64,000 bases of DNA from Octopus vulgaris (lineage: Eukaryota). Shown in pieces: positions 1 to 64,000 of this stretch (position 1 is the first letter of the stretch; every line of letters begins with the position of its first letter). Position numbers and translations under genes: made by a program. The notes under the pieces are model-generated. The model was not told where the DNA came from and made no database searches. It saw nothing but the letters and a program-made list of their open reading frames with translations. The stretch covers positions 10,168,001 to 10,232,000 of the forward strand of contig OX597836.1 of the NCBI GenBank assembly GCA_951406725.2. Reading direction: 5' to 3'.

Positions 1-349
1 ACCTACACTTACATATACATGGGCATACCGACATTATTTCATCATGCGGAGATAATCATAGCGTTGCAGATGTTGTTATCAGTTTCCATTGACCTAGCGA
101 TAATAATAAGCTGATAAAAATACGACGATAATAATAATAACGATAATGTCACACCCACGAACTGTCTTCTTTTCTTTACCGAAGAGAAAGAGAACGGTTC
201 TTAGTTTTTTATGATCTTCACCTCTGACATTACAGGAAAGGAGAGACTGTAGGACTTTTAAGCTGTTTTTACTTCGAGGTCCTTCGCCCATCTTTCATCT
301 TCACCTTGGTTGGAAGTCTAACCTGCTAAAACAGCTTCATACGATGTTC

Positions 350-415
<66 letters not shown>

Positions 416-419
<4 letters not shown>

Positions 420-626
420 ATCCAAACAAGAAAGCACAAAAAAACACAACAACGCGAGGACGTGGAACAAATATAGTATTATTGGACGCTCAGGAAAGAA
501 GGAAAGAAGGAGGGTGTAACGTTTCGAGCGGAGCTCTTCGTCGGAAACATAAGAGAAGGAAAGATCCAGAGAAGGGAAGACAGAGGGAAAAAAATCGCCA
601 ACGGTACACACGCGGTCACATTTTGA
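416..626 (-). mobile_element. Penelope-like terminal (pLTR-type) fragment embedded in (TA)n, with hammerhead-like motif
   Basis: The minus strand reads gttt-CCGACGA-agagctccgctc-GAAA-cg-TT-acac. It shares gaagagc..gctcgaa.cgtta and ttcctgagcgt blocks with 21630-22002 and is flanked by (TA)n on both sides. Confidence 0.55.
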
Positions 627-627
627 A

Positions 628-672
<45 letters not shown>

Positions 673-780
673 TATACTTTATTTCTGTAAGAATCTTTTA
701 GTTGTTCTAGAATAATCCATAGAAATCAGATGCGGAAGAAATTCTGGTCTGGAATCGAACTCATCTTACTCTCTCTTTCT

Positions 781-820
<40 letters not shown>

Positions 821-855
821 CTTTCTCATTTTCTCTTTCTGTCTCTCTCGCTCCT

Positions 856-909
<54 letters not shown>

Positions 910-1002
910 CCCCCACTCTTCTCTCATCAAGTGATGTTACCACTCGTTTATGAAACTTGTTGCTAAGCTGCATCCTGCTGCTACTGTTGTTGTCATCGTC
1001 CT

Positions 1003-1753
1003 CGTCGGAATTTCCAGATCCACCGTTGACACAAGCTTACGCTTTTTCCCGGTCTCCATATACTGCATTAACATTCCTCGCACTTTCCGTTGCGTTGTTG
1101 CTTTTATTGAAATTATAAAGCGAAATATGCCGAATATGCTCCTTTGTCACTTCCATTATAGCTTTGAAAAAAAATAACTTAAAATCAAACTGCACTCTTC
1201 AAAATTTGCACTAATAATAAGTAAAAGGTAAAACTATTACCTGCTTTTATAGCAAGTAGATGCAGGTAGTTTATCCCAACACCCTCCCGACTTTTAGTTC
1301 ATGCAATTGAAAAAACCGCATTATTTACGGTATACTCTTTACTTGTTTCAGTCATTTGACTGCGGCCATGCTGGAGCACCGCCTTTAATCGAGCAACTCG
1401 ACCCCGGGACTTATTCTTTTTTACGCCCAGTACATATTCTATCGGTCTCTTTTGCCGAACCGCTAAGTAACGGGGACGTAAACACACCAGCATCGGTTGT
1501 CAAGCAATGCTAGGGGGACAAACACAGACACACAAACATACACGCACACACACACATATATATATATACATATATACGACGGGCTTCTTTCAGTTTCCAT
1601 CTACCAAATCCACTCACAAGGCATTGGTCGGCCCGGGGCTATTGCAGAAGACACTTGCCCAAGATGCCACGCAGTGGGACTGAACCCGGAACCATGTGGT
1701 TGGTTAGCAAGCTACTTACCACACAGCCACTCCTGCGCCTATATGACCCAATA
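1003..1753 (-). mobile_element. Mariner (Tc1/mariner) 5' remnant: TIR plus decayed transposase N-terminus, TIR split by a SINE-A insertion
   Basis: Minus-strand ATG at 1156 gives MEVTKEHIRHISLYNFNKSNNATESARNVNAVYGDR, then after a frameshift CQRW..KFR, matching the mariner N-terminal HTH. The TIR halves aaaaaccgcattattta (about 1311-1327) and atgacccaaTA (1743-1753) lie either side of the SINE. Confidence 0.8.
1333..1740 (-). mobile_element. tRNA-headed SINE family A, full length
   Basis: Head with A-box-like TGGCTGTGTGG and B-box-like GGTTCAGTCC, a cttgggcaagtgtctt body, internal (TA)n(TG)n, and tail ggcggtgctccagcatggccgcagtcaaatgactgaaacaagtaaa. More than 25 related copies occur in the window. 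Confidence 0.9.
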
Positions 1754-1760
1754 TTTATCG

Positions 1761-1900
1761 CAATGGTTCTCAAACATTTTTTTACCTATGACCACCTTCG
1801 ATTACTGTTTTATGCTGGTGGTCCCCTATAGCCATATGATGTTTACAAACTATTTTATAGAAACTTCTTTCAAAATTTTCCTGAATTTTTCGGTCAGAAA
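1761..1900. mobile_element. hAT-type MITE fragment (one end)
   Basis: Begins caatggttctcaa and aligns by eye with 40187-40442. Confidence 0.45.
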
Positions 1901-1960
1901 CTCGTTAAATTATTTAAAATTTTAGAGAAAGTAGCTTAGCTGATTTTCGCAAGAAATACT

Positions 1961-2268
<308 letters not shown>

Positions 2269-2270
2269 TT

Positions 2271-2487
2271 ACTTGGCTGTAGAAATGAGCTGCGGTCTCA
2301 CTGGTGCCAAGCTGTATCGGCCGTTGCCTTTCCCTTGGATAACATTGGTGGCATGGAGAGGGGAGACCGGTATGCACGGGTGACTGCTGGTCTTCCATAA
2401 GCAAACTTGCCCGGATAGTATCTAGGAGGGGAACTTCCTAGGTGCAATCCTATGGTCATTTATGACTGAAGGGGATCTTTACCCTTT
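2271..2487 (+). mobile_element. SINE family D, 5'-truncated
   Basis: Aligns with the 3' two-thirds of 21031-21353 (ctgtagaaatgag...ggtgcaatcc). Confidence 0.8.
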
Positions 2488-2814
2488 TATCAAAAAAAAA
2501 AAAAAAAAAAAAAATTTAAGTTTCTGGGCCGTAATTACTTGTTTTTATTAACTAACCTAAATAAAATACCCGGGAGAATTGTTAACAGATGTTATTTTTA
2601 TGCAATTTTTTTTTCCGTAGATAGAAATCAGTGCGACTGGTTTCAGAACTTAGTAGGACCTCTTCAGGAAATAAAAACTGCTCATAAAGAGATTTTAATT
2701 AAAAAAGCAATTAGTTACAGTTGTTAGATTTATTTTTGTTTCATTTAGTGTTATTAGACTCTCTGTATTCACTGAATCTAAAAATCTTAAGTTTACTCTC
2801 AAGTGCATCGTAGA

Positions 2815-2835
2815 ATGCATATATATATGTATATG

Positions 2836-2867
<32 letters not shown>

Positions 2868-3430
2868 TGTATGTATGTATGTATGTATGTATGTATGTAT
2901 GTATGTCTGTCTGTCTGTATGTCTGTCTGTATGTATGCATGCATGTATGTATGTATGTATGTATGTATGTATGTATGTATGTATGTATGAATGTATGTAT
3001 GTAATGTATGTATGTGTGTATGTATGTATGTGTGTATGTGTATGTTTGTATGTATGTATGTATGTAATGTATGTATGTATGAATGTATGTATGAATGTAT
3101 GTATGTAATGTATGTATGTATGTGTGCATGTGTATATGTTTGTATGTGTATATGTTTGTATGTGTGTGCATATATATATATATATGTATATATATACATG
3201 TATACATATATGTATTTATACTTATGTGTGTATATATACACCTGTGTATAATGTATATATATATGTATGTGTATATACATATACATGTATATATATGTAT
3301 GTGTATATATACATGTGTATATATACATGTACATATTATATGTATATATATATATATATACATATGTATGTGTATTTATATATACATGTATATATGTGTG
3401 TGTATGTATATAAGAATATGCATATATACG
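2815..3430. repeat. Compound (TATG)n/(TA)n/(TG)n microsatellite field
   Basis: Directly visible and representative of many similar fields (16180-16940, 22850-23210, 48845-50510, 59240-59510, 60140-60750). Confidence 0.95.
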
Positions 3431-3499
3431 CACACCTGTTTATAATTATAATTTACGATAATTACCTGCTAACGATTTTTGCAGATAATAATGGTTTCA

Positions 3500-3870
3500 A
3501 ATTTTACAAGGGCAACAATTTTTTGGTGGAGGGGATGAGTCGATTACAACAACCCTGAGGGGACGAAAGGCAAAGTTGACCGTGGAAGAATTTGAACTCA
3601 GAACGGAATGACAGGCGAAAGAGTGCTAAACATTTCATCCAGCGTGCTAACGATTCTTTTCTACTCTAGGCATAAGACTCGAAATTTTAGGAGAGTGAGG
3701 CCAGTCGATCGGATCGACCCCAGTACACAACTGGTACTTAATTTATCAATCCCGAAAGAATGAAAGGCAAAGTCAACCTCGGCGGACTTTGAACTTAGAA
3801 CGTAAAGACGAATGAAATGTCCCTAAGTATTTTGCCCAGCGTGCTTAACGATTCTGCCAACCCACCGTCT
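3500..3870 (-). mobile_element. SINE family B, diverged head-to-tail dimer (tail type B2)
   Basis: Two copies of the aaaggcaaagt.gacc..gg..gaa.ttgaact core, joined at gctaacgattct|ttttctactctagg. Confidence 0.75.
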
Positions 3871-3926
<56 letters not shown>

Positions 3927-3930
<4 letters not shown>

Positions 3931-5175
3931 TCTTTATTGGCCACAAGGGTTTCCATTAAGAGAAAAAACATTATGGACGGCACAAGGCAAACAAAAGAAT
4001 GTGTGTGTGTGTATGGGTGTAAGTGTGTGTTGTTGTGAGGGTTTTCTTGTAAACAAGACTTAACAACATTCTAAAAACTCAATAATGTGTAATCCTCAAT
4101 CGGGAGAAGACGTCCGAGGGCTGCTCATGGAAAATCGTATAAAAAACCCATGAGTATCCTGACTTTGGGGGCAGGTGCCTTTTTTCTTTCTTTTTTTTTT
4201 GCAACTACAGTCGTATGCTCAGGGCAAGCCCGTTCACTCGCACCATTCTCGCCACTTTCATCCACCCTTCAGCAAACTGACCAGAAGACATCACTTCCCT
4301 CTCTACCCTTATTTTCTTTTTCAAGTGAAACTTGCAGAAGTTCATCAGGGATTGGACAAAAAGAAAATTTTTTGTCTTCAGCCCCTTCAATCTCGTCCAC
4401 CATACAACCTCTTTCGCCATGGCCACCATGCATATAAAAACAGGCTTTCCTTCCTGGTTAAAGGAAGGCGGTGGGGCGATCTTCACGATGGATTCAGTTG
4501 ACAGTCGGATCCGTCCCACACGCGACAGCGGACGTTCAACGTAAACCCACAGAACAGCAATGTTCGGACACTGGACGAGTGCATGCAGGACCGTCTCGTC
4601 ACTATCCATCGGTCCCAGCCTGAAAGTTCTTCGGAAAAGAGCGACTAGCTGATTTTCTTCGACACTCAAGGTCTCCTCAAGAACGTCGTCGCACTTTTCA
4701 GTCACAAATCATCTATATATATAAAGCTGAAGTTGTCTGCGTGTGGCAGGTTTGGTAGCCTTCAACTAACACTATCTCCTCCGAGACCCTGCGGCGAAAG
4801 TTGACCAAATTTGAGATTCTTCATTCCGTAGAAGAAAAAATTCAAATCGGATCATGTTAACACCAAAAATTATTTACATCAAAAAGGTGCTTTTTTTTTT
4901 CTATGAAAATCCCTATTTTTTACGATTTTTTGACTGCTGTGTCGCCATTTTTTGGTGTATTTCAGCCAGAAAAATGTTCACTTAAAGAGAATAACAAGCT
5001 ACATAATGCAAAGTTTTTTTCTTTACAAAAATTCCAATTCTAAAGTAAAGGCTCGAAACAAACCCGGGCAACGCCGGGCGATACTGCTAGTCCTCTACAA
5101 AATGCTAAAGCGGACTTTCCATCTATCGCTCTGTCCGGTTGGCTGAGGGCTATGGGCGCTTAAAGACATTCCACT
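3927..5175 (-). mobile_element. L1/Tx1-clade LINE 3' fragment (ORF2 C-terminus plus 3' UTR), interrupted by a Helitron
   Basis: ORF 4205-4705 contains ETVLHALVQCP (H..C half of the CCHC knuckle, CxxC half apparently deleted) and AKEVVWWTR. The 3' UTR ends cccttgtggccAATAAAgaaag followed by (TTA)n. Coding-like sequence resumes at 5091-5175 beyond the Helitron. Confidence 0.75.
4712..5090 (+). mobile_element. Non-autonomous Helitron
   Basis: 5' A|TCtatatatataaa; 3' hairpin cccgg-gcaacg-ccggg, then ctgCTAG|T. No TSD. Confidence 0.85.
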
Positions 5176-5353
5176 TTCCAAATGCCCCCCCCTTCTGTCT
5201 CTGTTTTACCCAGGGCTGCAGCTCCGTTAATCAAACTAGCTGCAGAATAATAATGATAATAATAATGGAGAGATTGGGAGGGTATTTACTTGAAGAAGAG
5301 AGACAGAGGGCGACAAAATGACTGCTTATGGAAAGAACATGGAAAGAGACGGA

Positions 5354-5400
<47 letters not shown>

Positions 5401-5627
5401 TTGAGAGTATGAAGAGAGGAAAGCGAAAGAGATGAAATGACGTGTGTATGAGAGAATGGTAAGAGGCTGAGAGATAGAGACGGAGTCAGAGATAGAGAGG
5501 GTGGGGCAGTAAAGTTTAGCTTTCACTGTGTGAGAGGGAGAATTTTTTCATACTGTTGGTCTTTGATTCAATTGTACCATCAATCGTAGGAACATACCCA
5601 CACCACATGGTTAATATTACCAACTGC

Positions 5628-5790
5628 ACTTGGCTGAGGTAACCCCCACCCCCACCTCCGCCTACCCGTCCGTCCGTCCGCCCACCCGCACCCACCCCAA
5701 CGCCCTCATTTCCCTACTTGGCTGAGGTAATCCCCCCTCCGCCTACCCGTCCGCCCACCCACCCGTACCTCCAACGCCTTCATTTCCCTA
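5628..5790. repeat. Local two-copy direct repeat (about 87 bp and 75 bp, C-rich)
   Basis: acttggctgaggtaa...ctccgcctacccgtccg...caacgcc.tcatttcccta occurs twice. Confidence 0.8.
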
Positions 5791-7539
5791 TCCCCCACAG
5801 AAACACGTATACACCACCGCACAATACCACACCATGATATAGTATATACATACCTACCACCCGTCAGTTCCACCCTCTATCCACCCGAGCAACATTTGCT
5901 TTGCTTGTTGCATCTGTATGATTAGTGAAAAAAAAAGGGGTCTTTTACTCTTCTTATTCTTTCCTATTCCATCTTAGAGGATTTCTTCTCGTAACGGCGA
6001 GCACTCTTTGTATGTTTTCTTGTGTGTTTTTTTTGTGTTTTATTTTTCTCTTTCTCTCTCTCTCTCTCTTCTTTAACTTCATTTCACTCTCCACTTGCCT
6101 TAAGCAGTGTAAATGAAAAAATAAAATGAAAAATATATATATATATATAAAAAAGAATAATAAAACACCACCCCACCACTTCCCTCCGAATTCCCTTCGC
6201 CTGCAAGTATGTTTATTTAATTATGAATAAATAAACACAGTCTCCTAGCGAGGTACTTTGATCGACGTGAAAGAGCGGCAGTAGGGGGAAAAAACCCGAC
6301 AGGGATATGTTACGGTGGTGTGATAGAGAGAGAGAAAGAGACAGAGAGAGAGAGGGGGTAGGAGGGAGAGAGAGAGAGAGAGAAAGAGACAGAGAGGAAG
6401 AGGGAGAGAGAGACCGCGGTAAAGAGGGAGAGAGAGAGAGACAGAAAGAGGCAGAGAGAGAGAGAGGTAGATGGTCATAGACAGAAAGATAGCTATAAAT
6501 GCAGAGACAGAAAAAAGGTGAGGAAGAAAGAAAGAAAGAATGAAAGAAAGAAAGAAAGAAGTACAATAATAGAAAGGGTCCCACTGAAATCGGAAACTGA
6601 AATTAGATTAAAAATGGTTTACCATAGCTAGGTACCCCCCCCCCCACTCCAACCCCTTAATTTTTTTTTTTTTTGTCTTTTACAGCTGAGTTCAGCTCAC
6701 GGAATTTGTAACATTATTTTTTCAGAAATTCTTCCGAGCTAATTTCTGTTGAATATCTGTTATGTGACTTCATCTTTGTAACGGGTATTTGAACAACTAG
6801 TGGCGGAGGCGGCGGTGGTGGCGGTGGTAGTAGTAGTAGTAGTAGTGGTTGTGGTGGTGGTGATGATGGTGGAGGTGACAGTGGTGTGTCCTTGTACGTT
6901 CCATCCCTCCCGGTGCCGATCTATAAATGAAGAATACCGACAATGTTTCGGATTTTGTGCATATAATCTGGTGGATGGATCAAAGGAAATCAAGCAGCAG
7001 AGATTAAAAGCCAGAAGATGCCGTTAATTGTCATTCATTGTATGTGTGTGTGTGTGTGTGTGCATGTGCGTGTGTGTGTGTGTGTGTGTGAGCGCTCGGA
7101 TTCTATAGCAAAGTTGATTTCAGGGTTTTCTCTTTAACTTCTATCAGGAAAAAAAAAATTCATTTTAGTAATTAACAAAATGATAAAATAAAAAGTAACA
7201 AATAAAAAAATAAAAATAGAGGATAAAATAGATCGACAGCCTTTCAGCAATTATGTCTTTATTATCGATTACTGATGATTTTTGTCAATTATTAACGATT
7301 GCTTGCTCACCGTTCACTTTCAGTCGGTGCAGTTTATTTCACTTTGTCCGCCATATCAAACGCACAAAGTTCCAATGTCTGCCAGCCATATACTGCGACA
7401 CAACTAACTACACACCAACCGTTTCTACGAATAGGGATATGTGTAGCAACATAGGACAGGCCCACATATGTTATGTATACGTATGCGCGTCTGCTTGATG
7501 TTGCAGGTAGGAGAAATTGAACACAATATACAAAAGTAG

Positions 7540-7832
7540 GTGGAGGCGCAATGGCCCAGTGGTTAGGGCAGCGGACTCGCGGTTTCGATTCCCAGACCGG
7601 CCGTTGTGTGTGTTTATTGGGCGAAAACACCTAAAGCTCCACGAGGCTCCTGCAGAGGGTGGTGGTGACCCTTGTTGTACTCTTTTGCCCCAACTTTCTC
7701 TCACTCTCTCTTCCTGTTTCTTGAGTAACGCTGCGATGGACTGGCGTCCCGTCCAGCTGGGGGGAACACATACGCCATGGAAACCGGGAAACCGGGCCCA
7801 TGAGCCTGGCTAGGCATGAAAAGGGCAAAGAG
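7540..7832 (+). mobile_element. tRNA-headed SINE family C with alternative (V-like) tail
   Basis: A-box TGGCCCAGTGG, B-box GTTTCGATTCC, and a 12-bp TSD atacaaaagtag (7528-7539 and 7833-7844). Confidence 0.9.
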
Positions 7833-7850
7833 ATACAAAAGTAGACCATG

Positions 7851-8022
7851 TACTTGGAGTGCTGAAAAATTTCTAGCTTTAGGTAAAAGAAAACCCCAGA
7901 AAAAATACAGGATTGATCAGCTAATTATGATTATTTTCAACATATTCCCCTCTCAGATTCACACTCTTATTGTCCTTCAGTTTTTCTAAGCCCTGTAAAG
8001 AACCTTAAAGCCAGGAACTGAA
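7851..8022. mobile_element. Degenerate Tc1/mariner-type MITE
   Basis: Imperfect inverted ends gtgctgaaaaatttctagcttta and taaagccaggaact. Confidence 0.4.
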
Positions 8023-8291
8023 AATATATTGGTGTACGTATTCATGAGTTAAGTTTGATATGTATAACAAGTAAAAAAAAAAAGGGACAGAAGGAAAAAT
8101 AGGATCACATATTGTTTGTAGTCTTTTGTATAGAAAAAAGGTTTTAGCGTCTACATTTTTGTGTGTGTTGTGACTAAAAGAGGTTTTGTAATAGAAGAAA
8201 AAAATGTCATATCTAACTGACCAGAATCCGGTTTGCGCTGATGTTCAGTTTACCCCTGTTTTGGGTAATTTTTCCATATGTAAATGAATAA

Positions 8292-8552
8292 GTGTGGAGG
8301 CGTGTGGATTAGGGGTTAAGGTGTTGAACTCATGATCGTAAGGTTGTAGTTTCGATTCCTGGACCGGGCGACGCGTTGTGTTCTTGAGCAAAACACTTCA
8401 TTTCACGTTGCTCCAGTCCACTCAGCTGGCAAAAATGAGTAATCCTGCGACGGACTGGCGTCCCATCCAGGTGGGGAATTTCTACGCCACTGAAACCGGG
8501 AAACCGGCCCTTATGAGCCTGGCATGGCTCGAGAAGGAACATTTATTTATTT
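8292..8552 (+). mobile_element. tRNA-headed SINE: D-type head and body with V-like tail
   Basis: B-box GTTTCGATTCC, ttcttgagcaaaacactt body, cctgcgacggactggcgtcccatccag tail, and an 11-bp TSD taaatgaataa. Confidence 0.85.
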
Positions 8553-8846
8553 TAAATGAATAATTAGATATGTGGCTAATGATATTTCGAAAACAAACGT
8601 TGTAACGTTTCTTTCGTCGCTTTTCACCTGAAATAACGGTTTTCGGTCCTTATAAGAGAAGGGTTTTCTGTCACCAGAAATTGTCTCTCCAGTCTTTTGG
8701 TGAGGTTATTATAATAGTTATTAGTGTTGGTGTCGTTGTCTTTGTTGCTATCCGTCTAAGTCCAGTGCGGTGGTGCGTGATGTGGTAAATCTATGGTAAG
8801 GATTGTAACTCTGTTTCACTCCACATACGCATTCAGAGGTGTGTGA

Positions 8847-10185
8847 ATGTATGTATGTATGTATGTATGTATGTATGTATGTATGTATGTATGTATGTAT
8901 GTATGTGTGTGTGTGTGTGTGTGTGTACGTATCTCAGGTCACTTTCGAGTGCTACTGGTAACATGTAACCCAGTACAACCTGTTGCATGGTCGGGCCGTC
9001 GGCGACTAAACCGGCAACCCCACCAAGCATGCTTGGTGAGGAGGGTGTTTATTGGACACCCTGCGGGATGAAAAACAAAACCCGTCAAAGGGCGGAGGAA
9101 CTCTTGAGAGTCAACGGCCATCCAATAAATGTCTTAAGGCTGTATCATGTGCGGGGACATAGAAATAATCGTACTGAATATCCGATCGCGCGGTTAAACC
9201 ATTGGGAGTGAAGGACTCCTAGCCTTTGTTAGGGCATCCTTCTAGGAGAAGGTAACTCAAGTAACTGGGATAACTCCGACATAAAACCTGCGGCTCAGTG
9301 GCTACCGATGATGTTGACTTGTTCTTCTTTTCGGATTATGGCTGCTGTTGCTTAGTGAGTGGGATTGACTCAGTGCACAGCCTTTCCTCACTTTAAAAAA
9401 ATCTTTTTGCACAGGCATTGCACGATAACGACATTGATTAAGCTTCGTGCAATGGCCATACTCGATAACGAGGGAGCAGCCACCATGTATGTATGTATGT
9501 ATGTATGTATGTATGTATGTATGTATGTATGTATGTATGTGTGTGTGTGTGTGTGTGTGTACGTATGTCAGGTCACTTTCAAGTGCTACTGGTAACATGT
9601 AACCCAGTACAACCTGTTGCATGGTCGGGCCGTCGGCGACTAAACCGGCAACCCCACCAAGCATGCTTGGTGAGGAGGGTGTTTATTGGACACCCTGCGG
9701 GATGAAAAACAAAACCCGTCAAAGGGCGGAGGAACTCTTGAGAGTCAACGGCCATCCAATAAATGTCTTAAGGCTGTATCATGTGCGGGGACATAGAAAT
9801 AATCGTACTGAATATCCGATCGCGCGGTTAAACCATTGGGAGTGAAGGACTCCTAGCCTTTGTTAGGGCATCCTTCTAGGAGAAGGTAACTCAAGTAACT
9901 GGGATAACTCCGACATAAAACCTGCGGCTCAGTGGCTACCGATGATGTTGACTTGTTCTTCTTTTCGGATTATGGCTGCTGTTGCTTAGTGAGTGGGATT
10001 GACTCAGTGCACAGCCTTTCCTCACTTTAAAAAAATCTTTTTGCACAGGCATTGCACGATAACGACATTGATTAAGCTTCGTGCAATGGCCATACTCGAT
10101 AACGAGGGAGCAGCCACCATGTATGTATGTATGTATGTATGTATGTATGTATGTATGTATGTATGTATGTATGTATTTATGTATG
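8847..10185 (+). repeat. Tandem duplication, 634-bp period; unit resembles an RTE-clade LINE 5' UTR bounded by (TATG)n
   Basis: 8926-9485 and 9560-10119 are near-identical (I saw 2 substitutions). agggcatccttctaggagaaggtaactc resembles, from memory, a block found in RTE 5' UTRs. The duplication is certain and the RTE call is tentative. Confidence 0.7.
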
Positions 10186-10439
10186 TAAATTTTTACAAGA
10201 AAAACATTGGCGGTGTCTTCGAGATTTCGGCTTGTTCATCGGTATCTGTGGTGCATCTCTTTGGTATAATGGGTTTTGCACTCAAACCGTTCACCAGAGA
10301 AGTGGTTCAATTCTCGTAAGCGATCTTGCCCACTTCATTTCATCTTTGCTCTGCTTGTGAATATACATAAATAATAACTATTTATATTACATTATATCAT
10401 ACATACATATACATCTATATACACTCACACGTACACACA

Positions 10440-10720
10440 CATATATGTTGGACATGTGAAGCGCAACCACGTGCATTTTTTTTGGCTCTTTTTTTTTTCT
10501 TCATCTCCTTCTTCTCTTCCATTTTTTTCCAGTTTTTTTTTCTGGACTTTCCTCTGATGTCTGAAGAAAGTTCATTGTCCGAAGCGTTATAACTTTTTCT
10601 CTTTCCATTCTTCTTTGCGCACCAATCTCATAATATTGTGAACATCTCTTGTACTTTTGCTCTTTTTATTGTTATTTGTATTAACTTTTTCTCTCTTTCT
10701 TTCTATTTTTCTTTTGTTTA
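10440..10720 (+). mobile_element. Decayed Penelope-like terminal fragment
   Basis: Pyrimidine-rich layout like 416-626 (reverse complement), with tgt-CTGAAGA-...-GAAG-cg-TT-ata at 10558-10591. Confidence 0.35.
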
Positions 10721-11179
10721 CCTAACTCTTCTTAATAAATGTATAAAAATACGGACAGCATCCGAAAACGTCTTTGAAGAAAAAATCACTTGTGACAGGA
10801 ATTGTGACAAAATACAGGTTTCTTTTTGGAAAGCAACTGGTTAATACTAATAACATATCAGACACTTGTCCAAGACAGAAAATAAATATTCCTAACTACA
10901 AATAGTTCCGAAAATGGAAGATCGTCTGCTTATTGTATGCTTTCACTTTGATTTCTTTATAATTTCTGGCATCTCTCCTATTTTTTTTTATTTTTTTTAG
11001 CTCAATCGTCTTCTGATCGCTGTCTTGTTTACGAATTCTATGACTTTTGATTTCGTTTGCTCTGATCTTAGATTTTTCTCGCTTCTTAGGGATGTCACTC
11101 ATTCGAGAGATGATTTCCGGAAATCACTTGTGTTTACACCACCTTAAACACTGCAACAAAGGACGATAGGGAAATACGT

Positions 11180-11288
<109 letters not shown>

Positions 11289-11290
11289 GT

Positions 11291-11508
11291 GGCGGCGAGC
11301 TGGCAGAAACGTTAGCACGAGCGGGCGAAATGCGAAGCCGTATTTCGTCTGCCGTTACGTTCTGAATTCAAATTTCGCCGAGGTCGACTTTGCCTTTCAT
11401 CCTTTCGGGGTCGATTAAATAAGTACCAGTTACGCACTGGGGTCGATGTAATCGACTTAATCCGTTTGTCTGTCCTTGTTTGTCCTCTCTGTGGGTAATA
11501 AAGAAATA
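11291..11508 (+). mobile_element. SINE family B (tail B1, small deletion)
   Basis: Head ggcggcgagctggcagaaacgttagc, B-box-like g(a/g)ttcaaat, core gtcgactttgcctttcatcctttcggggtcgat, tail gtgggtaataaagaaata. Confidence 0.9.
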
Positions 11509-11518
11509 TGTATGTATG

Positions 11519-11598
<80 letters not shown>

Positions 11599-11735
11599 AT
11601 ATATATTAGAAGAAATGAGGTAATCAGAAGATCGGATGGTTTATATTTACAGATATTTATTTATATATTACATTTTTTACATATATATCATATCACTTAG
11701 ATCATTAGCGCTTTCTCCCATTCTAGTGGGGTTTT

Positions 11736-11797
<62 letters not shown>

Positions 11798-11799
<2 letters not shown>

Positions 11800-12792
11800 C
11801 TCGTATTAAGAAATATAATTTCCGTTATCCAGTTATTTTCATTGTTTACTATCTTCTCCACCCGTGTATTTTTGTATACGTGTATATCCATGCCTAGAAG
11901 GAAAATGTCACATTTGTCTACAATGTCAAGTTCAGACAAAAGAATGTTTCTGTCCAGGGAAAGAGAGACAGCTGCAGAAAGGGAAGCATACCAAGAAACG
12001 AACAGACTGTGCACTACAACAGCCAGAGCATCTCAAAGTGATGAACAGAGGTATGCACGGCTGACAAGGAATAGGATCTCCGCTGCAGAATGAAGAGCAG
12101 TTGCAACAGCTCAGAGAAGCAACTTCTATGAAGCAGCTTTCAATTATGATCCAACAGTTCATTGTGCAGATGACACTAGAGTTTCCATTGGTGCAATGAC
12201 AACTGAGTGCATGCATTGTAAAGCAAGGAAGTGGCCTGGAGAGACACTTGCATTGTGCTGCAGTGGTAGAAAAGTTAAAGTTCCTGCAATCCCCCAACCT
12301 CCAGATCCATTGAAGAAACTGTTGTCATCAACTGACCAAGATTTCAAGCACTTCCAAAACTAAGTTAGACAGTAGAACGCTGTACTACAGATGACATCAT
12401 TTGGAGCCACAAGAGATTTAATTGAGCCAGGATTCATGCAAACTTTCAAGATCCAAGGTCAGGTTTATCATCGGATTGGCTCTCTACAACCTCTGTCAAA
12501 TGAATCACCAAAATCGGCCTTTCGTTGTTTATAATTTGTACCTGTTTTTTGGTTATGAAATAAGCTACACAAAACGTGTTTTTGAATTACGTGTATTTAC
12601 TTTATATACTTATATGAGTTGAAAACTTCTTTTTTAACATTTCACTTAACATCTATGTTCCATGGGCTGGAAAGTTATTAATGTAGAAAGTTGGTATCTC
12701 AGCTACTAGCAGTTGAGATCTGCGTAATCTAGACCGCGTTTTTAAATTTCATTATTCTCTTTAACCCGTGCAACGCCGGGTATTTCTGCTAG
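11798..12792 (+). mobile_element. Internally deleted Helitron carrying a decayed RepHel N-terminal region
   Basis: About 12125-12510 translates AAFNYDP..IGAMTTECMHCKARKWPGETLALCCSGRKV..PPDPLKKLL..QMTSFGA..GFMQTFKIQGQVYHRIGSLQP (with stops), typical of the RepHel zinc-finger region. 3' hairpin cccgtgcaacgccggg, then CTAG|T. The 5' end lies somewhere in the preceding (TA)n. Confidence 0.9.
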
Positions 12793-13359
12793 TATATATA
12801 TAGATAAACTTAGCCAATTGCATGAGTGTGTGTGTATGAACATGTGTACGCGCGTGCATGTATATATGAATGATCAGGAAGCGAACAACGGCTACCTTGC
12901 GAAACACGAATTCTCCTGCCCTTTAAAATAAAAATGGCGATAGCAAAACCTTTTAATAGGAAACGGAGCCAAGAAGATTAATGTGACGGAGTAACATCAG
13001 GAACGAATAAATATGAATCGAAATGCAGGCATGTAGGTGGTTGGCATTCCTCCCCCCCCCCTTTTTTTCTATTGGAGAAGTTAGAATACGGAAAATTTAC
13101 CATAAACTAGTCTTGATGGAGACATAAGTAAACAATGGTCACGTGGGTTGCAGTGTTGGTTTGAGATTAGCAATGAAATCATCAAGATATAAATTATCTC
13201 AAAGCTTACGGTTGACTTCAAAGTGAACATACCATGGTATGTGTTTATTACAGTCAGCGTCGAATCATTGCTGGAATGTTGTAAAAATATCCCATCACGC
13301 AATATGGTGGTTCAGCAGAAAGCTTACAGCGCTCGGACGATGTATATACTATTACAGTA

Positions 13360-13785
13360 TCCTTTTCTGCTCTAGGCACAAGGCCCGAAAATTTTGGGGG
13401 GAGGGGGCCAGTCGATTATATCGCCCCCAGTACGCAACTGGTACTTAATTTATCGACCCCGAAAGGCAAAGTCGACCTCGGCGGAATTTGAACTCAGAAC
13501 GTAAAGACTGACGAAATACCGCTACGCATTTCGCCCGGCTTGCTAACGTTTCTTATTTCTTTATTGCTCACAAGGGGTTAAATATAGAGGGGGCAAACAA
13601 GGATAGACAAAGGGATTAAGTCGATTACATCGACCCCAGTGCGTAACTGGTACTTATTTAATCGACCCCGAAAGGATGAAAGGCAAAGTCGACCTCAGCA
13701 GAATTTGAACTCAGAACGTAGCAGCAGACGAAATACCGCTAAGCATTTCGCCCGGCGTGCTAACGTTTCTGCCAGCTCGCCGTCT
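13360..13785 (-). mobile_element. SINE-B dimer (B1-tailed copy followed by B2-tailed copy)
   Basis: Two cores with junction gctaacgtttct|tatttctttattgc near 13552. Confidence 0.85.
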
Positions 13786-14801
13786 TATACTCTTTCAGTA
13801 TTGAATATTTAACCCAGTCATCAAGATGGTGGATTGGTAGATCTTGTAAAGATGGCGGAACACATCCTTTACGTTATGTAATGGCCTTTTTTTCGTTATT
13901 AGTTCGAATCTTGCCGAGGTCCCTTTTGTTTTAGATACCTTTGGTGTTGATATACATATCTTCCCCTCTCTATATCTCAAGGTTGATTGGAGAACTGAGG
14001 GTGGATTTGTGAAAATAGCTTCTATTTCGGCTCTGTAATGTCAGGCCTTCATGTTTCAAATTCCATTCTTAGCAAACTGATTGAATATGATCTAAAATGC
14101 AGCAGAGAAAAACAAGATGATTTAACAATTGTGGCTTGATTTATTTTTGAATAGAATTTAAAAAAAACTCCACAGAAATTATAGTGGATTTATGAAAGTA
14201 TGTAAAATACTTCCATCCAAATATTCCCCCAAAATGATAAAGCAGGTTTCTAAAACCGTTAGCGATAACGATGGGTTTACGAGTGAAGCCGCAATTTTGC
14301 TGGGTCGGCCGAGGCCTGTGTAGGCGAAATGTAGTAACTAGTACAAACTGGCATTTGAATGACTAGTGAATATCCAACGTACGTAATTAGACAGGAGTAG
14401 GTGTACAAAGTATAAAATATTTATGAAATTTTAGAAGTAGCCAAATTAAGACAACCTGAGATAAGCCATCGTTTTTACACTAAAAGTTTTCTATTTTCTT
14501 CATCATGTTTTTCTAAAAAGAATAAATTGTAACTATAAAATTACACGTTACATTTGTATCTTCAGTAAAAAGACATAATTGTGAATTTAATGAGATTAAA
14601 TCTTAAATTTTCAGAAGACCCTCCAAGGATCTGCGCGCACGCATGTACATATTATATATATATATATTCCTCTATTTACATAATATTGAGGTCCCTTTCA
14701 TTCTTTTGTTGTCTTACCATTACCATATATATATGTGTGTGTGTGTGTGTGTATGTAAATATGTATGCATATATATATATATATATATGCATATATATAT
14801 A

Positions 14802-14844
<43 letters not shown>

Positions 14845-14980
14845 GCATACATACAAACATGCATATATGTAGTTAGGCGCACATATTTATGAATATCTAT
14901 AAACATACATAAATGTTTATTTATGCATATATGTATACATCTAATGTATATATATATATATATATATATTTGTGTGTGTG

Positions 14981-15025
<45 letters not shown>

Positions 15026-15186
15026 ACACAAATGCATATATATATATATATGTGTGTGTATGCACACACGCACACACACCACTTCTTAAGTGCAGACCGA
15101 ATTAAGGAGATAACTAAATGACGTTAACGTAGAACTTACCGAAATAAGCAAAGAAACCGATTGACGTAGTTCTCTCTCTCTCCAAG

Positions 15187-15223
<37 letters not shown>

Positions 15224-15474
15224 ACACACACGTGTTAGGGAGACAGATGTTGAATATGTTGAAGAAGGACCAACATAGAACATTAACAGCGATCCTGATC
15301 TGAATGAAATGAGATAATAAGAGCTTTGTATGCCCCCACACCCAACACCCGCTCACCCACCCCGATCTACGCCCTCTCCGACCCCCCACCCCACCCCCTT
15401 CACCAACACCCCTCGATCTCTTCTTTTCTCTGAATTCTATCGTCTGGTCTTCGTTTTCAACTTTCGCATATTTC

Positions 15475-15885
15475 TGCCACCATCACCACCACCACCACCA
15501 CCACCGCCGCCGCCGCCACCACCACCACCACCACCGCCACCACCAACGCCACACCACCGCCACACTACCACCACCATCATCATCGTCATCATCATCTCCA
15601 CAACCACTACCGTCGCTGTCACCACCATCGCCACCGCCACCACCACCACCACCACCACCACCACCACCACCACCACCACCACTATCACCACCACCACCAC
15701 CACCACCACCACTATCACCACCACCACTACCACCTTCACTCACACTATGTCTTACCATCGCTACTACAACTACCACCGCACCACTACCACCACTAACACC
15801 GCCACCACTAACACCACCACCACCGCCATCACCGTCGCCGCCGCCATCACCACCACCAGTACTACTACTACCACCGCCACCACCG
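15475..15885. repeat. (CAC/ACC)n degenerate trinucleotide tract
   Basis: Directly visible. Similar tracts at 52195-52640, and (CTA)n at 36048-36385. Confidence 0.9.
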
Positions 15886-16198
15886 TAATCTTCTAAATTT
15901 GCTCTCTACTTAACCCCAACTTTGTCTGGTATGTATTCTGATAACATTGAAGATGTTCCGTCTGGAAACGTTTGGGAACGATCCATGCATAGTAAAGTTT
16001 ATGGGGACACACGGCGTTGGTCTTGTTCTGAGCAGATGGAGGTTGCTACTAAAATGGCCTATCTCTCACTTCACTGACTTCTTCTCTGCCGTCCTCATGT
16101 CATACACTCTTATATAATTCTTAATGAATCGTAAGACAATTTCTCTTCTTAGTACATTCATACAAACCTATATACGTAAGTGTATGTATGTATGTATG

Positions 16199-16251
<53 letters not shown>

Positions 16252-16298
16252 GTATGTATATATGTGTATGTATGTATGTATGTATGTATGTATGTATG

Positions 16299-16349
<51 letters not shown>

Positions 16350-16376
16350 CATATATACGTATACATATACGTATAC

Positions 16377-16442
<66 letters not shown>

Positions 16443-16447
16443 TATAC

Positions 16448-16479
<32 letters not shown>

Positions 16480-16757
16480 GTATATATATATGTATATGTA
16501 TGTATATATGTATATATATGTGTGTCTGTATGTATGTATATACTTGTACAAATATATGTATGTATATGTATATATATATGTATATATATACATATATATA
16601 TATATATTTATGTATGTGTATGTATATCTCTGTATGTGTATGTGTGTGCTTGTGTTTTTACGTAAGGTAATATACTGAGGCGTACGTATATATGTACATA
16701 CGCACATACACACACTCACACACATACATACAAATATATTGATACACATCTATATAA

Positions 16758-16811
<54 letters not shown>

Positions 16812-17066
16812 GTATATATACATTTGTATGTATATATATATGTGTGTGTATGTGTGTATGTGCGTATATGTATATAGATATGTATATGTATATGTATGTA
16901 TATGTGTGTGTATGCATGTTTATATATGTATGTATGTATGTCTTCTCCGGTTTCCTCTTTAGCTTTTTCCTGCCCGTCCGTTCGGTAAAAAAATGTCCAA
17001 CCGTTTCGCTTTTCTTGCTGTTTTATTGCTTACAAACCACACCCTTGAACTGCTTGTGCACACACA

Positions 17067-17123
<57 letters not shown>

Positions 17124-17284
17124 TCGTTCGCACTCACACACGCATACACCCATGCACTCATACATCTAAGCCTGTTCTAGGTTATCTGAGGCCCTGTGAG
17201 TGAAAATTTAGTAGACACACACACACGCACATATACACAAACACACTTTCACGCGCAATTCATTATATCTATATATAAACCTGT

Positions 17285-17539
17285 GTAAGCTTACTTCCCA
17301 ACCACATGGTCCTGGGTTCAGTCCCAGTCCGTCGCAGGTGAGCTGCAAAATGCAGGAGGAAAGAGTGAGAGAAAGTTGTGGCGAAAGAGTCAGCAGAAGT
17401 TCGCCATTACATTCTGCCGGAGCCGCTTGGAGTTTCGGTGTTCCACTCACAAATACACACATCGCCCGGTCTGAGATTCGAACCTGCGATCCCTCGACCG
17501 CTAGTCCGTTGCTCTAACCACTAGGCCATGTGCCTCCAC
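17285..17539 (-). mobile_element. SINE-C (minus) fused to an oppositely oriented SINE-A head fragment
   Basis: C head and body at 17539-17323 stop inside cctgcgacggactgg. 17285-17326 is an A head on the plus strand. Confidence 0.75.
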
Positions 17540-17553
17540 TATATATAGGTAGA

Positions 17554-17785
17554 AGGCGGTGAGCTGGCAGAAACGTTAGCACGCCGGGCGAAATGCGTAG
17601 CCGTATTTCGTCCGCCGTTACGTTCTGAGTTCAAATTCCGCCGAGGTCGACTTTGCCTTTCATCCTTTCGGGGTCGATAAATAAAGTACCAGTTACGCAC
17701 TGGGGTCGATGTAATCGACTTAATCGCTTTGTCTGTCCTTGTTTGTCCCCTCTATGTTTAGCCATTTTTGGGCAGTAAAGAAATA
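17554..17785 (+). mobile_element. SINE-B1, full length
   Basis: Complete head, core and tail with a 14-bp TSD tatatataggtaga. Confidence 0.9.
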
Positions 17786-18089
17786 TATATATAGGTAGAT
17801 ACCAGCAGAATCAAAAACAAAAATACTGCCCACATTTACCATTCTTGATAAAGGTTTCAACAACAAGCTCAGGGTATGCACCGGTGCAAAACATGGTGTT
17901 AACTGATACAAAAGCGGTAAAAGTTAAGCTGTGGGTTGACTCCATTGTCGTCATTTCCTTGACTTTGCTACCGTCACAGCAATGGCCGCGGAAAATTTGC
18001 GATGCTTTAGTTTTCTGACGCAGCTTGTATCTGTTGTATATGGACTTAGTATGAGAAATTTATGATAGAGACACAAGCACAAGAAAACG

Positions 18090-18096
18090 TGCACAG

Positions 18097-18148
<52 letters not shown>

Positions 18149-18445
18149 GCACACACACACACACATTTGCGCATGCGCACACACGTACATACGCACACAC
18201 ATGCAGACACACACACACATGCACACACATACGCTTGTGCACACACGCAGACACATACAAATACACATACACACACACCCATACACAGACACACACACGG
18301 AGAGACACACGCACACAGACACACAGAGATTTATACACATACACAGATACACGCATACACATACACACAGAGACACACATACACACAGATACACATATGC
18401 GCACACATACACAAACATAAACACACATGCGCGCGCGCACACATG

Positions 18446-18477
<32 letters not shown>

Positions 18478-19092
18478 CATACATACGCACACATACACAG
18501 ACACAGACATACACACACATGCGCGCACACACGCACACACACATACACACACAAAAACACAACACACACACACACCCATACACACACACACACACGGAGA
18601 GACACGCACACAGACACACAGATGTATACACACACACACAGATACACTCATACACATACACAAATACACGCATACACATACACACACATACATACAGATA
18701 CACACATACATGCGCACACATACACAGACATACACACACATGCAGACACACACACACACACACACAATCACACACACACACCCACACCCATACACACACA
18801 CGGAGAAACACACGCTCACAGACACACACAGATGCATACACATACACAGATACACCCATACATACAAAAACACACAGACATACGCACACACACACACACG
18901 CACACAAATGCAGACACACACAAATACACACACACACACACACATACACACACACGGAGAGACACACGCACACAGATACACACACACACACACACACACA
19001 CAGATACACAAATGCGCACGCACTCACACACACACACACTCACACTCACACACACGCACACTCACCTACACACCCACACCCACACCCACACA
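18090..19092. repeat. Cryptic CA-rich higher-order repeat
   Basis: cacggaga(g/a)acac recurs near 18296, 18593, 18799 and 18953 within (CA)n-like sequence. Confidence 0.8.
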
Positions 19093-19534
19093 GGTAACTG
19101 TGCTATTTAATATCAAATTAGACTTGATGTACGCTGTTATTTAAACCGTGAACTTTCAGTAACAAATTTGTTTGTTTTTTGCCTCTTCTCTCTTTTAGAC
19201 GAATGTGTTTTTGTTCTTTAAATAAATAACAAAAGGATATCCCTGAAATATTATATTATGACAGTCTCCTCTTGTAAAAGGTCTCGGTTTCCTCTTTCTC
19301 TCTCGTATAAACACAACGGGGAAGCGCGTGCATGCATATATATACATATATACGTACATACGTACGTACATACGTACACGTATACACGAACGCACACGAG
19401 CAGGCACATACGAAATATAAAGAAATACAGGTGCACGTGCCCAGAGATATAGACGTGTATGCACATGCGTAACCACTTCCATATACACACACATACATAT
19501 GTACATACACACACACTTACATTTACGTATGTAT

Positions 19535-19537
19535 GTA

Positions 19538-19596
<59 letters not shown>

Positions 19597-19639
19597 TTAT
19601 GTATGTATCTATCTATCTATCTACCTGCACACACATACA

Positions 19640-19683
<44 letters not shown>

Positions 19684-19816
19684 CATCTATCTATCTATCT
19701 ATCTATCTATCTATGTATCTACCTGCACACACATACACTGTATATATATATATATATATATACATCTATCTATCTATTTATCTATCTATCTATGTATCTA
19801 CCTGCACACACATACA

Positions 19817-19884
<68 letters not shown>

Positions 19885-19924
19885 CCTGCACACATACACT
19901 GTATATATATATATATATATATAC

Positions 19925-19978
<54 letters not shown>

Positions 19979-20028
19979 GTATCTACCTGCACACACATAC
20001 ACTGTATATATATTTATATATGATACAT

Positions 20029-20085
<57 letters not shown>
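19535..20085. repeat. Compound minisatellite (ATCT)n-acctgcacacacatacactg-(TA)n, 5 units
   Basis: The spacer recurs near 19622, 19720, 19799, 19883 and 19984. Confidence 0.85.
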
Positions 20086-20086
<1 letters not shown>

Positions 20087-20320
20087 CTCTCTCTCTATAT
20101 ATATATTACGTATATGTACACACACACATACACACATATATTTAAAACAATTTATAAAACCACACATACAAATATGCACGTTGTATGTATGAATGTATGT
20201 ATGTATCGGCGGAAACTGATTTTGACAAAGCAACTCTGAAAGGTTTGGCACGCCTCCGACACTAATAGCTATTGATCGAAGTCAGCAAATACTCGTAAAC
20301 ACTAACACACACACACACAC

Positions 20321-20375
<55 letters not shown>

Positions 20376-20699
20376 TCACACAAGCGCGCGCGTGCGCACC
20401 ACTCGTCTCAGCTGGGAATCCTCTGTCAGTTTTCGGCAGTACGTTACATTTCCTGATCACCAAAACCGAACGCTGGTGAAATGGATGGGCATGGTTTGGA
20501 GTGGAGTTGGGGCGGGATAGGGTGGGGTGGGGTTATGGTTTGGTGTGAACGGAGTGGGGTGTTGGGGAGCAGGGGTGGTGGTGCAGCATTGATCCCTCTA
20601 TTTAAACACTTGTACTTACTTCACCTGTTCGCATTGGTTTAGCGATAAATATTACATGCGTGTGGATACATAACATATATATATATATATACATATTCT

Positions 20700-21385
20700 T
20701 CTATTTTATTTGTTTCAGTCATTTGACTGCGGCCATGCTGGAGCACCGCCTTCAGTCGAGCAAATCGACCCCAGGACTCATTTTTTGTAAGCCCAGTACT
20801 TATTCTATCGGTCTATTTTGCCGAACAGCTAAGTTAAGGGGACGTAAACACACCAACATCGGTTGTCAAGCGATGCTGGGGGGACAAGCATAGACATACA
20901 AACATACGTACATACATACATACATACATACATACATACATACATACATACATACATACATACATACATACATACATCATACATACATACATATATATAT
21001 ATGTATGTGTGTGTGTGTGTGTGTGTTTGTGAAGGCGCATGGCTCAGTGGTTAGAGCGTCGAGCTTACGATCGTGAGGTTGTGAGTTCGAATCCCGGACC
21101 GGGCTGCGTGTTGTGTTCTTGAGCAAGGTACTTTTTTTCGCATTGCTCCAGTTCACTCATCTGTAGAAATGAGTTGCGACGTCATAGGTGCCAAGCTGTA
21201 TCGGCCCCTTTGCCTTTCCCTTGGATAACACTGGTGGCGTGGAGAAGGAAGGCCGTTATACATGGGCGACTGCTGGTCTTCCATAAACAACCTTGTCCGG
21301 ACTTGTGCCTTGGAGGGTAACTTTCTAAGTGCAATCCCATGGTCAATCATGACGAGCTTCGTTCGGTTTCCGTCTACTAGATCCA
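20700..21385 (-). mobile_element. SINE-A interrupted in its internal microsatellite by SINE-D
   Basis: A tail half at 20700-20890. A body resumes at about 21351-21385 (gtttccgtctac). Confidence 0.75.
21031..21353 (+). mobile_element. tRNA-headed SINE family D, near full length
   Basis: A-box TGGCTCAGTGG, B-box GTTCGAATCC, then ttcttgagcaagg (CORE-like box, from memory). Confidence 0.85.
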
Positions 21386-21592
21386 GAAGAAAATTATTAT
21401 AAATTTACAAGTGATAGAAAAATAGTATACTCTTAACACATAAGGATATACAATCATACATATATACATACACACACACACATACACCTACAGACACATA
21501 CACACACAGACGTGCATACACATACACATACAAGGGTGGAAGATACAAACAAGTGAAGTAAAATAATAAAGGAGTACGTATTCACATAAGAC

Positions 21593-21629
<37 letters not shown>

Positions 21630-21634
<5 letters not shown>

Positions 21635-21998
21635 CACCACTACACCTTACACCATCATACCACACAACACATCACATCACAACACACCACCTCGCACACG
21701 TAAAGCTCACCATCCCTTTTCCACACGCACATACAAATTCTCATACGCACGCACACCTTCGTTTTGGGATCACCACTACTTTATTATCTTCCCTTCTCCC
21801 TAGCTCTCCTGTGTGACCCTTCTGTCCGGCATTCACCATGATAGATCGCTAGCCACTACACATTCTATATTTTCTCTCCTTGTTTTTTCTGTGTTCCTTT
21901 CAGTGGAAGAGCGTAGGCTCGAAGCGTTAAAGACTTTTTCACTTCCTGAGCGTTATACTAATACATCTGTCTTCGTCTTTTCTGTTTTTGTGAATTCT

Positions 21999-22002
<4 letters not shown>
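21630..22002 (+). mobile_element. Penelope-like terminal fragment between (TA)n tracts
   Basis: cttt-CAGTGGA-agagcgtaggctc-GAAG-cg-TT-aaag at 21897-21932, related to 416-626. Confidence 0.5.
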
Positions 22003-22043
<41 letters not shown>

Positions 22044-23050
22044 AATTAGGGTGCCTCGTAGATACCCTAATTTATAATTTTAATAATTATTACCTTTGAA
22101 GGTTATTTTTTCCATGCTGACCACTTGATAAAATCGTTATTTTATTTTTGAATTAACGATCTTATCCTTATTTATATAAATTTATATATATATATACTAC
22201 AGGTTTCTTTCAGTTTCCGTCTACCAAATCCTCTCAGAAGGCTTTGGTCGCAAGTTGCCACGCATTGGAACTGAACCCAGAACCATATTGTTAGTTATTA
22301 GGCTGCTTACCCACACAGCCACTCCTATGCTTATGTATACATACATGTATGTTCGTGCATTCGTAGACTTCGCTATACCAACAACAACAATAACGGTACT
22401 CAAGGCCAGAAGTCGAGATGTAATTACTTGTTGTAAATGCTGATGTAGCTACTCCGTTGCTAGTCCGATCATCACCAGTAACACAACCAGTGTCGTCACA
22501 GATGTAAACTGAATTAAAAAGTGCAGTGTATTTTGTGATAATTTACACAGACATGGGCGGTGTTTGAATTGGAACACAGTGGGCAATCGTTAAAACATGT
22601 AAGAGAGGCATAATGACAAAAAAAAGGAAAAATGGGACTCGGAGTTAATAACTTAAAATGGAAAGGAAATAGGAAAAAAAAAAATATATATATATATAAG
22701 GGAAACTTAATATATGTATGTATATATATATAAATACTTGAATGATAAAACAACAAAGAACGTATGTTGACGGGTGTACATGTATACATGCATATGTTTA
22801 TGTGTGCATGCCAAGTGAAACACACAAATATACACATCACCATGTGTAAAATTGTGTGTGTATATATATATACATATATATATGTATATATGTATATATA
22901 TGTGTGTGTATGTATGTATATATATATATATGTATATATATGTGTGTGTATGTATGTATATATATATATATATGTATATATGCATGTATATGTGTGTGTA
23001 TGTATATATATATATATATATACGTATGTGTATATACATGTACGTATATG

Positions 23051-23123
<73 letters not shown>

Positions 23124-23138
23124 GTATATATATATATG

Positions 23139-23208
<70 letters not shown>

Positions 23209-23386
23209 GATAGATAGACAGACAGATAGATGATAGATATGTAAATATATATAAGCACGCACATGTATGTGTAAAAAACAGACACAGACACATAAACCCA
23301 TACACAAGCAAATACATGCCTACCCTGAACTTAACCGAACTACATAAACATGTACAGACTCCTATACCTAAATCTATACACTTACA

Positions 23387-23434
<48 letters not shown>

Positions 23435-23619
23435 AACAAAAAAGCAATAATGTGACGTATGACGAATAGGGTACTAGTTTAAATTGAAATAGCGTATGAT
23501 AAAGTATTCCGGATGATAGTCCTTCGTCAGAGGAATAGAAACATAGGAGAATAATTGAAAATTAAAAATTAATTTAAAAATTGGAAAAAAAATCCTAAAA
23601 TAAAATAAGAAAACTCCAA

Positions 23620-23677
23620 TACGCCGCAGGGTCTCGGAGGAGATAGTGTTAGTTGAAGGCTACCAAACCTGCCATAC
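23620..23677 (-). mobile_element. Fragment of the 4712-5090 Helitron family
   Basis: Reverse complement of about 4744-4796 (tggcaggtttggtagccttcaactaacactatctcctccgagaccctgcggcg). Confidence 0.8.
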
Positions 23678-23679
23678 TC

Positions 23680-23891
23680 TTACTCTCTTTTACTCTTTAC
23701 TCTTTTACTTGTTTCAGTCATTTGACTGCGGCCATGCTGGAGCACCGCCTTTAGTCGAGCAAATCGACCCCGGGACTTATTCTTTGTAAGCCCAGTACTT
23801 ATTCTATCGGTCTGTTTTGCCGAACCGCTAAGTGACGGGGACGTAAACACACCAGCATCTGTTGTCAAGCAATGCTAGGGGGACAAACACA

Positions 23892-23981
<90 letters not shown>

Positions 23982-24133
23982 TACGACGGGCTTCTTTCAG
24001 TTTCCGTCTACCAAATCCACTCACAAGGCATTGGTCGGCCTAGGGCTATATCAGAAGACACTTGCCCAAGATGCCACGCAGTGGGACTGAACCCGGAACC
24101 ATGTGGTTGGTTAGCAAGCTACTTACCACACAG
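23680..24133 (-). mobile_element. SINE-A, near full length
   Basis: Aligns to 1333-1740 with an expanded internal (CA)n(TA)n. Confidence 0.9.
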
Positions 24134-25082
24134 ACAACTTCAGCTTTATATAGAGAGAGATTAGATTATAGGTTCACAGATGTTTCATTAAGTCTCTGGA
24201 CAAGACTCATTATCCATACGCATCTAGTCAATGCTATAATCAGAACTGATCGGGTTACAGACAGAGGAACGACATATTTAGCATCTGGGAATATTATAAA
24301 AGAGGAAATTTAAGTATTATCTTAGTCTTTCATTTAGACATTTTATACTCTTTGTTTTACTGTTTCACTGACTGAGCAATGTAGAGCTCTGTACAGACGT
24401 GATGCGAACGCACAACTTTTTTCTGCGAAGAATCCGATACTCTTTGTCAATTCGATCTTTGCGACTCCCCATAAATGCACTTTAAAAGAGGTCGTCCACA
24501 GCAGTACACTTACGTGGTGAAGTGCGAAGAAGTATCGAAACACTTACGTGCCTTGGAAACCCAGACGATGTTGTTTTAACGAGATTCTACGCTAGACAGC
24601 TTCGGCTTATCTTCTTAACACTCGTCTGCCTTTAAAGACAGAGATGTTAATAATAACGAAAGCCAATCAATAGAAAGCATTCCACACACATATCTTGGCA
24701 AATAGAAACGGTAAGACGGTGATAAGCCATTGTGATCTTATCAAACAGATGCAGTCGCTTTGCACAAAACCAATAGGAATTGTGGAATTTCAACAGAAGC
24801 CGTATATTAAACTGAATCAAGATTTATCGCTTTTTAGAAATGTTTGGACAGCAAGATGAGTGTGGCAACAGAACGGAAGAATTGATGTTATTTCATGTTT
24901 AGTTCTGTACACTATTGTTCTGAGACCAACTTTTGATCGAGCTGGTTTCCCCGCTGGAATCGTTGAAATAAGTTATATACTGGTGGAAGGATAAATTTCA
25001 AAAGGGTTAAATATGCTTCTGTTGGTACAGTTGATATAATGCTTTTAAGATACCCCTCACATTTTACTGATTTCAACTGTGC

Positions 25083-25282
25083 GGTAACTGGTACTTAATT
25101 TATCGACCCCGAAAGGATGAAAGGCAAAAATCGACCTCGGCGGAATTTGAACTCAGAACGTAACGGCAGACGAAATACGGCTACGCGTTTCACCCGGAAT
25201 GCTAACGTTTCTGCCAGCTCGCCGTCTTCTTTGCTCTGATAGATTCTGTGAGAGCGGACAGCAGCCTGCCGTCAATATAAAT

Positions 25283-25371
<89 letters not shown>

Positions 25372-25420
25372 AATAGGTGAATGAATTATCCATCTTCGTT
25401 CGACTCCATTCTTTCATTCA

Positions 25421-25468
<48 letters not shown>

Positions 25469-25508
25469 AATGTAAATTATATATATATATACATATGTAT
25501 ATAAATGT

Positions 25509-25604
<96 letters not shown>

Positions 25605-26042
25605 CGTGTATAAATATAAATAATATATATATATAACAATGAAAACATATAGAATAAAAGCAAGGTGAATCAACCAATCTCTGCTTACGTACGTTTAAAC
25701 AGACGAAAAGTGGAACATCGAAGCCATACGCAATAAACTTCCGGTTTAATATATCTATTTGTTTACTACCCACAAGGGGCTAAACATAGAGGGGACAAAC
25801 AAGGACAGACAAAGGAATTAAGTCGATTACATCGACCCCAGTGCGAAACTGGTACTTAATTTATCGACCCCGAAAGGATGAAAGGCAAAGTCGACCTCGG
25901 CGGAATTTGAACTCAGAGCGTAACGGCAGACGAAATACGGCTACGCATTTCTCCCGGTGTGCTAACGTGTCTGCCAGCTCGCCGTCTTCTTTGCTCTGAT
26001 AGATTCTGTGAGAGCGGACAGCAGCCTGCCGTCAATATAAAT

Positions 26043-26110
<68 letters not shown>

Positions 26111-26158
26111 GTGAATGAATTATCCATCTTCGTTCGACTCCATTCTTTCATTCATTCA

Positions 26159-26190
<32 letters not shown>

Positions 26191-26230
26191 AATGTAAATT
26201 ATATATATATATACATATGTATATAAATGT

Positions 26231-26326
<96 letters not shown>

Positions 26327-26481
26327 CATACGTGTATAAATATAAATAATATATATATATAACAATGAAAACATATAGAATAAAAGCAAGGTGAATCAAC
26401 CAATCTCTGCTTACGTACGTTTAAACAGACGAAAAGTGGAACATCGAAGCCATACGCAATAAACTTCCGGTTTAATATATC
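25083..26481. repeat. Tandem duplication of SINE-B plus flanking sequence
   Basis: 25083-25755 is repeated at about 25845-26481. The flanks match apart from (TA)n lengths. Confidence 0.9.
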
Positions 26482-27127
26482 GTTCTAATGGAACTAGCGA
26501 AGAAGCTCCACCGGAACTTATAAATCTTCCCAGTGAAAATCTTTAACATTCCAAATAATGTAACCCGAGAGGTTAAAGAAAAAGATTGTTTCTAATCGAT
26601 TCCATTTCTATATATATATATATAATTTGAAGTGATTAGTTTTTGCCCTTGCAATTGAAGTAAGTGGGTTTGTAACAACGCGTATAATAAACTGGTTTTT
26701 ATCGATTATGTGCTGGTGTTTACTCTGGTTACCGAGTGTATTTCTGAGCTCCGTTGCCTGTTGCAGAATTGCATATTTTCTGCACGCCTGCACGCTGTAA
26801 GAAGTGATATTTGAAATTTTTATGTTTGTGTATAGGTATGTGTGTGTGTGTGAGTGTGTGGCGTGTGCGTATATATACATATATACATAATATATGTATA
26901 TTTTTTCCTTTTATTTATTTTAGCACCGCCTCGACCCCGGGTCTTATTCTTTGTAAGCCTAGTTCTTATTCTATCGGTATCTTTTAGCGAATCGCTAAGT
27001 TACGGGGACATAAACACACCAACATCGGTTGTCAAGCGATGGTGGGAGGACAAACACTCAAACATATATATACATATATATATACTTACATATATATATA
27101 TATAGTAGTAGTAGTAGTTGTTGTTGT

Positions 27128-27161
<34 letters not shown>

Positions 27162-27337
27162 ATAGTAGTAGTAGTAGTAGTAGTAGTTGTAGAAATGCCG
27201 ATTCAGTGCCGAAGGGGACGTGAAGAAAGACAGTATAGGTAGATATTTGCAATCTAAAGTAATCAGGGAGTCACCTCCTCCCTCAAATACACTCACACAC
27301 ATACTCACACACATACACACAGTTTCCTCTTGCGCTA

Positions 27338-27422
<85 letters not shown>

Positions 27423-27543
27423 AACACTTCACACTGGCTAAGTTCGGATTAGCTGTTCCATATATTATTCACAGCAAGAATTGCCTGTCTTAGATTACAC
27501 AAATAAACCTCTTTGGATCAGGATTGAGTGTGTATGCGTACAT

Positions 27544-27574
<31 letters not shown>

Positions 27575-27821
27575 AGTGATTGCAAGTGTGTGTATGTGTG
27601 CGTGTGATGGGAAATGTAGGGTGTTGTTGTTCGTATTATATATAATACCTTTTAACCCGCTGATCTAGAGAGTAAAGTGAAATTTAAGCTGATGCTCCTC
27701 TAAGTGGGATCGATTCTAGGTCTCTTGATACTCGCTATCAGATTTCTTGGGAATTAGCACTATCACTTGTTATGAATTCTAAACCTGGTGGCGTACACGG
27801 ACAAATGTGTTATTTCAATCA

Positions 27822-27855
<34 letters not shown>

Positions 27856-27924
27856 TTTGTATGTCTATATGTGTATGTGTGTGCTATGTTATAACATGGC
27901 TCGTCGTCCACTTGTATGCTGTCT

Positions 27925-28513
27925 TATTTCTTTACTACCCACAAGGGGCTAAACATAGAGGGGACAAACAAGGACAGACAAAGGGATCAAGTCGATTACA
28001 TCGACCCCAGTGCGTAACTGGTACTTAATTTATCGACCCCGAAAGGACGAAAGGCAAAGTCGACCTCGGCGAAATTTGAACTCAGAACGTAACGGCAGAA
28101 GAAATACCTATTTCTTTACTACCCACAAGGGGCTAAACAAAGAGGGGACAAACAAGGACAGACAAAGGGATCAAGTCGATTACATCGACCCCAGTGCGTA
28201 ACTGGTACTTAATTTATCGACTCCGAAAGGATGAAAGGCAAAGTCGACCACGGCGAAATTTGAACTCAGAACGTAACGGCAGACGAAAGCCCTATTTCTT
28301 TACTACTCACAAGGGGCTAAACACAGAGAGGACAGACAAAGGGATTAAGTCGATTACATCGACCCCAGTGCGTAACTGGTACTTATTTAATCGACCTCGA
28401 AAGGATGAAAGGCAAAGTCGACCTCGGCGGAATTTGAACTCAGAACGTAACGGCAGACGAAATACTGCTGAGCATTTCGCCCGGCGCCCTAACGTTTCTG
28501 CCAGCTCGCCGCC
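27925..28513 (-). mobile_element. SINE-B1 trimer, 184-bp period, single head
   Basis: Tail ends (tatttcttt) at 27925, 28109 and 28293. Confidence 0.9.
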
Positions 28514-28535
28514 TTCAATCGTCAGCACTGAAATA

Positions 28536-28821
28536 TTTTTTGTCGCCACTATTATGTTGTAGCATATTCCGCGTCTTCTCTTTGACTCGTCTATCGTGCT
28601 ATCATCGTTGATGGCTCCGCAAGACAACGACTTCGTAACGTCTCCCTTGACACTAACTCGGACTTGTATATATCACGAAACTGACACTGACTCCAACTTA
28701 GGACTCGTACAACGACTCTACTACTACTAACTGACCTCTACTACGACTGACTGTGTGACTTTATAGTGGCCACCATGCCACTTTGTCACGTGGGAAGGAG
28801 TGTACCATTTTCATTACAACA
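28536..28821 (-). mobile_element. Probable 5' LTR (267 bp) plus primer-binding site of an LTR retrotransposon
   Basis: The minus strand starts TGTTGTA (28821) and ends TACAACA (28555), a 7-bp terminal inverted repeat. It contains TATAAA and is followed by taatagTGGCGAC. Confidence 0.6.
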
Positions 28822-28867
28822 CACCACACACACACACACACAAAGTAAAAAAATGACTGAAAAATAG

Positions 28868-29021
28868 TTATTTGACTGCGGCCATGCTGGAGCCCCGCCT
28901 TTAGTCGAGCAAATCGACTCCAGGACTTATTCTTTGTCAGCCTAGTATTTATTCTATCGGTCTCTTTTGCCGAACACACCAGCATCGGTTGTCAAGCGAT
29001 GGTCGGGGGACAAACAGACAC

Positions 29022-29075
<54 letters not shown>

Positions 29076-29620
29076 ATACCACGGGCTTCTTTTAGTTTCC
29101 GTCTACCAAATCCACTCACAAGGCTTTGGTGGGCCCGAGGCTACAGTAGAAGACACTTGCCCAAGGTGCCACGCAGTGGGACTGAACCCGAAACCCTATG
29201 TTTGGTTAAGCAAGCTACTTACCACACAGCCACTCCTGCGCATTAACGCACCCACATGGTTCCGGGTTCAGTCCCACTGCGTGGCATCTTGGGCAAGTGT
29301 TTTTCTGCTATAGCCCCGGGCCAACCAATGCCTTGTGAGTGGATTTGGTAGACGGAAACTGAAAGAAGCCTGTCGTATATATGTATATATATATATATAT
29401 GTATGTGTGTGTATATGTTTGTGTGTCTGTGTTTGTCCCCCTAGCATTGCTTGACAACCGATGCTGGTGTGTTTACGTCCCCGTCACTTAGCGGTTCGGC
29501 AAAAGAGACCGATAGAATAAGTACTGGGCTTCCAAAGAATAAGTCTCGGGGTCGATCTGCTCGACTAAAGGCGGTGCTCCAGCATGGCCGCAGTCAAATG
29601 ACTGAAACAAGTAAAAGAGA
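28868..29620. mobile_element. Head-to-head inverted pair of SINE-A copies
   Basis: Minus copy at 28868-29241 and plus copy at about 29252-29620. Confidence 0.9.
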
Positions 29621-30526
29621 AAAAGGGAGAGATATAGTGATATTGAGTTTTAAAATTAGATTTTAATGACATCATGTTCGAAATTTTTTAGAGTTGTCCC
29701 TTTTTGTCAAACCCGAGAGCAAAATACCGTTAACTTCCGGTTTTCTCAAATCACTCGTCATCCTCTCTTTCAGGCGTAGTTTCAGCTTTTTTTTCTCCAT
29801 TTTCTTTTCGCTTTATCTCGCCTCTCATTAAATTGCTATATATTAACTATCTTGCCTCGTCCTTTCATACTTATTCCATTTAATTAGAACATCGACTAGA
29901 TTTAGCATGCACACATAAAAAATAAGAGTTCTTTCTCTTTATTTATATATATTTATCCATTTGTGTATTTATTAGTTCTTATCAGCTCATCGTAGCTTAT
30001 CTTCCGAAGCTATTCTTTAACACTTTCCAGATAGTTCGCTGTCATCGTTGATACATCTTGTCGTCTTTATCTTTCACAATCTTTCCAGTTTTGGTCGGCC
30101 AAATTCTCTCTATTTCTCCCTCTCATTCTGTTTGTCTGCCTCTTTCTTTCTTTCTTTGCCTCTCTCTATCCCACCGTTTCTCTTTTGTCTGTGTGTGGAC
30201 CTAACTGCAAACCCCCCGCCTCACTTATTGGGCTAATGCAAAGAAAGGAAGACAGCCGGAAGATGATATGCTCTTTATGTCTCCTTAATCTCGGCTGTAG
30301 AGTCCTTGTGGCGGCAGCTATTATTAAGTACTGATTAACCTGTAACACTGAATCTAATTTCATTGACCCTCACGCACACGAAAAAACATAACTCATTTAA
30401 ATATCGTTTTTCATCACAATCGACACCAACGCCATCAGCGTTTATCATCTTTATCGTTACAGACGTTAAAGACTTCAGAGTAAAATCTCGTTAAAGCCAG
30501 AGAAACCACTGACAATTGAAAACGGG

Positions 30527-32571
30527 GAAATGGCAAACGTTTACGATACAAGAATATTTTACTTAGATTCATCCCCTTTTCTGTTTTGTCTGGGGAGAGC
30601 CATTTTCTTTTTGTGCCTTGAAATGGCAAACGTTTATGATACAAGAATATTTTGGTTAGATTCATCCTCTTTTCTGTTGTGTCTGGGGAGAGCCATTTTC
30701 TTTTGTGCCTTGAAATGGCAAACGTTTATGATACAAGAATATTTTGGTTAGATTCATCCTCTTTTCTGTTGTGTCTGGGGAGAGCCATTTTCTTTTTGTG
30801 CCTTGAAATGGCAAACGTTTATGATACAAGAATATTTTGGTTAGATTCATCCTCTTTTCTGTTGTGTCTGGGGAGAGCCATTTTCTTTTTGTGCCTTGAA
30901 ATGGCAAACGTTTATGATACAAGAATATTTTGGTTAGATTCATCCTCTTTTCTGTTGTGTCTGGGGAGAGCCATTTTCTTTTTGTGCCTTGAAATGGCAA
31001 ACGTTTATGATACAAGAATATTTTGGTTAGATTCATCCTCTTTTCTGTTGTGTCTGGGGAGAGCCATTTTCTTTTTGTGCCTTGAAATGGCAAACGTTTA
31101 TGATACAAGAATATTTTGGTTAGATTCATCCTCTTTTCTGTTGTGTCTGGGGAGAGCCATTTTCTTTTTGTGCCTTGAAATGGCAAACGTTTATGATACA
31201 AGAATATTTTGGTTAGATTCATCCTCTTTTCTGTTGTGTCTGGGGAGAGCCATTTTCTTTTTGTGCCTTGAAATGGCAAACGTTTATGATACAAGAATAT
31301 TTTGGTTAGATTCATCCTCTTTTCTGTTGTGTCTGGGGAGAGCCATTTTCTTTTTGTGCCTTGAAATGGCAAACGTTTATGATACAAGAATATTTTGGTT
31401 AGATTCATCCTCTTTTCTGTTGTGTCTGGGGAGAGCCATTTTCTTTTTGTGCCTTGAAATGGCAAACGTTTATGATACAAGAATATTTTGGTTAGATTCA
31501 TCCTCTTTTCTGTTGTGTCTGGGGAGAGCCATTTTCTTTTTGTGCCTTGAAATGGCAAACGTTTATGATACAAGAATATTTTGGTTAGATTCATCCCCTT
31601 TTCTGTTGTGTCTGGGGAGAGCCATTTTCTTTTTGTGCCTTGAAATGGCAAACGTTTATGATACAAGAATATTTTGGTTAGATTCATCCCCTTTTCTGTT
31701 GTGTCTGGGAAGAGCCATTTTCTTTTTGTGCCTTGAAATGGCAAACGATTATGATACAAGAATATTTTGGTTAGATTCATCCTCTTTTCTGTTGTGTCTG
31801 GGAAGAGCCATTTTCTTTTTGTGCCTTGAAATGGCAAACGTTTATGATACAAGAATATTTTGGTTAGATTCATCCTCTTTTCTGTTGTGTCTGGGGAGAG
31901 CCATTTTCTTTTTGTGCCTTGAAATGGCAAACGTTTATGATACAAGAATATTTTGGTTAGATTCATCCTCTTTTCTGTTGTGTCTGGGGAGAGCCATTTT
32001 CTTTTTGTGTCTTGAAATGGCAAACGTTTATGATACAAGAATATTTTGGTTAGATTCATCCTCTTTTCTGTTGTGTCTGGGGAGAGCCATTTTCTTTTTG
32101 TGCCTTGAAATGGCAAACGTTTATGATACAAGAATATTTTGGTTAGATTCATCCCCTTTTCTGTTGTGTCTGGGGAGAGCCATTTTCTTTTTGTGCCTTG
32201 AAATGGCAAACGTTTATGATACAAGAATATTTTGGTTAGATTCATCCTCTTTTCTGTTGTGTCTGGGGAGAGCCATTTTCTTTTTGTGCCTTGAAATGGC
32301 AAACGTTTATGATACAAGAATATTTTGGTTAGATTCATCCCCTTTTCTGTTGTGTCTGGGGAGAGCCATTTTCTTTTTGTGCCTTGAAATGGCAAACGTT
32401 TATGATACAAGAATATTTTGGTTAGATTCATCCTCTTTTCTGTTGTGTCTGGGGAGAGCCATTTTCTTTTTGTGCCTTGAAATGGCAAACGTTTATGATA
32501 CAAGAATATTTTGGTTAGATTCATCCTCTTTTCTGTTGTGTCTGGGGAGAGCCATTTTCTTTTTGTGCCTT
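30527..32571. repeat. Minisatellite, 22 x 93 bp, near-identical units
   Basis: Unit gaaatggcaaacgtttatgatacaagaatattttggttagattcatcctcttttctgttgtgtctggggagagccattttctttttgtgcctt. The second unit is 92 bp. Confidence 0.97.
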
Positions 32572-32671
32572 ATAATGTAACACACTCACCGGTAAAATTT
32601 CCACTTATTTCTTATTTTTTCGAAGAATATTTTACTATAATATTATTAAATTCTAATCATTATTCTTTTAA

Positions 32672-33090
32672 TCTTTTTACTTGTTTCAGTCATTTGACTG
32701 CGGCCCTGCTGGAGCACCGCCTTTAGTCTAGCAAATCGACCCCAGGACTTATTCTTTGTAAGCCTAGTACTTATTCTATTGGTCTCTTTTGCTGAAACGC
32801 TAAGTTACGGGGACGTAAACACACCAGCATCGGTTGTCAAGCGATGTTGGGGGGGACAAACACAGGCACACAAACATATACACACACACACACATACACA
32901 TATATACATACATATGCATATATACGACGGGCTTCTTTCAGTTTCCGACTACCAAATCCACTCACAAGGCTTTGGTCGGCCCGAGGCTATAGAAGAAGAC
33001 ACTTGCCCAAGGTGCCACGCTGTGGGACTGAATCCGGAACCATGTGGTTGGTAAGCAAGCTACTTACCACACAGCCACTCCTACGCCTTA
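32672..33090 (-). mobile_element. SINE-A, full length
   Basis: Aligns to 1333-1740. Confidence 0.9.
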
Positions 33091-33504
33091 TACGCCTATA
33101 ATATAGGTTTCAAATTTTGGTTCAAAGCATGCAAGTTCGGGATAAGTAGTAAATCGGTTATATCGACTCCGGGGTTCATCTGATACTTACTGTATCGACC
33201 TATAATGGATGAAAGGCAAAGTCGGCCCCTGCAGAATTTGAACTCAAAACGTAAAGATGGGCGAAATGCCGCTAAGCATTCAACTCGGGTTCCTAAAAAT
33301 TCTGCCAGGTCGCCGCGTATATATTATATATAATATAAATGTATGATATATATGCATCTCTCTCTCTATCCTCCTTGTATTCTGTGTATACCCTCCCCCC
33401 CACACGCACACTCATTGTTTGCTACTTATCGATATCTTTCTAAAACTCGGATATATAAACGCATTTCCTTTTCCCCGTATTATTGGGTCAACCACACTGC
33501 TTTC

Positions 33505-33565
<61 letters not shown>

Positions 33566-33704
33566 TATACATATGTGCTCCAGCATGGCCACAGTCAAAT
33601 GACTGAAAGAAATAAAAGAATATTATATATATATATATACATATATATACATATATATTTATATACACATATATATACATATATATATATATACACATAT
33701 ATAT

Positions 33705-33767
<63 letters not shown>

Positions 33768-33777
33768 CATATAATCA

Positions 33778-33853
<76 letters not shown>

Positions 33854-34232
33854 TGATCATATGTTGGCAACTGCTATATTGGTCCAATCATGGCAGTACT
33901 GTTAGCCGGTCCTCATTGAGTTTCAACCTAAATGGGATCGATAAAAATAAGCAAAGAATGCTGAGCGCTGGGGCGTTTTGTTCCTAATATTGCCTTTTGA
34001 ATTATTTTTATCGTTAAACACTCGTTACTTTCGTTTTAGAATAAGGTTGGTTTCCTGAGTTCGCAGCACGGTTCCCTCTCATTTGGACAAGTTTTGTTTC
34101 TAAATATCGTGGAATATTTACGTCGCAGCAAGCCATGGTGTTTCTTGCTGTGTTGATTCTTGATTTAGTATCAGGCCGAATGGGTTTATATAACCACAAC
34201 AACAACAACAACAATAACAATAATAACAATAA

Positions 34233-34502
34233 TCCTTTCTGTTATAGGCTTAAGGCTTGAGGTTAGGGTTAGGGTTAGGGTTAGGGTTAGGGTTAGGGTT
34301 AGGGTTGAAATTTCGGGGAAGGGGATAGTCGAGTACATCGACCTCATCCCCCACTGCACTCAAACTAGTACTTATTTTATCGACCCCGAAAAAAATGCAA
34401 GACAAAGCCGATCTCGGCGGAATTTGAACTGTGAACGTAAAAACGGACGAAATGCCGCTGTGCATTTTTCCCGGACTACTAACCATTCTGCCAGCTCGCC
34501 TC
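34233..34502 (-). mobile_element. SINE-B2 (diverged) containing a telomeric-repeat insertion
   Basis: B core and head at 34330-34502. The tail matches 34933-34965 except for the insertion. Confidence 0.8.
34261..34306 (+). repeat. Interstitial telomeric repeat (TTAGGG)7
   Basis: gg(ttaggg)7tt, perfect units. Confidence 0.95.
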
Positions 34503-34503
34503 C

Positions 34504-34627
<124 letters not shown>

Positions 34628-34897
34628 CAGGCTTACCATCCTTACAGGAAGTGCAAAAAATCGTGTTAACTGGAACGGCTCATGTACTGAGAAGAGCATT
34701 ATCGCTGTGAAAACAACATCCATTCATAAATTTATTTATTTATTAATTTTAAAAATACATATTTTACCTGTGAATTTGCGTGTGTAATCTGGGAATGCAT
34801 ACAATGAGCTTCTTTGCCCTAGGTGTACGGAAAACACTCACGAGAAACGGAAGAAAATTTGAAGAAAGAAGGGAAAAAAAAAAAAAAAAAAAAAAAA

Positions 34898-34932
<35 letters not shown>

Positions 34933-34933
<1 letters not shown>

Positions 34934-35368
34934 CCTTTCTACTATAGACACAAGGCCTGAAATTTGAGAGAGAGAGAGATAGTCGATTACATCGACCCCA
35001 GTACTCAACTGGTACTTATTTTATCGAACCCGAAAGGATGAAAAGCAAAGTCGACCTCATCGGAATTCGAACTCAGAACGTAAAGACGGAGGAAATGCCG
35101 CAAAGGATTTTATCCGGCGTGCAAACGATTCTGGGGGCGATTCATTCGACTACAATTCTTTAAGGAGGTGCCCCAGCATGGCCGCAATCTAATGACTGAA
35201 ACAAGTAAAAGAGAGAGAAAAGTAGCTTGCTAACCAACCACATGGTTCCGGGTTCAGTCCCACTGCGTGGCATCTTGGGCAAGTGTCTTCTGCTATAGCC
35301 TCGGGCCAACCAATGCCTTGTGAGTCGATTTGGTAGACGGAAACTGAAAGAAGCCTGTCGTATATATG

Positions 35369-35399
<31 letters not shown>

Positions 35400-35620
35400 A
35401 TGTGTTTGTGTGTCTGTGTTTGTCCCCCTAGCATTGCTTGACAACCGATGCTGGTGTGTTTACGTCCCCGTAACTTAGCGGTTCGGCAAAAGAGACCGAT
35501 AGAATAAGTACTGGGCTTACAAAGAATAAGTCCTGGGGTCGAGTTGCTCGATTAAAGGCGGTGCTCCAGCATGGCCGCAGTCAAATGACTGAAACAAGTA
35601 AAAGAGTAAAAGAGAAAGAG
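34933..35620. mobile_element. Cluster: SINE-B2 (minus, 34933-35133), SINE-A tail (plus), SINE-A (plus, 35221-35620)
   Basis: Family blocks are recognisable by eye. Confidence 0.85.
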
Positions 35621-36235
35621 AGATATATGGACAGGATGACTTCTTCACTATATAAGTCAATAAACTAAGATTCAAATTATTGGGACCTGCTAAAAAAGTG
35701 GGTGGCTGGGAGATCCTCGCAAAGTACTCAGTTAATAGCCGGATAATAATAATTGGCCAGACCGGTTGGTCGTTAGTACTGACAAAACATCGTACTATAA
35801 AATAATGCTTTCAAAGCATTATTTTACGTAAAATTCTTGCCAAAAGTAATCAAACCCAGCGTAATAATAAAAACAGACAAATAGATACACAGCCTCCTTC
35901 CTTTCATGCTGTCGGTATAAGTTTTATCCTTTTTTTAAATTTTGTTTTATATTATTTATTTATTTATTTGGTTGGTTCAAAACATCTGTTGATCATATCA
36001 ACCAGATAAAATAAGGACAGCAAAAATTAGGTTTATCACCCAACGGAGACTACTACTACTACTACTACTACTACTACTGCTACTACTACTACCACCACCA
36101 CCACCACCACCACCACTCCTCCTCCTACTACTACTACTACTACTGCCGCTGCTGCTGCTGCAACTACTACTACTACTACTACTACTTCTACTACTACTAC
36201 TACTACTGCTGTTGCTGCTGCTGCTGCAACTACTA

Positions 36236-36270
<35 letters not shown>

Positions 36271-36282
36271 GCTGCTGCTGCA

Positions 36283-36330
<48 letters not shown>

Positions 36331-36702
36331 GATGTTGATGATAACGATGATGGCGACTATGATGATGATGATGATGATGATGACGATTTCAAATTTTAAC
36401 GCAAGGCCGACAATTTTGCGAGGAACGGTTAGAACAATTACATCGATCCGAGTAGTTATCCGATACTTTATTTTATCGACACCGAAAGGACGAAAGGCAA
36501 AATTGACCAAGGCGACATTCCAGCTCAGATCCGGAAAAAATGCCTCTAAGCATTTTGTCCGACGCGCTAACGATTCTGTCAGATTGCTGTCTGTTCGATC
36601 TCGTTGCTTGACCGGTGGTCAAACGATTCTGTCAGGGCGAATCTTATAAAAGCCGTCATTAACGTCATGATTTTTGGTGTACTGATGGGCGGCAAATTAA
36701 TT

Positions 36703-36872
36703 TGCTGGCTGTGTGGTAAGAAGCTTGCTTCCCAACCACATGGTTCCGGGTTCAGTCCTACTGCGTGGCACTTTGGGCACGTGTTTCTACTATAGCCACG
36801 TGTCGACCAAAGCCTTGTGAGTGGATTTGGTGGACAGAAACTGAAAGAAGTCCGCCGTGTGTATGTAAATAC

Positions 36873-36905
<33 letters not shown>

Positions 36906-37433
36906 CGTGTGCGTGTGTGTTTGTCCCACCACCTCTTGAGAACCGGTGTTGGTGTGTTTACGTCCCCGTAACGTAGCGGTCCGGCAAAAAGACCGATAGA
37001 ATAAGTACTAAGCTTTAAAATGTCCTGTGGTCAAGTTGTTTGACTAAAACTCTTCAAGGCATTGCTCCAGATTGGCCACAGTCAAGTGACTTGAAACCAG
37101 TAAGAAAAAAGATATAAAAAATAGATAAGCCTCGAGCCAACCAAAACCTTGTGAGTGGATTTGGTAGATGGAAACTGAAAGGAGCCTGTCATATATAGGT
37201 GTGTATGTTTGTCCCCCACCACCACTTGACAACTGGTGTTAGTTTGTTTACATCCCTGTTACTTAATGGATTGGCAAAAGATATTGATAGAATAAGTACC
37301 AGGCTCTAAAAATGAAATAAGTACTGTGGTAAGGGGTGGGGTGATTCATTTGACAAAAAAAAAAATTTGGTGGTGCCCCAGCATGGCCACAGTCTAATGA
37401 CTGAAACAAATGACAGATAAAAAAGTGAATGAA

Positions 37434-37465
<32 letters not shown>

Positions 37466-37937
37466 AAAAAGGTGTGACTTAAGAGGAAGTATTTACTGAG
37501 GTGTGTTTCAAACTGCACGAGGGTGGTTCGACGTTAGATTCCTTGAGAGCCAAGCGTAACGCGGTCATTGAGTCTAGAGGTAGGAAAGATCAGTGAAATA
37601 ATTCCATTGAAGCATGAAACATTTTTAAAAAATGAATAAATAAGAAAATAAAGAATGGAATTATCGCCATTGAGGTTGTTGTGGAGAAAGCTTAAAGGTA
37701 GAATTGTCAAGGGTCTACTCTTTTTACTCTTTTATTTGTTTCAGTCATGTGACTGTGGCCATGCTGGAGCACCGCCTTTTGGTCGAGCAAATCGAAACCC
37801 CCCCCCAGGACTTATTCTTTGTAAGCCCAGTACTTATTCTATCGGTCCTCTTTTGCCGAACCGCTAAGTTACGGGTGACATAAACACACCAGCCTCGGTT
37901 GTCAAGCGATGTTGGGGGGACAAACACAGACACACAA

Positions 37938-37972
<35 letters not shown>

Positions 37973-38135
37973 CGACGGGCTTCTTTTAGTTTCCGTGTAC
38001 CAAATCCACTCACAAGGCTTTGGTCGGCCTGAGGCTATAGTAGAAGACACTTGCCCAAGGTGCCACGCAGTGGGACTGAACCCGGAACCATGTGGTTTGT
38101 ATGCAAGCTACTTACCACAGCCACTCCTACGCCTA
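36703..38135. mobile_element. Three SINE-A copies (plus 36703-37110, plus 37128-37420, minus 37715-38135)
   Basis: Family blocks are recognisable. The two plus copies are more diverged. Confidence 0.85.
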
Positions 38136-38882
38136 TGTGATGTTTCTGTTCATCTTCTTTGGTTTTCTTTCCCTTTTTTTTTCTGTTCATGTTAGCAGTT
38201 TTATGGATTTGCAATAGAATTAAATATTGCAAAAACTGGGTTAGTGTAATGCTCATTTTTTAAATATAACGTACTCTGTTTGCTGACTTAAAAGATGCCC
38301 GGACGCATTAGACGCACCCCAATTACACTAGCGCGTGTTCTGGAAAAAGGATTGTAATGTCATGAAATAGGGACAAAGTTCGCTTATAGGGATAAGATGT
38401 GCTTGTATATTTCAATTATATGAGTTAACTTTCCAAGAATAGTGTCTTCTTTTAGGTACGGGATTCAAGGTTTTTTCTTTCTGTTTTTTTTTTCCTTTTC
38501 TTTTTCTTTTTTGTTTCATTCTATGTTGGTTCGAGCCTCCGCAAACGAGTTGAAAATAAGATGCAGCGGCACCGATCATATATGCTTATATCGATCCCAG
38601 TACTCAATTGGTACTTATTTTATCGATTCCGAAAGGATGAAAGGCAAAGTCTACCTCGGTGGAATTTGAAATCAGAACGTAAAGCCGGAAGAAATGCCAC
38701 CAAGCATTTCAAGCCTGGTATTTATTCTATCGAACCCTTTTGCCGAACCACTAATTCACGGAGACGTAAACACACCAACACCTGTTGTCAAGCGGAAGCA
38801 GGGTACACAGGCTCGAAGACACACACGCACACGCATGTATGTCTATGTGTTTGCTATTCAAAGACGAACGAATGAAATATAT

Positions 38883-39113
38883 GTTTCTTTATTGCCCACA
38901 AGGGGCTAAACTTAGAGGGGACAAACAAGGATAGACAAACGGATTAAGTCGATTACATCGACCCCAGTGCGTAACTGGTACTTAATTTATCGACCCCGAA
39001 AGGATGAAAGGCAAAGTCGACCTCGGAGGAATTTGAACTCAGAACGCAACGACAGACGCAATACCGCTAAGCATTTCGCCCGGTGTGCTAACGTTTCTGC
39101 CAGCTCACCGCCT
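38883..39113 (-). mobile_element. SINE-B1, full length
   Basis: Complete head, core and tail. Confidence 0.9.
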
Positions 39114-40186
39114 TATATCATTTCATTCCTTTATGTGGAGTTTGGGTGTGGTGAGAAACGTATTACCTTTATTTCAATTACTCGTGTAACGAACAATTTT
39201 GATTAACGAACGGGGCTCCGGAATGAATTATATTCGTATATAGAGACCGCACTGTATTATATATTATATTATATTATATTATATGTTATCAACTGTACCT
39301 TTAACTAATTTGATAGTAATTTGTCTCGAAGTTTGAAACTAAAGAATATGTGTGTGTTCTGTAACGCAGCTCAGTGAATAACGGAGGTATTGAATTAATG
39401 ATCTAAACAAACTATACAAACTCCACTTACTTTGGGCAGACAGACGAAGCTATCAGACGAGCAGACAAGCAGGCAGCAGGATAGCTTGATCAAATTATTG
39501 CTATATCTTCTGGAAGAACTTGTGTTTTGGTTTCTCCAAGAGTGTAAATATTTTCTTAAGACGGTGTATAATGGCTCTTCTGAACGTCTTTCATCTCAAT
39601 ACGCGACCCTGCTTCATTAATCAGCAACGGTAGACTTATATTAACATTCCACAACATTTACATCGCATGTTTGCGATATTTAATCGTTCTAAATAATTGT
39701 TCATTTGTCGTAAATATGGTTAGCAAACAGTAAATCTTTTGCTTTGTGGTTTGTTTGTTTGTCAGATTTTCCCCCTAGTTTGTCCCTACCCTATTCGGTT
39801 CCAAACCTGTACCCATAACTTCCTTAAAGAGATGCTGCTCTTTAGATTTAATTAAATCAGATTTGTGTTGTACTTTATACTAAGTTCTTTTTCTGGTCCA
39901 TCTCAGCGGTATTATTTGGTAAGTAAACTGACTAGATTAGGTCTTCTTTTGAATTGTTTTTCATTTATTAGGGGTCAAAGATTATAAGCTGATAATTATA
40001 ATACAAAGACGGTGGATTGGCAGACTCGTTAGAGCGTCAAATATACTGCTTTGCGTTCTAGGTTCAAATCCTGTCAACGTCAATTTTTCTTTTCCCTCCT
40101 TTCGGTCGATAAACAAAATACCAGTCTTGTACCAGGATCGATTCTTCTCTATCCCTCACTCTTTCTTTCTGACTGGCTCTCCAGAA

Positions 40187-40442
40187 GAGAGCTTCTCAAC
40201 CAATTTTTATTTATCACTGGACCCCTTTAAATCCTATTTTACTCGGCTTCACCCCCATAGCCATTCGACGTTTTAAAAATCCTATTATATTTTATAATAA
40301 AATTAAATATTATTAGGAACTGTATTTTAAAAAAATATTTTGTGTATTGAAGAAATATAAACAATCTATTGCACTTGAGCTTAAGCAACAAAATCCAATA
40401 TGAACCCTCAATGGTCATATCGGGCTCGGTTGAGAATCCCTG
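40187..40442. mobile_element. hAT-type MITE
   Basis: Ends gagagcttctcaacc and ggttgagaatccctg, with 8-bp flanks ctccagaa and ctcgagaa (7/8 match, TSD-like). Confidence 0.65.
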
Positions 40443-40514
40443 CTCGAGAAGAAATCGGTTTTGATCAGACCCGTAAGTAGACTGCGTTAGGTTTAAAAGA
40501 TGGCCAAGATATGC

Positions 40515-40746
40515 CTATTTCTTTACTACCCACAAGGGGCTAAACACAGAGAGGACAAACAAGGACAGACAAAGGGATTAAGTCGATTATATCGACCCCA
40601 GTGCGTAACTGGTACTTAATTTATCGACCCTGAAAGGATGAAAGGCAAAGTCGACCTCGGCGGAATTTGAACTCAGAACGTAACGGCAGACGAAATACCG
40701 CTAAGCATTTCGCCCGGCGTGCTAACGATTGTGCCAGCTCGCCGCC
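40515..40746 (-). mobile_element. SINE-B1, full length
   Basis: Complete copy flanked by caagatatg direct repeats. Confidence 0.9.
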
Positions 40747-41193
40747 CTCGGTCAAGATATGACATGTTACGATAGTGTCCCGACGACTCCATTAAGGGAT
40801 TGAATACCCAACAGAAGGCAGAGCAATTATCAGTTATATTTCCATCATGGAATACAATCAGTGATATTCTAAATAAAACCAATGTGCAGTTTTCTTAGGT
40901 CGTTGTTTGCTTTCTCTTATTTATTGATTTTTGGATCAGTTTCTCTAAAACTCAATACAGATTAGCAATTACAGCGTGGAAGCCACACATTTACCATTCA
41001 AAAGCACACAAAAACTGTTAACTTCACCTACTTGGTGTCAAGATTTTTGTGGGACTAAGTGCAACCTGGTCACTAACATAGTTTCACTGTAACTCCCAAA
41101 TTGTTACAATCCCTAGATGTCACGTTGGTTTATATCCGAAAAGGATCGTCTTTTGTGTTTTTGCTGCATTGTTTTTCATTCAATAGTTTTTTT

Positions 41194-41820
41194 TATTTCT
41201 TTATTGCCCACAAGGGGCTAAACACAGAGGGGATAAACAAAGACAGACAAACGGATTAAGTCGATTAGATCGACTCCAGTGCCTAACTGGTACTTAATTT
41301 ATCGACCCCGAAAGGTTGAAAGGCAAAGTCGACCTCGGCGGAATTTGAACTCAGAATGTAAAGACAGACGAAATACCTATTTCATTACTACCCACAAGGG
41401 GCTAAACACAGAGAGGACAAACAAGGACAGACAAACGGATTAAGTCAATTAGATCGACCCCAGTGCCTAACTGGTACTTAATTTATCGACCCCGAAAGGA
41501 TGAAAAGCAAAGTCGACCTCGGCGGAATTTGAACTCAGAACGTAACGGCAGACGAAATACCTATTTCTTTATTACCCACAAGGGGCTAAACACAGAGGGG
41601 GCAAACAAGGACCGGCAAAGGGATTAAGTCGATTACATCGACCCCAGTGTGTAACTGGTACTTAATTAACCGACCCCGAAAGGATGAAGGGCAAAGTCGA
41701 CCTCGGCGGAATTTGAACTAGGTATAGTAGAAGACGCTCAGGACGTCAAACAGTAGGACTGAACCCGGAACCATGTGGTTGGGGAAGTAAGCTTCTTACC
41801 ACACAGCCACGCCTGCACCT
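41194..41820 (-). mobile_element. SINE-B1 trimer (184-bp period) capped by a SINE-A head
   Basis: Tail ends at 41194, 41378 and 41562. The sequence switches to an A head at about 41720. Confidence 0.9.
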
Positions 41821-42243
41821 AAATGTGTCGTCAACATTATCGCCCCAAATACTGGAAGTCGGACAGATATCCAGGGTATGGTCGCTGTCCTATGTTTGAA
41901 AGCATCAAAACAATACAAGAATATTGCTTGGGGGTACAAATAGTTGGGTAAGAGAGAGAGAGGGGGGTGGAAAGAGCGGGAAGGAGAGGCCTAGTACTGA
42001 ATGGAGGTAGGAACAGCTGACAGGATGTGTTTCCAACCGAGGTTCTGTGTAACTGTGTTTATTTAGTATTTTCAGCTCCACCTGTCCGTTTCGCGGTTGG
42101 TCATATTTTCGCAATCATAACGGTAAAAAAAAAAAAAAACGAAGAGGAACCGAGAAACGGGTGGAAAGGGAGTAAAAAGAAGCGAATTGTGACTAGCATC
42201 CAACCATCAATACATGCACACACTAACATATGAACACACACAT

Positions 42244-42276
<33 letters not shown>

Positions 42277-42354
42277 CACACACACATACATATATGTGCG
42301 TGTGTTTGTATGTGTGCATGTATGTATGTATGTATGCATATGCGTTTATATGTA

Positions 42355-42403
<49 letters not shown>

Positions 42404-42772
42404 ATGTATATATATATATGTATATATAAACTTATGCACGTATGTGTGTGCGTATGTGTTTGTTCATGTGTGTGTGTGTAACTTCATGTATATATATACA
42501 TATACATATATTACATACATATAGATATATCATATATATATATATGTATGTGTATATATATATTATATGCATATTTATATATATATATATATACATACAT
42601 ATACATATACATATGTCATATATATGTATATATATACACAACAAATAGAAAGATGTTTAGATCCATACCCTTACAAATACATACATACATATATACCCAT
42701 ATATATATATACATCCAGGGATACTCGTACATACGCACACATACACAACACACACGTAGTCGCCCGCGCGTG

Positions 42773-42843
<71 letters not shown>

Positions 42844-43306
42844 ACACACACACACACGCACACGCACAACAGTAAACACAAAACACACGGAGCAGCGATA
42901 AACAGAGCAACGCTTCCTTTAACAAACCCGGGAAAATATGAAAGTGCTCGGGTTCAGAGCCTGTGTTTGATGTTCTGAAACCAGACCCACTGTGTGGTTC
43001 AAGAGGAAACTCTTAAAAGGGGCCTTCCTTTTGCTTTTATTATTATTATTATTATTGTTTGTCTTTTATACTGTTTTGTTACAAATAGCTTATTGAATAT
43101 TTTATGTCGAGGGTTATTGAGTGCGTTGGCGGTGTTGATTTCAAATATTATCGTTTCGACAGATATTCGCAGAATCATTTTTTCTTCTTATTTCTTTTTT
43201 TTTTTTTCATTTTGGGTTTCCAAGTTTCCTTCCTTCTTCCTTGTTTTGTCAGAGCATTTAGGCAGGCGCACGCACCACACCTTTAATAACGTATACATAT
43301 CTTGTA

Positions 43307-43666
43307 GTGGAGGCGCAATGGCCCAGTGGTTAGGGCAGCGGACTCGCGGTCGGAGGATCGCGGTTTCGATTCCCAGAGCGAAAACACCTAAAGCTCCACG
43401 AGGCTCCGGCAGGGGGTGGTGGTGAACCCTGCTGTACTCTTTCTCCACAACTTTCTCTCGCTCTTTCTTCCTGTTTCTCTTGTACCTGTATCTCGAAGGG
43501 CCGGCCTTGTCACATTCTGTGTGTCACGCTGAATCTCCTCGAGAACTACGTTAAGGGTACACGTGTCTGTGGAGTGCTCAGCCACTTGCACGTTAATATC
43601 ACGAGCAAGCTGTTCCGTTGATCGTATCAGCTGGGACCCTCATCGTCGCAACCGACGGAGTGCTCC
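43307..43666 (+). mobile_element. SINE-C, long tail form
   Basis: A and B boxes, with a 15-bp TSD tatacatatcttgta. Confidence 0.9.
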
Positions 43667-43754
43667 TATACATATCTTGTATGTTTTAAATGTGTAGACA
43701 CGAGAGAGAAATTGGATAAAATATATACAAATCTCAAATCTCTATTTAAATTTG

Positions 43755-43942
43755 TATATACAAATTTATTTAAAGCAGCAGAAAATTCAACAAAACCTGT
43801 TACTCCGAGTTTCCCGTTGCCGTTCATCGGACAGTTTTTGCTAGAATGGAACCGATATGTTCCATTCTACCCAGACTATGAACGGCAACGGGAAACTCAG
43901 AGTAACAGGTTTTGTTGAATTTTCTGCTGCTTTAAATAAATT

Positions 43943-43950
<8 letters not shown>
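43755..43950. repeat. Fold-back inverted repeat (73-bp arms plus inner 11-bp palindrome)
   Basis: 43755-43827 is the reverse complement of 43878-43950 (1 mismatch seen). The inner segment is tagaatggaac-cgatat-gttccattcta. Confidence 0.9.
43792..43839 (-). ncRNA. Type I hammerhead ribozyme-like motif (U4C core variant)
   Basis: aaaaactgt-CCGATGA-acggcaacgg-GAAA-ctcggag-TA-acaggtttt: stems I, II and III can all pair. Confidence 0.6.
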
Positions 43951-43977
<27 letters not shown>

Positions 43978-44141
43978 GGTAAAAGAGATTTCCATAACTT
44001 CAAGTATATATGTACATGTATATGCATGCATGTATGTATGTATACATGTATATATGTATTTATGTATGTATGGATGGATGTATGTATATATGTATTTATG
44101 TATGTATGTATATATATATATATATATATATATGTACATGC

Positions 44142-44173
<32 letters not shown>

Positions 44174-44210
44174 GTGTGTCTGTGTGTATTTAAATGTAAA
44201 TATATGACTG

Positions 44211-44266
<56 letters not shown>

Positions 44267-45013
44267 TATACATCATAAATATATACTGTTATGCATGATT
44301 ATATATACACACACACATAAATGTGAGTACGTGTGTGTGTGTGTGAGTGAGTAGCAATGCATTGAAAGATTTATGAATTTCCATCCAGTTCTTGTTCTTA
44401 CTATATGCGTATGTATGTATGTATCCATGTATGTATGTATGTATGTATGTATGTATGTATGTATGTATGTGTGTGTGTATGTATGTACGTATGTATGTAT
44501 GTATGTATGTGTATAAACACGTTTTGATGCGGCGGTTTTGATATTTCTGTAAATATAAGAATGAGTGATTAAATACGAAGTTGTGTTTGTTTTGATTCTC
44601 TTGTGGGGATTGGTACACATTTTTGGTGAATGGGTCTACCATGAATCCAGGTTAGTATCCGGGTGGATGTTATTTGGAATTTGTGGACCCTACCCAGTGG
44701 GACGTCGTCCAATAAAGGAGCGCCTCGATTCGCCATTTTGCACAGTTCTCACGTGACACGAAGTCACCGATGTCTTCGTCGCTTTGCAACCAATGAGGAT
44801 CTCCGAACCCATTCGGAATAACGTCCACACGGATACAGGTGGCAAAAAGAGAAAATTGCTAGGGGTTTCGAAAATTAGTATTCCTGTTATTTATTCAATT
44901 TATCGAATGATCATGAGTGGTTGCATATTCCAAGGACATCTGAACTCATATGGTAATCTTCTTGCCGAATCAGTATGACACAGTATACAACAAGACTGGA
45001 ATTTGAAGTAAGG

Positions 45014-45671
45014 CAGTGGTTCTTAATCGGGGTCCGTATGACCCTTGATGGTACATATAAATCTTGGGGGTCCATGTAAAGTTTTGTTCTCAAAATCTAT
45101 CGCCAATAAATTGGTCATACTTCAGCAATACACGAAATATTTTAGGAGTGGCTGTGTGGTAAGCAGCTTGCTTACCAGCCACATAGTTCCGGGTTCAGTC
45201 CCACTGCGTGGCACCTTGGGCAAGTGTCTTCTTCTATAGCCTCGGGCCGACCAAAGCCTTGTGAGTGGATCTGGTAGACGGAAACTGAAAGAAGCCTGTC
45301 GTATATATGTGTATATATATATATGTGTGTGTTTTATGTGTCTGTGTTTGTCCTCCCAACATCGGTTGACAACCGATGCTGGTGTGTTTACGTCCCCGTA
45401 ACCCAGCGGTTCGGCAAATGAGACCGATAGAATAAGTACTAGGCTTACAAAGAATAGGTCCTGGGGTCGATTTGCTCGACTAAAAGGCGGTGCTCCAGCA
45501 TGGCCACAGTCAAATGACTGAAACAAGTAAAAGAATAAAAGAGTATAATTCCTAATAGTATTTAATAAAAATATAATTAGGATTTTTTAAACATCAAATG
45601 GTCAGGAGGGTCTACCTGAGAAAAATAGGAATCAAAGGTGTCCACAGGTAAAAAATTGCTGAGAACCTCTG
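45014..45671. mobile_element. hAT-type MITE with nested SINE-A (plus, 45144-45544)
   Basis: Ends cagtggttcttaa and tgagaacctctg. Colinear with 57481-57751 once the SINE is removed. Confidence 0.75.
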
Positions 45672-47424
45672 AAGTACAATACAATCGGATGGGTTTCTCA
45701 ATTTCACTCACAAAAATATTTCATGACAGGTTTCGATAATTTTCTCATCTGAACATTTAGAAGGATTTGAAATCTGAAATCATTCATACAAACTGTCGAA
45801 ATACACGTTTTATCTTCTTTAATTATCTTCTTTTACTTGTTTCAATCATTAAACTGCGACCATGCTGGGGCACCGACTTGAAAATGTTTTGTCGAGCAAA
45901 CTGACCTCAGTATTTAATATTTTAAAAGTCTGGTAACTTTTTTACATCTGACAACCGATGCTGGTTTGTTTACGTTCCCGCTAATTTACGGGAACGTAAA
46001 CAAACCAGCATCGGTTGTCAGATGTCGGTGGAAAGGAGAGACAAACACGAAGACAAAGACACGCACGCGCACACAAAGGAGTTTTTTAACCAATATTTAC
46101 AAGCTGTTGCTTATAGCTATATCTGCTTCGAGATTCATCGTCCTTTAAAAGAATTTTATCTATCTATACGACGGGCTTCTTCATATTTTTTGTCTACCAA
46201 ATCCACTTATAAGGACTTTATCAATCCGAGGGTTGTAGTAGAAAATTTTCCCAAGTGCCGCTGTCTGAAACTGAACCCGAAACCGCGTGGTTGCAAAGCG
46301 AGCTTCTTAAACACATAGTATGTCTACGCTTAACGCTTCCTGAGCTCCCATACTTCTTAGGTTGTTAGCTGTATCTACCTTACTGTTCGTATTTATAGCT
46401 TTTTAAGATTATTGGAGAGGAGAGGCAGAGAGAAGGAGAGAGAGAGAAAAGGAGAGAGAGAGAAAAGGAGAGAGAGAGAAGGAGAAAGGTTGACCTTGTA
46501 GCTTAACATTTTTATATGAAATGAATAAATCAGTTTTATTATTATTTATTTTTTATGTATGGAAACCAAATGAATCGGGCGAACAGAATCAGTTATGCAA
46601 AACAGCCGACTTTATTAATGTAATAAATATGTGATGGCCAAGTTTATTTGAGTTTTTTTTTAAATCTGGTTTAAATCTTGATACGTTTTTAAATACTTTC
46701 TTTACAACGTTCCTTTATATTGCCATTTATTCTACATCTCCACATCTCAACATCTCTGCAAAGAACATCCATTATTATATGATGATATTATTCCTGGAGA
46801 ATGAATATTTATGTAAAGTACGTGAAATAAAATATACGATACTATTTTAATTTATATTTATTTATTTATATATATTTTTGTATTTGAACGCTGTAAAATG
46901 TTTCATTGATTGATTGATTGATTTTATTTCATTCCGCGGCATGTTTAATTTCTATCCATTTTTAATTTTCCGCCATACTTCATTTGACCACCATATATTA
47001 TTTTTTCCCTCCTTTTTCCGCCATAGTTAAATTTACCGTTAGCGCTCGAATCAGTAAAGGTACATTTTACAACTCGGTTATTGATCTATGATGTAGTTTT
47101 AATAGAATATCGGGATGTATATTTTTAAATTTAAATTAAAAACAAAACAACAACAATAATAGTAATAATAATAATAATAATGATAAATAAAATCGTTAAT
47201 ATAACATTTGCATCATTTCTATCTGACATGGCAAACGCAAAAAGGATATATATATAAAAAAAGGGAAGATAACTATTTCTGCATGAGCGCAGAGGCAAAA
47301 GAAATTGCCATCTTGGAACTATTAAAACGAAACGTTTGGGGGAAAAATCGATATTATTTTTACATCAAAAGAAATCCAAATATAAAAACTAAAACCGGAG
47401 AGAAGCAAAATTGAGTATTTTATA

Positions 47425-47529
47425 TGTTTATTATGTAGCCGCCATTAAACCTTCTCTCCTTGTCTCTTTCTCTCCGTATGTATTGTGTGTGTATATATAT
47501 ATATATGTATATGTATGTATATATATATA

Positions 47530-47562
<33 letters not shown>

Positions 47563-47678
47563 TGTATTTATGTATGTATGTGTGTTTATTATGTAGCTGC
47601 CATTAAACCTTCTCTCCTTGTCTCAGTATCTCTTTCTCTTTGCATGTATTGTGTATATGTGTGGTGTGTGTGTGTGTG

Positions 47679-47716
<38 letters not shown>

Positions 47717-47790
47717 TATATATGTCTGTATGTATGTTTATCATGTAGCCGCCATTACACCCTCTCTTCCTATCTCTAAGTCTCTCGCTC
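47425..47790. repeat. Three-unit local repeat separated by microsatellites
   Basis: tgtttat.atgtagc.gccatta.acc.tct recurs near 47425, 47583 and 47735. Confidence 0.85.
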
Positions 47791-47820
47791 CCCCTGTATC
47801 TATCGTGTGTGTGTGTGTGC

Positions 47821-47876
<56 letters not shown>

Positions 47877-48061
47877 ATTGTATCTGGAAATGGAGAAAAT
47901 TTACTCAATATAGAGTTTATGTGTCTATTTTAGAACTTTGTGGAATGGTAACAGTTTCACATTTCGTTCCGATTGCCCGTCCGAATACATACATACATAC
48001 ATACATACATACATACATACATACATACATACATACATACATACATACATACATACATACA

Positions 48062-48092
<31 letters not shown>

Positions 48093-48262
48093 TCACGTAT
48101 GTACGTACATGCGTACGTACATATACACTTACGTACGTACGTCATACACACATATATAAATACATACAACATGCATGCGTGCATATATACATATTATATA
48201 ATGTTGCATATTACATGTGTGTGCGTGGTGTGTGTGTGTGTGTGTGTGATGTGAGTGTACAT

Positions 48263-48312
<50 letters not shown>

Positions 48313-48853
48313 ATTATATATCAGATATATATTTCATGTGTGTGTATGCTCTGTCAAAATGTGTGAGACATGAGAAAGAGAAAGAGAGAAAAGGAGAGGG
48401 GGAAGAAAGAGGGAGACAGAGAGGGAGAAAGTGAGAGAGAGGAGAGAGAGAGAGAGAGGGGAGTGAGAGAGTGGGAAAGAGAGAGAGAGAGAGATGATTG
48501 CTTATTTTTTTGTGCCTTTTATAAGAAATGATATCGAGCTTTCGATTAATATGAATCTTTGGAACAAGAAAAATTAAATACAGAGAAATAATTCATTCAA
48601 GTGTTGCCTGAATATAGAACGACGATGAATTCGTGATTCGGTTGAGCCGCAGAGATTACGTGTGTTGCATCACCGGCGAAACGGAAATAAGCGAAATGGC
48701 GCGGAAAACGGAACTCGAGTCTTTAAAAAATTTATAATTGAAAATACCCATCTTAGATTGGTGTTTTATGAAAAATCATACTATGTGGGATGCGTATAAT
48801 GGTAGTCTATGCAGATCAGGCATAACCGAAATACGGTGATATGCTAATATACA

Positions 48854-48918
<65 letters not shown>

Positions 48919-49046
48919 ATGCATACACACACATACATATATATGCACATACATACATCCATATATAAATACACAAACACAAACATCTATGTGTGTGCTT
49001 ATGCACAGTATCCTATGCATATTTTATATAACGGTAATATATATAT

Positions 49047-49177
<131 letters not shown>

Positions 49178-49358
49178 TATATACATACACACACACAAAA
49201 AAAAATATATATATAGGTGTATATATTCATGTATATACGTCCATATACAGATATGTATATATATATATATATATACATACATGTAGATATATATATTCAT
49301 ATATATATGTCCCTATGTGTATATATATAGCAGATATATATCATATATATATATGTAT

Positions 49359-49421
<63 letters not shown>

Positions 49422-49455
49422 TATATATATAATATATATATATATATATATGTAT

Positions 49456-49557
<102 letters not shown>

Positions 49558-49995
49558 ATATATGTCTATGTACGTGCGCGCGCTTGTGTGTTTATTCATG
49601 GCTATAGTCACAACGATGACATTCTACACACTTGTAAGTTTGCAAGCAAAAGTACATTTGGGCATCTATATATATTATCACTCACGTGCACACATGAACG
49701 AGCACCAGCAATCAATGCATATTTATCTACTACACATGCATCTACCTTTTTTCGTTGTATACAGACTCGTCCATCCATCCATCCATGCTTGTATCCTTCC
49801 ATCCATCCATCCACTGACACACACACACACACACATGCGCGCGCGCGCACATGCACATCCTGTAATGTATTTATACCTGATTGAGTATATTCATACATAT
49901 ATGCATGTATGCTCACATTCATCACAGAAACATATACTAACCATGCATGTGTGTGTGTGTGTATGTGCATGTATGTATGTATATGTATATATATT

Positions 49996-50062
<67 letters not shown>

Positions 50063-50458
50063 TTGTATAATATATATATTATATATATATATATGTAATA
50101 TATATATATTATATATATATATATATGTAATATATATATATTATATATATATATATATATATACACGCTATGTATATATTATATATATATATATACTATG
50201 TATATATTATATGTATTATATACACATTATATATATATATATACACGCTATGTATATTATATATATATATATATATAATATGTATATATTATGTATTATA
50301 TATATATTATATATATATATATATGCATATATATATACATGCTATGTATATATTATATATATATATATATACTATGTATATATAATATATATATATATAG
50401 ATATATACGAAACAAATTAGAAGATAAAACCATTATATATATATGTGTGTATTATATG

Positions 50459-50495
<37 letters not shown>

Positions 50496-51122
50496 GTGTT
50501 ATACGCTCATGCATAAATACATATACACGCTCGTAAACTTACATTCCTACATCAAGCATACATATGTATGCACATGCATTCACACGACCGCCTTGAGAAA
50601 AACCTGAAATCATCTACTGCGAAGAACTTTAACAAATTCTCAAAGAAGACGCACAAATACATAAACACACATACATAGAGGTACATAGATATACATACAT
50701 ACTTTTGCATACACATACAAACATACATCTGTCTAATCTGTGTTTTTGTATCAAAAGAAAACACTGAAATTTGTTTGTATTTTTCCTCGTCCACGACTCA
50801 TTTATAAGAAATGCTTTTATTGTAAAGAGGTTGGCTATAAAAGGGACTTCACTCCTCCCTAACCCATCGTGCAGCCCCTAAATGCCGTTTAGATCCTCGT
50901 ATAAACTCCCATCTTTATCGTGTTCATTCATGTGGAACAATAAACTCTTCCCAATAACAATATTTCAACCGAGAACTGTGTTAACCAATATTTCTTACTC
51001 TATATGCATATATATATATATATATATATAGATATAGATATATGCATAAATACATACATGTTTATATATATACATATATATATATGTATGTATATATGAT
51101 ATAAATATGATATACATGTATG

Positions 51123-51186
<64 letters not shown>

Positions 51187-51645
51187 CTTTTACTTATATA
51201 CAAAATTCTACACATGGGAATTCATACGACTATGCAAACAAAAAAAAATATTCGTGAGTGATTGAAGGCCAGTTTAGCTGTTACTTTTAGCACATCTCAT
51301 ACGGCATATGTTTTAAGCATTTAATAGGCGAAAAAAGAACACTTATAAGCAGCTTGGTAACAGTTTGGCTTATTACTATGGAAACAAACACCTATATGTC
51401 TGTGGCTTTCGATTGGCTAAAATCACCCAAAATTTGCAAACTTTAAAAGCTATTAAATTCTTTATTGATTTTTTGCGAAAATTAATTTCATGCCAATAAT
51501 TAATATACTAAACTACATCAATACACCAAATATGAAATCAGTTGGAACAAAACGTGAAGAAACTGAAAAGTGGCAATCAAATAAAATAGGCCCCACCATC
51601 AACAACATCTCTATCATAAATTGGCTCTTATTATATGTAATATCG

Positions 51646-52020
51646 TGGCACTCCGTCGGTTGCGACGACGAAGGTTCCAGATGATCCGCTCAATGGAACA
51701 GCCTGCTCGTGAAATTAACGTGCAAGTGGCTGAGCATTCCACAGACATATGTACCCTTAATGTAGTTCTCGGTGAGTTTCGGCGTGACACAGAGTGTGAC
51801 AAGGCTGGCTCTTTGAAATACAAGTACAACAGAAACAGGTAAAGTGAGAGAAAGTTGTGGTGAAAGAGTACAGCAGGGTCCCCCCTCCTTCTGCCGGAGC
51901 CTCGTGGAGCTTTAGGTGTTTACGTTCAATAAACATTCATAACGTTCGGTCTGGAAATCGAAACCGCGATCCTACGACCACGAGTCCGCTGCCCTAACTA
52001 CTGGGCCATTGCGCCTACAC
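51646..52020 (-). mobile_element. SINE-C, long tail form
   Basis: Reverse complement aligns with 43307-43666. Confidence 0.9.
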
Positions 52021-53409
52021 ATATACAATAAAATGTGTTGAAAAACGGCGTTACAATGGCATTATCCATGCAATTAGGAGGTAAAATCTTCTTCTAGGAG
52101 TATTTAAAATGTAAGTAAGAAAGTAAAACTCGCTCACTCTGTTCACCTATTATTGCCCTCTGCTCCATATACCACACCACTTTCAACAGTAGCAGCACCA
52201 CCACCACCACCACCACCACACACTACAACCATCATCACCATCACTACAACCATCATCACCATCAACAAGTGCTCCACCACCACAGCCGCCATCACCACTA
52301 CCATCATCACCACCACCACCCTACCACCACCACTACCACCACCACCACTACCACCACCACCACCACCACCACTACCACCACCACCACCACCACCACCACT
52401 ACTACCATCACCACCACTACTACTACCACCGCCACCACCACTACAACCACTACTACCACCCCACTACTACTAACTCCACTACCACTACCACCACTACTAC
52501 CACCATCACCACCACCACTACTACTACCACCACCACCGCTACTACCACACCACCACTACTACCACCACCACCACTACCTTCATCACCATCAACAATAACA
52601 CCACAATTGCCCCCGCTACCACCACAACCACCACCATCATCTTTGTGTCCTCTCCATCTCTCATCTCTACTCCGGGACCAACTCTACCCCCCGCCTCCAC
52701 TATCCATTTTCCCACCCCATTCCACCTCCCCACGTCTCTGTCTCCGTCAGCACCACCCTTACCGACATCGCCCCCACCCTGTCTCTACAACCCAATCTGG
52801 ACCCCCCTCTCCACCTCTCTTTCTCTTTGTTTTCCCCCCCTCAACACCACCACCGCCGCCACCACTACTTACCCTCTACACCATTCCACCCCCCGTCTCC
52901 CAGTTCGGTGCTAATCATTTATTTACCATTTATTTGGCAATTTCCTATTTTGCGTGCTCGCCGTGTGTATGTATGTGTGCTTGCATGTGTGTGTGTTTGT
53001 GCATGTCTGTGTGTGCGTGTGCGTGCGTAAGTGTGTGTGTCAGTGTGTGTGTGTGTGTGTGCTTACGTGTCGGTGAAGGTGGTGGTGGTGGTGATGGGGG
53101 GTGATGGGGGAGGCAAACAGACAGAGCAGCCGTCATCTGTTATCAACGTCTGTTGAGGCGGCGAGCATGGCGTCCGCAGAGTTGATTCTGGTGGTGGCAG
53201 TAGTAGTAGTAGTAGTGGTAGTGATGGTGGTGGTGGTGGTGGTGGTGGTAGTAGTAGCTGGCATGGTGGTGATACTTATTTTTGAAGCCTTGTACTTTAT
53301 TCTATCGTTCTCATTTGCCGAACCACTAATTTACAGGGATAGAAACAAAGCAACACCGGTTGTCAAGCGGTGGTGGAAGACAAACTCACACACGCACGCA
53401 CATATACAG

Positions 53410-53805
53410 TCTTTTATTCTTTTATTGCTTCAGTCATTTGACTGCGGCCATGCTGGAGCATCGCCCGCAGGGTTTTTAGTCGAACAAATCGATCCCGGGG
53501 CTTATTTTTCAAGCCTAGTGCTTATCGTGTCGGTCTATTTCGCCGAACTATTAGGTGCCGGGGACGTAAGCAAACAAACACCGGTTGCCAAGCAATGATG
53601 GGGGGGGGGGCGGCAAAACAGACACAAACACACACATATATATGTATACGACAGGCTTCTTTCAGTTTCCGTCTACCAAATCCACCTACAAGGATTTGGT
53701 CGGCACGAGGCTAAAATAGAAGAAACTTGTCCAAGGTGTCATGCAGTGGGACTGAACCCGGAACCATGTGGTTGGGTAGCAAGCTTCTTACCACACAGCC
53801 ACTCC
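53410..53805 (-). mobile_element. SINE-A (diverged), preceded by a partial A copy at 53273-53400
   Basis: Family blocks are recognisable. Confidence 0.8.
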
Positions 53806-53877
53806 AATATATGCAAACTACCGGCTTCGATTACTTTTTTGTATTTTATTTATTGCTATTAAATATTGAAAAGCTCC

Positions 53878-53996
53878 GCTTACGGCCATATCACGTTGAA
53901 AGCACCGGTTCTCGTCCGATCACCGAAGTTAAGCAACGTCGAGCCTAGTTAGTACTTAGATGGGTGACCGCTTGGGAAACCTAGGTGCTGTAGGCG
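53878..53996 (+). rRNA. Full-length 5S rRNA sequence (dispersed copy; gene, pseudogene or SINE head)
   Basis: GCTTACGGCCATATCACG...CGATC..CGAAGTTAAGC...TTAGTACTT.GATGGGTGACCGCTTGGGAA..CTAGGTGCTGTAGGC, about 119 nt. Internal A/IE/C boxes are present, and the terminal helix and the CCTAG/CTAGG helix pair. Confidence 0.93.
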
Positions 53997-54233
53997 TCAC
54001 ACATTTTAACGGCGGTGCATCAGCATGGCCGCAGCTCTGAGCTGAAACTAGAGAGAAAGACTTTCAATATTCAATAGCGTTGTTTTAGAAAAACACTATA
54101 GAAAATGTATTTAAAAAAATAATTTAAATCCAAATTTCTTCGTGACTTTTGGTCCACCCTGGAAACAACGTTTGGAGACAGTAAAAAAGAGAATATTTTC
54201 TTTTACTAGTTTCAGTCATTCGACTGCAGCCAT

Positions 54234-54484
54234 ATGAAAGGTAAGAGAGTCCAGTTTGCTGGACATTGTTGTAGAGCTGAAAAAGAGGTAATTTCTACTC
54301 TTCTCTTGAAGCGATCTACTCGCAATACCAGAGGGCGCACACTCTCCTACCCTGATGTAATCTCCAGGGATACATGCATCCAGCAACAGGACCTCCGTAA
54401 TGCCATGATGGACCGTGAAGTCTGGCGTAGCATGGTAAATTCCATTGTCTCGACCACGTTCGAACAATGATGATGATGATGATG
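54234..54484 (+). mobile_element. RTE-like LINE extreme 3' fragment inserted into a SINE-A tail (host SINE 54198-54650, minus)
   Basis: RVQFAGHCCR...RGRTLSYPD...AMMDREVWRSMV* matches the GH.xR...RGR...DRxxWR C-terminal pattern of RTE ORFs. (TGA)n tail. It splits cagccat|g.tggagcacc. Confidence 0.8.
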
Positions 54485-54829
54485 GAGCACCGCTTTGAAG
54501 GATTTTAGTCGAATAAATCGGCTCCAGGACTTATTCTTTGTAAGCTTAGTACTTATTCTATCGGGTTTTTATGCCGAACCGCTAAGTTACGGGGACGTAA
54601 ACACACCAACACCGGTTGTCAAGCGGTGATGGGGGTACAATTACAGACACACAGACACACATATTCATATAAGCACATCGAGAACTTCCTATATGAATGG
54701 ACCATGATACCACAAAATTTGGTTTTAAAAAGGATTAAGCAAATCCTATCAGGTGGTCTTATTAAGTTGGACATGGCCAGGACCAGTCTTTGGTCGAAAC
54801 ATATTTAAGTTATCTGAACAAAGCCCGCC

Positions 54830-54867
<38 letters not shown>

Positions 54868-55737
54868 TCTTTACTCTTTTACTTGTTTCAGTCATGTGAC
54901 TGTGGCCATGCTGGAGCACCGCACTTAGTCGAGCAAATCGACCCCAGGACTTATACATACATACATGCATGTATGTGTGTGTATGTATATGTATGTATGT
55001 GTACATGTTTATATATACATGCTTGTATGTATGTTTATATGCATGTATATATGTATGTATGTTTGTTTGTATGTATGCATATATCTATGTATTTATGTAC
55101 GTATATATATGTATGTATACATGCTTGTGTTTATGCATGCATGTATGTATGTATGTATAATAATAATGAAATTATTGTATACAGTGCTCAGGTGCACCAC
55201 AACTTGTCAGAAAGTGCGTATATAGTATATGTATGTATGTGCGTATAAAGTATGTATGTATGTATGTATGTGCGTATAATGTATGTATGTATGTCTGTAT
55301 GTGCGTATAAAGTATGTATGTATGTATGTATGTACGTATATTTCGGGAATCAGTCGGTGATTCACTCCGTCGCTACCGAGTGTTTTGTACGAAGGGTGTG
55401 TCGTTGAAACCAGAAAAAAGATTAGCTTGATAATTGAGCGTTTTAGAGCAGACAGGAGAGAAGACAAGGCAGGGAAGCCAACACGAAGACCTCTGTTGCA
55501 TACAATACATTTTATTTTGTTCTTGGCTTAATCATAATCAGACATTTACGAAACTAGTTTTATAAAAAGTGATGTGAAAGGAGATATTTTCTGTTGGCCA
55601 AACAATTTTTTAATATGTTGCAGATATTTATAACGAATGCCCCGTATACAACAACGTCTAAGCCTCGGATGAGTTATGTCGATTCTTATTTGAATTCGTT
55701 TCGGTTTACCTCCCTTGCTAAGGGCCATTATGAAACC

Positions 55738-56340
<603 letters not shown>

Positions 56341-56855
56341 AATGCTCGTTTTTCTGTTTTTGTGGTCGGAATCATATGCTTCTGCGAGAGATATTTAGTT
56401 AGCGGTGAATCTCTTGTGCGTGGTTTATTGAATTTAATATTCAGTAGGTTTCATCCAGCTGTATTTTCTGTGTTCAAATACCGCCGAGGTCGACTTTAAC
56501 TTTCATCCTTTTAGGGTAGATAAAATAAGTTCCAGTTGAGTTCTAGGGCCGATGGAATCGACTTATGGCCTGGCTGGCTTGTGCCAAAATTCGAAATCAG
56601 TATTCAATAGGCTGAAGGCGGTGAGCTGGCAAAATCGTTAGCACGTCGTAGAAACTGAAATTGCTTAGCACCATTTCTCCCGCCCGACGTACATATACCC
56701 ATTGTCTCGTGATGTCAAATTACAAATAGAAGCCCTAAAAAATGTCATGGAAGTAGGGAACGCTTGGAGAGAAAGAGTAGTTTTGGTCTGGTCAACCTGC
56801 TCGAGACGATAGACAGAAAACAACTCCAGTACTTCATTTAGCGTTTTATTTTTTA

Positions 56856-57153
56856 CTAGCAGTATCGCCCGGCGTTGCTCGGATTTGTAAGGGAAATAAC
56901 TATATAAGCATTTTTAGAGAGTTATTTCCCTTATATAATAGCAAAAAATGCATTAAAAATGGGAAAAATTGATGGTAAATTTTTTTTTAAATCGTAGACT
57001 CATCGTAGACGCGCACTAATACCCAGAAGGGCTCCATATGAATCATGACTATAAGATACCCGGTTTTGGTTAAACTGCACCGCAAAATGTGGGAGTAGTT
57101 AGGAATCTAAATCGTAGGAGACAGACACACAACCTCACTTTTATATATAAAGA
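56856..57153 (-). mobile_element. Non-autonomous Helitron inserted in a decayed SINE-B
   Basis: Minus strand: A|TCtttatatataaa...ccgagcaacgccgggcgatactgCTAG|T. The last 24 nt match the 3' end of 4712-5090. Confidence 0.85.
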
Positions 57154-57480
57154 TTAACCCCGAAATGAGGAAAGGCGACGTTAATATCTCAATGGAATCT
57201 GAACTCAGAAGATTAAGGACCAGGACAAATAACACAAGGTATTTTATTCGACGCTCTAACGATTTTGCTAATGCACCATTTTATACGATAATACAATTTG
57301 TAGAGAGTTGTGTGCGACTGAACAATTGAAATCCTCGTTCATCGAAGCATAAACGAATTTACAGATAGGTGGACTGGATCGATTGAGATCTATAAATCTA
57401 TAACAAATCAATTGATTGAATTTATCATTCATCGATAAATCCTTAAGTAGTAATCGTATTATTTTTTTTATGTCTTACAT

Positions 57481-57751
57481 CAGTGGTTCTCGGCCGGGGT
57501 CTACATGACCCTTAGGGTTCCGCATAAGATTCTGTTGTTAAAATTTATGTCCAATAAACTGGTTATATTTATACAATACACAAAATATTTCTAGCAATTT
57601 TTATTATGCAGTTCCTAATAATATTTAATTCTAAAAATATGATAGGATTTTTGTTAACACCGAATGGCAAGGAGGGTCCATAGCAAAATAGGTTCGAGTA
57701 AAATAAGAATCAAGGGTATTCTATGGGCAAAAAAACGGTTGAGAACCATAG
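57481..57751. mobile_element. hAT-type MITE
   Basis: Ends cagtggttctcggccg and cggttgagaaccatag, same family as 45014-45671. Confidence 0.7.
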
Positions 57752-57936
57752 TTGTAGGTTTTTCGGCCATTGGACTGCAGCCAGTCCAATGTAGGGATTA
57801 GTCGAACAAATTGCACCAGTACTTACTTACTAAGTCTGGTATTCTATTGTTTATCATTTACGAAGCCGCTAAGTTACGGGAACGTAAACAAACCGACACC
57901 GGCTTTCAAGCAATGGATAAGGATAAACCCAAGCCA

Positions 57937-57968
<32 letters not shown>

Positions 57969-59241
57969 ACACACACACACACATTTACAAACGTACACGC
58001 AGGTGATCACGAGTTTAAAATGGTGTATAGTAGTCGTATGTATGTATGTATGAATGTATGTGTGTGAGAGAGTGTTTCTTAGCGATGGACGGCAGAAAAA
58101 CCACCTACCCCCTCTCTCCTTAAAGCTACGTATTCCTCACACCCTGCATTCTGTGTGTATGTGTGTGTGTGAGTGTTGTATCTATGTATTTACGAAAGTA
58201 TGTATGTAACGTCGCGTGTATATGACAACTGTCGTAACGTTATCATCCTATTGCCACCGGTGTTCTATTGCAACCTCATTTTATCATATAATTCGCCCAA
58301 TACCGCGGTGGGGGAGGGCACATTATAGATTTTTATTGAAATTCAATTAGCCTTTAATTGAACTGGATGTTAGTGTAACATGTATGCAAAGTTTCGTGAA
58401 TACTGGTTTGTTGGTTTAGGCACTAAGATGGTAACAGATAGACAGAAATTGGCATTTACATATATATATATATATAAATAGTGGAAATTCAATGGACAAA
58501 CGACACGAGATTTTCATAAATAAGGCCTGTGTGTGTACGTGTGTGTGTGTGAGTTTGCGCATATTATCTCTATATGTATATTATACAGACACATGCACAC
58601 ATACACACACACACAAACATATATATACACGTCCTCACACATTTTAATCGACATTGTAATTTTCGGGACTGTGTTTAAAATTGCCGGTTTTATGGACGAA
58701 GTGTACAAATTGTGTTGTTAAAAATGCGATGTTATTATCTGATCTAATAAAGCACAGCAGTAATAAAAAACAAAAAATACTGGTTTCATTTACCAAATTG
58801 CACAAAAAAACAAACAAACAAAAATAAATAACAATTATAATAACTACCCTAAAATAATTTTTATGTGGTAGATATAAATATTGATATAGCCTTATCTTAT
58901 CGTTATTGTCGGCTATTTAGTTAAGGTAAATTTTTTATGAGAGGATCTGAATGCTTTTTGTAGATACAAATATTTAGATAATAGCAATGAATGTATAGGT
59001 ATATCTTTCGCTTTCTATTTATTGTAATGTATGTTTCGCGTGTCGTGTATTTAAGTATTTAAGTATTTATACTTAGAGTATAATAATACGAATTTCTGGG
59101 ATTTATTTTTTTTTATATTATTAATAACGGTGTATATGTTTGTACGTGTTTTTTGTTTTCTTTTCAAAAATCTCTTCCTCGTCTCTGCTTGCAATGTAAT
59201 GTTTGTATATTTATGTATGCATGCATGTGTATGTATGTGTG

Positions 59242-59299
<58 letters not shown>

Positions 59300-59325
59300 T
59301 ATTTATATATATATATGTATGTATG

Positions 59326-59446
<121 letters not shown>

Positions 59447-59459
59447 ATATATATATATG

Positions 59460-59508
<49 letters not shown>

Positions 59509-59728
59509 ACACACACACACACATATAGGCACAGGGGACGGTGTGTGGTAAGAAGCTTGCTTCCCAACCACATGATTCCGGGTTCAGTCCCACTGCATGG
59601 CACATTGGGCAAGTGTCTTCTACTATAGCCTCGGGCTGACCAAAGCCTTGTGAGAGGATGTGGTAGACGGAAACTGAAAAGAAGCCCGTTGTAAGTATGT
59701 ATGTATGTATGTATGTATGTATGTATGT

Positions 59729-59774
<46 letters not shown>

Positions 59775-59778
<4 letters not shown>

Positions 59779-59935
59779 AATGTAATATGTGACGATTATT
59801 CTGTAGCCATGATAAACTCTGAGTTTTATCATGTCTACCGAATAATTGTCACATATTACATTTACAGATAAATTCCTCTATTTACATAATATCGAGGTAT
59901 CTTTCATTCTTTTGTTGTCTTACCATTTCTATCAA
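59775..59935. repeat. Fold-back (about 45-bp arms) plus a dispersed repeat also seen at 14666-14722
   Basis: tgtaaatgtaatatgtgac...gtcacatattacatttaca, followed by attcctctatttacataatat.gaggt..ctttcattcttttgttgtcttaccatt. Confidence 0.85.
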
Positions 59936-59947
59936 TATATATATATA

Positions 59948-60085
59948 CTGTTGTGTCTGGGGAGAGTCATTTTCTTTTTGTGCCTTATGATTTAACACAC
60001 TCACCGGTAAAATTTCCATGTTTTTCTTATTTTTATTTTCCTAAAATTTTCATTGCGTCTTGCAACCTTTTCAATAGTCTTGACT
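59948..60085 (-). mobile_element. Dispersed element related to the 93-bp minisatellite end, carrying a hammerhead-like motif
   Basis: ctgttgtgtctggggagag.cattttctttttgtgccttat.at.taacacactcaccggtaaaatttcca matches 32533-32603. Confidence 0.7.
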
Positions 60086-60348
60086 CTGTCCGTTAATTAC
60101 ACTGTGTTCCTTTTTGTTTGTTTGTGCGCATGCGTGTGGGTCAGTGTGTGTGTGTGTGTGTGCCTATGCAAGCATGCATGTACGTATGTATGTATGTCTG
60201 TATGTATGTATGCATGTGTGTGTATGTATATATGTGTGTGTATACATATGTATATATGTATGTATGTGTGTGCATCTGTATGTATGTATTCTGCATATTC
60301 ATGTGCTTGCATGTCCGTATTTGTGTATTTTCTATGTATGTATGTGTG

Positions 60349-60414
<66 letters not shown>

Positions 60415-60415
60415 G

Positions 60416-60447
<32 letters not shown>

Positions 60448-60693
60448 CATACATACATACATACACACATACTTACACACATACATACACACACACATAC
60501 ATACATACATACACACATACACACACATACATACGCACACATACACACACACATACACACATACACACACACACATACACACTCACATACACACATACAC
60601 ACATACACACATACATACATACATACACATACATACACACACATATACATACACACTCATACACACACATACATACATACATACATACACACA

Positions 60694-60755
<62 letters not shown>

Positions 60756-61062
60756 AGTGAGTGAGTGAACAGACGAGCGGAGGTGGTACTCAACACATAG
60801 TCGGACCCTCATCCACGTTAGTGCAATTGCAGCTTCGTTTCATTTGTTGCTTCAGTTTCGTTTCGTCTGCGTTTAGCAGTTCCTTTCTCATCCAATTTCT
60901 CCAGATAGTCTTAACCTCCATTTCTTCCACGCCATTCTGTTTACTGTTTGCTTTATTGATGAAATTTCAATGGCCATTGCTGCAGATAGTCGTTTGGTTT
61001 TTCGTGACACGGAGTATGGAGATTAAGGGATGTTTTCTTAACCTTACTGACAGGATTCATCC

Positions 61063-61134
<72 letters not shown>

Positions 61135-61136
61135 CA

Positions 61137-61203
<67 letters not shown>

Positions 61204-61343
61204 TGTTGTTGTTGTTACTGTTGTTGTTGTTGTTGTTGCTGTTTCCTTTTTATCTCTTCAATGTTTTGTCTGAAAAAGAGTTCAGTTCACGAAGAAACTA
61301 CTTTTTAATTATTATTTACCGAAAACGTACTTACGTACATACA

Positions 61344-61375
<32 letters not shown>

Positions 61376-61451
61376 ATGTATAAACACATGTGTGTATGTG
61401 TATATTGTGTGTATACATGTATAAATATATGTTTACATGCATTTTATATTG

Positions 61452-61516
<65 letters not shown>

Positions 61517-61554
61517 CTGTGTGTCTCTGTGCGTGTACGTGTTTGGTGATGGTC

Positions 61555-61980
<426 letters not shown>

Positions 61981-62516
61981 CTCACACACGCGCGCGCACT
62001 ATTTCAGTGTTCCATGAAGAAGAGAACTAAAACCCTTTATTAACTTCGAGGCATAGTATTCTGACAATGCCGAGCAATGATCAAGGCGTATGCAGTTTGT
62101 TTCCTCAATATTCTTTAGCGTTTCTCCTGCGCTCCGTTTCACAGACAACAACTAAAGATTTGTCGAATTTGAAACAGACAAAGACGAATGAAACGACGGG
62201 TTTGGATCGGCATTAAAACAGAAAAAAAGAGACGATTTCACAACAATTTGAAGACGTTAAACAGTTTGATCTCATCATTGTCTCCGTGAATTGGATGCGA
62301 AGATAAAAAAGAAAAAAAAACAAGTGATGACTATTGTTTGTGGTCATGAAGATAACAGTTAAAAACCAGGCTATTGAAGATGAGAGCCTTAAAGTAAACA
62401 GTTTGGGATTATTGTTGGATGGGTGACTGCTGGCGGTGATGGGGTTAAATCTGTAGAATAATGTTTGTCGCTGCTGGGTATTCATCGAGATTTCAGTGTG
62501 AGCCTGTGTATATATG

Positions 62517-62750
62517 TACTCTTTTACTCATATATTTGTTTCAGTCATTTGACTGTGGCCATGCTGGAGCACCGCATTTAGTCGAACAAATCGACCCCAG
62601 GACATATTCTTTGTAAGCCTAGTACTTATTCTATCGGGTCTCTTTTGCCGAACCGCTAAGTTACGGGGAAGTAAACACACCAGCATCTGTTGTCAAGCGA
62701 TGTTGCGGGGTGGGGACAAACACAGACGTACAAACATACACACATATATA
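62517..62750 (-). mobile_element. SINE-A 3' half, cut off where the Penelope-like element begins
   Basis: Tail half aligns to family A. Confidence 0.85.
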
Positions 62751-62804
62751 CATAATGTCCCGTCCGTGTTTTTTGTATCGTCTTCTAAATGTTTTGCGTT
62801 CTTG

Positions 62805-63713
62805 TCCCAATACCTTCTTTTTAATTCATGCCACCCAAGACACACTAAAACAAACATCCCCTTCAACCTTGCAAGAAGGATTTGCACAATAGTGTCAGAA
62901 CAAAATACCAGAAACTTTAGACTGCAAGAACTCAAAAACACCCTAATTGACAGGCATTACCCAGCTCAACTCATAGAGGATGGGATCAGACGTGCAACAG
63001 AAATCAACATAGAAACTTTAAGAAAAGTTCAACACAACAACACACCTTCCCCGAAAATACTACCTTACATATCTACATACAACCCCAGAAACAAAGAAGC
63101 TTTCACCATCATCATCCAGAATTTACCAATACTTCATAAGGACCCCAAATTAAAGGAAATTCTAAACATACACCAAATCATTAAAAGCTACAAACAACCT
63201 AAATCACTTAAAAAGATTCTCACAAAGGCAAAATTGTTTTCTGAAATTACGGATGCAAAAGTAAAAAAATGTGGTAGACCGAACTGTGCAACATGTCCAA
63301 ACCTGCTAGAAGGATCAGAATTCCTCTTCAAAGAGGGACAGAAATTCAAGATCAAATCTAATTTTACTTGTGCCCCTGAAAACATAATTTATGTCATAAG
63401 ATACTCGGGCTGCCACCAAAACTACGTGGGTTCCACGGGACTATCACTCAGACGTAGATGCACACTGCATCGACAACAGATTGCATTCCCAGAATACAGA
63501 ATGATACCCTTTAGTGAGCACATTGAGAAATGCGCAAAGCAACTACTACCAGAATTTTTAATCTTTCCATTTTACCAATGTGCTGTCGGAACACCAACAC
63601 AAATTAGACTAAACAAGGAAACATTCTTCATTGAAAAATACAAGCCCAAACTTAACCATTCCAACATTCTTATACAGAGAAACTCACTCCCAAAAAAAGG
63701 CAAGAAATATTAA
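62805..63713 (+). CDS. Penelope-like element ORF, 5'-truncated: RT thumb, Cys-rich linker and GIY-YIG endonuclease
   Basis: YLLFNSCHPRHTKTNIPFNLARRI (thumb), CGRPNCATC (Cys linker, Neptune-like), NIIYVIRYSGCHQNYVGST...LRRRCTLHRQQI...EH...RLNKETFFIEKYKPKLN (GIY-YIG). Uninterrupted for about 300 codons. The first about 35 aa of the called ORF come from the SINE and junction. Confidence 0.92.
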   Translation, partial: SQYLLFNSCHPRHTKTNIPFNLARRICTIVSEQNTRNFRLQELKNTLIDRHYPAQLIEDGIRRATEINIETLRKVQHNNTPSPKILPYISTYNPRNKEAFTIIIQNLPILHKDPKLKEILNIHQIIKSYKQPKSLKKILTKAKLFSEITDAKVKKCGRPNCATCPNLLEGSEFLFKEGQKFKIKSNFTCAPENIIYVIRYSGCHQNYVGSTGLSLRRRCTLHRQQIAFPEYRMIPFSEHIEKCAKQLLPEFLIFPFYQCAVGTPTQIRLNKETFFIEKYKPKLNHSNILIQRNSLPKKGKKY

Positions 63714-63804
63714 GCGATTATCTCCCTTACATCGGAAGAAATCACTTATTACCTCCCCTTATCTGGAACTCTCCTTCACACTCTCAACGTAAACATAACG
63801 ATGT

Positions 63805-63844
63805 AAGAAATTTGAAAAGCTGAACGCGAAACCGGTTATTTCTT
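63805..63844 (+). ncRNA. Hammerhead-like motif in the Penelope 3' terminal region (variant core)
   Basis: aagaaat-TTGAAAA-gctgaacgc-GAAA-ccgg-TT-atttctt: 7-bp stem I, 2-bp stem II, palindromic stem III. Confidence 0.55.
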
Positions 63845-63960
63845 CAAAAACTATGTCATTGTAGGAAACAAATTTATAACATTCTTCAGACATAATGACT
63901 CAAATATATATTTTTTAACCTTTTAAAACAAGCCTTCTGTAGTTTTTTCACTTTTTACTA

Positions 63961-64000
<40 letters not shown>

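What the first reader, a model, noticed from the sequence alone, without database searches (positions are those of the whole stretch)
53855..54079. Full 5S rRNA fused to the SINE-A 3' tail: candidate 5S-derived SINE (SINE3) with a compensated hairpin
Seen: a complete 5S (53878-53996) is followed by ggcggtgcatcagcatggccgcagctctgagctgaaactaga, homologous to the family-A tail ggcggtgctccagcatggccgcagtcaaatgactgaaacaag. The terminal hairpin differs in sequence but still pairs (cagct-ctg-agctg versus cagtc-aaat-gactg). Established: SINEs borrow a LINE 3' stem-loop for mobilisation, and 5S-headed SINEs are known in a limited set of animals. Inference: two Pol III heads (tRNA and 5S) use the same LINE machinery here. 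A T4 run between the 5S and the tail could give either a 5S-sized RNA or a read-through mobile RNA.
Basis: partly seen in the sequence, partly recalled or inferred. Interest (0 to 1): 0.78.

Follow-up and report, generated by a model that had tools for sequence, protein, structure and literature searches.

The report
LINE tail captures precursor 5S RNA
This is a full 5S ribosomal RNA copy joined to the last 45 bases of a LINE retrotransposon, one of hundreds of such one-off hybrids in this genome (U6 RNA and unprocessed tRNAs get the same kind of tail), likely made when the LINE's reverse transcriptase jumped onto a newly made small RNA, rather than a self-copying 5S SINE family.

Summary
The 5S and the tail are real and the junction is multi-copy, but this is not a SINE3 family. 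The tail is 45/45 identical to the 3' UTR of an endonuclease/RT LINE, not a variant of SINE-A. The 'linker' is the 3' trailer of 5S gene transcripts up to their T-run terminator. Of 94 dispersed 5S copies, 89 are joined to a retroelement, of about ten different kinds; only 7 carry this tail. Junctions are 53 distinct strings in 55 copies, 5S variants follow the trailer (source gene) rather than the partner, and U6 and unprocessed pre-tRNAs receive the same or the sister tail. Best reading: independent chimeric retrocopies, like vertebrate U6/LINE chimeras, likely made by a template jump of the LINE reverse transcriptase. New features: a mollusc-like genome; whole, sense, trailer-bearing 5S; a fixed LINE breakpoint at the base of its 3' double hairpin; fusions to the 5' starts of full-length SINEs, which argue against RtcB ligation. 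28 of 40 such chimeras lack an internal terminator, yet none is seen re-amplified. New variant of a known kind; interest 0.5.

The parts
53878..53996 (+). Complete 5S rRNA copy starting at +1, without the upstream motif of true 5S genes
   Evidence: Rfam RF00001 114.5 bits; 2 differences from the closest array copy; upstream A-rich motif in 38 of 39 array copies and 0 of 33 dispersed copies
53997..54007 (+).
   Evidence: Other chimera linkers equal the trailers of real 5S genes on C4 and C5. This trailer class occurs in 84 dispersed copies, all fused to a retroelement; its parent gene was not found in the assembly
54008..54052 (+). Last 45 nt of the 3' UTR of an EN/RT LINE ('T1'); predicted double hairpin 54010-54031 and 54032-54044
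   Evidence: 45 of 45 identical to L182:6820-6864, 13 nt after the ORF2 stop; Pfam Exo_endo_phos_2 and RVT_1 upstream in L182; fold
54053..54060 (+). Short A/G-rich 3' tail
   Evidence: Sequence; similar A-rich ends in T1 LINE copies
53855..53871 (.). Left arm of a 17-bp inverted repeat flanking the insertion (unexplained; not a TSD)
   Evidence: 16 of 17 complementary to 54062-54078 (E 0.14 within the window)
54062..54078 (.). Right arm of the flanking inverted repeat, in single-copy DNA
   Evidence: 54056-54180 matches only itself in G000

Best explanation
This element is a full 5S rRNA copy with its gene's 3' trailer joined in sense to the last 45 bases of a LINE, one of hundreds of separately formed chimeric retrocopies, likely made when the LINE reverse transcriptase copied its own 3' double hairpin and then jumped onto the oligo-U end of a newly transcribed Pol III RNA. 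Shown: the anatomy, the donor LINE, the trailer identity, the many partners and heads, the unique junctions and the breakpoint hot spot. Inferred: (1) the LINE protein binds the double hairpin and primes at AT-rich or (TA)n sites; (2) once the hairpins are copied it tends to let go, leaving a tail-only insertion or jumping to a free 3'-OH end; (3) the acceptors are unprocessed nuclear Pol III transcripts (pre-5S with trailer, U6 with oligo-U, pre-tRNA with trailer and at times intron), copied to +1; (4) the same jump happens at the 5' end of fully copied SINE RNAs; (5) the products are mostly dead on arrival. Here T4 would end Pol III transcription before the tail, and all dispersed copies tested lack the upstream motif of true 5S genes.
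For: Donor: tail 45/45 identical to the LINE 3' UTR; in the first 30 of 1897 tail sites 20 continue into LINE ORF2 and 1 has 5S. Trailers: array genes on C4/C5 end in the same trailers that appear as linkers. Partners of 94 dispersed 5S copies: SINE-B 5' start 32, tail T2 19, SINE-A-like tails 11, tail T1 7, SINE-C start 6, SINE-D start 3, other SINE pieces 6, other 10. Five of the 10 'other' are LINE or repeat pieces, two of them long LINE stretches (L078, L115); 3 have no partner and 2 are unclear. All 84 pattern-classed partners are in sense. Window's trailer class: 59 SINE-B, 8 T1, 2 T2, 15 other of 84 (by eye). 53 distinct junctions in 55 T1/T2 chimeras; the two shared pairs differ in tail subtype and at 9 5S positions each. 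5S haplotype tracks the trailer (p 0.0002), and the partner adds nothing once the trailer is known (p 0.53; n 54). SINE-B in chimeras has no private site (best p 0.0085 of 113 tests); the nearest neighbour is another chimera in 5 of 26 (pool share 0.34). U6: 22 of 30 loci carry the same partner set, two with the window's tail. Pre-tRNA: 7 of 7 hits have genomic trailers and no CCA, one with a whole intron. Breakpoint: 10 of 30 T1 and 19 of 30 T2 ends stop within 44 nt of the tail core's end, with almost nothing until >110 nt; the first stem begins 2 nt inside the fragment. RtcB needs a cyclic phosphate and a 5'-OH, and a 5'-triphosphate blocked it (PMC6789731, passages).
Against: No biochemistry: jump versus ligation is inferred from junctions. 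That SINE transcripts start with a triphosphate and that pre-5S/pre-tRNA end in 3'-OH is general knowledge, not tested here. TSDs, expected for single-event insertions, were not resolved: the window copy has none (best 6 bp), and the excess of 8-bp or longer direct repeats (36% vs 17% null) is largely (TA)n. The parent gene of the window's trailer is missing from the assembly. 5S haplotype also associates with partner before conditioning (p 0.007). Samples are the first 100 of 241 pattern hits and the best-scoring hits, not all ~1100 5S-like sites. The fixed breakpoint could equally be an RNA cleavage site.
Confidence: 0.72

Rival explanations
1. Same independent chimeras, but joined at the RNA level first: a ligase such as RtcB links the small RNA to a LINE/SINE RNA cut at the base of the hairpin, and the joined RNA is then retrotransposed.
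For: Shown for human U6/L1 (PMC6789731, passages). The sharp breakpoint at the stem base would fit an endonuclease site that leaves a 5'-OH.
Against: 41 of 94 5S partners are SINE 5' starts, which should carry a triphosphate, and that blocked RtcB in the same paper. Acceptors end at variable points in or before the U-run (U6 runs of 3-9 T; 5S trailers cut at many lengths) and include intron-bearing pre-tRNA. Tail-only insertions without any head are common.
Confidence: 0.13
2. A true 5S-headed SINE (SINE3): one or a few master copies of 5S plus tail are transcribed by Pol III and amplified by the LINE.
For: Dispersed, multi-copy, sense 5S head and LINE tail; 28 of 40 T1/T2 chimeras have no T4 between head and tail and could be read through; an automated octopus annotation lists 4 'SINE/5S' families (PMC13282606, supplement).
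Against: 53 of 55 junctions are distinct; heads come from three gene variants; only 7 of 94 carry this tail; U6 and pre-tRNA do the same; head-less LINE ends vastly outnumber headed ones (1897 vs 18), the pattern Kojima expects of independent template switches (PMC4494074, passages); the window copy has T4 before the tail.
Confidence: 0.07
3. Sequential insertion: a 5S retropseudogene landed first and a LINE or SINE later inserted at its T-rich 3' end.
For: Free and 5S-joined SINE-B copies both often have TATA just upstream (23 of 65, 9 of 26), so an AT-rich target preference exists. No TSD ties the two parts together in the window copy.
Against: 89 of 94 dispersed 5S copies have a partner directly at the trailer and all 84 classed ones are in sense; lone 5S retrocopies are rare (3 to 5 of 94); about ten unrelated families would need the same target.
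Confidence: 0.06
4. The downstream sequence is simply the spacer of a tandem 5S gene array, and this is a functional or orphan gene.
For: The 5S is nearly intact and ends in T4.
Against: Only one 5S in the 64-kb window; real arrays have ~507-bp units, a shared upstream motif and no tail; the tail is a LINE 3' end.
Confidence: 0.01

Closest known systems
U6/LINE chimeric retrocopies of vertebrates: U6-L1 in mammals, U6-L2 and U6-Mon-1 in platypus, U6-L1/L2/RTE/AnolisSINE2 in lizard (PMC4476161 and PMC11838501, passages)
   Same: Small RNA 5' of a LINE or SINE 3' part, in sense; each event unique and not self-propagating; stringent LINEs give chimeras with short LINE pieces and short or no TSDs.
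   Different: Invertebrate genome; 5S is a major head (about 1100 5S-like sites; 89 of 94 sampled dispersed copies chimeric); heads are unprocessed precursors; the LINE piece starts at one fixed point; platypus U6 heads are mostly 5'-truncated, whereas many heads here reach +1.
Human 5S/LINE-1 chimeras (PMC11838501, passages)
   Same: 5S rRNA co-inserted with a LINE 3' end.
   Different: Human ones are truncated at about positions 46 or 90 and often antisense; here the 5S is whole at its 3' end, in sense, and keeps the gene's trailer and terminator.
SINE3, 5S-derived SINEs (Kapitonov and Jurka 2003, not read; described in PMC4494074, PMC5786205, PMC3531059, passages)
   Same: 5S head with internal promoter, LINE-derived 3' tail, dispersed copies.
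   Different: No master copy: junctions, heads and tails are mixed freely; internal terminator in the window copy and in 12 of 40 relatives; SINEBase treats copies of cellular RNA as pseudogenes, not SINEs.
'SINE/5S' (4 families, 9.8 Mb) and 'SINE/U-L1' (1 family) labels in an Octopus vulgaris repeat annotation (PMC13282606: parts 1-2 of 3 of the text and its supplement read)
   Same: Labels that could rest on 5S- and U6-headed chimeras like these.
   Different: Table rows only, with no sequences or mechanism in what I read; consensus sequences are on an outside repository I could not see. About 1100 short sites cannot fill 9.8 Mb, so such labels may be 5S fused to a high-copy tRNA SINE (inference).

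Membership tests
SINE3 | 5S rRNA-derived head | tested here: met
   Rfam 114.5 bits
SINE3 | 3' tail shared with a partner LINE | tested here: met
   45/45 to an EN/RT LINE
SINE3 | At least 100 interspersed copies of one structure | tested here: inconclusive
   18 exact junctions; 7 of 94 sampled, so roughly 70-80 for this tail if scaled to 1123 sites; several hundred if all partners are pooled
SINE3 | Copies descend from master elements (shared junction and diagnostic changes absent from the cellular gene) | tested here: not met
   53 of 55 junctions distinct; shared pairs unrelated; haplotype follows source gene
SINE3 | Pol III can transcribe head through tail | tested here: not met
   By sequence only: T4 at 54004-54007 before the tail; 12 of 40 relatives likewise, 28 of 40 open. 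Transcription itself not measurable from contigs
Chimeric retrocopy (U6/LINE type) | Small RNA 5' of a retroelement 3' part, same orientation | tested here: met
   84 of 84 classed 5S partners in sense; U6 22 of 30 loci
Chimeric retrocopy (U6/LINE type) | Each junction unique, no onward amplification | tested here: met
   (32 of 32 SINE-B junctions distinct); sample-based
Chimeric retrocopy (U6/LINE type) | Head-less copies of the same LINE end far outnumber headed ones | tested here: met
   1897 and 3253 exact tail sites; by eye 2 of 30 and 3 of 30 carry a Pol III-type head
Chimeric retrocopy (U6/LINE type) | One TSD pair or one empty site bracketing both parts | tested here: inconclusive
   No TSD at the window copy; excess repeats mostly (TA)n; no empty allele among the listed joints in 4 runs (list cut)
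Chimeric retrocopy (U6/LINE type) | Formation by template switch rather than RNA ligation | not testable with these tools
   Needs in vitro or cell assay; junction anatomy favours a switch
CR1 clade (donor LINE) | RT phylogeny places it in CR1 | not tested
   APE-type endonuclease plus RT shown; the CR1-like label rests on recalled C-terminal motifs; two searches gave no clade

The most novel reading that the evidence does not exclude
This genome is a SINE nursery caught in the act: a family of stringent LINEs has a built-in release point just 5' of its recognition hairpins and from there systematically captures nascent Pol III precursors (pre-5S, U6, intron-bearing pre-tRNA), building hundreds of complete head-plus-tail proto-SINEs. 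tRNA-headed ones can become families while 5S-headed ones stay dead because they leave behind an upstream promoter element, which would explain why SINE3s are rare. The chimeras also preserve a 5S gene variant no longer seen in the assembly.
Probability: 0.35. Interest if true: 0.72.

Novelty: new variant of a known kind. Interest (0 to 1): 0.5.

Why it matters
How a SINE gets a Pol III head on a LINE tail is usually inferred from finished families. Here the intermediates exist by the hundred, with the donor LINEs, source genes and breakpoint all readable, so two open questions become testable in one system: template jump versus RNA ligation (the 5'-start fusions and precursor heads give a test that human U6/L1 does not), and why 5S heads rarely found families even when 28 of 40 chimeras have no terminator in the way. 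It also warns that '5S SINE' and 'U-L1 SINE' labels from automated annotation of such genomes may be pooled chimeras, and offers a fossil record of precursor 3' ends and past 5S gene variants.

Tried and rejected
Tail as SINE-A derivative: rejected, exact match is a LINE. Tail as array spacer: rejected. Parent gene of the window's trailer: not found among 84 hits nor among the listed loose ends in 4 runs (list cut). TSD search: unresolved. First SINE-B subfamily test failed on a too strict filter (3 vs 2 copies); repeated with a shorter reference. Expression: two runs only guessed to be RNA, contigs only; listed loose ends behind the trailer show SINE-B starts, not this tail; no evidence either way. 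Age: contigs of another sample of organism A and of organism B cover 54031 into the 3' flank, but with about 30 letters on the tail side, so only a hint that the insertion is shared. Runs with small shares were not used. LINE clade: solved-structure search gave only L1 and R2, the atlas gave unnamed RT clusters. One fold (L012) hit the wrong stretch and was not used. L239's head has A/B-box-like motifs by eye but no Rfam or ARAGORN call. Scan notes: two look-ups, nothing. Literature: no paper describing such chimeras in cephalopods in searches (0 hits; 0 hits); the library lacks most subscription papers, and Repbase, Dfam and SINEBase sequences could not be searched. Ohshima and Okada 1994 on octopus SINEs was seen only as a reference.

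Full report
Observation. The window holds one 5S, complete at 53878-53996 (Rfam 114.5 bits), followed by an 11-nt stretch ending in T4 (54004-54007), a 45-nt tail (54008-54052) and a short A/G-rich end. The tail resembles the SINE-A tail in its first part and folds into two adjacent hairpins, as does the SINE-A tail. In G000 (2.8 Gb, 227 contigs) all 40 scored hits of the region span 5S start to tail, on many contigs, so the junction is not single-copy. The repeat landscape looks like an octopus; that is my recall, not a test, and I did not tie G000 to an assembly. SINE-B, -C, -D, T1 and T2 are my own labels.

The tail belongs to a LINE. The window's 25-nt tail core has 1897 exact copies. In the first 30, 20 run on into a coding region that reads as the C-terminus of a LINE ORF2, one has a 5S head and one a tRNA-SINE head; the rest are tail-only. 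A long copy (L182) has Pfam endonuclease and RT domains, and its 3' UTR matches the window tail at 45 of 45 positions, starting 13 nt after the ORF2 stop. A sister LINE (T2, 75% identical over 1.5 kb; 3253 exact tail sites) has its own hairpin variant. Among 187 tails in my loci the three main second hairpins (50, 49 and 36 copies) all keep five of five pairs with different sequences. The CR1-like label is from recalled motifs only.

The linker is the 5S gene trailer. True 5S clusters lie on C4 (tandem units of about 507 bp) and C5; 38 of 39 copies share an upstream A-rich motif against 0 of 33 dispersed copies, and none carries the tail. Their 3' trailers, up to the T-run, are the same strings that separate 5S from its partner in dispersed copies. 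The window's own trailer class occurs at 84 sites, every one fused to a retroelement, and no parent gene was found; the array may be unassembled or replaced.

Many partners, unique junctions. An exact 5S 3'-end pattern has 241 hits; I took the 100 listed (C1-C6), set aside 6 in clusters and classed 94: SINE-B 5' start 32, T2 19, SINE-A-like tails 11, T1 7, SINE-C start 6, SINE-D start 3, other SINE pieces 6, other 10. Of the 10, five are LINE or repeat pieces (two long LINE stretches), two unclear, three without partner. All 84 classed partners are in sense. A looser pattern gives 1123 5S-like sites, arrays included; 18 have an exact junction to the window's tail. Among 55 T1/T2 chimeras in my loci there are 53 junction strings, and the two shared pairs differ in tail subtype and at 9 positions of 5S. 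5S body variants follow the trailer as in the arrays (p 0.0002); they also associate with partner (p 0.007), but not once the trailer is fixed (p 0.53; n 54). The 32 SINE-B junctions are all distinct, and chimeric SINE-B copies (26) share no private site against 65 free copies. These samples are not the full set.

Other Pol III RNAs do the same. Of 30 U6 loci (best-scoring of 48), 22 carry partners from the same set, by eye, two of them the window's tail; 8 look like genes or have none. A tRNA-end pattern gave 7 hits, all with genomic trailers, no CCA and the T2 tail; ARAGORN called four tRNA-Leu, one intron-bearing tRNA (called Met; I read it as Leu from its long arm and CAA), one doubtful and none in one. 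The heads are therefore unprocessed nuclear transcripts.

Fixed breakpoint. In the tail samples, 10 of 30 T1 and 19 of 30 T2 copies stop within 44 nt of the tail core's end, then almost none until beyond 110 nt (two T1 values are gap artefacts, and the search patterns set the lower bound). The first stem starts 2 nt inside the window's fragment.

Mechanism. Inferred: the LINE protein binds the double hairpin, primes at AT-rich or (TA)n DNA, copies the hairpins and often lets go there; it then either integrates a tail-only piece or jumps to the free 3' end of a nascent Pol III RNA and copies it to +1. The same jump at the end of a fully copied SINE RNA explains the 41 of 94 fusions to SINE 5' starts. 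RNA ligation, shown for human U6/L1, needs a cyclic phosphate and a 5'-OH and failed with a 5'-triphosphate (PMC6789731, passages), which fits those fusions and the variable U-runs (3-9 T) poorly, though a cut at the stem base remains possible for tail-only partners. Against my reading: no TSD at the window copy, and only a (TA)n-driven excess overall; no expression data of value; no empty site among the listed joints.

Known kin. Vertebrate U6/LINE and U6/SINE chimeras, including those of stringent L2 and RTE elements (PMC4476161, passages), each unique and not self-propagating (PMC11838501, passages). Human 5S/L1 chimeras are truncated and often antisense, unlike these. By Kojima's criterion for telling SINEs from pooled chimeras (PMC4494074, passages) and SINEBase's definition (PMC3531059, passages) this is not a SINE3, although it has a SINE3's anatomy, and 28 of 40 relatives lack an internal T4. 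An octopus annotation lists SINE/5S and SINE/U-L1 rows without sequence or comment (PMC13282606, parts 1-2 of 3 and supplement); its consensus files could bear on novelty and were not visible. My searches found no description of such chimeras in cephalopods. PMC4824008, PMC6472339, PMC4758252 and PMC5786205 were seen as passages and report no molluscan SINE3 in those passages.

Verdict. Observation partly confirmed; SINE3 reading not upheld; a new variant of chimeric retrocopy, abundant and unusually legible. Interest 0.5.

Noticed in passing
window 53855-53871 and 54062-54078: A 17-bp inverted repeat (16 of 17) brackets the insertion in single-copy DNA; a contig of organism B has C>T at 54061, which would lengthen it by one pair. 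Possibly insertion at the tip of a palindrome or an inverted target duplication; not seen outside (TA)n in the other 54 chimeras.
   Followed up: partly
L068, L074, L121, L122, L123, L149: Six of 94 chimeras have an oligo-A linker instead of a gene trailer, as if oligoadenylated 5S was captured; five of the six are joined to SINE-C or SINE-D starts.
   Followed up: no
5' ends of full-length chimeras: G directly before +1 in 15 of 54 copies, often as ATG (9), in AT-rich flanks; may be a non-templated base added by the RT.
   Followed up: no
L249 (same site as L234), L250-L255: Pre-tRNA-Leu retrocopies with trailers, one with its intron, joined to the T2 LINE tail.
   Followed up: partly
L239, about 100 nt upstream of the tail: An unidentified head with A/B-box-like motifs joined to the T2 tail; no Rfam or ARAGORN call.
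   Followed up: partly
L091-L095, L184, L185 (G000 C4 35.23-35.27 Mb; C5 16.41-16.50 Mb): 5S gene clusters of mixed orientation with several trailer and spacer types next to a homogeneous ~507-bp tandem array; the C5 clusters hold two distinct 5S types.
   Followed up: partly
L159-L163 (G000 C1 139.42 Mb): Tandem cluster of five variant U6 genes about 1.1 kb apart.
   Followed up: no
window 30527-32571: 22 copies of a 93-bp unit, 99% alike; two frames have only 2 and 4 stops over 2 kb.
   Followed up: partly
window 27925-28465 and 41194-41719: Two separate arrays of about three copies of the same 184-bp unit.
   Followed up: no
window 34261-34306: Interstitial telomere-type (TTAGGG)n run, 7.7 copies.
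   Followed up: no
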